From the IMG/VR virus record IMGVR_UViG_3300000292_000175: a DNA stretch of 22,993 bases, one strand, 5' to 3'. The position numbers and the translations under genes were made by a program. The stretch comes from a virus (taxonomy: Duplodnaviria; Heunggongvirae; Uroviricota; Caudoviricetes). Positions 1 to 22,993 of the stretch are shown in pieces. How positions within the stretch are numbered: position 1 is the first letter of the stretch; each line of letters starts with the position of its first letter. The notes under the pieces are model-generated. The model saw nothing but the letters and a program-made list of their open reading frames with translations, ran no database searches and was not told where the DNA came from.

Positions 1-129
1 ATCGGCACTCTGCGAGGGTGGCAACCACTCTGCCATTTGCCCGCCAAATCCTGCACCGCCACCGGTGTAGCTGAGGCTCTCCCGAAGCGGAACGCCGTTC
101 ACATCAATCAGGACAGGCGTTCGTTTCAT
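1..129 (-). CDS. B: Portal protein B, N-terminal 43 codons only; gene continues beyond window start
   Basis: Hand translation from ATG at 129 gives MKRTPVLIDVNGVPLRESLSYTGGGAGFGGQMAEWLPPSQSAD, resembling the lambda gpB N-terminus as I recall it. The ATG overlaps the W stop, as in lambda. Confidence 0.8.
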   Translation of the reverse strand, partial: MKRTPVLIDVNGVPLRESLSYTGGGAGFGGQMAEWLPPSQSAD

Positions 130-332
130 AACCTCACTCCCAGCGGACGACGGCGACACCGGGTTGTCCCCAGTACCGACTCCGCATCATTGATCGCCCG
201 GTTAAGCTCATCCAGAGAAGCTGCCGTATATTCAATTCTGCGACCATCTTTCTGGACAGACACCACCCGTTTACCGGTTAATAAATCAAGGCGCGCCTGA
301 CGCAGCGCCTGCAGTTCAGCGACTGTAACCAT
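126..332 (-). CDS. W: Head-tail joining (head completion) protein W
   Basis: 68-aa ORF; sequence essentially matches lambda gpW as recalled (ALRQARLDLLTGKRVVSVQKDGRRIEYTAASLDELNRAINDAESVL). Lies between A and B as in lambda. Confidence 0.9.
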   Translation of the reverse strand: MVTVAELQALRQARLDLLTGKRVVSVQKDGRRIEYTAASLDELNRAINDAESVLGTTRCRRRPLGVRL

Positions 333-2244
333 TCACTCCTCCGGACAGCTTCGCTGCCAGTTCTTTAAGGGTTGGCCGGGTCGTCTCTTCTTCCCGGGAT
401 TTTGCCAGTACAGCCAGATCAAGCTGCCAGCGTTGCACGGACACACGTAATGCCGCGTAGGCATACACCAGGCAGTCCAGCGCTTCGTTACGCCGCTTTT
501 TGTTATCCCACAGCAGACGCATCTTTCCTTTTTCCCACTTCTCCACAAGCTCTTCCGCGACCAGTTGCTGCGCCTCTGTCTGCGAAAAAATCTCCGGATC
601 ATCAGGAAAACGGATAGCATACGACGTGGCTTCATCCACAGGCGTGGGATCGGCTTTCATACGGGCATAGAGAATTTCTTTTGCGGTGTCCGTCCCCACT
701 TCGCACAGATACACGCCCCGCTGATTGCGGGTTTTTGGCATGGTGATCACCGGCTTGCCATAGACAGATGCGCCTTTTACCGGCAGCACCCGGAAAACAC
801 CGTGTTTTTTTGACCTCTGATAAACGATTTCGCCATCGATCCCCCCGATGTCCCAGCAGACACGGGAAATGGTCATTTCGGTTCCGTCTGCATGGCGGTA
901 TTTTTTGTTGATCGCCACATCCACACGTAACAGCGTCTCTTCCTCATCGGGACGCCCCATAATGATGATTTTATCCACCAGAAAGGCTTCCTCTCCCGGA
1001 GCCCATCCCCAGACATACATCTCAAAACGGTTTCGCTGCGAGTCAATGCCCGCCGTCAGATAAACCACCCGGGCAGGCACCGCCGCCGTGTAACGCACAA
1101 CCTTATCCATCAGCACCTGGTGATCGAGTTTTTCGCCCACGGCCTCTTCCCAGGTCTCGCCCAGCGTGGTGTTCACAAAGGTTTTCAGGCCGTTGGGATC
1201 TTTCAGTGCATCCAGCCAGTCATAGACAATCTGTACCCAGGTGGTGAACGGACTGTACGCCGTCCAGATATGGAATGTGATGGAGCGCGGCGGCGGAATT
1301 TCATTATCCGCGGCGCTGAAAAATGTCAGACCGTCACGAGTCCACATGCCCGTGTTTTCACAGATCCACCGCCCGTTACTCTGGTCAAGCTCAGACTGAT
1401 GGATCACACAGCCATGATGCTCACAAAGGTAGAAAACACTTTCTGGCTTATTCTTCTCCCACTTAAGACCGAAAGGCGAGGCATCATCGCCAAATTTCAG
1501 ATACTGCTCCTCCCCACAGTGCGGACAGGGCACATAAAAACGCATGAAATGTGCCGACTCGTTAGCGGCTTTTTCGATCTGGCAGGAGCCTTTGATTTTA
1601 GGCGTCGAGCCGCGAATGGATTTTGGCCATACAGAGCCCTCAATACGTTTATCCCCCAGCAGGGTTGGCGAACCCTCTTTTTCAACATCCGGTTCGAACG
1701 AGGAAAGCTCGTCATAACAGACCACATCCACGGATTTTTCACGGTAGTTTTTTGCTGCCGCACCACCCAGACACCAGAACCCCACACCGGAGGAAAAACG
1801 CTTCAGGGTGAGCGTATTATCGCGGTGTTTTCTTCCGAACCATGGAGCCAGCTCCAGCAATGCAGGAACATCCCTTATCGTTGGCTCAACATGAGATTTC
1901 ATAAAATCTTCAGCAGCTGAGTCCGTGGGCTGAAAAAGAAGGCTGTTGCGTGATTTATGCTCAATAAAATAAGCCTCCACTCCCAGCAACATCTTTGTAT
2001 AACCAACACGGGCAGATTTAATCAGGTTAACAGTGCGAATCAAATCGTTGCCCATACAGTTCATGATGCCAACCTGAAACGGCAGTGTTTCCCACCGCCC
2101 CGGGGTATAAGACGACTCTTTAGGAAGGTAATAATGTTTATTGGCCCACTGAACTGTCGTCAGTGGAACAGGAATAATGAGAGATAAAAGCCCTGTAGCT
2201 ATCGCACCGGCTGCATTAGCTGCCTTCTGTGCGTCTGAAATCAT
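316..2244 (-). CDS. A: Terminase large subunit (gpA)
   Basis: 656-aa ORF with long collinear similarity to lambda gpA ([16 protein letters not shown].., [48 protein letters not shown]). Start set at the second Met (MISDAQK) to give the lambda-like short overlap with Nu1; exact start uncertain. Confidence 0.9.
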
Positions 2245-2764
2245 CGATCCACCCGCCCACGTTTTCACCGGCCTTAGCTGCAACATTGGAGGCTTTCGCG
2301 ATTTCAGTTTTCACCACATCAAGGTGTGATGGTGAAATGTCCGGATATTTACGCTGTAATGTCAACGGCACACGCACAAGTATCCCCGAAATCTCCTGTG
2401 CCACACGTTGCAGAATGAAGGTAAACAGTTCAGTTTCCAGCACCACTCCGTCTTCACGGGCATTTTTCAGTTCCTGCGCATCTGCCTGCGCTTTTGTGAG
2501 CCGGTAGCGTTCATAGTCAATGGTGCCGGGTTGTAAATCTGACTCCGCTGCCGCACGCAAATCGGCCAGTTCTTTGCGGAGCTTTTCGTTTTCGATATCA
2601 GTTTCCCTCTGCGCATACCACTGAATTGCCATGGCAGTATCAAATACAGATTCAATGCCCTTACTGCCTTTGGAGACGCAAGGGAGCCCCTGAGACTGCC
2701 AGCGTTCAATCGTCCGCGGGTCCACGTTAAAAATTTCGGCAAGCCTCTTTTTATTAACCTTCAT
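2216..2764 (-). CDS. nu1: Terminase small subunit (Nu1)
   Basis: Similar to lambda Nu1 from [12 protein letters not shown] (HTH) through [27 protein letters not shown]. Start taken at the internal Met at 2764 rather than the ORF-track Met at 2788. Confidence 0.88.
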
Positions 2765-2939
2765 AGAACAACCCATTATCAAATACAAGGCCCGACATGA
2801 AAACGCCAGAAAAAGGCATTTTCGGACACTTTCATGTCGGACCTTTACGGATGCAATATTAAAAAAAACAAAAAGTTATATTCGAGAAGTACCGACACGA
2901 TTTTCCCTGAAAAATTTTCATAAATAGTGAAAAACCGCG

Positions 2940-2951
2940 AGGTCGCCGCCC
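2940..2951 (-). other. cos: cosN 12-nt cohesive-end site of a lambda-type cos; cosB lies between here and the nu1 start (about 2765-2939), cosQ side about 2952-2990
   Basis: Minus strand reads caggttacg-GGGCGGCGACCT-cgcggtttttcactatttatgaaaatttt, matching the lambda cos junction (right end ...GTTACG, then left end GGGCGGCGACCTCGCGGGTTTTCGCTATTTATGAAAATTTTCC) as I recall it. Confidence 0.85.
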
Positions 2952-3099
2952 CGTAACCTGTTGGATCGACGGAAAGGACCCGAAAACGAGAATAATTATC
3001 ACTTACAGCAAGAATCGAATCTGATCTATTATGGTGCTTGCTATTATGTGCCGGCACAAGTGCGTCGTTTACCGTCATTTCACACAGAGGCATCATCAA

Positions 3100-3351
3100 A
3101 TGAAAATCAGAAATATTCTCGCTATCTCCCTTGCGACATCATCCTTCAGTTGCCTGGCATTTAAATCCTCGCCCAATGTGCTACCAGGACCAACGAATCA
3201 ACTAACTGCGGTAGAAAGTAAAATTATCGGACATTTTTATGCCCCACACAGTACATTACCCGGAACAACCATCACAGGGACATGTGACGCCTCCCCCGTC
3301 CCGGGATGCACCTGTCCGTTTTGTACTATGCTGCGTAGCCAAAACCGATAA
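3100..3351 (+). CDS. Hypothetical small secreted Cys-rich protein (signal peptide predicted by eye)
   Basis: GAGG 8 nt upstream of ATG at 3100. N-terminus MKIRNILAISLATSSFSCLA looks like a Sec signal peptide; C-terminus has TCDASPVPGCTCPFC. No family recognised. Confidence 0.4.
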   Translation: MKIRNILAISLATSSFSCLAFKSSPNVLPGPTNQLTAVESKIIGHFYAPHSTLPGTTITGTCDASPVPGCTCPFCTMLRSQNR

Positions 3352-3788
3352 CATCCGCATTTACCTGGTATTCCATGATGAGTTCACGCAGCGACTGATA
3401 GAGGAAGGAAAGATGGTTAGTAAAAGCAAGGCGCATTGCCGCCGCATGCTGCAGGCATTGCAACAGACGAGAGCAGGTATTTTTGACCAGTTGGAAAACT
3501 GCCAGCATACTTTGCCCGAGTATATCGCCATCTCATCGGAAACCAGTGCAACTCTTATTCATCGGGTTCCNNNNNNNNNNNNNNNNNNNNNNNNNNNNNN
3601 NNNNNNNNNNNNNNNNNNNNNNNNNNNNNNNNNNNNNNNNNNNNACCAGAGAAAAAGAAGAAATGAACAGTGAGGCGTTGTGTGGCATACAACGCCTTCT
3701 TCCATCATTCCTCGTCAGCCATGACAAAAATATAACCGCTGGCTCTTTCATTTTTCTCCTGCTTCCAGCCCCTCTCTACCTGGAAGCA

Positions 3789-4115
3789 TCAAGGACGTGA
3801 CGGCGTAAAGATAAATTGTCTCTTCACTCCCTGACAGGGGCGATTCTTTTCAAATCGCCATTTCGCCATGGCCTTCACCACTTCATCACGAAACAAATTA
3901 TGAGGCTCTGAGCGGAGAAAAACGATCCGTGTCACAGTCCCATCAGCACCAATATCGAACTTAACCTCAACCAGCCCCTTGATATAATTTGCTGCAGCAT
4001 ATTCCGGATATCGTGGATACACCGTCACTAATTGCCGGGGCTCATCAGCTTTTTGCTGCGAGCATCCCACTGCCAGGACAGATAACAGAAAAAGTAGTAA
4101 AAGGCGTCTTTTCAT
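3789..4115 (-). CDS. Lipoprotein with TonB C-terminal-like domain
   Basis: Start taken at MKRRLLLLFLLSVLAVGC (lipobox LAVGC). C-terminal region YPRYPEYAAANYIKGLVEVKFDIGADGTVTRIVFL...AKWRF fits the TonB_C pattern. Confidence 0.55.
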   Translation of the reverse strand: MKRRLLLLFLLSVLAVGCSQQKADEPRQLVTVYPRYPEYAAANYIKGLVEVKFDIGADGTVTRIVFLRSEPHNLFRDEVVKAMAKWRFEKNRPCQGVKRQFIFTPSRP

Positions 4116-4595
4116 TTTTATTCCTACGGGTCTTATTCTGACAATATATCCTGTGTTCCAGACTGCCACATCACCACATCCTGTGCCATTATCTGACTCA
4201 CATTACATACATCGCATCGGGATACAGTAGTAGCACTTTCTGTAATACAGCTTCCTGTTTCTTCCACCATCGCACCGGGATAAACCCGCGAATCATTAAC
4301 GCGGTAAAAACCCGGTGTGCATCGTTTTTAATTATTCCCGCACACTCACGCAGAAGGAATTCCCCGTCGGGCTACGGTCATGGTTAATGCGGGAATACGG
4401 CGACGATACAGCGCAGCTAAAAGGGTAATGGACGGATAGACCGGTTTATTTCATTCCACAGGATTCTGAGTGTCCCCAACTTCCTCCAATAGTCTGAGCC
4501 CACCTGTGTAGTTTTAATTTTCATCAATCCATTTAACTATCGTTTAATTGTTGTCACATAGGATTCTGCCGTTTTTAACAATGCAGGATAATAAG

Positions 4596-4889
4596 ATGAA
4601 AAAAATGTTGTTTTCTGCCGCTCTGGCAATGCTTATTACAGGATGTGCTCAACAGACGTTTACTGTTGGAAACAAACCTACAGCAGTAACACCAAAGGAA
4701 ACCATCACCCATCATTTCTTCGTTTCGGGAATTGGGCAGAAGAAAACTGTCGATGCAGCAAAAATTTGTGGTGGTGCAGAAAATGTTGTTAAAACAGAAA
4801 CCCAGCAAACATTCGTAAATGGATTGCTCGGTTTTATTACTTTAGGCATTTATACTCCGCTGGAAGCGCGTGTGTATTGCTCACAATAA
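4596..4889 (+). CDS. bor: Bor lipoprotein (serum-resistance lipoprotein)
   Basis: 97-aa product MKKMLFSAALAMLITGCAQQTFTV...LEARVYCSQ, near-identical to lambda Bor as recalled. Opposite strand to the lysis genes, as in lambda. Confidence 0.92.
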   Translation: MKKMLFSAALAMLITGCAQQTFTVGNKPTAVTPKETITHHFFVSGIGQKKTVDAAKICGGAENVVKTETQQTFVNGLLGFITLGIYTPLEARVYCSQ

Positions 4890-4920
4890 TTGCATGAGTT
4901 GCCCATCGATATGGGCAGCT

Positions 4921-5382
4921 CTATCTGCACTGCTCATTAATATACTTCTGGGTTCCTTCCAGTTGTTTTTGCATAGTGATCAGCCTCTCTCTGAGGGTGA
5001 AATAATCCCGTTCAGCGGTGTCTGCCAGTCGGGGGGAGGCTGCATTATCCACGCCGGAGGCGGTGGTGGCTTCACGCACTGACTGACAGACTGCTTTGAT
5101 GTGCAACCGACGACGACCAGCGGCAACATCATCACGCAGAGCATCATTTTCAGCTTTCGCATCAGCTAACTCCTTCGTGTATTTTGCATCGAGCGCAGCA
5201 ACATCACGCTGACGCATCTGTATGTCAGTAATTACCGCGTTCGCCAGCGTCAGTTCTCTGGCATTTTTGTCGCGCTGGGCTTTGTAGGTAATGGCGTTAT
5301 CACGGTAATGATTAACAGCCCATGACAGGCAGACGATGATGCAGATAACCAGAGCGGAGATAATCGCGGTTACTCTGTTCAT
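4921..5382 (-). CDS. Rz: Rz inner-membrane spanin
   Basis: 153 aa from [43 protein letters not shown], essentially lambda Rz. ATG overlaps the R stop. Confidence 0.9.
4980..5162 (-). CDS. Rz1: Rz1 outer-membrane lipoprotein spanin, embedded in Rz in the +1 frame
   Basis: 60 aa [24 protein letters not shown]...PPPPPAW..., matching lambda Rz1; lipobox VVGC; lies wholly inside Rz. Confidence 0.85.
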
Positions 5383-5876
5383 TGCTGACCCCACAAACAG
5401 ATTTCACGCTCAATCTCACGACGAGTCATGAGACCTTTCCATTGCTTACCGCCAGCATATGTCCAGCGACGTAGCTGATCACATGCGCCTTTGATATCGC
5501 CCTGGTTTATTTTGCGAAGAAGCGTCGATGTTCTGAAATTGCCAGCACCCACGTTGTAAACGAATGAGTAAAGAGCGCCGCGCATTGTTTCCGGTATATC
5601 GACTTTGATGTACGGGTTAATTTGTCTGGCGACCGTGGCAAGGTCTTTATTCAGGAGGGCTTTGCATTCTGCTTTGGTATACGTTTTACCGAGCATGATG
5701 TCTTTTCCTGTATGCCCGTGACATACAGTCCATACACCAACAATATCTTTGTATGGTATGTAGCTGACACCTTCCAGACCATCGTTACCACTTGGGCCAG
5801 TGATTAACACTGATGCTATAGCAATTGCTCCGCCACCAATAGCAGCAGCAACGGCTTTTCGTAATGATGGAGGCAT
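5379..5876 (-). CDS. R: SAR endolysin (T4-lysozyme-like, phage-21 R type)
   Basis: 165 aa. N-terminal Gly/Ala-rich weakly hydrophobic segment [23 protein letters not shown] (signal-anchor-release-like), then [25 protein letters not shown] with E-D-T spacing typical of GH24 lysozymes. Not lambda R. Confidence 0.88.
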
Positions 5877-6091
5877 TATTCACCTCTCGCAGCCTTGCGC
5901 TTATCTTCTTTAATCTTGAAATAAAGGTTTGTCAGGTACGTCAGCAGGCCAAATACCAGGCTACCCAGCACACCTATTGCCGCCCACTGTGAGGGCGTGA
6001 CTTTATCGAGCAACTGTAAAAACCAGTACCCGGCACTACCTGCTGAGGTACCATAGGCGACACCCGTTGTTAACTTATCCATGGATTTCAT
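5876..6091 (-). CDS. S: Class II holin (pinholin, phage-21 S type) with dual-start motif
   Basis: 71 aa [28 protein letters not shown]...[14 protein letters not shown]...KRKAARGE; Met1 and Met4 dual start; two predicted TM segments; directly upstream of the SAR endolysin. Confidence 0.86.
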
Positions 6092-6234
6092 AACCCCACC
6101 TCGCAGACAAAGCGGGTGTAAATTAAGGGGATACTACGTATCGCAATAAAGGCAGAAACGTAACAGATTCGGAGTCAGTGAATAACTCAGGTATTGGGTT
6201 ATCAGCTAATATCGAGACTCAAAAAATGGAAAAA

Positions 6235-6253
6235 CCCGCTCGACGGCGGGTTT
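6235..6253 (-). terminator. Intrinsic terminator hairpin (cccgc/gcggg stem) with a U-run on the minus-strand side
   Basis: aaaaaCCCGCtcgacgGCGGGttt; on the minus strand the hairpin is followed by tttttccatttttt. Lies between the porin upstream region and S. Confidence 0.45.
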
Positions 6254-6679
6254 AAGCTGTGTGACGAAGTAACCACTCTTAACAGCATAACCAATTTTTT
6301 ACGTACGTAAACTACTAAATGATATTTGTGAGAATGCCACCGAGTGTTCAAAACACCACCACAAATGCATAAGAAAACTTCAACAAATAACCAGTTAATA
6401 ATTTCCGATGTTATTTTTAGTTTGTTTAAATTAAGCTAAAGAATTATAGAGCACTTATAAATAAGTGCCATTAATATAAATTAGCTAATAGATTTATTTT
6501 TGTTCAGACAAGAGCCATGAATAGGATTAGATAGAAAAGGTTCAGATAAAAATAGAGATCTACTTCACAAATTAAATGAGAAACTAAAACTTACATCTTG
6601 AAATAATCACATTGATTAGATGAATATTTATCGCGCAGTGACATCATTTTTTAATAATAGTTCAAAAAAAGGGCGTACA

Positions 6680-7762
6680 ATGAAAAAATTAACAGTGGCA
6701 ATTTCTGCTGTAGCTGCATCAGTACTGATGGCGATGTCTGCTCAGGCAGCTGAAATTTATAATAAAGACAGTAACAAGCTGGATCTATACGGGAAAGTTA
6801 ATGCCAAGCACTACTTCTCCTCTAATGATGCAGATGATGGTGATACTACTTATGCCCGTCTTGGCTTCAAAGGTGAAACCCAAATCAACGATCAACTGAC
6901 TGGTTTCGGTCAGTGGGAATATGAATTCAAAGGCAACCGTGCTGAATCTCAAGGTTCTTCCAAAGACAAAACCCGTCTTGCATTTGCAGGCCTGAAATTT
7001 GGTGATTACGGCTCAATCGATTACGGCCGTAACTACGGTGTAGCATACGACATCGGTGCGTGGACTGACGTTCTGCCAGAATTCGGTGGTGATACCTGGA
7101 CCCAAACAGATGTGTTCATGACTGGTCGCACTACTGGTGTTGCAACTTATCGTAACAACGACTTCTTTGGTCTGGTCGATGGCCTGAACTTTGCTGCTCA
7201 GTATCAGGGTAAAAATGACCGCACTGACGTAACTGAAGCCAATGGTGATGGTTTCGGTTTCTCCACTACTTATGAGTATGAAGGATTCGGCGTGGGTGCA
7301 ACCTATGCTAAATCAGATCGCACTGACGGTCAGGTCGCCTATGGTAAGAGCAAATTCAATGCCTCCGGCAAAAATGCGGAAGTATGGGCTGCAGGCCTGA
7401 AATATGATGCGAACAATATCTATCTGGCTACCACATATTCTGAAACTCAGAATATGACCGTTTTTGGTAATAACCATATTGCAAACAAAGCACAAAACTT
7501 TGAAGCAGTAGCACAATATCAGTTTGACTTCGGTCTGCGTCCATCTGTTGCTTACCTTCAGTCAAAAGGTAAAGACCTTGGTGTTCATGGTGACCGAGAC
7601 TTAGTCAAGTATGTCGATGTCGGTGCTACTTACTACTTTAATAAAAACATGTCCACTTTTGTTGATTACAAAATCAACTTAATTGACGATAGTAAGTTTA
7701 CCAAAACAGCTGGTATTGATACCGACGACATCGTCGCTGTAGGTCTGGTTTATCAGTTCTAA
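6680..7762 (+). CDS. nmpC: Outer-membrane general porin (OmpC/OmpF family), prophage-borne NmpC/Lc type
   Basis: 360 aa with signal peptide [23 protein letters not shown], porin hallmarks ([25 protein letters not shown]-terminal VAVGLVYQF). Opposite to Q and S, matching the DLP12 quuD-nmpC-essD layout. Confidence 0.9.
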
Positions 7763-7780
7763 TCTGACTTACGAAAAAGA

Positions 7781-7814
7781 TATGTTGCGGGAGGCTTTGC
7801 CTCCGCAACATATA
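7781..7814 (-). terminator. Hairpin with U-run on the minus strand; candidate tR' for a short late-promoter transcript
   Basis: tatgttgcgggaggc-tttg-cctccgcaacata; the minus-strand reading is followed by tctttttcg. Lies downstream (minus sense) of Q. Confidence 0.4.
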
Positions 7815-7890
7815 AGTGGAGCCCTCAAGCCACTTCCTTTAGAAGCACTACCTTGCTTCTTACTATATAAACCTTCTGTTATATATTACC

Positions 7891-7914
7891 CTTTATTTTG
7901 GGGGCGTTTCCACG
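7891..7914 (+). terminator. Intrinsic terminator (GGGGCGT/ACGCCCC stem followed by ATTTTT), probable porin terminator
   Basis: ggggcgt-ttcc-acgcccc followed by atttttaat on the plus strand, about 130 nt past the porin stop. Confidence 0.55.
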
Positions 7915-7950
7915 CCCCATTTTTAATAACTTTTAGTAAACAATTGCATA

Positions 7951-8334
7951 TCAATTAGAATTATTAGCAACGATATCCATATCTAACCGGATATCTAATG
8001 CCATTAACATCCCTTCAATTATGCCCTCAGCCTTCTGTAACCTTTTCCCGATATAACCATCCGAGCAGCAATGCTTACTTGCCAGTGACATGAATGTCAT
8101 ACCACATACATAATAATCTACTAATAAATCGTGTAAATCGCTGTTGTTCTTTTTCAGACGGGCCATGCACCCGCAAATGATCATCGCGTCATCGTCACAA
8201 CATTGCGGGCGAGATTTTACTTTTGAAGGAATTAATCCCTTAAAACCGGCGGCAATGGACGACCAGGTCACATCTTCATGATTATTAGCCGCCCACGCAC
8301 CCCAACGCTCAAGAACCATCTGAATATCACGCAT
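7951..8334 (-). CDS. Q: Late-gene antiterminator Q (phage-21/DLP12 QuuD type)
   Basis: Product from [24 protein letters not shown]... with Cys cluster [15 protein letters not shown], matching E. coli QuuD as recalled. Start taken at the internal Met at 8334. Confidence 0.85.
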
Positions 8335-8419
8335 CAACTTACTCCACAAAAATCAGACCAGAACGCCAATTACAAGCAAAAATCAACAAAACAGTATTAG
8401 TTGATTGTTATCTCTGACT

Positions 8420-8560
8420 TCATACTCCTGTTCCTGTCAGGGTTTTGGCGTAATTCTTCAGTATTCGGTAATCGGTCAAAACAGAACCGAGGAAACGATA
8501 TAAGCGCAGACGCCCCCAGCGGTGGCGAAGAAGTTCTGCCATATTAAACTCAAACATCAT
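8420..8560 (-). CDS. ylcG: YlcG-like small protein
   Basis: 46 codons [46 protein letters not shown] by hand translation. ATG overlaps the rusA stop. Below the ORF-track length cutoff. Confidence 0.55.
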
Positions 8561-8919
8561 TCATTCCCCATTTCGGTGATGGTCAGTTCCAGCCTCCCAC
8601 CTTTGGTAACAGGCATCTTCACAACGCGGTAATCAACGACCTGAGCATCATCCAGCCAGAAACCTGCTTTAGTGAGTGCGTCAAAAGCGGCTTTTTGCAG
8701 ATTATCCAGGTCACGGCGACGGCGATCCGGCATGTGGCACTCAATGCGGATTTTCACAGGCATAGCCAGGCCGATATCCAGCATTGCGTTTTTAATGATT
8801 CGGGCGACGTTATCGCGGTATGCCTGCCCCTCTGCGCTGACGTGCGTGCGCCCGCGATTATGGCGGTAATAGCGATTATTGCTCGGAGGCCAGGGTAATG
8901 TGATGCTGTAGGTATTCAC
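8557..8919 (-). CDS. rusA: Holliday-junction resolvase RusA
   Basis: 120 aa [38 protein letters not shown]...[15 protein letters not shown], matching DLP12 RusA as recalled. Start codon is GTG at 8919. Confidence 0.92.
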
Positions 8920-9044
8920 GCCTTAATAACCCCCTCTTTCAGCCACATAACCTGTGTTCTCGCCATACCTTCCAGCGCGCATTCTTTTGCATATGCAGCA
9001 TCGACTTGCTTGGCATGCCCTTTACCGGCAATCTTCTGTATGCG
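8916..9044 (-). pseudogene. ybcO: Truncated ybcO-like remnant (C-terminal about 42 codons, no start codon)
   Basis: The frame ending in TGA overlapping the rusA GTG reads ..[31 protein letters not shown], resembling the YbcO C-terminus. Upstream in-frame TAG stops and no N-terminal half. The ORF-track 64-aa ORF 8939-9133 is in a different frame. Confidence 0.4.
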
Positions 9045-9125
9045 CTAAACCTAGATAGAATCCACTCTGTGCACATTGAAGCCCGCTCTATGCTTTCTTT
9101 CAGGTATTGAAGGGATTGAGATGGG

Positions 9126-9473
9126 CTAAGCATTATTGGCCTCCTGCATCAGGAGAAAGACAATCATGGCGGCGCGGAGAGGTCTGGTATCAAATATTGG
9201 GCTTACGCCTTTTGCATCCACACACCATTCAGTTAACTGGTCTAAGATAGAAATCCTGTATTTCTCAATAATCGGCCATGAAGCGCTCGGATCATTGCAG
9301 TAGTCAGGCAAATGATTTAATGGCTCAAAAGTTGTATCAGCATTTCCGTAATACCATTTGTTGGTGTTATTCCCTGATGTTTCCGGTTTACTTGCCCAAA
9401 GGCCTTTAAAAATTATGTCTCCTACCATTCTGTTAATTTCAAAATCACTTAACTGTGAATAATCCATTGTCAT
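9126..9473 (-). CDS. Hypothetical nin-region protein
   Basis: 115 aa from [31 protein letters not shown]...; ATG overlaps the ninE stop. Family not recognised with confidence. Confidence 0.5.
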
Positions 9474-9646
9474 TTCCTCGCACGATATCTTAGCCACCGG
9501 ATATCCCACAGGTGGGCTGTGTAATTGAAGGTTTTTACGTCAGATTCTTTTGGGATTAGCTTGCGTTTATTTCTGGAGCGTTTCGTTGGAAGGTATTTGC
9601 AGTTTTCGCAGATTATGTCGGTGATGCTTCGTCGCTGTCGTCTCAT
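9470..9646 (-). CDS. ninE: NinE
   Basis: 58 aa [58 protein letters not shown], near-identical to lambda NinE as recalled. ATG overlaps the methyltransferase stop. Confidence 0.85.
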
Positions 9647-10170
9647 GCAGCCCTCCTGACGCCCTGCCCGATCGCCATCAATGCCGCTTTGGATACGGTA
9701 GTAAACATCCGTCGAGGACTGATGAACGGTCGCCAAATCAGCAGCATGGAGCCTTTGCTGTTTCCCTTCTTCTCCAGCCCTGTCGATGGTTCGATAAAAT
9801 TAATCCGTCCATCAGTGATAATACGAACTTCGTCAACACTCTCCAGAGCCTTGCTGAACCATCCGACAGACATATCCTCTGGCACAAGCATCACTACCGT
9901 CTGTCGCTGTTGTATACACTGCTCAGCGGCTTTTTCCACCCACGGCCTGATATTGCTGTACGGTGGGTTATTCCAGATTGCACCGTGGCTTACCCACTCA
10001 GAATTGAGCGCGTCGTCGTCCTCAGTTAGCCAGTGAGCGCACAGAGCATTTTTGTCGCTCGCTGCCGAATCCAGCCAGAATCCAAACTCAATATCCAGTG
10101 CATCAAAAAGCCAAAGCGGCGTTTGCCAGCAGTCCTTGTCGTGTGCTGGCGTATTTGATTTGATAGTCAT
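9643..10170 (-). CDS. Phage orphan DNA N6-adenine methyltransferase
   Basis: 175 aa from [26 protein letters not shown]... with motif [13 protein letters not shown] overlaps the ninB stop. No adjacent restriction endonuclease ORF. Confidence 0.78.
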
Positions 10171-10607
10171 GCAGCCCGATCTCCCCATCGCGCTTTCCAT
10201 TCGAGAGCCAGTCGCGCTTCGTCTGACCACTTAACGCCACGCTCTGTACCGAATGCCTGTATAAGCTCTAATAGCTCCGCAAATTCGCTTACACGCATCC
10301 TGCTGGTTGACTGGCCTATTACCACAAAGCCATTCCCGGCAAGGTTAGGAACAACATCCTGCTGCTTTAATGCTGCGGTAAACACACACTTCCAGCTTTC
10401 TGCATCCAGCCAGCGACCATGCCATTCAACCTGACGAGAGACGTCACCTAAGCAGGCCCATAGCTTCCTGTTTTGGTCTAAGCTGCGGTTGCGTTCCTGA
10501 ATGGTTACTACGATTGGTTTGGTTGGGTCTGGAAGGATTTGCTGTACTGCGTGAATAGCGTTTTGCTGATGTGCCGGAGATCGAATTTCAAAGGTTAGTT
10601 TTTTCAT
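10167..10607 (-). CDS. ninB: NinB (Orf) recombination mediator
   Basis: 146 aa MKKLTFEIRSPAHQQNAIHAVQQILPDPTKPIVVTIQERNRSLDQNRKLWA..., matching lambda NinB as recalled. Confidence 0.9.
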   Translation of the reverse strand: MKKLTFEIRSPAHQQNAIHAVQQILPDPTKPIVVTIQERNRSLDQNRKLWACLGDVSRQVEWHGRWLDAESWKCVFTAALKQQDVVPNLAGNGFVVIGQSTSRMRVSEFAELLELIQAFGTERGVKWSDEARLALEWKARWGDRAA

Positions 10608-10616
10608 GACTTCCCT

Positions 10617-10655
10617 CTCCCCCAAATAAAAAGGCCTGCGATTACCTGCAGGCCT
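10617..10655 (-). terminator. Intrinsic terminator between ren and ninB (tR2-like)
   Basis: aggcctgc-gattacct-gcaggcct hairpin; on the minus strand it is followed by ttttatttggggg. Confidence 0.55.
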
Positions 10656-10680
10656 GTTATTAGCTCAGTGATGTAGATGG

Positions 10681-10971
10681 TCATCTTTTAACTCCATATA
10701 CCGCCAATATCCGTTTCATCGTGGCACTCTGGCGACACTCCTTAAAAATCAGGTTCGTGCTCATCTTTCCTTCCCGTTCTTCCTTGGTAGCAAACCGGTA
10801 ATACACCGTTCGCCAGACCTTACCTTCGATAACCAGAAGACCTGCCCGTGCCATTTTAGCCGCGGCCTGATTTATGCTGGTTACTGTTGCGCCTGTTAGC
10901 GCGGCAACGTCCGGCGCACAGAAGCTATTATGCGTCCCCAGGTAATGAATAATTGCCTCTTTGCCCGTCAT
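10681..10971 (-). CDS. ren: Ren
   Basis: 96 aa MTGKEAIIHYLGTHNSFCAPDVAALTGATVTSINQAAAKMARAG..., near-identical to lambda Ren as recalled. Confidence 0.9.
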   Translation of the reverse strand: MTGKEAIIHYLGTHNSFCAPDVAALTGATVTSINQAAAKMARAGLLVIEGKVWRTVYYRFATKEEREGKMSTNLIFKECRQSATMKRILAVYGVKR

Positions 10972-11669
10972 ACACTTGCTCCTTTCAGTCCTAACTTAGC
11001 TTTAATTTCTGCGATCTTCGCCAGCGCCTGAACACGATTTAGAGGTCTGCCGCCCATGACAGGAAGTTGTTTTACTGGTTCAGGTATCGTCTCACCACGG
11101 TTAATTCGCGCTGTCATACAGGTCAGTTCATCGGCAGCCTTGCGTCGTAATTCCGCGTCAGTCAGCGCATTGGCCCGCATGTTCTGGTACAGGTTGGTAA
11201 CCAGCCAGTAGTGCGCGTTCGATTTCCACGGATAAGACTCTGCATCCGGATACAGGCCTCGCTTCCGGCAATACTCGTAAACCATATCAACCAGCTCGCT
11301 GACGTTTGGCAGTCCGGCGATAACGGATGCTTCTTCCCGGCACCATGCAACAAACTGCCCGGGTGATGGCAGAAATGGTCGATTCTGCCGACGGGCTACG
11401 CGCATTCCTGCGTTAACCTGTTCCATTGTGGTGATCCCGTTTTCCCGGAAAGCCAGAACCCACTGGCGGCGGATTTCGTTCAGTTCGTTCTGGTCACGGT
11501 TAGCCAGACTCGCCGGGAAAGTTGCCAGTAACTGGCTGAACACACCGTTGATGATCTGCGCTACCTGCTGTACCTGCGGCTTTTCGTCGTACTGTTCCGG
11601 CATGTTGTTGGCGATCCGACGCATCTGCTCACGGTCAAAATTAACCATCTGTGCGGCGATGTTTTTCAT
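10968..11669 (-). CDS. P: Replication protein P (DnaB helicase loader)
   Basis: 233 aa, near-identical to lambda P as recalled (MKNIAAQMVNFDREQMRRIANNMPEQYDEKPQVQQVAQIING...). Confidence 0.95.
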   Translation of the reverse strand: MKNIAAQMVNFDREQMRRIANNMPEQYDEKPQVQQVAQIINGVFSQLLATFPASLANRDQNELNEIRRQWVLAFRENGITTMEQVNAGMRVARRQNRPFLPSPGQFVAWCREEASVIAGLPNVSELVDMVYEYCRKRGLYPDAESYPWKSNAHYWLVTNLYQNMRANALTDAELRRKAADELTCMTARINRGETIPEPVKQLPVMGGRPLNRVQALAKIAEIKAKLGLKGASV

Positions 11670-12643
11670 AAATCCACCCCGTAAATCCAGTCAGTGTTTG
11701 TCAGGTCGAGTTTTGGTTTGCAGGCTGTCACACCTGCCTGTTGCTTGTTACGGTTGATTTCGAGCTGGGTCCACTTGTCGCGGAGTTTGGCCGGGCTCAG
11801 CACGTTACCGGACCAGAAGTTGTCCTGGCATGCCCAGCGGAACAGTACACACATGTCGCGATGGTTACGTCCGTCACGTTCACGCATCAGGCGGATATCG
11901 TTAGCCCACCCTGCAAAATTCGGTTTTCTGGCTGATGGCGCGATGGTCTTCACCATGTCAAACATCCATTCTGCGGCGGTCAGGTCTTCTGCTGTCCCCC
12001 ACTTGCTGCCGCTCTGAATTGCAGCATCCGGTTTCACCACAGAAAGGTCGTTTTCTGGCTGGTCAGAGGATTCGCCAGAATTCTCTGACGAATAATCTTT
12101 TCTTTTTTCTTTTGTAATAGTGTCTTTTGTGTCCCCCTGTTTTGAGGGATAGCAATCCCCCAATTTGAGGGATGTTTTATCCCTCGTTTTAGGGGATTTT
12201 CCCTCGTTTTGAGGGATACACCATTCTGAGATGTTTTTATTTGGTCCAAACATGCCGCCTTGCTGCTTGATAATATTCATTCTGACGAGTTCTAACTTGG
12301 CTTCATTGCACCGTTTGACGGGTAACTTTGTAATCTCGCTAAGTTGAGAATCGGTGATTCTGTCCATTGGTTTATTCCATCCATAGGTTTTACGCAGAAT
12401 GGCAAGCAGCACTTTAAACTGTCGCTTGGTCAGATCTGCGCCTGAATAAGCCTCAAGCAGNNNNNNNNNNNNNNNNNNNNNNNNNNNNNNNNNNNNNNNN
12501 NNNNNNNNNNNNNNNNNNNNNNNNNNNNNNNNNNNNNNNNNNNNNNNNNNNNTGGCGTAACCATCATCGAGATCTGCCACATTACGCTCCTGTTTGGCAA
12601 AGTTACCTCTGCAGAAGTTGAGTATTTTTGCTGTATTTGTCAT
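11666..12643 (-). CDS. O: Replication initiator O (contains ori-lambda); interrupted by N-run 12461-12552
   Basis: MTNTAKILNF...LLEAYSGADLTKRQFKVLLAILRKTYGWNKPMDRITDSQLSEITKLPVKRCNEAK... matches lambda O as recalled. True length unknown because of the N-run. Confidence 0.9.
   Translation of the reverse strand: MTNTAKILNFCRGNFAKQERNVADLDDGYAXXXXXXXXXXXXXXXXXXXXXXXXXXXXXXXLLEAYSGADLTKRQFKVLLAILRKTYGWNKPMDRITDSQLSEITKLPVKRCNEAKLELVRMNIIKQQGGMFGPNKNISEWCIPQNEGKSPKTRDKTSLKLGDCYPSKQGDTKDTITKEKRKDYSSENSGESSDQPENDLSVVKPDAAIQSGSKWGTAEDLTAAEWMFDMVKTIAPSARKPNFAGWANDIRLMRERDGRNHRDMCVLFRWACQDNFWSGNVLSPAKLRDKWTQLEINRNKQQAGVTACKPKLDLTNTDWIYGVDL
12085..12217 (-). repeat. ori: ori-lambda: four about 19-bp iterons (12132-12217) plus adjacent AT-rich region (about 12085-12130) inside O
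   Basis: Four tandem inverted-repeat units tccccctgttttgagggat / atcccccaatttgagggat / atccctcgttttaggggat / tccctcgttttgagggat, followed in the O sense by ttctttttcttttgtaatag. Confidence 0.85.
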
Positions 12644-12652
12644 AATGACTCC

Positions 12653-12730
12653 TGTGGATTGATCCAGTAATGACCTCAGAATTCCATCTGGATTTGTTCA
12701 GAACGCTCGGTTGCCGCCGGGCGTTTTTTA
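12653..12730 (+). ncRNA. oop: oop antisense RNA (about 77 nt), with pO promoter at 12618-12646 and terminator hairpin at 12703-12730
   Basis: TTGAGT, 17 bp, CATAAT at 12618-12646; terminator gaacgctcggttgccgccgggcgtttttta matches the lambda oop terminator as recalled. Antisense to the cII 3' end. Confidence 0.65.
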
Positions 12731-12972
12731 TTGGTGAGTCCATCAAGCGCATACTTAAAAGCCCTGCTAATCGGACTGATGTCTGATGCCATTCCGAAAG
12801 CACACAAGACCGAAGCAATAAATCTCCAGTCCGTTCTGCTTATCTTCGATTCATGACAGCCAATCATCTTTGCCAGACCGCGCTGGGTAATAGCTGACAG
12901 ATTGATAAGTAAATCTGTTTCTGCGCGATCAACGTCACGCTGTGATAGTTTGCTGTAACTTGTTCTTTCCAT
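12676..12972 (-). CDS. cII: CII transcriptional activator (hybrid: non-lambda N-terminal part, lambda-identical C-terminus)
   Basis: 98 aa; C-terminal LTNKKRPAATERSEQIQMEF is identical to lambda CII as recalled, N-terminal two-thirds differ. Lies between cro and O. Confidence 0.8.
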   Translation of the reverse strand: MERTSYSKLSQRDVDRAETDLLINLSAITQRGLAKMIGCHESKISRTDWRFIASVLCAFGMASDISPISRAFKYALDGLTNKKRPAATERSEQIQMEF

Positions 12973-13057
12973 TTCTTAAGATTTCCAATAGTGAATAGTT
13001 AGTTGAAAGGTATGCATGGAAACGCATATGGCCTTAGTTGGTCAGATATCTTGGAAC

Positions 13058-13103
13058 TCGCTTTTCAGCGACGTAGGACGAATGTCCGTTGTTACAAAGA
13101 GCG
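13058..13103 (-). promoter_or_regulatory. nutR: nutR: boxA (13089-13103) and boxB hairpin (13058-13071)
   Basis: Minus strand reads CGCTCTTTGTAACAA (boxA-like), then TCGCT-GAAA-AGCGA (boxB stem-loop), just downstream of cro. Confidence 0.55.
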
Positions 13104-13113
13104 GATCCGCTTA

Positions 13114-13329
13114 TTAAGCGGCTTTGTGTTCCGGCGGGAACACGTCATCAAGACTGACTTTTGCGCCTAACTTGTTTAGGCACGCAACAAGAGCACGGCA
13201 TGTTTTAAGGTCTGGGAAGCGACGACCAGATTCCCAATGTCCGATAGCTCCCTGTGTGCATCCAACTGCCTTAGCAAGTGTTGTTTGAGAGATATTCAGT
13301 GACTCTCGATATTTTCGTAGGTTGCTCAT
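13114..13329 (-). CDS. cro: Cro-like repressor (XRE-family HTH)
   Basis: 71 aa MSNLRKYRESLNISQTTLAKAVGCTQGAIGHWESGRRFPD...; GGAGGG RBS upstream of ATG at 13329; divergent from cI. Not lambda Cro. Confidence 0.8.
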   Translation of the reverse strand: MSNLRKYRESLNISQTTLAKAVGCTQGAIGHWESGRRFPDLKTCRALVACLNKLGAKVSLDDVFPPEHKAA

Positions 13330-13440
13330 ATGCCCTCCATAGTAAACACGAATAAAAAAATACAATATGTACTTTGCGAATACAAGTAAAAATACACATT
13401 GTGCATGGATGGTTCCAGTACAGAGCGTAATAATAAGGAC
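13330..13440. promoter_or_regulatory. OR operator region with divergent PR (candidate -35 at 13380-13385, -10 at 13357-13362, minus strand) and PRM
   Basis: Intergenic region between divergent cro and cI. Minus strand has TTGTAT, 17 bp, TATTTT. Several TACA/TGTA dyads (tacaatatgta, cacattgtg) are candidate operator half-sites. Confidence 0.55.
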
Positions 13441-14100
13441 ATGAAAATGAAATGGTATGAACTGGCTAGATCCAGAATGAAAGAGCTCGGCATAACTCAA
13501 GAGAAGTTAGCCGAAGAGCTAGGTATGACGCAGGGTGGGATTGGACACTGGTTGCGCGGATCTCGTCATCCATCTCTTAGTGATATTGGTGTGGTGTTTA
13601 AATACCTTGGTATTGATAACATATCATTCAACCACGACGGGACATTTTCACCTGTTGGCGAATACTCATCGGCCCCAGTTAAAAAACAATATGAGTACCC
13701 TGTTTTTTCTCATGTTCAGGCTGGGATGTTCTCTCCAGAACTCAGAACCTTTACCAAAGGCGATGCGGAGAGATTGGTAAGCACAACCAAAAAAGCCAGT
13801 GACTCTGCATTCTGGCTTGAGGTTGAAGGTAACTCAATGACCGCACCAACAGGTTCCAAACCCAGCTTTCCTGACGGGATGTTAATTCTGGTTGACCCTG
13901 AGCAAGCTGTTGAGCCCGGCGATTTCTGCATAGCCAGACTTGGTGGTGATGAATTTACCTTCAAGAAACTGATCAGGGATAGCGGTCAGGTGTTTCTACA
14001 GCCACTAAACCCACAATACCCAATGATCCCATGCAATGAGAGTTGTTCCGTTGTGGGGAAAGTTATCGCCAGCCAATGGCCTGAAGAGACGTTTGGGTGA
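13441..14100 (+). CDS. cI: CI repressor (N-terminal HTH, C-terminal S24 LexA-like autopeptidase domain)
   Basis: [26 protein letters not shown]; C-terminal GNSM (Ser) and FTFKKL (Lys) dyad. Start chosen at ATG 13441 (AAGGA RBS); ATG 13447 is also possible. Not the lambda immunity type. Confidence 0.85.
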
Positions 14101-14139
14101 TGAAACCACTTTTATCTACAATTTACAGGGCGGTAAACA

Positions 14140-14697
14140 TTGGCAAAAATAGATGATTATCAGCCAAGCCAAGTAGAAGTTGATAAAGTACTTTATTGTA
14201 AAAAAATAGTTAACTTTTCTGGCGTTAAATGGAAACAGAAACCAAGTCGCTCTGATATGTGGCTACAAGCCCATATCATCCCCTTGGATGAGGATTGTAT
14301 ACCTATACAAGGGCTAAAGTTTGAACTGAAATGGAAACCAGATCAGGATTCAGAACCTGATGACCCGATTTCTTACCCTAAAATAAATATTATTGCTTTC
14401 TATCATAACAAGAGGGTTTTCGCGGTAGATACCTATCACTTTGACAAACACACGAATAGTTACAAGGTCGATCATCCGAAGTACCAAGATATCATTTACG
14501 GTGCTCACTACCATGTATACTATGAAGAAGCTGGATACTATAGTGATAGAATAGCGTTTCCAATCGAAGATGACATAAACCCAGATGACCTGGTAGGGTA
14601 TTGGAATTACTTCTGTAAACATCTGAACATAACTTACTCTGGGAGAATACCTTTACCGCTTGAAGATGAGTCGGGGCAAATGGGGTTTGGAATATGA
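14140..14697 (+). CDS. Hypothetical protein, gene 1 of a two-gene cassette in the rexA position
   Basis: 185-aa ORF, apparent TTG start at 14140 (no in-frame ATG nearby), AGGGCGG 7 nt upstream. AT-rich by eye. Acidic and Tyr/His/Trp-rich; no motif recognised. Confidence 0.55.
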   Translation: MAKIDDYQPSQVEVDKVLYCKKIVNFSGVKWKQKPSRSDMWLQAHIIPLDEDCIPIQGLKFELKWKPDQDSEPDDPISYPKINIIAFYHNKRVFAVDTYHFDKHTNSYKVDHPKYQDIIYGAHYHVYYEEAGYYSDRIAFPIEDDINPDDLVGYWNYFCKHLNITYSGRIPLPLEDESGQMGFGI

Positions 14698-15446
14698 TGT
14701 GCTCAACAGTGATCTCACAACTAGGTTTCGAATGCCATCCAATAGGCAAGACCTTGAGAATTATCAGTCCATTCACTTACTGTGATGATGGAGAGCATGT
14801 CGGTGCCTTTATCCGTGAAGTCAATGGTAGGTATTTAGTTAGTGACAGATGCGATGCCTTAATGAATATGGAGGCAAGAGGGATCTCGCTTACCAAAAAA
14901 CGACTTGATGAGATACGACAATTACTGCTTAAAGAAGGCGCAGAACTCAATGCTCGAGGAGAAATCATTGCTTGGGCAACAGAAAAGGATGTCGGTGCGA
15001 TTACATCGAACATAATTAGAGCTGGTATACTCGCATCAACTTTGTCGTTAGACTGGTATCAGCCAGTTCAAGCTGAAAAGTTTGAAAGTATGGTTATTGA
15101 TTATCTATATCACACAGAGCTTAGAGACGCACTTTCTCTTCGTGAAAACGTATATGGCTTGAGTGGACATCAAATTACCGTCCCTGTAACAATAAAAACC
15201 GACATACCTAAATACGTTTTTACATCAAGCGTGAAACACGGAGGAAGCTGGAATAGTGCTTACTCATTGCTTGGGAAACTAATTGATCTTAAAGCTTCAA
15301 GTGAGGAGTATAACAACAGATTTGTTGTTATAGACAGCGAAGCAATTGGTGATCAAATGCAACAACTCTCCTTACTCTTCCATGAATCAAGCCAAGTTCT
15401 ACCATTCTCCAAAAGAGAGACTTGGGTTAAGAGACTTGCAGCATAA
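14694..15446 (+). CDS. Hypothetical protein, gene 2 of a two-gene cassette in the rexB position
   Basis: 250-aa ORF; ATG overlaps the gene-1 stop (ATGA); GGGG RBS. AT-rich by eye; no Walker or nuclease motif recognised. Confidence 0.6.
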   Translation: MMCSTVISQLGFECHPIGKTLRIISPFTYCDDGEHVGAFIREVNGRYLVSDRCDALMNMEARGISLTKKRLDEIRQLLLKEGAELNARGEIIAWATEKDVGAITSNIIRAGILASTLSLDWYQPVQAEKFESMVIDYLYHTELRDALSLRENVYGLSGHQITVPVTIKTDIPKYVFTSSVKHGGSWNSAYSLLGKLIDLKASSEEYNNRFVVIDSEAIGDQMQQLSLLFHESSQVLPFSKRETWVKRLAA

Positions 15447-15450
15447 TACA

Positions 15451-15478
15451 ACCCGGCCTCAGCGCCGGGTTTTCTTTG
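15451..15478 (+). terminator. Intrinsic terminator after the cI cassette (tIMM-like)
   Basis: acccggc-ctcagc-gccgggt followed by tttctttg immediately after the gene-2 stop. Confidence 0.7.
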
Positions 15479-15664
15479 CCTCACGTTCGCCCACCTAAAA
15501 ACACATAACCAATTATATTTATTGAAAAATAAATAGATGCAACCCACTAAACCACGCAATTCTGATCTCTCCTTACATCGCCGAGGCAATACATCCACGC
15601 TAAAAAACAACACTATTAAATACAAAGCGTTATAAAAAACCACGCCAACTTACAACAAATTGTA

Positions 15665-15693
15665 TTGATCTTGTAAAGTACATATCGTACTAT
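15665..15693 (+). promoter_or_regulatory. Candidate PL promoter (TTGATC, 17 bp, TACTAT) with overlapping dyad TACAACAAATTGTA (OL candidate)
   Basis: -35 at 15665-15670, -10 at 15688-15693, about 45 nt upstream of nutL; dyad TACAA-N4-TTGTA at 15651-15664. Confidence 0.5.
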
Positions 15694-15739
15694 TTAACCG
15701 TCAGCAGGACGCTGGAAGCCAAATGGAACAGACTGGCAG

Positions 15740-15784
15740 GCTCTTTAAACAACGTCGACTCTCGACTACGTGGCTGAAAAGCCA
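15740..15784 (+). promoter_or_regulatory. nutL: nutL: boxA (15740-15752) and boxB hairpin (15771-15784)
   Basis: GCTCTTTAAACAA resembles boxA; TGGCT-GAAA-AGCCA stem-loop shares the GCTGAAAAGC core with the nutR boxB; sits between PL and N. Confidence 0.6.
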
Positions 15785-15882
15785 GATCACCCAACCACAT
15801 AAGCTGTGGGATGCAATGCCGAAGCAACCGTCTCAGGAGGAGCTTCGAGATTGCATCGCCAAAGTTTATTCGGGAGGAATCC

Positions 15883-16155
15883 ATGTCCAGAAAAACAGAA
15901 TTTAAAGGCACCGCAGCTTCTCGCCGTAGAGCTCGTCGCGCAAATCTGCAAAGTCAGGAGGCGATCAGCTCCGACAAGCTACACAGGCCAACCCCTTCAC
16001 GAGTGGTCTTGCAATGCAAGCTCAAACCAGCAATGAGAGCAGAAGTGATAACTCTGACAACGTTGACCAGAAAATATGAAGGTTCAACTTGTCTTCCGAA
16101 CGTAGCTCTTTACGCGGCAGGCTACCGGAAATCAAAACAACTGACGGCGAGATGA
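15883..16155 (+). CDS. N: N-like antiterminator (arginine-rich motif)
   Basis: 90 aa MSRKTEFKGTAASRRRARRANLQSQE...; GGGAGG RBS before ATG 15883; first gene after nutL. Not lambda N. Confidence 0.7.
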   Translation: MSRKTEFKGTAASRRRARRANLQSQEAISSDKLHRPTPSRVVLQCKLKPAMRAEVITLTTLTRKYEGSTCLPNVALYAAGYRKSKQLTAR

Positions 16156-16171
16156 TAAATTCATTTGCTAA

Positions 16172-16726
16172 TTACTTGTTTTTGCCATGCTTATCCTGAG
16201 CGATAAGTTCATCCATAAGGCTGTCTGCCTTCCCGGCAAACCTAATGTAGCACTCATGTCTATAGCTTTCAGGGATAACGAAACGGTCGGTATCAGGATA
16301 TCCAACAGCAGGAGGCCTTCGAACGAGGAGTCCTTTTTTGAGCAATGAAATTGATTCATGAGCGCCCTTTTCCGTTTGTAGCTGGTTATTAGCGGCTACA
16401 GCGAATGCCAAATACGCTCTTTCTCCAAGAGTTAACGAATCAAACAAATCTTGCACATATTTTTCTTCTTTAGATTTGCGCTTCTGAGCAGCGAATACCT
16501 CAATTCTTTCAGTCACAGCGTGATAAGCGGAATTAACAACGCCGTTAAGCACATAGCTAACGCAAAACAACAGGATGTAATACATCCAGTAATGAGGAAG
16601 GATTTCTGGATTATGCAGGTTTATCCATTCTTTTACGCTTACCGGCATAACAATAATCAATATGATCAGGATGATTAGCATATGAATCAACTGTTTAAGT
16701 GTCATTCCTTGCAGGAAAAAATGCAT
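16172..16726 (-). CDS. sieB: Superinfection exclusion protein B (SieB)-like membrane protein
   Basis: Convergent with N, between N and ral as lambda sieB. N-terminal TM segments LIHMLIILIILIIVMPV and YWMYYILLFCVSYVL. Start uncertain (Mets at 16753, 16726, 16705). Confidence 0.55.
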   Translation of the reverse strand: MHFFLQGMTLKQLIHMLIILIILIIVMPVSVKEWINLHNPEILPHYWMYYILLFCVSYVLNGVVNSAYHAVTERIEVFAAQKRKSKEEKYVQDLFDSLTLGERAYLAFAVAANNQLQTEKGAHESISLLKKGLLVRRPPAVGYPDTDRFVIPESYRHECYIRFAGKADSLMDELIAQDKHGKNK

Positions 16727-16896
16727 TAGTTCCTGCCACCATGAGTTGTTCATCGGCGTTTCTCTTTTGCTCTCTGTAGGGGTGAATAGAGTTTATCCGA
16801 TTTCTCGTTGTAGGGGTACACGAGAACCACCGAGCCTGATGTGGTTAAAAGACAGGCACAATCTTTACTACCGCAATCCACTATTTAAGGTGATAT

Positions 16897-16983
16897 ATGG
16901 AAGAAGAATTTGAAGAGTTCGAAGAGCATCCTCAAGATGTGATGGAACAATACCAGGACTATCCGTATGACTACGACTATTGA
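16897..16983 (+). CDS. Small acidic ORF overlapping the ral start (lambda orf28-like position)
   Basis: 28 codons MEEEFEEFEEHPQDVMEQYQDYPYDYDY by hand translation; overlaps ral by 17 nt. Confidence 0.3.
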   Translation: MEEEFEEFEEHPQDVMEQYQDYPYDYDY

Positions 16984-17167
16984 TACAAATCAATGGTGTG
17001 GACAATTCAAACGATGCAATGGATGCAAGCTGCAATCGGAATGCATGGTTAAGCCTGAAGAAATGTTTCCTGTAATGGAGGATGGGAAATATGTCGATAA
17101 ATGGGCAATACGAACGACGGCAATGATTGCCAGAGAACTTGGTAAACAGAACAACAAAGCTGCCTGA
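16967..17167 (+). CDS. ral: Ral restriction-alleviation protein
   Basis: 66 aa MTTTIDTNQWCGQFKRCNGCKLQSECMVKPEEMFPVMEDGKYVDKWAIRTTAMIARELGKQNNKAA, near-identical to lambda Ral as recalled. Confidence 0.9.
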   Translation: MTTTIDTNQWCGQFKRCNGCKLQSECMVKPEEMFPVMEDGKYVDKWAIRTTAMIARELGKQNNKAA

Positions 17168-17303
17168 TAGTGGCCTTTATTTTTGGCATAAATAACAGAA
17201 TAAACACTGCACTGTGTATTCATTCCAACGAGTGAATACACGGAGCAATGTCGCTCGTAACTAAACAGGAGCCGACTTGTTCTGATTATTGGAAATCTTC
17301 TTT

Positions 17304-17329
17304 GCCCTCCAGTGTGAGGGCGATTTTTT
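17304..17329 (+). terminator. Intrinsic terminator within the PL operon upstream of ea10
   Basis: gccctc-cagtgt-gagggc followed by gatttttt. Confidence 0.5.
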
Positions 17330-17349
17330 ATCTATGAGGATATGAATAG

Positions 17350-17718
17350 ATGTCAAACATCAAAAAATACATCATTGATTACGACTGGAAAGCATCAATA
17401 GAAATTGAAATTGACCATGACGTAATGACAGAGGAAAAACTTCACCAGATTAATAATTTCTGGTCAGACTCTGAATACCGACTCAATAAACACGGCTCTG
17501 TATTAAATGCTGTATTAATCATGCTGGCGCAACATGCTCTGCTTATAGCAATTTCAAGCGACTTAAATGCATATGGTGTTGTGTGTGAGTTCGACTGGAA
17601 TGATGGAAATGGTCAGGAAGGATGGCCTCCAATGGATGGTAGTGAAGGAATAAGAATTACCGATATCGATACATCAGGAATATTTGATTCAGATGATATG
17701 ACTATCAAGGCCGCCTGA
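17350..17718 (+). CDS. ea10: Ea10-like protein
   Basis: 122 aa, position between ral and cIII; recalled as lambda Ea10-like (MSNIKKYIIDYDWKASIEIEIDHDV...). Confidence 0.7.
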   Translation: MSNIKKYIIDYDWKASIEIEIDHDVMTEEKLHQINNFWSDSEYRLNKHGSVLNAVLIMLAQHALLIAISSDLNAYGVVCEFDWNDGNGQEGWPPMDGSEGIRITDIDTSGIFDSDDMTIKAA

Positions 17719-17790
17719 GCGCGGCGTTACCGCATACCAATTACGCTTCACTCGAGGCGTTTTTCGTTATGTATAAATAAGGAGCACACC

Positions 17791-17955
17791 ATGCAATATG
17801 CCATTGCAGGGTGGCCTGTTGCTGGCTGCCCTTCCGAATCTTTACTTGAACGAATCACCCGTAAATTACGTGACGGATGGAAACGCCTTATCGACATACT
17901 TAATCAGCCAGGAGTCCCAAAAAATGGATCAAACAATTATGGCTATCCAGACTAA
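17791..17955 (+). CDS. cIII: CIII (FtsH inhibitor)
   Basis: 54 aa [54 protein letters not shown] by hand translation, near-identical to lambda CIII. GGAG RBS. Confidence 0.9.
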   Translation: MQYAIAGWPVAGCPSESLLERITRKLRDGWKRLIDILNQPGVPKNGSNNYGYPD

Positions 17956-18067
17956 ATTCACTATCGCCACTTTTATTGGCGATGAAAAGATGTTTCGTGA
18001 GGCCGTCGACGCTTATAAAAAATGGATATTAATACTGAAACTGAGATCAAGCAAAAGCATTCACTAA
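17924..18067 (+). CDS. kil: Kil (host cell-division inhibitor)
   Basis: 47 aa [47 protein letters not shown], near-identical to lambda Kil; overlaps the cIII 3' end. Confidence 0.85.
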
Positions 18068-18142
18068 CCCCCTTTCCTGTTTTCCTAATCAGCCTGGCAT
18101 TTCGCGGGCGATATTTTCACAGCCATTTTCAGGAGTTCAGCC

Positions 18143-18439
18143 ATGAACGCTTATTACATTCAGGATCGTCTTGAGGCTCAGAGCTGGGCGCGTCACTACC
18201 AGCAGATCGCCCGTGAAGAGAAAGAGGCAGAACTGGCAGACGACATGGAAAAAGGCCTGCCCCAGCACCTGTTTGAATCGCTATGCATCGATCATTTACA
18301 ACGCCACGGGGCCAGCAAAAAAGCCATTACCCGTGCGTTTGATGACGATGTTGAGTTTCAGGAGCGCATGGCAGAACACATCCGGTACATAGTTGAAACC
18401 ATTGCTCACCATCAGGCTGATATTGATTCAGAGGTATAA
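18143..18439 (+). CDS. gam: Gam (RecBCD inhibitor), short GamS form
   Basis: 98 aa [56 protein letters not shown]..., near-identical to lambda Gam. Confidence 0.9.
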
Positions 18440-18444
18440 AACGG

Positions 18445-19230
18445 ATGAGTACAGCACTCGCAACGCTGGCAGGGAAGCTGGCTGAACGTGTCGGCATGGA
18501 TTCTGTCGACCCACAGGAACTGATCACCACTCTTCGCCAGACGGCATTTAAAGGTGATGCCAGCGATGCGCAGTTCATCGCATTGTTGATCGTCGCCAAC
18601 CAGTACGGCCTTAATCCGTGGACGAAAGAAATTTACGCCTTCCCTGATAAGCAGAACGGCATTGTTCCGGTGGTGGGCGTTGATGGCTGGTCCCGCATCA
18701 TCAATGAAAACCAGCAGTTTGATGGTATGGACTTTGAGCAGGACAATGAATCATGTACATGCCGGATTTACCGCAAAGACCGCAATCATCCGATCTGCGT
18801 TACCGAGTGGATGGATGAATGCCGCCGCGAACCATTCAAAACCCGCGAAGGCAGAGAAATCACGGGGCCGTGGCAGTCGCATCCCAAACGGATGTTACGG
18901 CATAAAGCCATGATTCAGTGTGCCCGTCTGGCCTTCGGATTTGCTGGTATCTATGACAAGGATGAAGCCGAGCGCATTGTCGAAAATACCGCATACACTG
19001 CAGAACGTCAGCCGGAACGCGACATCACTCCGGTTAACGATGAAACCATGCAGGAGATTAACACTCTGCTGATTGCCCTGGACAAAACATGGGATGACGA
19101 CTTATTGCCGCTCTGTTCCCAGATATTTCGCCGCGACATTCGCGCATCGTCAGAACTGACACAGGCCGAAGCAGTGAAAGCTCTTGGATTCCTGAAACAG
19201 AAAGCCACTGAGCAGAAGGTGGCAGCATGA
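18445..19230 (+). CDS. bet: Bet (Red-beta single-strand annealing protein)
   Basis: 261 aa, near-identical to lambda Bet as recalled. Confidence 0.95.
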
Positions 19231-19907
19231 CACCGGACATTATCCTGCAGCGTACCGGGATCGACGTGAGAGCTGTCGAACAGGGGGATGATGCATGGCA
19301 CAAATTACGGCTCGGCGTCATCACCGCTTCAGAAGTTCACAACGTGATAGCAAAGCCCCGCTCAGGAAAGAAGTGGCCTGACATGAAAATGTCCTACTTC
19401 CACACCCTGCTGGCTGAGGTTTGCACCGGTGTGGCTCCGGAAGTTAATGCTAAGGCGCTGGCGTGGGGAAAACAGTACGAGAACGACGCCAGAACCCTGT
19501 TTGAATTCACTTCCGGCGTGAATGTTACTGAATCCCCGATCATCTATCGCGACGAAAGTATGCGCACCGCCTGCTCTCCCGATGGTTTATGCAGTGACGG
19601 CAATGGCCTTGAGCTGAAATGCCCGTTTACCTCCCGGGATTTCATGAAGTTCCGGCTCGGTGGTTTCGAGGCCATAAAGTCGGCTTACATGGCCCAGGTG
19701 CAGTACAGCATGTGGGTGACACGAAAAGATGCCTGGTACTTTGCCAACTATGACCCACGAATGAAGCGTGAAGGCCTGCATTATGTCGTGGTTGAGCGGG
19801 ATGAAAAGTACATGGCGAGTTTTGACGAGATGGTGCCGGAGTTCATCGAAAAAATGGACGAAGCACTGGCTGAAATTGGTTTTGTATTTGGAGAGCAATG
19901 GCGATGA
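19227..19907 (+). CDS. exo: Exo (lambda 5'-3' exonuclease, Red-alpha)
   Basis: 226 aa, near-identical to lambda Exo as recalled; start overlaps the bet stop. Confidence 0.95.
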
Positions 19908-20164
19908 CCCATCCTCACGATAATATCCGGGTAGGCGCGATCACTTTCGTCTACTCCGTNNNNNNNNNNNNNNNNNNNNNNNNNNNNNNNNNNNNNNNNN
20001 NNNNNNNNNNNNNNNNNNNNNNNNNNNNNNNNNNNNNNNNAAAGCGAGGCTGGGTATTTCACGGTCTTTCTGTTATCCGAAATCCGCTGAAAGCCCAGCG
20101 GCTGGCTGAGGAGATAAATAATAAACGGGGGGCGGTATGCACAAAGCATCTCCTGTTGAGTTAA
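19898..20164 (+). CDS. Lambda orf60a-like small protein, interrupted by N-run 19960-20040
   Basis: [20 protein letters not shown]...[40 protein letters not shown]; true length unknown. Confidence 0.5.
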
Positions 20165-20328
20165 GAACGAGTATTGATTTGGCACATAGCCTTGCTCAAA
20201 TTGGAGTCAGGTTTGTGCCAATACCAGCAGAAACAGACGAAGAATTTCATACGTTAGCCACATCCCTTTCACAAAAGCTGGAAATGATGGTGGCGAAAGC
20301 AGAAGCAGATGAGAGAGACCAGGTATGA
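20137..20328 (+). CDS. Lambda orf63-like small protein
   Basis: 63 aa [63 protein letters not shown]. Confidence 0.6.
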   Translation: MHKASPVELRTSIDLAHSLAQIGVRFVPIPAETDEEFHTLATSLSQKLEMMVAKAEADERDQV

Positions 20329-20714
20329 CAACCACTGAATGCATTTTTCTGGCAGCGGGCTTCATATTCTGTGTGCTTATGCTTGCCGACATGGGGCTTG
20401 TTCAGTGACACCTCAGCAAGAAAACGCCCTTCGCAGCATTGCCCGTCAGGCTAATTCTGAAATCAAAAAAGTCAGACAGCAGTTTCCAAAAACGTCAATG
20501 ACATTTGCCGTAGCGTACTGAAGAAGCACCGCGAAACGGTAACGCTGAAGGGATTCACACCGACTCATTTAAGCCTGGCAATCGGCATGTTAAACGGCGT
20601 CTTTAAGGAACGATGAACATGAAAAGCAAAATTATCAGGGAGCTACAGGCTCCTTTTTTATTGTTCGCATTCACCCTCAAGCGTATTAACCAACAGTTCA
20701 GGGATTAATGAAAG

Positions 20715-20936
20715 ATGGCAGACATCATTGATTCAGCATCAGAAATAGAAGAATTACAGCGCAACACAGCAATAAAAATGCGCCGCCTGAACTACCTGGC
20801 TGTATCTGCCACTCATTGTTGTGAGTGTGGCGATCCGATAGATGAACGAAGACGCCTGGCCGTTCAGGGTTGTCGGACTTGCGCCAGTTGCCAGCAAGAT
20901 CTGGAGCTTATCCGCAAACAAAGGGGGATTAAGTGA
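20715..20936 (+). CDS. TraR/DksA-family C4 zinc-finger protein
   Basis: 73 aa with CECGDPIDERRRLAVQGCRTCASC four-Cys motif near the C-terminus. Confidence 0.6.
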   Translation: MADIIDSASEIEELQRNTAIKMRRLNYLAVSATHCCECGDPIDERRRLAVQGCRTCASCQQDLELIRKQRGIK

Positions 20937-21262
20937 TGGCTAACCTGCAACTTGCTGTTAAAAGTGAATACTTCGATGCCATGATTCGCGGAGAGAAAAC
21001 GGAAGAGTATCGCTTGTGTAATGACTACTGGAATAAGCGAATTATGTTCCGGGAATATGACCGCCTGATTATCACAAAGGGATATCCGAAGCGCGACGAT
21101 TCCAGTCGCAGAATTGATGTTCCGTATGACGGATATGAAGTGAAGACAATCACACATCCGCACTTTGGCGATAAACCGGTAAAGGTGTTCGCTATAAAGG
21201 TGAATATCAGCACTGAATATCAATCCGCACAACACAAGGTCAAGAATGTTCAGAGTGATTGA
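20933..21262 (+). CDS. Hypothetical protein
   Basis: 109-aa ORF whose ATG overlaps the preceding stop; family not recognised. Confidence 0.45.
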   Translation: MMANLQLAVKSEYFDAMIRGEKTEEYRLCNDYWNKRIMFREYDRLIITKGYPKRDDSSRRIDVPYDGYEVKTITHPHFGDKPVKVFAIKVNISTEYQSAQHKVKNVQSD

Positions 21263-21485
21263 CCCTAACACCTGGTACGTCGACCACCACGGCACTCCCT
21301 GCAAAATCCTGCGTTCTACCCACAACAAAGTTCACTACATCCGAAAAGGCAGAACATGTATCGCCAGCATGTTCCGCTTTAATCATGACTTTGAACCTGT
21401 GAATAAAGCTGATGCAGATCGGATAGCAGAAGAGATCGAAACGGCAGAACACATTAAGAAGTTACGTGACATGCGCAGGAAATAG
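21246..21485 (+). CDS. Hypothetical protein
   Basis: 79-aa ORF overlapping the preceding stop; no family recognised. Confidence 0.4.
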   Translation: MFRVIDPNTWYVDHHGTPCKILRSTHNKVHYIRKGRTCIASMFRFNHDFEPVNKADADRIAEEIETAEHIKKLRDMRRK

Positions 21486-21624
21486 AAAAATTGATAAATT
21501 CAATACTGCATTTCTCAGCATTAAATTTATCTCTATGACCAGTCAAGAGATGTACCTGCCATGAGCTTAATATCATGTCAGATATATCGGTCACAAACTC
21601 CCTCAGCAGCTAAGAGGAGGACAA

Positions 21625-21861
21625 ATGTCTCGACTAATCACTTTACAGGACTGGGCTAAAGAAGAATTTGGGGACTTAGCACCAAGTGAGCGAGTTCTGA
21701 AAAAATACGCGCAAGGGAAAATGATGGCCCCACCCGCTATAAAAGTTGGTCGCTACTGGATGATTGACCGAAATTCCCGTTTTGTAGGAACGCTTGCAGA
21801 ACCGCAACTCCCAATAAACGCAAACCCAAAACTCCAAAGGATAATCGCTGATGGCTGCTAG
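21625..21861 (+). CDS. xis: Excisionase-like protein
   Basis: 78 aa, immediately upstream of and overlapping int by 11 nt; ITLQDWA...KVGRYWMID resembles the lambda Xis winged-helix pattern. Confidence 0.65.
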   Translation: MSRLITLQDWAKEEFGDLAPSERVLKKYAQGKMMAPPAIKVGRYWMIDRNSRFVGTLAEPQLPINANPKLQRIIADGC

Positions 21862-22993
21862 ACCCCGATCTCACAAAATCTCTATACCCAATTTATATTG
21901 CAAATTAGATAAGCGAACCGGAAAGGTATATTGGCAATACAAACATCCACTATCCGGTCGTTTTCATAGCTTAGGAACTGATGAGAATGAAGCAAAACAA
22001 GTTGCTACTGAAGCAAATACCATTATTGCTGAACAACGTACCAGACAAATATTAAGCGTCAATGAGCGTCTGGAAAGAATGAAAGGCAGGCGCTCAGACA
22101 TTACGGTGACAGAATGGCTTGATAAATATATTTCTATCCAAGAGGACAGGCTGCAACATAATGAACTAAGACCCAACTCCTATCGGCAAAAAGGCAAACC
22201 CATTCGTCTTTTCCGTGAGCATTGTGGAATGCAACACCTCAAGGATATTACCGCACTTGATATTGCCGAAATAATTGATGCTGTAAAGGCTGAAGGTCAT
22301 AACAGGATGGCGCAAGTCGTGAGAATGGTGTTGATCGACGTCTTCAAAGAAGCACAACACGCAGGACATGTTCCGCCAGGATTTAACCCAGCGCAGGCAA
22401 CAAAACAACCGCGAAATCGAGTAAACCGCCAAAGATTGTCACTGCCCGAATGGCAGGCAATATTTGACAGCGTAAGCAGACGGCAGCCCTATTTAAAATG
22501 CGGCATGCTACTTGCTCTTGTTACTGGACAACGTTTAGGCGATATCTGCAATTTGAAATTCTCTGATATATGGGACGACATGTTGCACATTACTCAGGAA
22601 AAAACCGGTTCAAAACTTGCTATTCCGCTTAACCTGAAATGCGATGCTCTGAATATTACCCTTCGTGAAGTTATATCTCAGTGCAGGGATGCTGTTGTTA
22701 GTAAATATCTGGTCCATTACCGTCACACTACCTCTCAAGCAAACAGAGGAGACCAGGTTTCTGCGAATACTCTGACAACGGCTTTTAAAAAGGCCCGGGA
22801 AAAATGTGGCATAAAATGGGAGCAAGGAACTGCGCCCACATTTCATGAGCAGCGATCTCTGTCAGAACGGTTATATCGGGAACAGGGTCTGGATACGCAA
22901 AAGTTGTTAGGCCATAAATCCAGAAAAATGACCGACCGATACAATGATGATCGTGGTAAAGACTGGATTATCGTAGATATCAAAACAGCATAG
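21851..22993 (+). CDS. int: Tyrosine integrase (DLP12 IntD / phage-21 type)
   Basis: 380 aa; C-terminal LGHKSRKMTDRY fits the H-x-x-R...Y catalytic motif. Stop codon TAG is the last three bases of the window. Confidence 0.9.
   Translation: MAARPRSHKISIPNLYCKLDKRTGKVYWQYKHPLSGRFHSLGTDENEAKQVATEANTIIAEQRTRQILSVNERLERMKGRRSDITVTEWLDKYISIQEDRLQHNELRPNSYRQKGKPIRLFREHCGMQHLKDITALDIAEIIDAVKAEGHNRMAQVVRMVLIDVFKEAQHAGHVPPGFNPAQATKQPRNRVNRQRLSLPEWQAIFDSVSRRQPYLKCGMLLALVTGQRLGDICNLKFSDIWDDMLHITQEKTGSKLAIPLNLKCDALNITLREVISQCRDAVVSKYLVHYRHTTSQANRGDQVSANTLTTAFKKAREKCGIKWEQGTAPTFHEQRSLSERLYREQGLDTQKLLGHKSRKMTDRYNDDRGKDWIIVDIKTA

Follow-up and report, generated by a model that had tools for sequence, protein, structure and literature searches.

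In the viral (Caudoviricetes) DNA analysed here (IMG/VR record IMGVR_UViG_3300000292_000175; 22,993 nucleotides, hereafter the window), the interval between cos and the neighbouring lipoprotein gene is crossed by competing open reading frames on both strands, and the question it raises is which of them are genes and what the products might do. The original prediction had placed ORFs at 3100–3351 (+), from 3413 (+) into a run of Ns at 3571–3644, and at 3326–3508 (−), next to a lipoprotein gene at 3789–4115 (−); all of these were found exactly there. The elements considered below are as follows.

2940–2951, no strand: cosN, 12-nt cohesive end (read from sequence)
2975–2981, no strand: cosQ, packaging termination subsite (annotated in OL657228 at L001 24–30)
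2987–3001, no strand: degenerate 7-1-7 palindrome TGATAATnATTATCA, 13/15, Fur-box-like (motif scan of the window)
3039–3047, +: candidate extended −10, TGcTATTAT, inferred for the 83-aa gene (read from sequence)
3042–3061, +: putative decayed Zur operator TATTATGTGCCGGCACAAGT, left half-site intact, centre and right half lost (alignment A5)
3086–3090, +: Shine–Dalgarno sequence AGAGG, 9 nt before the ATG at 3100 (read from sequence)
3100–3351, +: 83-aa gene, product small, predicted to be exported, with four Cys invariant (homologues, dN/dS)
3100–3159, +: signal peptide, residues 1–20, MKIRNILAISLATSSFSCLA (predicted SPase I cleavage A20|F21)
3283–3324, +: C-terminal C-x7-C-x-C-x2-C motif (C62, C70, C72, C75; alignment)
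3326–3508, −: 60-aa ORF, WP_000881610.1 / CPT_21_75, weak ribosome-binding site (RefSeq and phage 21 annotation)
3413–3666, +: 59-aa orphan ORF (MVSKSK...PPEKKKK), N-interrupted (reconstructed from phage 21, L001 462–641)
3571–3644, no strand: run of 74 Ns, an assembly, scaffolding or masking artefact (comparison with L001, L002 and L074)
3672–3698, no strand: 12-bp GC-rich hairpin, candidate bidirectional terminator (folding)
3789–4115, −: TonB_C lipoprotein, 108 aa, a neighbouring moron outside the unit (Pfam TonB_C, E = 7e-13)

Competing reading frames next to cos

Judged by its identity to reference records, the window represents a lambdoid prophage of the phage 21 type, in the opposite orientation to the phage 21 map. 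It matches the phage 21 right end and the icd-located prophage of E. coli ATCC 11775 at 100% identity, as it does two phage 21 cos records (X02501, M81255) and OL657228 (L001), the last with coordinates that convert to those of the window by adding 2951. The cosN sequence, aggtcgccgccc, is the reverse complement of GGGCGGCGACCT. A search of Rfam returned no match in the region, base composition revealed no sharp island boundary, and the product of 3789–4115 is already annotated as a TonB family protein.

The palindrome beyond cosQ is the single match to its motif in the window (two mismatches; 0.11 expected by chance). At first it was read as a Fur box serving the 83-aa gene, a perfect version being present in locus L012. 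This reading was withdrawn because lambda, which lacks the 83-aa gene, has a perfect copy, TGATAATGATTATCA, at the same place, 6 nt from cosQ, and because cosQ with the perfect palindrome occurs on at least 120 viral contigs, with the Cys-motif gene downstream in none of the 80 that were fetched. The palindrome is a feature of lambda-like phages and is not specific to the 83-aa gene.

We compared the flanks of the N-run with related genomes. In phage 21 (OL657228) and E. coli ATCC 11775 (L002) these flanks abut with zero bases between them, and the window segments on either side map to the adjacent positions 3965 and 3966 of L074. All 60 rows sampled from 1,224 module-bearing complete E. coli genomes had a span of 741–742 bp with no insertion. 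Two other N-runs in the window are not length-preserving, 92 Ns standing for 14 bases and 81 Ns for 3. These comparisons establish that the run at 3571–3644 stands for no sequence. The second ORF had been described as cut by the N-run; since the run amounts to zero bases, this description falls, and the ORF is a 59-aa orphan with its stop codon at 3664–3666.

Whether this orphan is itself a gene is more doubtful. Its start is preceded by GAGGAAGGA, with a strong Shine–Dalgarno sequence at 3401–3409, and it matches phrog_4843. A search of 5.8 billion proteins gave no diverged homologues, and in five genomes it shows one synonymous change, a frameshift and three non-synonymous changes. Sequences that look like diverged relatives of this ORF and of the 60-aa ORF (P0158, P0164 and P0168) were attributed to error-ridden assemblies, since the alignments of their contigs to phage 21 carry 22–61 gap openings. 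Both ORFs are orphans of a segment of about 360 bp. The 59-aa ORF may be co-transcribed with the 83-aa gene; that it is a real gene seems to us possible, with the balance somewhat against it.

An alternative for this segment is that the real gene of 3326–3700 is the minus-strand 60-aa ORF, together with a 40-aa ORF, expressed late from the pR' transcript. The minus-strand frames are listed as WP_000881610.1, CPT_21_75 and CPT_21_74 and are co-oriented with late transcription, and the 60-aa ORF has a slightly higher codon-usage score (0.135 versus 0.049 bits per codon) and matches phrog_3744. However, the 60-aa ORF has no diverged homologues among the same 5.8 billion proteins, and five variant genomes show no synonymous change, two non-synonymous changes and one nonsense change (E46*), a truncated 45-aa allele being present on about 998 contigs. 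PGAP alternates between the minus and plus ORFs from genome to genome, and the 40-aa ORF, within which the terminator-like hairpin falls, likewise has an allele with a premature stop. We therefore regard late expression of a minus-strand gene as improbable. The 60-aa ORF, often annotated by RefSeq, is probably spurious, and it and the 40-aa ORF are most likely annotation artefacts.

Conservation and predicted export of the 83-aa protein

Homology and structure searches had been proposed as checks on the 83-aa product, and the first was productive. The protein has 22 homologues in the set of 5.8 billion proteins, and the family extends to 30 cluster representatives and 52 genomic loci in Enterobacterales. 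About 50 same-length homologues, with identity down to about 25%, are spread over at least 15 genera of Enterobacterales. Those in Salmonella, Klebsiella and Citrobacter are 54–98% identical and of the same length, and remoter ones occur in Serratia, Pectobacterium, Dickeya, Erwinia, Pantoea, Raoultella, Kosakonia, Phytobacter and Rahnella. The family is mainly single-copy and chromosomal, in plant-associated and environmental members of the order. The original prediction had named lack of conservation in related prophages as a ground for refutation. For the 83-aa gene that test fails, as it recurs in another prophage, in Klebsiella, in Salmonella and on many enterobacterial chromosomes; the 59-aa and 60-aa ORFs are without diverged homologues.

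The pattern of divergence is that of a coding sequence. Values of dN/dS were 0.10–0.39 (dS was often saturated), those of off-frame controls were near or above 1, and differences by codon position (for example 18/11/51) were dominated by the third position. Across about 58 loci, to about 25% identity, the frame stays open at 76–88 codons, and an AGG..ATCATCA(A/G)ATGAAA block at the gene start is kept in four diverged loci. On these comparisons 3100–3351 (+) is established as a real gene under purifying selection, and nothing else from cos to the TonB-like gene is an evolutionarily conserved gene. That its frame is open by mere chance, in DNA beside cos that codes for nothing, as its absence from the inspected RefSeq PGAP and CPT/phage 21 annotations and its atypical codon usage (−0.14 bits per codon) might suggest, is hardly credible, since the 52 Enterobacterales loci, the diverged family with its maintained frame and the dN/dS values well below 1 against the off-frame controls already refute it. 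Codon-usage scoring did not discriminate between the frames, the 83-aa gene scoring worst and both orphan ORFs intermediate.

Comparison with Pfam, NCBIfam, PHROGs and PDB sequences gave no match to the 83-aa protein, and a literature search on the peptide motif, Zur-regulated small proteins and the right-end ORFs of phage 21 found nothing specific. Structure prediction, the second check, gave little: two AlphaFold runs (alignments A1 and A2) reached a mean pLDDT of 50 and 57, values too low to lend the protein structural support.

The signal peptide and Cys tail first seen in the window copy stand up to comparison within the family. The N-terminus has a basic n-region (K2 and R4), followed by the hydrophobic ILAISLATSSF and then C-L-A|F, with small residues at −3 and −1 of the predicted cleavage site, and the tail ends in ...GTCDASPVPGCTCPFCTMLRSQNR. 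Invariant in 63 sequences are A20, F21, C62, G69, C70, C72, C75, L78 and R79. The precursor would use the Sec pathway, and the most likely cleavage, after Ala20, would give a mature periplasmic protein of about 60–63 aa with C-x7-C-x-C-x2-C-[TSA]-x-L-R in its C-terminal part. We infer processing by SPase I, rather than LspA, at an AxA|F site, because most of the family has Ala in place of Cys18 (ALAF, AMAF, AAAF) whereas A20 and F21 are invariant in 63/63.

It is possible that the copies of the phage and enteric clade depart from this pattern and are outer-membrane lipoproteins, processed by LspA on the N-terminal side of Cys18 (SSFS|C) and then lipidated. Cys18 is kept throughout the clade of E. 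coli, Salmonella, Klebsiella, Citrobacter and Enterobacter, in the first four within a permissive lipobox-like SFSC context that makes such processing of the phage copy conceivable, and automatic UniRef names of several members read 'Lipoprotein'; the mature product would still keep four free Cys. Set against this are the prevalence of Ala at position 18 in the wider family, the invariance of A20 and F21, and the residues at −3 and −2 (S and F), which fit poorly with the lipobox consensus L-[AS]-[GA]-C. On balance we consider lipidation unlikely, and soluble export after SPase I cleavage the better reading.

Probable capture next to cos, Zur operators and a proposed link to zinc

The carriage of the gene suggests how it came to lie here. 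In the prophage it sits between cosQ and the lysis genes, antisense to Nu1/A, the late operon and the lysis genes. The same cos-proximal antisense slot is occupied in a different lambdoid prophage with other neighbours (71% identity). A further copy lies in a cos remnant on a Klebsiella plasmid, the C. koseri copy adjoins icd, with what looks like a piece of cosN (ACCGCGAGGTCG) at its flank, and in a Salmonella island the gene and a bor homologue share a strand, 200 bp apart. DNA homology between the carrier loci is restricted to the 83-aa gene and cos. Neighbours of a virulence type accompany some copies, namely iss/bor and an OmpC-like porin gene in the prophage and SPATE, omptin and NEL effector genes in Salmonella.

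Among phage records the gene is rare (7/50,697). Of 5,426 complete E. coli genomes, 1,224 carry the module, among them those of Nissle 1917, the type strain and many ExPEC strains. A second allele in E. coli, of the P0005 type and 71% identical, is all but missing from the complete genomes of this species in RefSeq. The gene is thus found in the late region of the prophage, in some relatives and not in others, which on comparative grounds shows the phage gene to be accessory and cos-proximal, as a moron would be. An accessory slot next to cos had been proposed from the window itself, and this is borne out. Of the further proposal, a secreted Cys-rich peptide, the export signal and the cysteines survive as conserved features. 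It can be added that the peptide is no phage novelty and is very unlikely to be toxin-like: the moron is best explained as a captured copy from a chromosomal Enterobacterales family whose members have Zur operators. We envisage that lambda-like phages took the chromosomal gene into the slot just after cosQ, where it points against the late operon and faces the TonB_C lipoprotein gene across a common hairpin.

The chromosomal relatives offer a clue to regulation. We scanned the 200 nt upstream of each gene for the published E. coli Zur search motif (PMC6103462), TRWNAYRWTATAWYRTNWCA, allowing up to two mismatches. A match was present at 34/58 family loci, compared with 21/3,009 background windows (0.7%), and chromosomal members have a Zur-type box 40–120 nt upstream. 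Most of the other matches with up to two mismatches in 364 kb also look Zur-related, the clearest preceding aztD and ZnuA-type genes, and the boxes at these promoters served as a positive control for the scan. By operator evidence, the chromosomal family appears to belong to the Zur (zinc-starvation) regulon.

The same scan gave a different result for the window copy, where the best match in the 200 nt upstream has six mismatches, the background level. Alignment A5 nevertheless places the element at 3042–3061 in register with the C. koseri box TGTTATGTTATTACATAACT, which has two mismatches to the motif, and with the L012 box (three mismatches); the window element itself has eight, by direct count from the sequence. 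A Zur operator is therefore a property of the family and not of the phage copy. A consensus scan called no σ70 promoter upstream of the 83-aa gene, the sole nearby call overlapping the start codon. The candidate TGcTATTAT aligns with TGaTGTTAT inside the C. koseri Zur box, and it seems likely that in the phage-21 lineage the left half of the operator remains, overlapping a TGnTATTAT extended −10. Since half of the operator is lost, the phage copy is probably free of zinc control, and we suggest that it is probably expressed in the lysogen from its own promoter.

At the other end of the unit, the hairpin lies between the plus-strand frames (83 aa and 59 aa) and the convergent TonB_C gene, beginning 6 nt past the stop codon of the 59-aa ORF. 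For the 76-nt segment that bears it, the folding energy is −22.1 kcal/mol on the plus strand (z = −2.9) and −24.9 kcal/mol on the minus strand (z = −3.2); a consensus terminator scan did not call the hairpin because it has no clean T-run.

Gene neighbourhoods also point towards zinc. In 10/52 loci the family gene adjoins aztD, and in 7 of those a ZnuA-type zinc-uptake gene as well; neighbours were identified by match to PDB 6cmk for AztD (E = 1.6e-27), by Pfam for the ZnuA family (E = 1e-81) and by neighbour clustering. The family gene is convergent with these neighbours, is not co-transcribed with aztD, and stands alone in most genomes. Overall, the explanation we favour, with moderate confidence, is that the 83-aa gene is a captured member of a Zur-controlled family and a real, exported, four-Cys moron. 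As to function, a role resting on this regulatory and neighbourhood association can be put forward tentatively: the product may be a disulfide-stabilised or Cys4-metal periplasmic protein that handles or captures zinc under scarcity. It might, for instance, pass zinc to ZnuA/AztC-type binding proteins, so that lysogens would gain an edge under host metal restriction. A point against metal binding through thiolates is that cysteines in the periplasm are as a rule oxidised and form disulfides. A more specific proposal, that the family is an unrecognised group of Zur-controlled periplasmic four-Cys mini-proteins which would be a new protein component of enterobacterial zinc acquisition, for example as a small zinc shuttle or buffer with ZnuA, AztC and AztD, captured by temperate lambda-like phages and freed from Zur repression in the phage-21 lineage, is, taken as a whole, rather unlikely. 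If it is true, about a fifth of sequenced E. coli would make a four-Cys protein whatever their zinc status, and the gene would be a fitness moron against host nutritional immunity.

Zinc starvation might instead be an in-host cue for a periplasmic protective factor that acts against a host defence protein and handles no metal. There is a precedent in the lysozyme inhibitor PliG, whose gene belongs to the E. coli Zur regulon (PMC6103462), and the 83-aa protein is likewise small and probably disulfide-bonded, with phage and island copies beside serum-resistance and envelope genes. The proposal is decidedly unlikely, however, given that the family shows no similarity to the PliG, Ivy or MliC families, that many carriers are plant or environmental bacteria and that the aztD/znuA-type adjacency in 10 loci points to zinc itself. 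Less probable still is a secreted toxin-like or bacteriocin-like pre-pro-peptide with its active part in the Cys-rich C-terminus. The order of signal peptide, variable middle and conserved Cys-rich end is suggestive of one, as is a prophage moron slot among virulence-type neighbours, but no Pfam family, enterotoxins included, matched at E ≤ 1, and no immunity, export or maturation genes recur alongside. With a Sec signal alone, the protein lacks an evident path through the outer membrane. The family is chiefly a single-copy chromosomal one, of Enterobacterales from plants and the environment, and its Zur operators are more in keeping with a housekeeping stress response. Zinc handling in the periplasm is the function we prefer, with the reserve expressed above.

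Significance and comparison with known systems

Phage 21 is a classical model phage, and the sole conserved gene between its cos and TonB-like gene is unannotated there, the inspected annotations listing instead an overlapping antisense ORF that looks spurious. With the annotation corrected, phage-21-type lysogens would have one more accessory product, a small exported protein. The wider family is uncharacterised and widespread in Enterobacterales, and its operators place it in the zinc-starvation response, making it a concrete and cheap target for work on bacterial zinc economy. The phage copy also appears to exemplify the capture by a phage of a stress-regulon gene that then loses its operator.

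Several groups of small Cys-containing proteins resemble the 83-aa product in part. In the thioredoxin-fold CxxC oxidoreductases (DsbA/Grx, CP[FHY]C) the fold needs about 80 residues or more around the CxxC, whereas in the 83-aa protein only 8 residues separate CPFC from the C-terminus, and the mature chain has about 63 aa; the protein has no Pfam or NCBIfam match, and its structure models are of low confidence. The STa/STb precursors share with it a short Sec-signal precursor, a Cys-rich C-terminus and location on a mobile element. The 83-aa family differs in its Cys spacing, is chromosomal and widespread in non-pathogens and gives no sign of release, and it has no Pfam match at E ≤ 1 and no PDB sequence match. 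Bufferins are Sec-exported Cys RiPPs associated with metal stress (DUF2282 precursors with an MNIO enzyme), and small size, signal peptide, conserved Cys and metal-stress context are common to both; in contrast to bufferins, the 83-aa protein has no Pfam match, and no modifying-enzyme gene recurs nearby.

Compared with ZinT, ZnuA, AztD and PliG, periplasmic proteins of the Zur regulon, the family is likewise Zur-boxed and exported, and adjacent to aztD in 10 loci. It has no sequence or demonstrable fold similarity to them; its mature chain is only about 60 aa, with four Cys rather than His/Asp/Glu ligands, and the phage copy is without an operator. Accessory membership of AztABCD or ZnuABC clusters would need conserved linkage and co-transcription, and what is seen is aztD beside the gene in 10/52 loci.

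The closest parallels in position are the lambda-type morons of the lysis-to-cos interval (bor/iss, with lom further left), which are also accessory, located in the late region and patchy among relatives. Like bor, the 83-aa gene is antisense to late transcription and its product is predicted to be targeted to the envelope. The 83-aa family is unrelated to bor, iss and lom, and its product appears to be a soluble Sec substrate rather than a clear lipoprotein; it differs from them, too, in that its chromosomal ancestors carry Zur operators.

The 83-aa gene and its product

Apart from one N-run, positions 2800-4200 of the window match the phage 21 right end (OL657228) with 100% identity, in inverted orientation relative to the phage map, and are equally identical to a prophage shared by E. 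coli ATCC 11775, Nissle 1917 and many ExPEC strains. The prophage insertion site is icd. The features of this arm are as follows.

Minus strand: terminase small subunit gene
2940-2951: cosN (aggtcgccgccc)
2975-2981: cosQ
3100-3351, plus: 83-aa gene
3326-3508, minus: 60-aa ORF (phrog_3744; WP_000881610.1; CPT_21_75)
3413-3666, plus: 59-aa ORF (phrog_4843)
3789-4115, minus: TonB_C-domain lipoprotein gene
4548-4889, plus: iss/bor, beyond the TonB_C gene
Minus strand: Rz/R/S lysis genes, beyond iss/bor

The 83-aa ORF had been proposed as worth a homology search, and this proved rewarding, with same-length relatives in many genera of Enterobacterales and low dN/dS. Against 5.8 billion proteins we found 22 relatives, most of 82-84 aa and with 54-98% identity, in E. 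coli, Salmonella, Klebsiella and Citrobacter. When 1.84 billion cluster representatives were searched with a profile, 30 family members (most 79-85 aa) emerged, and screening one genome for every species gave 52 loci in Serratia, Pectobacterium, Dickeya, Erwinia, Pantoea, Raoultella, Klebsiella, Kosakonia, Phytobacter, Rahnella, Samsonia and other genera. When the window copy was compared with five diverged copies of the same length, differences were dominated by third codon positions (for example 18/11/51) and dN/dS was 0.10-0.39, with dS often saturated. Shifted sense frames gave values near or above 1, while the antisense frame that shares third positions was also low, as expected. The conserved start lies at 3100 rather than at the ATG at 3031, with AGAGG and the conserved block ATCATCA(A/G)ATGAAA leading up to it. 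These comparisons indicate that the ORF is a real gene under selection.

The first 20 residues form a Sec signal (MK-R, a hydrophobic stretch, then C-L-A), and A20, F21, C62, G69, C70, C72, C75, L78 and R79 are invariant in a 63-sequence alignment with identities down to 25%. The export signal and the four invariant cysteines support the secreted, Cys-rich product foreseen in the original prediction. Most family members have Ala at -3 (ALA|F, AMA|F, AAA|F), which is typical of an SPase I site. In the clade of E. coli, Salmonella, Klebsiella and Citrobacter this residue is Cys18 in a weak lipobox-like context, and the window copy may be processed as a lipoprotein, although cleavage by SPase I is the more probable route. 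In the mature protein, about 63 aa long, the N-terminal half varies, a segment E-x2-[IL]-x3-F-Y-x2-H is moderately conserved, and the tail G-x-C-x3-P-x2-G-C-x-C-x2-C-[TSA]-x-L-R is invariant. AlphaFold models have low confidence (pLDDT 50 and 57). Two long, Asn/Ser/Thr-rich, eukaryote-like metagenomic proteins (P0041, P0043) carry four or five repeats of P[IL]PGCNCPKCT[NE]LRN, closely resembling the family's C-terminal GCxCPFCTxLR minus the first Cys; this may be convergence or a shared mini-motif.

No match was found in Pfam, NCBIfam, PHROG or the PDB, and family members are all named 'hypothetical' except for a few automatic 'Lipoprotein' entries. The protein lies outside every described family. 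The gene is unannotated in the phage 21 record and in all six RefSeq genomes examined, probably because its codon usage departs from that of the prophage, and represents a clear annotation correction.

Overlapping ORFs and N-runs

According to the original prediction, the ORF starting at 3413 was cut by an N-run. However, the 74 Ns at 3571-3644 stand for zero bases: the flanking 40-mers are contiguous in phage 21 and ATCC 11775, and the segments on either side map to neighbouring reference positions, 3965 and 3966. Without the Ns the ORF closes as 59 aa (MVSKSK...HRVPPEKKKK), with its stop at 3664-3666. Two further N-runs have counterparts in ATCC 11775, where 92 Ns inside the replication-protein gene (12461-12552) replace 14 bases (CATATTTGATAGTC) and 81 Ns inside the lambda exonuclease gene (19960-20040) replace three (TAC). 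All three look like scaffold gaps whose length was misjudged. From cosQ to the TonB_C gene the module measures 741 bp; 1,224 of 5,426 complete E. coli genomes carry it, 1,203 of them with at least 99% identity, and the span was 741-742 bp in all 60 carriers that were evenly sampled.

The 59-aa and 60-aa ORFs overlap on opposite strands and each is annotated in different genomes. For neither was a diverged homologue found among 5.8 billion proteins; the few apparent candidates were discarded, since they lay on error-ridden contigs. Across the 350-bp stretch 3326-3666, PGAP calls in RefSeq loci (L075-L079) are unstable: depending on the genome they give the 60-aa ORF on the minus strand, a 45-aa truncation of it, the plus-strand 59-aa ORF or fragments; the conserved 83-aa gene was never called in the genomes examined. 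In five variant E. coli genomes the 60-aa ORF shows no synonymous, two non-synonymous and one nonsense change (E46*). Because the 45-aa product of this allele is recorded on about 998 contigs, a very common haplotype can do without the full-length ORF, and it is very doubtful that this ORF is a gene. The 40-aa minus ORF (CPT_21_74), which contains a 12-bp GC-rich hairpin (3672-3698) located between the convergent 83-aa and TonB_C genes, also has a nonsense allele. The strong ribosome-binding site noted for the 59-aa ORF is indeed present (SD GAGGAAGGA, 3401-3409). This ORF begins 61 nt past the 83-aa gene with no structure between, and ends 6 nt before the hairpin. Its few polymorphisms, however, comprise one synonymous change, three non-synonymous changes and one frameshift. 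It could possibly be a real co-transcribed orphan; if not, and leaving aside the slight chance for the 60-aa ORF, neither would be a gene.

Zinc-related context of the family

The published E. coli Zur search motif TRWNAYRWTATAWYRTNWCA, as quoted in PMC6103462, was looked for in the 200 nt preceding the family gene at each of 58 loci. Matches with at most two mismatches occurred at 34 of the 58 loci, compared with 21 of 3,009 background windows from the same loci; at up to three mismatches the counts were 47 and 53, respectively. Results with a simpler consensus agreed with this. At least 11 genera are represented among the matches, which lie around -45 in Serratia, Pectobacterium, Samsonia and Citrobacter, and between -90 and -120 in Kosakonia, Phytobacter, Pantoea and Raoultella. 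The count is probably too low, since zero-mismatch motifs in two Dickeya loci (L050/L051; TGATATGTTATAACATAACA and TGTTATGTTATAACATAACA, at -214 and -258) fall just beyond the scan. In 364 kb of fetched loci, most other matches with at most two mismatches look Zur-related too, the clearest preceding aztD or ZnuA-type neighbours and serving as an internal positive control. Neighbour clustering identified a convergent 467-aa periplasmic protein in 10 loci, matching AztD structures (6cmk, E = 1.6e-27), and a 317-aa ZnuA-family protein in seven (E = 1e-81). We infer a role of the chromosomal family in the zinc-starvation response; no report of its assignment to the Zur regulon was found in the searchable literature. 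Other settings provide an anecdotal link to metals: FecI/FecR/TonB-dependent receptor genes in a Citrobacter, and Fur-family and CobW genes on a Klebsiella plasmid.

Alignment of cos-to-ATG regions showed that the upstream element has two mismatches to the Zur motif in the C. koseri copy and three in a second E. coli prophage (L012), and is decayed in the Klebsiella remnant and phage 21. In the window (3042-3061, TATTATGTGCCGGCACAAGT) the left half-site is kept and the centre has turned GC-rich. A plausible extended -10, TGcTATTAT (3039-3047), overlaps the half that is kept. The phage-21-type copy has lost its Zur operator and would be transcribed from this candidate promoter, free of Zur control.

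A few bases past cosQ lies a Fur-box-type 7-1-7 palindrome, TGATAATnATTATCA, matched at 13 of 15 positions in the window (2987-3001), perfect in lambda (NC_001416, 48452-48466) and the second E. coli prophage, and found near cosQ in at least 120 IMG/VR contigs (loci L081-L160 among them). A link to the 83-aa gene was ruled out by the perfect copy in lambda, which is without the gene. The cos paper PMC4669245 makes no mention of the palindrome, which is a candidate for a role in packaging or as an operator for antisense cos-proximal transcription.

Mobility and proposed role

Conservation in related prophages, on which the original prediction hinged, was found: in a different E. coli lambdoid prophage the gene is found at exactly the same place, immediately past cosQ and in antisense orientation to Nu1, while the remaining neighbours differ (DUF3950, a different lysis cassette). 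On a Klebsiella plasmid it adjoins a recognisable cos remnant; the C. koseri copy is next to icd, the gene where phage 21 attaches, and has an apparent cosN fragment (ACCGCGAGGTCG) at its flank. Island copies in S. enterica subsp. salamae, indica and diarizonae are 200 bp upstream of a bor homologue, amid SPATE, omptin and NEL-effector genes. Many genera have the gene on the chromosome, standing alone. Between phage 21 and the other mobile copies, similar DNA extends no further than the gene itself and about 50 bp of cos. The gene is carried by only seven of 50,697 phage records. Its recurrence in five settings, cos-linked in several, and its absence from lambda agree with the suspected cos-proximal moron site, and its accessory, cos-anchored mobility indicates that it is a moron. 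What stands of the secreted Cys-rich peptide near cos is this real gene of exported type; its companions fared less well, the 59-aa ORF being uncut and the 60-aa ORF having no diverged homologues and a common nonsense allele.

We propose that the gene is expressed in the lysogen from its own promoter and that the product, after SPase I processing, would be periplasmic. Its four cysteines would form either two disulfides holding a small fold or a Cys4 site. The most likely role, put forward tentatively, is handling or capture of zinc for ZnuA/AztC-type uptake. Much of the remaining probability goes to a periplasmic Zur-response protein whose role the sequence does not yet suggest; a PliG-like protective factor is improbable, and a toxin-like peptide more so. 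We provisionally class the gene as a phage moron and, at family level, as a small Zur-regulon envelope protein.

Other features of these regions deserve mention. The 108-aa TonB_C lipoprotein has an LAVGC lipobox and a TonB C-terminal domain (Pfam E = 7e-13); its PHROGs label, 'Rz-like spanin' (phrog_1267), looks like a mislabel. A phage-encoded free periplasmic TonB_C domain could disturb TonB-dependent uptake or phage/colicin entry. An OmpC-family porin gene (about 6620-7762, plus), between the lysis cassette and the Q antiterminator, is a further envelope moron on the same arm as iss/bor. The sole Rfam match in the window is the lambda cIII thermoregulator RNA element (RF01804, 17778-17836, plus, 88.5 bits). 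In the Salmonella island (L006/L016, about 4350-4400) a perfect Fur-box-like palindrome, AATGATAAAAATTATCATT, separates the 83-aa homologue from the bor homologue downstream and probably falls within the promoter region of the latter. The 83-aa gene itself resembles bor in being an envelope-directed moron in the interval between the lysis genes and cos.

Follow-up and report, generated by a model that had tools for sequence, protein, structure and literature searches.

A complete general porin gene of the NmpC/Lc type lies between the antiterminator gene Q and the lysis genes, and on the opposite strand to both, in IMG/VR record IMGVR_UViG_3300000292_000175 (here the window, meaning the whole stretch of 22,993 nucleotides that was analysed). 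Our reading, to which we give a probability of about 0.78, is that this gene is an intact, independently transcribed moron, that its cassette sits between Q and the late promoter unit, and that late transcription bypasses the porin. Sequence comparison established the identity and intactness of the gene, the boundaries of the cassette, and the conservation of a unit that adjoins Q in relatives; the assignment of that unit as the late promoter is argued below. The features of the region are listed in the table.

Table. Features of the porin region and its neighbours, in window coordinates
Feature	Position	Strand	Details
Lysis cassette	4921..6091	-	S21-type holin 5876-6091; SAR-type lysozyme 5379-5876; Rz 4921-5394; embedded Rz1 4980-5162
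Candidate late leader and terminator tR'	6222..6274	-	Stem AAACCCGC/GCGGGTTT (6253-6232), T-runs to 6221 (terminator scan, fold)
Candidate pR'	6275..6311	-	37-nt motif: TTTACG (-35, 6311-6306), 16-nt spacer, TATGCT (-10, 6289-6284), GTTAAGAGT
AT-rich spacer, distal part of porin cassette	6315..6551		~26% GC; between porin promoter and candidate late-promoter unit
Porin promoter region	6552..6635	+	CRP-like site AGAGATCTACTTCACA ~6552-6572; -35 TTGAAA 6598-6603; -10 ~6622-6628; start ~G6635
NmpC/Lc-type general porin, intact	6680..7762	+	Signal peptide residues 1-23 (6680-6748); C-terminus ...VYQF
Porin 3' UTR, IpeX equivalent, ~164 nt	7763..7926	+	Ends in terminator GGGGCGTTTCCACGCCCC + ATTTTT (7901-7918)
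Intrinsic terminator for transcription arriving from Q	7775..7813	-	16-bp hairpin 7813-7780, then CTTTTT (sequence, fold, inverted-repeat search)
Late-gene antiterminator Q, QuuD type (Q21/Q933W family), 127 aa	7951..8334	-	RefSeq quuD

An intact NmpC/Lc porin gene

The porin is encoded by a 360-aa ORF that is stop-free up to its single terminal stop codon. The mechanically called ORF runs from 6620 to 7762, and the true start, the ATG at 6680, was chosen by homology to the annotated start and signal peptide of lc together with the RefSeq annotation. The product is WP_000737271.1, to which the UTI89 and CFT073 proteins are identical. It matches Pfam Porin_1 (PF00267) over profile positions 1-337/337 (E=1.9e-151), as expected of the general-porin class, and scores 521 bits against the NCBIfam model "porin OmpC" (cut-off, 484). 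The alignment to mature OmpC covers residues 1-343, from residue 1 through the C-terminal Phe, and the top solved relatives are OmpC variants (E ~1e-137). Its 23-residue signal peptide is identical to that annotated for PA-2 Lc, and the protein ends in YQF.

Over its full length, the protein shares 90.7% aa identity with PA-2 Lc and likewise with the IS5-repaired (joined) K-12 NmpC, and these two are 98.9% identical to each other. Residues that differ from K-12 NmpC cluster at 182-187, 216-231, 263-267, 302-312, and 335-347, short patches that are probably surface loops. Neither an IS element nor a frameshift was found in the window gene, whereas K-12 nmpC carries IS5 after codon 346. These results bear out much of the initial annotation, which had described a complete OmpC-family porin with its own signal peptide on the plus strand between minus-strand Q and S, had recognized the NmpC/Lc arrangement of DLP12 and PA-2, and had judged the gene intact and free of a K-12-type IS interruption.

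Judged by sequence, then, the feature is the already known NmpC/Lc lysogenic-conversion porin of E. coli prophages. Descriptions of the porin, its location, and the RNA from its 3' UTR date from the 1980s to 2000s, and the window adds another intact allele in a UPEC-type prophage. The same gene order, with the porin opposite in strand between Q and the lysis genes, is found in K-12 DLP12, phage 434B, and PA-2. The source element looks complete and on sequence grounds is a lambdoid prophage identical to one in the UPEC strains UTI89 and CFT073; positions 6100-7950 have 100% nucleotide identity to UTI89 and many B2 strains. More broadly, the porin region is present in 3339/5426 complete E. coli genomes (~60%) and in 43 phage records; at least 40 sequenced phages carry it as packaged DNA.

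The unit at 6311-6222 and the proposed start of late transcription

The window Q matches PF06530 across profile positions 1-118/118 (E=6.7e-54), which places it in that family, and distantly matches the Q21 structures 6P18/6JNX (E=4e-8). Its homology to the Q of one relative (L017) stops at 7976, and the last ~8 codons (7975-7951) lie beyond homology with porin-less relatives. Comparison thus delimits a porin cassette of 1.66 kb (~7975-6315), with a distal boundary between 6351 and 6314, that separates Q from the 6311-6222 unit. Within the cassette lie the tail and stop codon of Q, a pair of terminators that face each other, the porin ORF with its 3' UTR and promoter, and the AT-rich spacer; no flanking repeats were found at its junctions. 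We propose that it was inserted into the short gap that would normally lie between this Q type and its late promoter.

The 37-nt motif that opens the unit is unique within the window, and none of 100 shuffles matched it. It bears the palindrome TTTACGTACGTAAA at its -35, and transcription is predicted to start at ~6277-6280, with an initial transcribed motif, GTTAAGAGT, that holds a lambda-like pause element, AAGAGT (6280-6275). Positions 6276-6261 form a short conserved inverted repeat, GTGG-N8-TCAC, and the unit ends 130 nt upstream of the holin. The positions of the unit that do not vary correspond to a promoter (TTTACG and TAnnnT, always 16 nt apart), and the terminator stem varies by genus with pairing and T-run kept (CCCGCC/GGCGGG, CCTGTCA/TGACGGG, CCTCAC/GTGGGG, and CCTTGC/GCAAGG). 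These stem variants were read directly from the sequences; the covariation statistics from RNAalifold are weak because MAFFT misaligned the terminators. The 6253-6232 terminator region is also present in SfII and SfIV, ahead of a different holin.

Across genomes, the motif follows Q. A single copy lies on the Q strand in 30/43 loci, and in Q-oriented loci it is without exception on that strand, downstream of Q. Where there is no porin, it stands 3-28 nt past the Q stop codon in 19 genome loci, which span seven or more genera (E. coli, Shigella, Trabulsiella, Pantoea, Citrobacter, Xenorhabdus, and Providencia). Eighty IMG/VR contigs carry the motif, and a Q homolog lies upstream in 70/70 that have enough upstream DNA: adjacent (<=46 nt) in 24, beyond a porin in ~38, and beyond other cargo in 8. 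This comparison is built on more distant Q relatives because the exact Q allele is porin-linked; no phage or E. coli genome with the exact window Q allele and no porin was found in the phage collection, and in E. coli the Q gene and the porin 3' UTR nearly always occur together. In the phages L005 and L006, Q is 88% identical but has a different putative recognition helix (RSDCWVGRM vs CSDGYIGKR), the 6311-6275 motif is missing, and a different promoter and terminator follow Q. Among Q-carrying loci, the type of recognition helix and the motif co-occur.

From this conservation we infer that the 6311-6222 unit is probably the functional pR'-tR' of this Q subfamily and that one of its conserved inverted repeats is a putative Q-binding site. 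Since the unit adjoins Q in porin-less relatives and the cassette now lies between the two, late transcription should start downstream of the porin. Q made from the early operon would act 1.6 kb away, at the unit, and late transcription would begin near 6277 and enter S, R, and Rz without crossing the porin. The initial annotation had said that late transcription driven by Q has to cross the porin gene antisense, which assumes a late promoter directly after Q; that claim is unsupported, given the 19 loci and 24 contigs without a porin that carry the S-side unit after Q. N-antiterminated early transcripts that pass through Q may still read the porin antisense.

Some observations count against a late promoter at this site. 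The candidate pR' matches the sigma-70 consensus at only 8/12 positions, and the conserved elements of the unit are inverted repeats, whereas Q21 binds direct repeats. In the K-12 data sets queried, Term-seq yielded porin-sense 3' ends only, with no plus-strand 3' end at 5771xx-5772xx (the candidate tR'); SMRT-Cappable-seq recovered the porin start but no essD transcription unit; and the Cappable-seq data gave no match for a late promoter.

An unlikely alternative places the late promoter within the 190 bp that separate the Q gene from the end of the porin ORF, with the hairpin at 7813-7780 as tR' and Q-modified polymerase reading the porin cassette antisense to S. Canonical cassettes do have pR' right after Q, and in L005/L006 the promoter and terminator that follow Q precede an antisense lipocalin gene. 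Moreover, a strong minus-strand intrinsic terminator lies 140-175 nt past the Q stop codon, and its T-run is kept only where Q is present, being intact in the window, DLP12, and PA-2 and reading TTTGAG in relics without Q and lysis genes. Read in the porin direction, this hairpin forms the first stem of the plus-strand 3' UTR. A weak TGGAAA-18-TAATAT sequence at 7912-7883 is followed by a pause-like TATAGT element, and its -35 reads TTGAGA in DLP12, but the spacer is 18-19 nt long, 8/12 consensus positions match, and no good sigma-70 promoter was found in these 190 bp of the window. Against this placement, porin-less relatives with the same recognition helix have the 6311-6222 unit and none of the 190 bp. 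This DNA belongs to the porin 3' UTR, because it travels with the porin (2480/2505 E. coli records) and survives in relics that lack Q. In addition, K-12 Term-seq lists no Q-sense 3' end at 5744xx-5745xx.

A DLP12 reporter comparable to the published lysis-operon fragment reportedly responded to Q. We consider it quite improbable that the Q-responsive lysis promoter is the published essDp, an RpoE-type promoter (GAACT at 6663-6659, N16, TCACT) that would fire on the minus strand from ~6631, divergently from the porin promoter. Pasqua et al., who cite both Q and RpoE as regulators of the DLP12 lysis operon, cloned a fragment from -121 to +650 relative to that start; their primer puts -121 at window position 6752 and hence +1 at ~6631. 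That RpoE-dependent placement in the published DLP12 work counts against the 6311-6222 unit, and the essDp sequence is conserved. The cloned fragment (window 6752 to ~5981) nevertheless holds the 6311-6222 unit as well as essDp, so that a response to Q cannot discriminate between them. The essDp block is also conserved in relics without lysis genes, because the porin 5' UTR and promoter lie there (porin start, ~6635), and it stands next to Q in no porin-less relative. Furthermore, characterised Q proteins load at sigma-70-dependent pauses. A separate sigma-70-like sequence, ATGGCA-17-TATAAT at 6471-6443 with a palindrome in its spacer, was considered as pR' and rejected because the palindrome and the -35 are unconserved in PA-2 and DLP12 and because it is located in the AT-rich "promoter island."

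Extending the proposed 6311-6222 start to other phages, we think it likely that the QuuD-type late promoter has the form TTTACGWWCGTAAA, N7, TAnnnT, GWTAAGAGT, followed by a terminator, and that the gap of a few nucleotides which separates Q from it serves repeatedly as a cargo slot whose morons are expressed in the lysogen and bypassed by late transcription. E. coli phages carry the porin in this slot; in Citrobacter braakii it is occupied by an antisense cassette of three genes, and elsewhere by ORF6N or membrane proteins. Lambdoid phages would thus have a place for cargo insulated from late transcription. The proposal offers a testable late-promoter location for a widespread type of Q, which occurs in >2500 complete E. 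coli genomes, and conflicts with the published DLP12 promoter assignment; if it is true, the RpoE-type essDp has been mislocated by ~350 nt. As the cassette appears to precede the late promoter, Q-modified polymerase is not expected to meet porin transcription head-on, which changes the porin expression to be expected during induction.

Porin expression in the lysogen

The region upstream of the porin had been described as very AT-rich over ~400 bp, and this was confirmed: positions 6260-6680 have 28.5% GC, compared with 45.8% for the whole window. Of all 421-bp stretches in the window, the one with the lowest GC begins at 6270, and just 0.6% have a GC content of 30% or less. The K-12 equivalent of the AT-rich spacer is listed as an H-NS-associated "promoter island." The best-conserved part of the upstream region, relic copies included, is the promoter block, whose CRP site is annotated in the PA-2 record. 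The porin start at ~6635 is the K-12 SMRT-Cappable-seq start at 576,870, transferred via MG1655 coordinates and alignment. In K-12, 5' RACE placed the start of PnmpC at a "G," and the promoter is a sigma-70 promoter activated by CRP; together with the start at 576,870, this supports the view that the porin has a promoter of its own. The window porin would accordingly be transcribed from its own CRP-dependent sigma-70 promoter, starting near 6635 and heading towards Q, and its transcript would stop at a terminator 25-50 nt short of Q.

The 3' UTR (7763-7926) is strongly structured (fold z=-7.2), is 94-96% identical to those of DLP12 and PA-2, and corresponds to the IpeX RNA. K-12 Term-seq places 3' ends both at the homologous terminator (574,367) and beyond the first hairpin (574,476). 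According to a review, IpeX is a 167-nt RNA that forms part of the porin transcript; it is reported to lower OmpC and OmpF. A gathering scan of the window with Rfam gave no match to an IpeX family; the sole Rfam match in the window was the lambda cIII thermoregulator.

Related expression data come from UPEC. In CFT073, nmpC/c1560 was induced at 37 C at both the RNA and the protein level and was increased in urine; we assume from its position that the c1560 tag is the locus encoding the identical protein. NmpC was found in 89% of UPEC outer-membrane proteomes. As for what the porin does for the lysogen, we infer that an NmpC/Lc-type gene would supply a third general porin. That the gene is instead silent or decaying cargo that does nothing for the lysogen, as the IS5 inactivation of K-12 nmpC without obvious phenotype and the AT-rich upstream region, H-NS-associated in K-12, might suggest, is scarcely credible given the intact ORF, the detection by proteomics of the identical, temperature-induced CFT073 protein, and the persistence of an intact porin and its regulatory flanks in prophage relics otherwise stripped of everything.

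Comparison with known systems

The closest counterpart is NmpC of DLP12, which has the same position and orientation between quuD and essD and shares the promoter block, the 3' UTR (two hairpins plus terminator), and the candidate late-promoter unit upstream of essD. The two differ in that the K-12 gene is split and resides in a defective prophage, whereas the window gene is intact and its prophage apparently complete. PA-2 Lc shares the signal peptide, the annotated CRP site, and the flanking lysis genes, but the window porin is a different allele in the variable patches and is five residues shorter. PA-2, whose lysogenic conversion goes with down-regulation of OmpC, is reported to use OmpC as its receptor and to show an exclusion phenotype.

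Among general porins, OmpC, OmpF, and PhoE (and Salmonella OmpD by annotation) have the same full-length Porin_1 domain. Unlike chromosomal OmpC, the window porin is phage-borne, has indels at alignment positions 178-181 and 219-224, and has its own CRP-type regulation.

With the canonical Q cassettes of lambda, 21, 82, and 933W, the window shares a Q21/Q933W-family Q, a promoter, a pause-like element, a terminator, and lysis genes. However, pR', pause element, and terminator do not directly follow Q in the window: the candidate unit lies 1639 nt from the Q stop codon, so that the distance from Q to its proposed site of action is 1.64 kb in the window and 3-46 nt in relatives. Like the window porin, the stx morons and the lipocalin gene of L005/L006 are cargo between Q and S. 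Those morons lie after pR'-tR' and are crossed by late transcription, whereas the window porin lies between Q and the candidate pR' and would thus be bypassed.

An intact porin between Q and the lysis genes

As described in the initial annotation, an intact porin gene lies on the plus strand between Q and S, both on the minus strand. The region contains a lone long plus-strand ORF, which begins mechanically at ATG 6620. Its real start was placed at ATG 6680 because of homology to annotated PA-2 lc, including a 23-residue signal peptide, because RefSeq annotates the identical segment of UTI89 in the same way, and because a transcription start maps to about 6635. Read from ATG 6680, the product has 360 amino acids, and a check for premature stops found none besides the terminal one. 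The upstream region 6260-6680 is indeed very AT rich (28.5% GC versus 45.8% for the whole window), and the window's lowest-GC 421-bp stretch begins at 6270.

Coordinates and remarks for features of the window other than the porin and the late-promoter candidates
Feature	Position	Strand	Remarks
Q	7951-8334	-
S21-type holin (S)	5876-6091	-
SAR-type lysozyme	5379-5876	-
Rz/Rz1		-	Same strand as Q, holin and lysozyme
CRP-like site	about 6552-6572		Within 140-nt promoter block; matches PA-2 annotation
iss/bor	4593-4889	+	Serum-resistance lipoprotein gene (Pfam Lambda_Bor, RefSeq 'Iss'); just downstream of Rz, antisense to late operon; this moron sits downstream of the late promoter, unlike the porin
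Small lipoprotein-like ORF	3789-4115	-	TonB C-terminal domain; between lysis genes and terminase; PHROGs label 'Rz-like spanin' (doubtful); no PADLOC match
Two overlapping genes	14140-15446	+	rexAB position, directly downstream of cI-like repressor; one is DUF1828 by RefSeq name; weak matches to PADLOC candidate defence system PDC-M24 (A, E=5e-4; B, E=5e-10)
N antiterminator	15811-16155
sieB	16172-16753
lambda cIII thermoregulator RNA element	17778-17836	+	Perfect match (Rfam RF01804, 88.5 bits)

The protein matches the general porin family Porin_1 over its full length (E=1.9e-151) and the NCBIfam model 'porin OmpC' at 521 bits (cut-off, 484), and its best solved relatives are OmpC variants, the alignment spanning mature residue 1 through the C-terminal Phe. 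Identity is 90.7% both to PA-2 Lc and to K-12 NmpC, once the two NmpC fragments around IS5 are joined. Differences from Lc and NmpC cluster in five short patches (182-187, 216-231, 263-267, 302-312, and 335-347), and residues 1-180 are nearly invariant. Because two of these patches coincide with indels relative to OmpC, the patches are probably surface loops.

UTI89 and numerous other B2 strains share segment 6100-7950 at 100% identity, and versions of the segment were present in 3339 of the 5426 complete E. coli genomes as well as in 43 phage records. The window does not follow UTI89 along its whole length (compare about 11666-12643): beginning in the replication-gene region, its ORF coordinates are offset by 78 bp from those of the UTI89 locus, and the O-like ORF is longer. 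In the lambdoid phage records examined, the porin has the window's orientation and adjoins the same Q. The order Q, nmpC, S is also that of MG1655 and, with nmpC::IS5, of phage 434B, a 434 derivative that acquired this region from K-12. Identity and gene order thus bear out the proposed NmpC/Lc arrangement of DLP12 and PA-2, which has already been described, together with its IpeX 3' UTR. P7-type plasmid prophages carry a copy too, an nmpC 81% identical in a quite different context (H199), and IS1 is inserted within the porin-holin intergenic region in E. coli UPEC_U013 (H1/H203) and in H228.

Compared with a porin-less E. coli relative (L017), homology breaks off at 7976 next to Q and picks up again at 6314 toward S, about 47 bp of the relative corresponding to 1661 bp of the window. 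The cassette comprises the last eight codons and stop of Q (a tail that varies among all relatives), a pair of terminators facing each other, the IpeX 3' UTR, the porin ORF with its promoter, and the AT-rich spacer. No flanking repeats were found at the cassette junctions. A prophage relic in E. coli MY504 (L007 2413-3824) and A22 (L010 3501-4868), arranged emrE-ybcL-ybcM-[Q 3' stub]-porin-yedK, no longer has Q, the lysis genes, or the late promoter; all that remains is an intact porin (94% identical) with its 3' UTR and roughly 330 bp of upstream sequence, which suggests that the porin cassette was kept on its own.

Expression and signals of the porin

CFT073 encodes an identical protein (WP_000737271.1) in an identical context. 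Published work found CFT073 nmpC/c1560 RNA and protein strongly increased at 37 C and the protein more abundant in urine; we assume from position that c1560 is the locus matching the window porin. A review places NmpC in 89% of UPEC outer-membrane proteomes.

In K-12, SMRT-Cappable-seq gives a reverse-strand transcription unit, b0553/b0552, starting at 576,870. The nmpC ATG is at 576,825, and the interval contains no indels relative to the window, so the porin start maps to G6635, giving a 45-nt 5' UTR. A 5' RACE study likewise found that PnmpC starts at 'G' and described a sigma-70 promoter with CRP as activator and OmpR, IHF, and MprA as repressors. The 140 nt before the porin ATG is the best-conserved part of the porin-holin intergenic region, even in relic copies. 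The remaining AT-rich stretch is poorly conserved, and its K-12 equivalent has been listed as an H-NS-associated 'promoter island'.

Downstream, the 3' UTR (7763-7926) folds far above shuffled sequence (z=-7.2) and terminates in GGGGCGTTTCCACGCCCC plus ATTTTT; in K-12 Term-seq, porin-sense transcripts end precisely at the homologous terminator (574,367) and also past the first hairpin (574,476). This is the region of IpeX, a 167-nt RNA that is made within the porin transcript and reportedly lowers OmpC.

Position of the late promoter

Although the porin identity given in the initial annotation stands, its mechanism, in which Q-dependent late transcription must cross the porin antisense, is probably wrong: in porin-less loci, 6314-6230 is the sole recurring part of the window's Q-to-S interval and lies directly after Q. 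Four late-promoter candidates were weighed. The preferred one, TTTACG-16-TATGCT at 6311-6284, is a modest consensus match (8/12) followed by a terminator at 6253-6232. This candidate is 100% conserved among the window, PA-2, and DLP12 and is partly common to SfII and SfIV, ahead of an unrelated holin. Transcription would start at about 6277-6280, ending at about 6225 without Q and proceeding 130 nt into S with Q. Neither a start site nor a 3' end for this unit appeared in the K-12 SMRT-Cappable-seq and Term-seq data searched; perhaps DLP12 is silent at this position, or those methods miss a leader this short or rare.

The published essDp is an RpoE-like minus-strand promoter (GAACT-N16-TCACT) with +1 at about 6631, a position derived from the primers and the '-121 to +650' span given by Pasqua et al. 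The cloned 'essDp' fragment corresponds to window 6752 to about 5981 and thus contains the 6311-6222 unit. This DLP12 fragment reportedly responds to Q, which fits a late promoter at 6311-6284.

A promoter directly 3' of Q, as the initial annotation assumed, is probably not the late promoter; the best match there is only TGGAAA-18-TAATAT at 7912-7883. The Q-adjacent region also holds a strong minus-strand terminator (7813-7775), best read, if only suggestively, as an insulator stopping unmodified polymerase arriving through Q. Where Q is present this terminator keeps an intact T-run, which has decayed in relics without Q (one lineage). Since the prophage encodes N, N-modified early transcripts passing through Q could cross the porin antisense early after induction; any such crossing would be N dependent, not Q dependent. 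The fourth candidate, ATGGCA-17-TATAAT at 6471-6443, was rejected, its -35 and palindrome not being kept in PA-2 or DLP12.

The proposed promoter unit among Q relatives

Because Q and porin are never separated in close relatives, distant Q homologs were fetched from species-representative genomes. The window has one occurrence of the pattern TTTACGWWCGTAAAA-N7-TAnnnT-GWTAARMRT, which none of 100 shuffles reproduced, and 30 of the 43 loci have a single copy, on the Q strand. Its -35 begins 3-28 nt past the Q stop in 19 loci (from E. coli, Shigella, Trabulsiella, Pantoea, Citrobacter, Xenorhabdus, and Providencia), 139 nt past it in one Citrobacter locus, and 1639 nt past it in the window. An IMG/VR scan yielded 80 motif loci; a same-strand Q homolog lies upstream in every one of the 70 whose contigs extend far enough in that direction (24 Q-adjacent, about 38 porin-separated, and 8 separated by other cargo). 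In Citrobacter braakii (L023 4390-6728), the gap between Q and the late promoter holds a different 2.3-kb, opposite-strand cassette of three genes, whose products are one 345-aa membrane protein and a pair of small proteins; neither of the two products scanned matched Pfam.

Conservation falls on promoter positions (TTTACG, a spacer of invariably 16 nt, and TAnnnT); a conserved GWTAAGAGT follows, in which AAGAGT resembles the lambda pause-inducing AACGAT. Next come a small inverted repeat and a GC hairpin that varies in sequence among genera with pairing and T-run kept. The conserved repeat GTGG-N8-TCAC in the proposed late leader (6261-6276, minus strand; L003 1067-1087) coincides with a CRP-binding site annotated in the 1986 PA-2 record, and one of its pairs shows covariation between genera, AU becoming GC; the repeat is a candidate RNA hairpin, CRP site, or Q site.

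All motif-bearing loci have CSDGYIGKR as the putative recognition helix of Q. In phages IdasGreatGrand and Lambda_ev087 (L005 and L006), Q is 88% identical overall with RSDCWVGRM in this helix; the motif is absent, and a different promoter (TTGCTG-17-TAACAT) and terminator follow Q. Given this paired change, the motif appears to track the DNA-binding part of Q, as expected of a cognate site.

Modest new content lies in the proposed cognate late-promoter unit of QuuD-type Q proteins and in viewing the Q-to-pR' gap as a recurring cargo slot. In IdasGreatGrand and Lambda_ev087, an antisense Blc-like lipocalin gene follows Q's promoter and terminator (L005 4394-5073, L006 4894-5574), a moron that late transcription would cross. 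In Shigella phage SfIV, whose Q is only 52% identical, a bidirectional-looking terminator comes at once after Q (L004 944-990), then IS1, two antisense genes, and a leader and terminator shared with window 6290-6231, preceding an unrelated holin. The conserved unit after Q matches the published definition of a Q cassette, namely, Q, promoter, pause element, and terminator.

Follow-up and report, generated by a model that had tools for sequence, protein, structure and literature searches.

The Dam protein of phage T1 is reportedly specific for GATC (work attributed to Auer and Schweiger and to Scherzer et al., 1987). Both this protein (YP_003925.1) and the Dam of Staphylococcus phage 80 are members of Pfam family PF05869, and the latter—141 aa in length, with an N64-P65-P66-Y67 motif and a C-terminal Q141—is an exact fit to the published description of PamA from the mosaic phi11 prophage of S. 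aureus. Since PamA, too, is directed at GATC, this specificity recurs among diverged PF05869 members. PamA renders S. aureus DNA DpnI-sensitive and, via its methylase activity, raises fnbA expression and abscess size (preprint 10.1101/2024.04.17.589803). As this case illustrates, PF05869 relatives are able to rewire host virulence on entering hosts devoid of Dam. For the Shiga toxin phage VT2-Sakai, REBASE lists the enzyme M.EcoVT2Dam, which is GATC-specific according to PMC6602927, PMC7556043, and PMC7139368, all of which cite Radlinska & Bujnicki 2001; PMC7139368 further notes that cellular Dam and this enzyme are not homologous. Phage Phi24B carries a 528-bp 'dam' gene (CM2), and its product and that of VT2-Sakai are reported to be 100% identical (PMC3342100). 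That 'GATC Dam' annotations can mislead is exemplified by gp5 of Stx phages, which showed no activity on DNA in vitro and turned out to methylate 16S rRNA together with a partner, PNB-2 (PMC10810198).

How does the present locus compare? The window, that is, the whole stretch of 22,993 nucleotides analyzed here, matches a lambdoid prophage carried by E. coli SCU-123 over its entire length, with 99.9% identity. At 9643–10170 on the minus strand, it contains the coding sequence of an orphan phage N6-adenine DNA methyltransferase (175 codons plus stop) that is an allele of M.EcoVT2Dam. Its product matches VT2-Sakai orf32 (NP_050531.1) at 174 of 175 residues (99.4%), the one difference being D51 here versus A51 there in a column that varies across a 47-sequence family alignment, and it departs from the HK97 protein NP_037744.1 at three residues (98% identity). 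The full VT2-Sakai annotation holds no second methyltransferase. We also considered an unannotated 299-aa protein of that phage, orf4, as the true M.EcoVT2Dam, but it is a DUF551 protein and was rejected. As the sole methyltransferase on VT2-Sakai, orf32 must therefore be the enzyme to which the REBASE name refers, and the D51 allele would be expected to share its GATC specificity.

The nin-region methyltransferase is thus no novelty, but an already known, routinely annotated, and ordinary prophage gene. Of 5426 complete E. coli genomes, 1566 (~29%) carry the 528-bp gene at a DNA identity of at least 95%. Nissle 1917, ATCC 11775, NU14, and other E. coli strains match its DNA without a difference (100%), and RefSeq labels it 'phage N-6-adenine-methyltransferase' throughout. 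The isolated phages ev207, ev017, and PhiR57_1 likewise match the 1.3-kb stretch from ninB through ninE at 100% identity, and tblastn retrieved relatives of the protein in 1906 phage records.

The initial annotation had described a 175-aa protein with an NPPY motif lying between ninB and ninE and joined to both by ATGA stop/start overlaps; the strand, which is minus, was absent from it. The reading frame bears this description out. Translation runs from an ATG at 10170 to a TGA at 9645–9643, the catalytic motif IV residues N68-P69-P70-Y71 are specified by the codons AAC CCA CCG TAC (9958–9969, minus), and the neighbors are ninB (10167–10607, minus; Orf recombination mediator; PF05772, E 1.3e-54) and ninE (9470–9646, minus; PF05322, E 1.8e-41), annotated by RefSeq in the SCU-123 region as 'recombination protein NinB' and 'NinE family protein'. 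Read from the minus strand, the ninB/methyltransferase junction is GGGCTGC-ATGA-CTATC, with the TGA stop of ninB sharing bases with the methyltransferase ATG (10170–10167), and the methyltransferase/ninE junction is GGGCTGC-ATGA-GACGA, with the methyltransferase TGA sharing bases with the ninE ATG (9646–9643). A sequence resembling a Shine-Dalgarno element, GGGGAG (10181–10186, minus), is situated within the ninB coding sequence, 10 nt ahead of the start codon of the methyltransferase, and may serve as its ribosome binding site; AGGAGG precedes the ninE ATG by 5 nt. Together with the overlaps, these elements fit translational coupling of ninB, the methyltransferase, and ninE, as judged from sequence.

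A mechanical list of open reading frames additionally offers a longer, GTG-started version of the gene (9643–10230, 195 aa). Three observations nonetheless support the ATG at 10170 as the start: matches to the profiles of Pfam and TIGRFAM set in at residues 2–4, the RefSeq coding sequence has 528 bp (WP_000153286.1), and full-length homologs mostly measure 175–183 aa. A GATC site at 10178–10181 (within GGAGATCGG, minus strand) overlaps the Shine-Dalgarno-like sequence ahead of this start. At the corresponding place, lambda reads GGAGACAGG, without GATC, and the overlap is probably a coincidence.

The call of an orphan N6-adenine methyltransferase in the initial annotation is well supported. 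The Pfam Dam-family search proposed there returns PF05869 ('Dam') with 219.1 bits (cut-off 28.1; E 3.7e-65), covering profile positions 1–167 of 169, and the TIGRFAM equivalog 'phage N-6-adenine-methyltransferase' (TIGR01712) is matched from position 1 to 165 of 165 with 265.6 bits (cut-off 97.05; E 1.2e-79), scores well outside anything that chance would produce. The protein further matches PHROG 111, and its best PADLOC match is 'oMTase', an orphan methyltransferase model (E 1.6e-19). Across an alignment of 47 homologs with 59–86% identity, D34, N68, P69, P70, and Y71 are invariant, as are ~40 further positions. The NPPY motif aligns with that of T1 Dam. Where SAM-binding motif I would be expected after the first beta-strand, a canonical FxGxG loop is missing; an invariant L33-D34-x-A36, typical of the family, follows the strand formed by residues 31–36 and aligns with LDAAAS of T1 Dam and LDPCS of phage 80 Dam.

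A confident AlphaFold2 model built from the 47-homolog alignment (pLDDT 89.7, pTM 0.87) has the Rossmann fold of class-I SAM-dependent methyltransferases, so that the SAM-binding fold whose absence would have spoken against the initial assignment is indeed predicted; confidence is lower for a loop at residues 120–140. The top structural neighbor of this model is the mRNA cap m6Am methyltransferase CAPAM/PCIF1. Solved N6-adenine methyltransferases with NPPY or NPPF come close (M.TaqI, score 9.7; M.BseCI, 9.3; MmeI, 9.1; CamA, 8.7; type I HsdM, ~8), and E. coli Dam (8.0), T4 Dam (7.3), and DpnM (7.1) score lower. Searches of PDB sequences with either the single sequence or a 47-sequence profile gave spurious matches only (E above 0.2), meaning that PF05869, a minimal GATC methyltransferase family that lacks a target-recognition domain, is without an experimental structure in the copy searched. 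In the Pfam search of the protein, neither PF02086 nor PF01555 was matched. We considered kinship with Hia5/Hin1523 and M.EcoGII as well and rejected it, PF05869 being the only family found by Pfam; according to the respective papers, M.EcoGII belongs to class beta and Hia5 is a relative of Dam/DpnM with DPPY and FxGxG (~280 aa).

Could the physiological substrate be something other than double-stranded GATC—a different motif in DNA, RNA, or the single-stranded intermediates of replication, perhaps with the help of a partner protein? The RNA cap enzyme at the head of the structural neighbors would be in line with this and is a point against the GATC reading, as would be the missing separate target-recognition domain, the tight coupling of the gene to small neighbors such as NinE, and the fate of gp5, which carried a GATC Dam annotation and turned out to modify 16S rRNA together with a partner subunit. 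However, gp5 is a different gene from a different family, and the evidence from PF05869 itself consistently points to GATC, which makes an alternative physiological specificity highly improbable. In keeping with this family difference, the protein has no match to the MT-A70 Pfam domain, and its motif is NPPY rather than DPPW. We also examined whether the 'prophage-encoded rRNA methyltransferase' reported in NAR in 2023 might be the nin-region enzyme and rejected this, since that report concerns gp5, an MT-A70/DPPW protein encoded near int; the nin-region enzyme goes unmentioned in PMC10810198. It is similarly improbable, though slightly less so, that the methyltransferase recognizes its target in an unprecedented manner, such as through the loop at residues 120–140 or as a dimer, or else acts on RNA or single-stranded replication intermediates. 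We hold a SAM-dependent GATC N6-adenine methyltransferase to be the appropriate description and place high confidence in this enzymatic identity; our confidence in any particular biological role is much lower.

In SCU-123, the genes on the methyltransferase strand are ordered cro, cII, O, P, ren, ninB, methyltransferase, ninE, ninX, rusA, ylcG, and Q. As the initial annotation had stated, the neighborhood harbors no restriction endonuclease to partner with: none is found among the 45 annotated RefSeq features of the SCU-123 region, none among the less obvious open reading frames of the window when these were scanned with Pfam and PADLOC, and none at the loci of Yersinia and Providencia homologs. 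In lambda, ninC and ninD occupy the slot of the methyltransferase. The string GGGCTGC-ATGA is present at both ends of the gene (10167–10177 and, as a second copy, 9643–9653, both minus), and sequence comparison locates it also at the ninB/ninC boundary of lambda and at the ninB/methyltransferase boundaries of VT2-Sakai and HK97; VT2-Sakai retains it although the 3′ end of its ninB differs. Because the same 11 nt terminate both reading frames, NinB and the methyltransferase both finish with -R-A-A-stop. The ninC/ninD junction of lambda has a variant, GAAGCTGC-ATGA (positions 1071–1085 and 1940–1954 of the lambda locus, L006, were compared). On this comparison, GGGCTGC-ATGA looks like a common module-boundary linker that would allow for the exchange of cassettes—the methyltransferase here, ninC plus ninD in lambda—and the boundary strings would fit the known mosaic, cassette-like makeup of nin regions.

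NinB as an obligate partner of the methyltransferase was rejected, since 65–68%-identical homologs from Yersinia and Providencia reside in other early operons without ninB or ninE. The 68%-identical Yersinia homolog belongs to an early-left operon, with genes of the exo region on one side and xis/int on the other, and the 66%-identical Providencia homolog lies between the replication genes and Q; both retain overlaps of 1–4 nt with the adjoining genes. In Providencia prophages with the 66%-identical homolog (L011–L013), a second methyltransferase of the PF01555 (N6_N4_Mtase) family is encoded just after Q (8200–8534), and these prophages also have a Lar restriction-alleviation gene, such that several anti-restriction functions are stacked. 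Public gene calls include chimeras of the methyltransferase with NinE, NinB, RusA, CII, holin, and Q domains (P0002, P0005, P0011, P0016, P0024, P0040, P0090, and P0113), which are probably due either to read-through at the ATGA overlaps or to deletions in prophages undergoing decay.

Might the gene be an inactive passenger, a decaying remnant in a defective prophage? Many of its database relatives are truncated or fused to fragments of NinE, NinB, RusA, Q, or holin, and the surrounding prophage has lesions of its own, with a truncated DUF1364 gene in the nin region and a frameshifted zapA-like gene elsewhere. The gene itself argues otherwise: its reading frame is full-length and matches the family profile from end to end, the catalytic and core residues are invariant in all 47 homologs despite identities as low as 59%, viable isolated phages have the same DNA (ev207, ev017) or almost the same (HK97), and it is intact in the more than 1,500 E. 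coli genomes mentioned above. Given a sequence this intact and conserved, a dead remnant is extremely unlikely.

When would it be expressed? Ren, ninB, the methyltransferase, ninE, ninX, rusA, and Q lie on one strand, and a consensus scan detected a terminator-like hairpin with a T-run in the gap between ren and ninB (10622–10655, minus), at the position of lambda tR2. Its stem of 8 bp, including 6 GC pairs, is followed by TTTTATTTGG. By analogy to lambda biology, this hairpin would act as a tR2-like terminator, and its position places the methyltransferase within the presumed N-dependent delayed-early pR transcript. The gene would consequently be reached by pR transcription only upon N-mediated read-through past the terminator, and its translation would be linked to that of ninB upstream and ninE downstream through the ATGA overlaps. 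If transcription depends on pR and N and translation is coupled in this manner, it follows that the enzyme would act during lytic growth. A search for promoters, internal or upstream, from which the gene might be expressed in the lysogen yielded 7 promoter-like matches, as compared to 8.1 expected from shuffled sequence. The Phi24B ortholog, in turn, showed a significant change in expression on induction, linked by the authors to the lytic cycle (PMC3342100).

These observations bear on an epigenetic role in the lysogen, wherein the prophage methyltransferase would alter host or prophage expression and thereby, for instance, virulence or the frequency of spontaneous induction. PamA, from the same Pfam family, sets a precedent, and a screen for genes with expression in lysogen cultures picked up Phi24B dam (PMC3342100). 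Yet GATC methylation is new information in S. aureus, which has no Dam, while E. coli methylates this site already; the gene sits behind a tR2-like terminator within the cI-repressed pR operon; promoter-like matches are no commoner than in shuffled sequence; and the Phi24B authors themselves ascribe their signal to lytic-cycle-linked expression, that is, to a spontaneously induced sub-population. Moreover, host Dam is reported to be necessary for stable 933W lysogeny in EDL933, even though the CP-933V prophage of this strain has a 99%-identical copy of the gene, which suggests that a prophage copy is no substitute for host Dam in the lysogen. Chiefly because GATC is methylated in E. coli anyway and the gene lies behind tR2 in a repressed operon, we consider a lysogenic role unlikely.

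The same circumstances affect the assay envisaged in the initial annotation, in which a new methylated motif would be sought in the lysogen. Since the expected motif, GATC, is already saturated by host Dam and the gene is probably repressed, this readout would be uninformative, and a missing new motif would therefore not count against methyltransferase activity. For genome scanning more generally, this implies that a new-motif test in lysogens is blind to any phage enzyme that copies the methylation site of its host.

What, then, is the likely role of this enzyme? As the most likely scenario, we favor a delayed-early lytic gene whose product adds to the activity of host Dam while phage DNA replicates. 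We consider the combined reading—a phage-encoded, SAM-dependent GATC N6-adenine methyltransferase that acts in lytic growth and tops up host Dam—very likely correct overall, with much lower confidence in its biological part. Within the single domain, the target adenine would presumably be flipped into the pocket of N68-P69-P70-Y71, and the methyl group would pass from SAM, bound on the Rossmann sheet, to the adenine by the standard route of amino-methyltransferases, no target-recognition domain being involved. With host Dam limiting, fast-replicating phage DNA would most likely become fully GATC-methylated before packaging. Progeny DNA could plausibly then be shielded from those restriction systems of the next host that cut GATC in an m6A-sensitive fashion, and the action of MutH or SeqA on hemimethylated DNA could be avoided. 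Both the restriction to lytic expression and the biological benefit are what we infer from these elements.

Several points weigh against this proposal. The GATC specificity of VT2 Dam is known via citing papers, and the activity of the present allele is a prediction. In Dam+ E. coli, a second GATC methylase is apparently redundant, and the literature contains no published phenotype for a nin-region Dam in a Dam+ host. GATC is mildly under-represented in the window (observed/expected 0.68), but other 4-mer palindromes span a range that includes this ratio, and the sites form no clusters; hence, it carries no signal of selection tied to GATC restriction.

The methyltransferase is not the only gene of this prophage with a bearing on restriction or defense. 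A Ral-family antirestriction protein (16967–17167, plus) and a SieB superinfection exclusion protein (16172–16753, minus) are encoded in the same element, which accordingly possesses a second restriction-related function besides the methyltransferase. Between cI (13399–14100) and N (15811–16155), in the position held by rexA/rexB in lambda, there is a pair of genes on the plus strand (14140–14697 and 14694–15446). The second protein of this pair matches the candidate defense model PDC-M24B of PADLOC (E 4.7e-10) as well as DUF1828, and the first has weak matches, below the Pfam cut-off, to PDC-M24A (E ~5e-4) and DUF6978 (~2e-4). The pair (14140–15446) may constitute a prophage defense system expressed in the lysogen.

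In the late region, cargo of the lysogenic-conversion type is found at 6620–7762 (plus), 4548–4889 (plus), and 3789–4169 (minus); a full OmpC/NmpC-like porin (PF00267, E 2e-151), encoded between Q and the genes for lysis, is accompanied by a serum-survival lipoprotein of the Bor/Iss type and by a small protein that has a TonB C-terminal domain. The truncated DUF1364 gene is located in the gap between ninX and rusA (~8916–9005, minus) and the frameshifted zapA-like gene in the exo–xis region (~20249–20460, plus). Both are marked as such by RefSeq in the SCU-123 prophage, from which their window coordinates were carried over (L005, 8843–8932 and 20176–20387), and both are signs of local decay beside otherwise intact early genes. 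Runs of N interrupt the window at 3571–3644 (74), 12461–12552 (92), and 19960–20040 (81), the second inside the O replication gene, where the iterons of a lambda-type origin are expected. As the window exceeds the SCU-123 region by 229 bases, these runs replace only ~18 bases of SCU-123-like sequence.

Placed among known systems, the gene stands closest to its VT2-Sakai and HK97 counterparts, which share its 528-bp length, its slot between ninB and ninE, and the 4-nt ATGA overlaps. M.EcoVT2Dam is an orphan as well, and the same protein is found in Stx2 phages. In contrast, the phage backbone differs: here it is lambda-like and non-Stx, with O, P, and ren of the lambda type, whereas in VT2-Sakai, P is DnaB-like and ninB has another 3′ end. 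Beyond the nin region, T1 Dam and phage 80 Dam have the W-x-TP, LD-x-(A/C), NPPY, and GN-KGS motifs in common with the present protein, despite an identity of only 33–34% (33% for T1 Dam). With 237 aa, T1 Dam is longer, owing to a 45-residue N-terminal extension and an insertion, and T1 is virulent; PamA, at 141 aa, is shorter and functions in a host without Dam. Like the nin-region gene, both are orphans from an early or replication region.

E. coli Dam, T4 Dam, and DpnM, all alpha-class members of PF02086, share the reported N6 target in GATC, the cofactor, the Rossmann fold, and (D/N)PPY with the present enzyme, but E. coli Dam and M.EcoVT2Dam, while acting at the same site, are not closely related. 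The gamma-class enzymes M.TaqI, M.BseCI, MmeI, CamA, and HsdM, along with CAPAM/PCIF1, are 12–17% identical to it and carry large extra target-recognition or other domains (323–751 residues or more), which the 175-aa protein does not have. Gp5 (M.EcoPA8orf6770P), finally, is reminiscent of it in being a prophage orphan of Stx/lambdoid phages that was annotated as a 'GATC DNA adenine methyltransferase'. Unlike the nin-region enzyme, however, it is an MT-A70 protein with a DPPW motif, is encoded near int, is co-transcribed with gp6, and requires a partner subunit.

Follow-up and report, generated by a model that had tools for sequence, protein, structure and literature searches.

The cI–N interval of the lambdoid phage or prophage sequence analyzed here (a stretch of 22,993 nt, referred to below as the window) carries two overlapping genes, A and B, that together form a module exchanged by horizontal transfer, with precise junctions on either side. 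The evidence concerning what the module does is positional, comparative or predictive; from it we infer, with modest confidence, that A–B is a two-gene, cytosolic anti-phage module that is expressed in the lysogen. In lambda, the slot that lambdoid prophages have between cI and PL/N is occupied by the exclusion genes rexAB, and the same cI–N slot carries stk in 933W and bstA in BTP1. Defense cargo in the rexAB slot is a well-known concept, and it is the components of the A–B pair that are unusual.

An exchangeable cassette between cI and N

The initial annotation of the window described two open reading frames, encoding 185 and 250 residues and joined by an ATGA overlap, between the cI stop codon and a terminator that is followed by the N region. 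Both reading frames are present as described, with the ATG of B and the TGA of A sharing the four overlapping bases, and the RefSeq coding sequences correspond to the same two genes with the same starts (Table 1). The flanking elements are also found where the annotation placed them. The terminator hairpin occupies positions 15450–15471, is followed by a T-run and is the sole strong terminator-like site in the region. In the nutL-like element farther downstream, a boxA-like sequence, GCTCTTTAA, is located at 15740–15748 and a hairpin at 15754–15766. The longest reading frame of the cI region begins at 13399 and that of the N-family gene at 15811; the RefSeq coding sequence for cI is annotated as a 'LexA family protein'. 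The possibility that A and B are spurious reading frames can be ruled out, because both are kept across genera and match the PHROG families phrog_2017 and phrog_1960.

Table 1. Coordinates of the cI–N interval in the window and domain boundaries of protein B
Feature	Position	Strand	Properties
cI-type repressor (HTH_3 + Peptidase_S24)	13405..14100	+	Pfam S24 E 1e-28, HTH_3 E 2e-10; left flank of cassette
cI–A spacer	14101..14139	+	39 bp; left recombination junction inside; no terminator
Gene A	14140..14697	+	185 aa; TTG start; RefSeq WP_001062368.1 'hypothetical protein'
Gene B	14694..15446	+	250 aa; RefSeq WP_000968518.1 'DUF1828 domain-containing protein'
Intrinsic terminator	15450..15478	+	8-bp stem with 6 G-C pairs, then TTCTTTG; position of lambda tImm
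PL/oL region (putative promoter) and nutL-like element	15480..15766	+	Outside cassette; read from sequence
N-type antiterminator	15883..16155	+	Pfam N_peptide E 1e-32; RefSeq and phage annotations; right flank
Protein B, N-terminal DUF1828 domain	residues about 1–118		Resembles DUF2170, XisI and type III secretion chaperones in fold
Protein B, C-terminal domain, DUF1829	residues about 129–250		PD-(D/E)xK fold

The cassette was initially assigned to the rexAB slot, and in position it is indeed the equivalent of rexAB: it lies on the same strand as cI, directly after it, and is followed by a terminator before PL. No terminator-like site is present between cI and A, and since the gap separating the two genes is so short, it is likely that A and B are co-transcribed with cI in the lysogen, as had been proposed. 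Transcription would start at PRM, as for lambda rexAB, and the putative cI–A–B unit would be closed by the terminator. Promoter-like sites occur here at no higher frequency than in shuffled sequence, and we therefore do not claim an internal promoter.

The G+C content of the cassette is 0.400 (0.382 for A and 0.406 for B), compared with 0.463 for both cI and the window as a whole and 0.499 for N. The AT-richness noted by eye in the initial annotation is therefore real but modest, and its description of the cassette as 'much more AT-rich' than the flanks overstates the difference. A similar dip is seen in lambda, where rexA and rexB have values of 0.402 and 0.425, versus 0.452 for cI and 0.502 for N.

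The boundaries of the cassette are evident when the cI-to-PL interval is compared among lambdoid phages. From position 4307 to its end, the window is collinear with Escherichia phage ev207 (99.6–100% identity), and the stretch from cI to N is 100% identical in phages ev207, ev017, PhiR57_1 and PhiR63_2. Phages of this type also carry Bor-like, OmpC-like porin and sitABCD cargo. Three other phages, 2G7b, 2B8 and Stx2a_WGPS8, match the window at 97–99% identity on the cI side and at 93–99% on the N side. In each comparison the similarity ends at positions 14098–14102 and restarts at 15449–15450. These junctions correspond to the cI stop codon and to the base at which the terminator hairpin, and with it the conserved right flank, begins. 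The cargo enclosed by the same junctions in these three phages is different, comprising proteins of 283 and 173 aa and one with a NYN domain. Because near-identical cI and N flanks enclose other cargo between exactly these junctions, A–B is a swappable cassette. The horizontal acquisition suggested by the initial annotation is thus supported by the junctions themselves, as well as by the retention of the slot behind many unrelated repressors.

The two genes are tightly linked to one another and to a repressor. In all 93 loci analyzed, a homolog of A is located immediately 5′ of B and overlaps it, and the next gene upstream on the same strand is a prophage repressor in nearly every case. Clustering of these repressors at 60% identity gives 24 groups; most of the proteins contain an HTH and an S24 domain, and some are short HTH proteins of the Rac type. 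Downstream of the pair there is an N-like gene or other early-left genes. At eight loci, a DUF3024 gene that corresponds to the PADLOC candidate PDC-S43 (E 1e-38) is inserted between cI and A. The linkage to so many types of repressor indicates that the cassette has moved among many immunity regions, always in a position where it would be expressed in the lysogen.

A–B loci are found in Escherichia, Salmonella, Klebsiella, Yersinia, Providencia, Xenorhabdus, Pantoea, Thorsellia and Aeromonas, and both proteins are conserved at 36–84% amino acid identity across the Enterobacterales and Aeromonas. The relatives of B form about 47 clusters (at least 47% identity; Enterobacterales and Aeromonas) and those of A about 26. 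The A family is rare, with only 32 representatives recovered by a profile search (E ≤1e-3) among 1.84 billion proteins. The pair resides mainly in prophages, since B is encoded on 114 viral contigs in IMG/VR and only eight A–B loci were found when one genome was scanned for each species. At an identity of at least 99%, the cassette is present in 250 of 5,426 complete Escherichia coli genomes (~5%), always on the chromosome. The carriers include the probiotic strain Nissle 1917, the type strain ATCC 11775 and many ExPEC strains.

Properties of the A and B proteins

Both proteins are soluble and acidic, with neither a signal peptide nor a membrane segment; the maximum 19-residue Kyte–Doolittle hydropathy is 0.45 for A, and the corresponding 19-residue maximum for B is 1.19. 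The AF2 model of B (mean pLDDT 79.5) has two domains. Pfam DUF1828 matches residues 26–110 with 33.5 bits, above the gathering cut-off of 22, and B therefore belongs to a family that can be recognized, contrary to the initial annotation. Sequence searches for relatives of B among solved structures gave chance-level matches only. The N-terminal domain is the better conserved of the two (66% versus 56% mean identity) and contains an invariant cluster of mostly acidic and histidine residues (E13, D31, D32, E34, H35, D51, D54, N58, E60 and R62).

The C-terminal domain of B has the alpha-beta-beta-beta-alpha-beta core of restriction-endonuclease-like proteins. This PD-(D/E)xK fold agrees with the assignment of B to DUF1829, clan PDDEXK, that was made using HHpred in Table S5 of DeWeirdt et al. 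(PMC13092281). The catalytic D...(D/E)xK motif is absent, and no invariant acidic residue is located on the predicted strands at 160–167 and 173–178. Nuclease activity is doubtful given the lack of a recognizable motif. The residues of this domain that are invariant are H159, K173, D198, R209 and D214, and it is possible that H159, K173 and D198 form a relocated candidate site of the Cfr10I type. The protein ends in RLAA, with L248 and A250 nearly invariant.

The AF2 model of A is confident (pLDDT 85, pTM 0.84). A search of the PDB by sequence gave no relative of A, and no relative of known function emerged from that search, from fold searching or from BFVD, where the one match is an uncharacterized phage protein. 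Pfam DUF6978 matches A with 22 bits, below the cut-off of 29.6, and over residues 104–164 only; distant relatives of A likewise fall under the threshold for this family. Nine residues are invariant in the superfamily down to 22% identity (K22, W31, R92, H104, N106, H123, H125, F158 and P173), and D97, G121 and Q180 are nearly invariant across the relatives. This pattern, which includes a His/Asn/His cluster, fits a metal site or an active site. The tail of A, PLPLEDESGQ, is conserved as well. Readings of the motif HxN...GxHxH as that of a cupin, an HNH protein or a metallophosphatase found no support in fold searches and were dropped. Translation of A starts at GTG or TTG, rather than ATG, in 85 of 86 loci, which suggests selection for low translation.

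Relationship to known and candidate defense systems

A scan of PADLOC profiles at E values up to 1, of the kind proposed in the initial annotation, matched A to PDC-M24A and B to PDC-M24B and returned no other family. The cassette therefore corresponds to no named system in PADLOC v2, but it does match a candidate system weakly. For A, the similarity to PDC-M24A (E 4.8e-4, 18.1 bits) is restricted to residues 104–163, in the C-terminal third of the protein, and more distant relatives of A also match this model weakly. For B, two PDC-M24B models align over the full length (E 4.7e-10, 37.5 bits). Like A–B, PDC-M24 has two genes in the same order. As the matches are weak, A–B is best viewed as a divergent sister lineage of PDC-M24 and not as a clear member. 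PDC-M24 is itself a computational candidate, and we found no experimental or mechanistic description of it in the literature.

The pair has also been singled out by DefensePredictor. In Table S5 of that study (DeWeirdt, Mahoney & Laub, Science 2026, PMC13092281), both accessions are listed as one operon under 'Predicted novel defense gene', B having log-odds of 5.64 and A of 4.90. The authors found no sequence or Foldseek homolog of either protein among known defense proteins, and the two accessions are absent from their table of 94 tested units (PMC13092281). Of the 26 tested units whose log-odds differ from 5.64 by no more than 2, 10 protected and 16 failed when challenged with a panel of 24 phages (PMC13092281). 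From the score alone, this frequency implies a prior for defense of about 0.4, the panel being limited to 24 phages. The cassette is thus already flagged, as a prediction only, by two computational resources. The initial annotation had called it a system of undescribed type, which holds only in part, given the weak PDC-M24 matches and the DefensePredictor listing. We found no experimental test of the cassette in the literature; Brenes & Laub 2025 (Cell Host Microbe) lay outside our search and may describe it. Nothing useful on the two WP accessions, or on DUF1828, DUF6978 or PDC-M24 in the context of defense, emerged from the main texts of papers.

Several known defense systems share individual features with A–B. 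The first link between DUF1829 and defense came from DS-6B, the second protein of the validated E. coli two-gene defense system HipAD/DS-6, which contains this domain (DeWeirdt et al. 2026, PMC13092281). A–B resembles HipAD in that its second protein has a DUF1829 domain, DUF1829 being the family to which the C-terminal half of B is assigned. In HipAD, however, the N-terminal domain of the second protein is DUF3037 rather than DUF1828 and the partner is a HipA-like kinase, whereas A is unrelated to kinases. In Can2/Card1-type proteins, as in certain other defense proteins, a PD-(D/E)xK nuclease is coupled to a sensor domain. B does not have a CARF domain at its N terminus, there is no gene for a cyclic-nucleotide synthase nearby, and the canonical catalytic residues are not conserved in B. 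A likeness in position is seen to Stk of phage 933W and BstA of Salmonella phage BTP1, which are encoded beside the prophage repressor, as A–B is, and are lysogen-expressed anti-phage genes. Both are single proteins that are unrelated to A and B, and no relationship was detected in the PADLOC scan.

Possible functions of the cassette

In the anti-phage reading, which we favor, A–B would be cargo co-transcribed with the repressor in the lysogen, by read-through from PRM that ends at the 15450–15478 terminator, and its likeliest role would be to protect the lysogen against other phages. B would join a peptide- or ligand-binding DUF1828 domain to a PD-(D/E)xK-fold domain that binds, and may possibly cut, nucleic acid. 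The His/Asn/His/Asp cluster of A is typical of a metal site, making this protein the candidate enzymatic partner. Translational coupling would fix the ratio of A to B, and the GTG or TTG start would keep A low. A phage cue could then activate the A–B complex, with the consequence that phage nucleic acid is destroyed or the infection is aborted.

An alternative that we consider unlikely is that A–B is a toxin–antitoxin or addiction-like module serving prophage stability or a stress response, with A a toxin that is kept scarce and B its labile neutralizer. Protection from phage would in that case be secondary, or the module would fire once infection stops host expression and B decays. Two small overlapping genes imply translational coupling, as expected for such a module, and the non-ATG start of A and the enzyme-like pattern of residue conservation in this protein would suit a toxin. 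Neither protein, however, matches a known toxin or antitoxin family in Pfam, NCBIfam or PADLOC, and B lacks an HTH or other DNA-binding domain typical of antitoxins. B does end in LAA, like the SsrA tag that is recognized by ClpXP, and both L248 and A250 are nearly invariant, but this tripeptide terminates a predicted helix and is a putative degron only. The proposal that DS-6B, the only validated DUF1829 protein, is an antitoxin-like partner also lends itself to this interpretation of B. The strict location behind the repressor, in a slot that swaps its cargo, points instead to a benefit for the lysogen rather than to addiction. It should also be noted that a toxin–antitoxin mechanism overlaps with abortive-infection defense and does not exclude it.

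We regard as similarly improbable a role outside defense, for example in modulating induction or lysogeny, in DNA repair or recombination, or in host fitness, where the site after cI would serve only to ensure expression in the lysogen. Cargo genes expressed in lysogens are often not defense genes, the same phage type carries Bor-like, OmpC-like porin and sitABCD cargo, and 16 of the 26 DefensePredictor units with comparable scores gave no protection. The canonical nuclease residues missing from B also favor such a role. On the other hand, A and B both resemble a candidate system derived from defense islands and, having neither a signal peptide nor a membrane segment, do not look like surface or virulence factors. 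The slot itself also argues against such a role: a second candidate defense gene, PDC-S43, is stacked in it in some prophages, and its alternative cargo includes a protein with a NYN nuclease domain.

A more elaborate version of the anti-phage reading is speculative, and we would give it little weight as a whole. In this scheme A–B is a new anti-phage system whose effector, A, is a metal-dependent enzyme with a fold absent from solved structures. It would be restrained by B, a DUF1828 protein with a degenerate nuclease fold, acting as a sensor or neutralizer that its conserved LAA terminus renders labile to ClpXP, so that perturbation of B by a superinfecting phage would free A. The cassette would, moreover, be the 'other factor' in the resistance of Nissle 1917 to lambda and Stx phages.

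The resemblance to lambda RexAB is one of position. Both pairs lie right after cI on the same strand, with a terminator separating them from PL/N, and both have a higher A+T content than the flanking sequence; the analogy in placement is positional only. RexA and RexB are proteins of 279 and 144 residues, so the order of sizes is reversed relative to A and B (185 and 250 residues), and the two pairs are also unlike in their folds. RexB is a membrane protein, with a maximum 19-residue hydropathy of 2.39, whereas the A–B pair lacks a membrane component (0.45 and 1.19). The best blastp match between A or B and lambda RexA or RexB has an E value of 1 in a two-sequence search, the bit scores from hmmsearch with family profiles are negative, and the PADLOC scan at E values up to 1 gave no Rex match. 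Homology to RexAB is ruled out by these searches and by the hydropathy comparison. The idea that A–B is a diverged RexAB, acting by the same mechanism of a sensor and a membrane ion channel, can accordingly be dismissed, despite the shared position, gene number and AT-rich composition, given the lack of sequence similarity, the lack of a membrane segment and the reversed gene sizes.

If A–B is protective, as the anti-phage reading holds, two consequences would follow: (i) a new pair of protein families would be added to the prophage-borne defenses, one without a structural relative and the other with a nuclease fold that lacks the usual catalytic residues and (ii) the cI-to-PL slot would be a general, exchangeable site for defense across many repressor types and genera. 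With the cassette carried by ~5% of complete E. coli genomes, such protection could affect phage therapy, the spread of Stx phages and the phage resistance of Nissle 1917. For this last strain, a 2018 study cloned a gene of the cII family and not the A–B cassette, so the cassette may still contribute to its resistance.

Base composition and cargo of the cI-to-N slot

The low G+C content of the A-B cassette has a close parallel in lambda itself, where rexA (0.402) and rexB (0.425) fall below cI (0.452) and N (0.502; L100, lambda 35825-37940). The lambda genes are thus AT-richer than their own cI and N by about the same margin as the cassette is in the window (13405-16155), and cargo carried between cI and N seems in general to be low in G+C. 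Additional cargo is found in Izhakiella and Providencia-type prophages that carry the A-B pair, where cI and gene A are separated by an inserted 113-aa DUF3024 gene. This gene corresponds to the PADLOC candidate PDC-S43 (E 1e-38) and, because it sits between cI and A, candidate defence genes are stacked in this slot.

Coordinates of the features discussed (window positions unless a comparison locus, L, is given)
Feature	Position	Strand	Remarks
cII-family gene	12676-12972	-	within mapped interval 12649-13018
Gene A start	14140	+	start-codon survey also took in 86 related loci
B C-terminus	15435-15446	+	...KRLAA ending
SieB-family gene	16172-16753	-	adjoins N; Nissle 1917 and ev207 annotations
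Ren-like gene	~10750-11040		adjoins replication genes; offset from ev207; Nissle 1917 and ev207 annotations
OmpC-like porin gene	~6620-7760		offset from ev207 (L099) annotation
Bor-like lipoprotein gene	~4580-4890		offset from ev207 (L099) annotation
DUF3024 gene	L008 4044-4385
DUF3024 gene	L010 4053-4394
DUF3024 gene	L011 4052-4393
DUF3024 gene	L057-L060 and L062, 3052-3393

The Nissle 1917 pr gene

Bury et al. (2018, PMC5987069) describe a gene named 'phage repressor (pr)' in E. coli Nissle 1917, for which they report that protection against lambda and Stx phages is about 200-fold. The defective prophage that holds pr also carries the A-B cassette. The qPCR and cloning primers of that study place pr at the CII-family activator gene; their positions rule out both cI and the A-B cassette as pr. 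Just beyond sieB the prophage is truncated (L001, 6710-8315) by an ISEc52 transposase that is frameshifted, together with a partial integrase adjoining icd. Within this defective prophage, the cI-A-B-N-sieB block remains intact.

Start of gene A and C-terminus of protein B

Gene A begins with GTG in 56, TTG in 29 and ATG in only one of 86 related loci (L002-L098). That a non-ATG start is kept so widely suggests that low translation of A is under selection. At the other end of the cassette, L248 and A250 of protein B are nearly invariant across the family. The final three residues of B are identical to those of the SsrA degradation tag, and on the basis of this match the C-terminus may constitute a putative ClpXP degron.

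Sequence quality and neighboring genes

The window contains three masked stretches of N (3571-3644, 12461-12552 and 19960-20040), one of them inside the O-like replication gene. Their lengths disagree with the matching sequence of phage ev207; at the second site, 92 N stand against 14 bases. Among the comparison loci, a 518-bp contig labelled Actinomadura rugatobispora (L015) encodes the A/B junction. It is most likely enterobacterial contamination of an actinomycete assembly, since the portion of B that it encodes shares 82% identity with the E. coli protein.

The immunity region is flanked by further exclusion-type genes, SieB-family and Ren-like, according to the Nissle 1917 and ev207 annotations. 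Phage ev207 (L099) is further annotated with a Bor-like lipoprotein gene and, between Q and the lysis genes, an OmpC-like porin gene, in a part where it matches the window at 99.6% identity; sitABCD lies past the ev207 integrase, outside the window.

Follow-up and report, generated by a model that had tools for sequence, protein, structure and literature searches.

A TTG-started prophage gene and its overlapping partner downstream of a CI-type repressor: a predicted defence pair

Layout and distribution of the locus

The stretch of DNA analysed here (the window, 22,993 nucleotides of a Caudoviricetes virus recorded in IMG/VR as IMGVR_UViG_3300000292_000175) is part of a lambdoid prophage. Beyond a cro gene on the minus strand, the plus strand carries a CI-type repressor gene (cI), two genes to which we refer as gene 1 and gene 2, and a terminator-like hairpin (Table 1), and these are followed by N, sieB (minus strand), ral, ea10, cIII, kil, gam, bet and exo. 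The hairpin, a strong one, stands directly 3' of the gene 2 stop codon and closes the cI-gene 1-gene 2 operon ahead of the PL/N region, and no terminator was found between cI and gene 1 in the window. The cI gene is the first of the lysogenic operon, and its annotated ATG has no Shine-Dalgarno (SD) sequence (dG +0.7), as a leaderless start would have it. A consensus scan for a promoter belonging to the cassette itself was uninformative, in that it returned 5 promoter-like matches where 7.0 are expected by chance. We infer that the two genes are co-transcribed with the repressor gene in lysogens, from its maintenance promoter. With its order of cI, gene 1, gene 2, terminator and PL/N, the locus has the make-up of an accessory cassette (a 'moron') of two genes that occupies the rexAB slot.

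Table 1. Coordinates and properties of the features at the locus (position 1 is the first letter of the window)
Feature	Position	Strand	Remarks
cI-type prophage repressor gene	13405..14100	+	Pfam Peptidase_S24 (1.3e-28) and HTH_3 (2.1e-10); annotated as cI or LexA family
Short ORF	14100..14156	+	18 codons; its ATG shares the A with the cI stop codon (TGA, 14098-14100); frame other than that of gene 1
SD-like sequence AGGGCGG	14127..14133	+	6 nt upstream of the TTG; -7.9 kcal/mol with the anti-SD (16S 3' end)
TTG start codon of gene 1	14140..14142	+	homologous position GTG in 18 of 20 clusters, TTG in 2, ATG in 0
Gene 1 ORF	14140..14697	+	185 aa; sequence, ORF list, translations and codon scan agree
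ATGA overlap	14694..14697	+	gene 2 ATG (14694-14696) over gene 1 stop codon TGA (14695-14697)
Gene 2	14694..15446	+	250 aa, soluble; two domains, DUF1828 and DUF1829; ends in RLAA
Intrinsic-terminator-like hairpin with T-rich tail	15450..15481	+	hairpin 15450-15471; AACCCGGC/GCCGGGTT, 8 pairs, 6 of them GC

The same sequence recurs in several phages and in many E. coli genomes. From cI to gene 2 (13399-15500) it is 100% identical to the Escherichia phages ev207, ev017, PhiR57_1 and PhiR63_2; positions 14000-15500 are 100% identical to prophages of, among others, E. coli Nissle 1917, ATCC 25922 and the type strain DSM 30083; and the gene 1 stretch (14101-14700) is found with 100% identity in CFT073 and ABU 83972. 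The hosts thus include a model uropathogen (CFT073), a probiotic (Nissle 1917), a reference strain (ATCC 25922) and ABU 83972. Among 5,426 complete E. coli genomes, 241 carry gene 1, each in one copy only and at no less than 99% identity.

In nearly every locus that was checked with Pfam, the gene immediately preceding gene 1 encodes a CI-type repressor and points the same way. The upstream repressors mostly combine HTH_3 with Peptidase_S24, and in some loci they are HTH-only proteins encoded by genes that face YdaS/YdaT-type genes. The exceptions are one upstream ORF without a Pfam match and one metagenomic relative in which a small ORF intervenes, and in two other metagenomic relatives no repressor was identified upstream of gene 1. 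Depending on the locus, 29 to 393 nt separate the repressor gene from gene 1. Since the repressors represent many unrelated immunity types, and the replication modules differ as well, the pair appears to move as one unit and to end up each time on the repressor transcript.

The two encoded proteins

The first-pass annotation, for which only the sequence and its open reading frames had been read, described the product of gene 1 as an acidic, aromatic-rich protein, and its composition bears this out. The protein has a pI of 5.27, with 29 Asp and Glu against 20 Lys and Arg, and contains 10.8% Asp, 8.6% Tyr, 4.3% His and 2.2% Trp (F+W+Y 15.1%), i.e. about three times the usual share of Tyr and twice that of Asp and His; the motif YGAHYHVYYEEAGYY, which had been singled out as an example, is indeed present. 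The protein is soluble and mainly beta, with a maximal 19-residue Kyte-Doolittle mean of 0.45. Its AlphaFold2 model reaches a pLDDT of 82 and a pTM of 0.81. The residues K22, W31, R92, D97, N106, G121, H123, H125, F158 and P173 are invariant in the family and H104 is nearly so, and the C-terminal tail (ESGQxG) is conserved and disordered.

The family to which gene 1 belongs is a rare one: a profile search among 1.84 billion representatives yielded 20 proteins at E <= 1e-3, and the relatives in that set amount to about 20 clusters at 50% identity. Gene 1 matches phrog_2017, a family of unknown function. With respect to Pfam, the C-terminal part only is similar to DUF6978 (PF22398; 22.0 bits, E 2.2e-4), at a score below the gathering threshold of 29.6, and six of 18 relatives match the same family, at best with an E-value of 1.1e-4. 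These similarities indicate, at the level of sequence, a remote homologue of DUF6978 and not a member. The search for a solved structure resembling gene 1 gave no match; the only strong hit of the gene 1 profile in the PDB, to the designed six-fold repeat propeller SAKe6, was rejected as an artefact of summing over repeats, without a single stretch that was significant by itself. NCBIfam contains no family for either gene 1 or gene 2.

The N-terminal domain of gene 2 (about residues 1-117) corresponds to DUF1828 (PF08861; 33.5 bits, E 5.3e-8, residues 26-110, above the gathering threshold of 22 bits) and contains a conserved Cys/His cluster. The C-terminal domain (about residues 129-250) corresponds to DUF1829, which has a restriction-endonuclease-like alpha/beta core fold (PD-(D/E)xK clan); in agreement with this, the published HHpred rows for gene 2 list DUF1829 of the clan PDDEXK with a probability of 98.8 (Table S5, PMC13092281). 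Invariant in the family are H159, K173, D198, R209 and D214. The lysine of the 'S-V-K181' segment varies (K/Q/S/N), there is no clear ExK, and the family alignment does not bring out a canonical D...(D/E)xK catalytic motif. Nuclease activity is therefore plausible for gene 2, but the domain may also be no nuclease. A PDB sequence search with the gene 2 profile returned nothing. The maximal 19-residue Kyte-Doolittle mean of gene 2 is 1.19, and neither protein contains hydrophobic segments. Gene 2 carries an ssrA-like LAA at its C-terminus in 15 of 20 homologues.

The start of gene 1 and its coupling to gene 2

The beginning of gene 1 is tightly delimited. An in-frame TAA occurs two codons upstream of TTG 14140 (14134-14136), and the next in-frame ATG, GTG or TTG is the ATG of codon 40 (14257), as found by a codon scan, so that the TTG is the first possible start and the sole one that gives the 185-residue protein. 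This agrees with the first-pass annotation, which had also pointed out the AGGGCGG that precedes the codon. The same TTG is called by RefSeq PGAP (WP_001062368.1) and in two independent phage annotations. The nearest upstream ATG, at 14100, had in addition been said to open a different short frame with a stop that overlaps the TTG. The short ORF does exist and does lie in another frame, but its stop codon (TGA, 14154-14156) is located 12 nt past the first base of the TTG and leaves that codon free; the overlap with gene 1 spans 17 nt. The short ORF is specific to the E. coli allele. As the corresponding intergenic regions of other lineages are unrelated to it, the ORF was discarded as a general feature, be it a conserved leader peptide or an entry point for frameshifting. 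Two other candidate starts were likewise discarded: an in-frame upstream ATG is absent from the window, and the internal ATG at codon 40 would cut off 39 residues that are conserved like the rest (12 of them invariant) and confidently folded (residues 11-30 are modelled at a pLDDT of about 91-92).

Non-ATG starts form a minority in the phage PhiR57_1: its 76 annotated genes comprise 64 with ATG, 8 with GTG and 4 with TTG, and the three TTG calls other than gene 1 concern tiny hypothetical ORFs. The SD sequence of the window allele is slightly better than the phage median (-6.35 kcal/mol for 76 annotated genes), and codons 2 and 3 (GCN AAA) are generally favourable for initiation. A fold of positions 14095-14200 revealed nothing special in the way of a start-occluding RNA structure (z = -0.84), and an Rfam search around the gene 1 start found no element.

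To follow the start codon through the family, full-length loci were pooled from genome loci, from distant partners found via gene 2 (Aeromonas, Klebsiella pneumoniae) and from 79 IMG/VR viral contigs, the DNA of which was read directly. Clustered at 90% amino-acid identity, the resulting 89 loci form 20 groups (hereafter clusters), the most distant being 39% identical to the window protein. In all homologues from Klebsiella, Salmonella, Yersinia, Buttiauxella and Xenorhabdus (59-71% identity), the protein opens with MAKxDDY at the same position, and the genome loci of Izhakiella, Yersinia, Xenorhabdus and Providencia match from residue 1. A stop codon lies within three codons upstream in seven of the 11 lineages that were examined in detail, nine of the 11 offer no alternative in-frame upstream ATG, GTG or TTG, and a single lineage has an in-frame upstream ATG, six codons upstream and without an SD sequence. 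Homologues that begin at a different conserved ATG, which the first-pass annotation had named as the observation that would speak against its start, did not turn up: the start occupies the same MAK position in all 20 clusters and is never ATG. As judged from sequence, gene 1 is a genuine coding gene with its start at TTG 14140. It goes beyond a chance ORF because the start calls are shared, the homologues (39-71% identity, with saturated synonymous sites) start at the same MAK position and the AlphaFold2 model is confident, also in the part upstream of the internal ATG.

The two clusters that use TTG are the E. coli allele and that of Aeromonas caviae. Where the codon is GTG, the SD sequence is a minimal (A/C)GGA(T/A), with -2.8 to -5.7 kcal/mol and mostly about -3.2 kcal/mol. 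The two TTG clusters have the two strongest SD sequences of all 20 (-7.9 and -6.6 kcal/mol), a coincidence with a chance of 1 in 190, in a pairing that comes from two lineages. Among relatives at 22-28% identity GTG is also present, and two of these start at ATG; the weak start codon is for that reason a trait of the enterobacterial/Aeromonas clade and not of the superfamily as a whole.

A codon that is shared by descent need not be maintained for its strength. The GTG might have arisen once in the ancestor of the clade and have been passed on unselected, the level of expression being unimportant and the combination of TTG with a strong SD sequence a coincidence. It is true that the 20 clusters all stem from one ancestor, so that the counts given above are not independent trials, that the more distant relatives use ATG as well as GTG, and that the E. 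coli allele represents a single near-clonal sequence. Nevertheless, we consider this account unlikely in view of the divergence that the codon has withstood. Four-fold degenerate third positions are only 21-44% identical between lineages, i.e. they are saturated, and a neutral first base would therefore have been hit repeatedly, yet the G-to-A transition that makes ATG was not seen once and the G-to-T transversion was seen twice. Moreover, the weak GGA-type SD sequence was kept while the leader sequence and the repressor gene changed completely. This looks like selection that holds the rate of initiation low, but not too low.

The start of gene 2 is tied to the end of gene 1. The ATGA overlap of the window, in which a second in-frame ATG (14697-14699) follows that of gene 2, is found in most lineages, one subclade of 180-aa proteins has a 10-nt overlap instead, and the very distant relatives (22-28% identity) have TAATG (a 1-nt overlap), ATGA or a 10-nt overlap. 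The SD sequence of gene 2 itself ranges from -2.2 to -5.4 kcal/mol across lineages and is in all cases weaker than the phage median. The overlaps indicate that the two genes are translationally linked in every lineage. The first-pass annotation had suggested a weak start coupled to a stronger downstream gene; the overlap is present in all lineages, but gene 2 would be coupled rather than stronger, because it overlaps the end of gene 1 and has a weak SD sequence of its own. Its output is probably capped by the translation of gene 1 and does not exceed that of gene 1. The associated suggestion of stoichiometry control, typical of sensor/effector or toxin/antitoxin pairs, is reasonable as far as dose and ratio are concerned, given the linkage and the weak start, but no membership of a toxin-antitoxin family was found.

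The gene offers a natural example of a start codon that has been kept GTG or TTG over deep divergence, with compensating SD strength, and it implies a simple rule for cloning: if gene 1 is recoded to start at ATG, or gene 2 is expressed by itself, dose and ratio are likely to change, and a phenotype could be masked or faked.

Candidate role of the pair and comparison with known systems

Searches against collections of defence systems point to a candidate role for the pair. Gene 2 matches the B component of the PADLOC entry PDC-M24 over practically its full length (PDC-M24B model PDLC04540, E 4.7e-10, residues 2-249 against positions 4-254 of a profile of 256), with a further PDC-M24B model matching at 1.5e-7. 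The match of gene 1 to the A component is weak and limited to residues 104-163 (PDC-M24A model PDLC04536, E 4.8e-4); among 18 family members, the PDC-M24A models PDLC04536, PDLC04533 and PDLC04538 are matched by 4, 3 and 1, respectively, with a best E-value of 2.4e-4. In the window and in all related loci, A lies upstream of B, adjacent to it and on one strand.

Both proteins have moreover been listed, as members of one operon, as 'Predicted novel defense gene' by DefensePredictor (Science 2026, PMC13092281; Tables S5 and S10), with log-odds of 4.90 and 5.42 for WP_001062368.1 and of 5.64 for WP_000968518.1. Neither accession appears in that study's tables of screened units (S6), plaquing results (S7) or validated domains (S8) (PMC13092281). 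A literature search found no mention of PDC-M24, and nothing functional on DUF1828, DUF6978 or the WP accessions in main texts. The pair is, in short, an already catalogued, predicted defence candidate.

The reading that best explains the observations as a whole chain, to which we assign a probability of roughly 0.6, is that of a TTG-started gene 1 that is made together with gene 2 as a low, fixed-ratio pair for prophage-encoded anti-phage defence. Ribosomes would load only rarely on gene 1 and would reinitiate on gene 2 at the gene 1 stop codon, so that little of either protein would be made and their ratio would be fixed, the amount of gene 2 product being no higher than that of gene 1; we infer such low fixed-ratio synthesis because the initiation region of gene 1 is sub-optimal and gene 2 begins within the end of gene 1 and has a weak SD sequence. 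The two proteins would act together, as a complex, against superinfecting phages. In such a complex gene 2 would be the probable effector, i.e. a restriction-endonuclease-like DUF1829 domain controlled by DUF1828, and gene 1 would be its obligate partner, either as a sensor or as a restraining subunit, which may make use of the conserved His/Asp/Asn cluster and of the conserved flexible C-terminal tail. The weak start would then hold the dose of an effector pair that may be harmful within safe limits, although its transcript is made all the time in the lysogen.

The cassette could also serve the prophage itself, by taking part in the lysis-lysogeny decision or in induction (via the repressor, host proteases or DNA ends), rather than in anti-phage defence; its link to the repressor would then stem from co-transcription with cI. 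The strict linkage to, and shared direction with, repressors of many immunity types would fit such a role, as would the LAA end of most gene 2 homologues, which hints at ClpXP-controlled turnover, and an influence on the bistable switch, besides a part in exclusion, has been reported for lambda RexA. On the other hand, both proteins score as defence genes in a model that uses context and sequence, the pair matches a PADLOC candidate, and exclusion genes such as rexAB are known to reside in the slot downstream of cI. In addition, the cassette is missing from most lambdoid phages with the same or a related cI (of 173 phage records matching the query, only 6 cover at least 80% of it), from which it follows that the cassette is dispensable for the switch. 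We therefore regard a role in the prophage switch as distinctly improbable.

A toxin-antitoxin-like addiction module, with gene 1 as an upstream antitoxin made in excess and gene 2 as a nuclease-fold toxin, would likewise consist of two overlapping genes, the upstream one of which is translated first, and the nuclease-like fold of gene 2 as well as the conserved hydrophobic or LAA-type C-termini, which could be degrons, would be in keeping with it. Yet Pfam and NCBIfam gave no toxin or antitoxin match for either protein, gene 1, as a mainly beta protein of 185 aa without a DNA-binding domain, is unlike the usual small DNA-binding antitoxins, the promoter scan described above identified no promoter of the cassette's own, and it would be hazardous to give the antitoxin a weak start, all of which makes this arrangement very improbable. 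Lowest of all we rank the idea that gene 1 represents a family with a fold unlike solved structures and a conserved D/H/N...GxHxH site, and that its start codon acts as an infection sensor. In that case initiation at GUG/UUG would respond with unusual sensitivity to IF3 and to the condition of the translation apparatus, and phage takeover would shift the gene 1 : gene 2 ratio, the LAA tail would remove gene 2 and a nuclease-fold effector would be released.

If the preferred reading of a low-dose anti-phage pair is right and the cassette does work in defence, phage therapy and phage-based engineering would feel its effect in the very strains listed above, and it would represent a soluble, nuclease-fold alternative to RexAB in the classic slot of the immunity region. 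The device itself is familiar, namely a weak start codon that limits the dose of an accessory gene pair. Less ordinary are the deep conservation of a non-ATG start, a gene 1 without a structural match and the presence of a predicted defence pair in the rexAB slot of prophages in several much-used E. coli strains.

Among characterized proteins, gene 2 can be compared with the PD-(D/E)xK enzymes of the Cfr10I/NgoMIV/PspGI/EcoRII group and with the nuclease domain of Can2, but their signature acidic and lysine residues cannot be recognised as conserved in gene 2; the pair has no methyltransferase partner, and DUF1828 is absent from those enzymes and from Can2. HipAD (DS-6), a validated E. coli defence system, shares a DUF1829 domain in its second protein (DS-6B, which consists of DUF3037 and DUF1829; DefensePredictor, PMC13092281), but there DUF3037 takes the place of DUF1828 and the partner is a HipA-type kinase and no relative of gene 1. 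PDC-M24 (A DUF6978-like, B containing DUF1828) is likewise a two-gene pair in the same order, and gene 2 matches its B models at full length. The partial and weak match of gene 1 sets the pair apart from it, and PDC-M24 is itself a computational candidate; the pair is best filed, provisionally, as a divergent relative of PDC-M24 with an A component below the family thresholds.

In position, the counterpart of the cassette is lambda cI-rexA-rexB, where two accessory genes also follow cI directly and in the same direction, with OL/PL and N beyond them, and where the immunity transcript provides for their expression in lysogens, as would be the case here. Lambda rexA furthermore has a minimal GGA-type ribosome site ('aaatGGAttgaattATG', -3.1 kcal/mol), but it starts at ATG, unlike gene 1, and rexB has a good SD sequence of its own (-6.9 kcal/mol) after a 15-nt gap, whereas gene 2 overlaps gene 1. 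The ratio of RexA to RexB is decisive for Rex function. RexB spans the membrane several times as a polytopic protein, in contrast to gene 1 and gene 2 with their lack of hydrophobic segments, and there is no similarity in sequence or fold between RexAB and the two proteins. The pair is like lambda RexAB in its position and operon logic, without being a member of that system.

The 3' end of cI and the start region of gene 1

One small element, and possibly a second, lies close to where the repressor gene cI gives way to gene 1 with its TTG start. The first is a short open reading frame of 18 codons, which could act as a ribosome relay from cI to the TTG, and which among the lineages compared is found only in the E. 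coli allele, i.e. the version of gene 1 present in the window. The second is suggested by svsR, a co293-like small RNA of 77 nt that is located at the 3' end of cI in NC-SV, a lambdoid prophage of E. coli NC101, and that is said to restrict phage infection via reduced expression of lamB (PMC12803456, 2026). If the cI of the window is of the same type as that of NC-SV, an svsR-type RNA would end some 40 nt upstream of the gene 1 start; a search against Rfam gave no match at this 3' end of cI.

Features located in the window, with the evidence for each
Feature	Position	Strand	Evidence
380-aa ORF	6620-7762	+	Size and position match the PhiR57_1 gene annotated as OmpD-type outer-membrane porin
3' end of cI, possible site of an svsR counterpart	about 14020-14100	+	Position of svsR in NC-SV, if the two cI genes are of one type
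18-codon ORF	14100-14156	+	ATG overlaps the cI stop by one base (TGATG); ORF end lies 12 nt into gene 1
Gene 1 tail, residues 175-185	14662-14694	+	Predicted disorder and conservation
Gene 2 DUF1828 Cys/His/acidic cluster, residues 3-35	14700-14800	+	Homologue conservation
Gene 2 C-terminus, ...KRLAA	15435-15446	+	Sequence
Lambda_thermo, cIII thermoregulator element	17778-17836	+	Rfam match, 88.5 bits, E 1.1e-20

The junction of genes 1 and 2 and its variants

The last 11 residues of the gene 1 protein are predicted to be disordered (pLDDT < 50), and within this tail E175, S178, G179, Q180, G182 and a hydrophobic end are conserved throughout the family. Because the ribosome site of gene 2 falls within the same coding stretch, the benefit of this conservation may lie with the protein, with the mRNA or with both of them. 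A differently built junction is found in a subclade of 180-aa gene 1 proteins from IMG/VR (L078, L084, L094 and L102; approximately 42% identical to the window protein), where gene 1 ends in ...WEM-TAA and gene 2 (MGNVTCST...) starts 10 nt upstream of the gene 1 stop, without an ATGA overlap. In one viral contig carrying the E. coli allele (L055, IMGVR_UViG_2526164629_000012, 2501-3054) gene 1 is broken off after 58 codons; the break is either real, making this copy a natural knockout, or an error of the sequencing.

Gene 2 and the wider prophage

The DUF1828 domain of gene 2 contains an invariant cluster of cysteine, histidine and acidic residues (C3, E13, C14, C30 and D31-D32-G33-E34-H35, with C30 conserved at 90% or more), and a metal site may be its role. 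At the other end of the protein, a C-terminal LAA is kept in 15 of the 20 homologues, the remainder ending in LVA, LCA, LCT or IAS. The LAA ending resembles that of the ssrA degradation tag, which is recognised by ClpX, and it hints at protease-controlled turnover of this putative effector. Elsewhere, the OmpD-type porin gene of the Escherichia phage PhiR57_1 lies, according to the phage annotation, between Q and the lysis genes, and the manganese/iron transporter sitABCD is found in the full phage, beyond the limits of the window.

Resemblance to the lambda rexA leader

The leader of rexA in lambda (L029), gtaaATGGATtgaattATG, resembles the gene 1 leaders of the lineages that start with GTG (L004, L005 and L003), ataaATGGATatttaaacaGTG. 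This likeness may reflect a junction or ribosome-site sequence common to unrelated cassettes of the rexAB slot, or it may be due to chance in AT-rich DNA.
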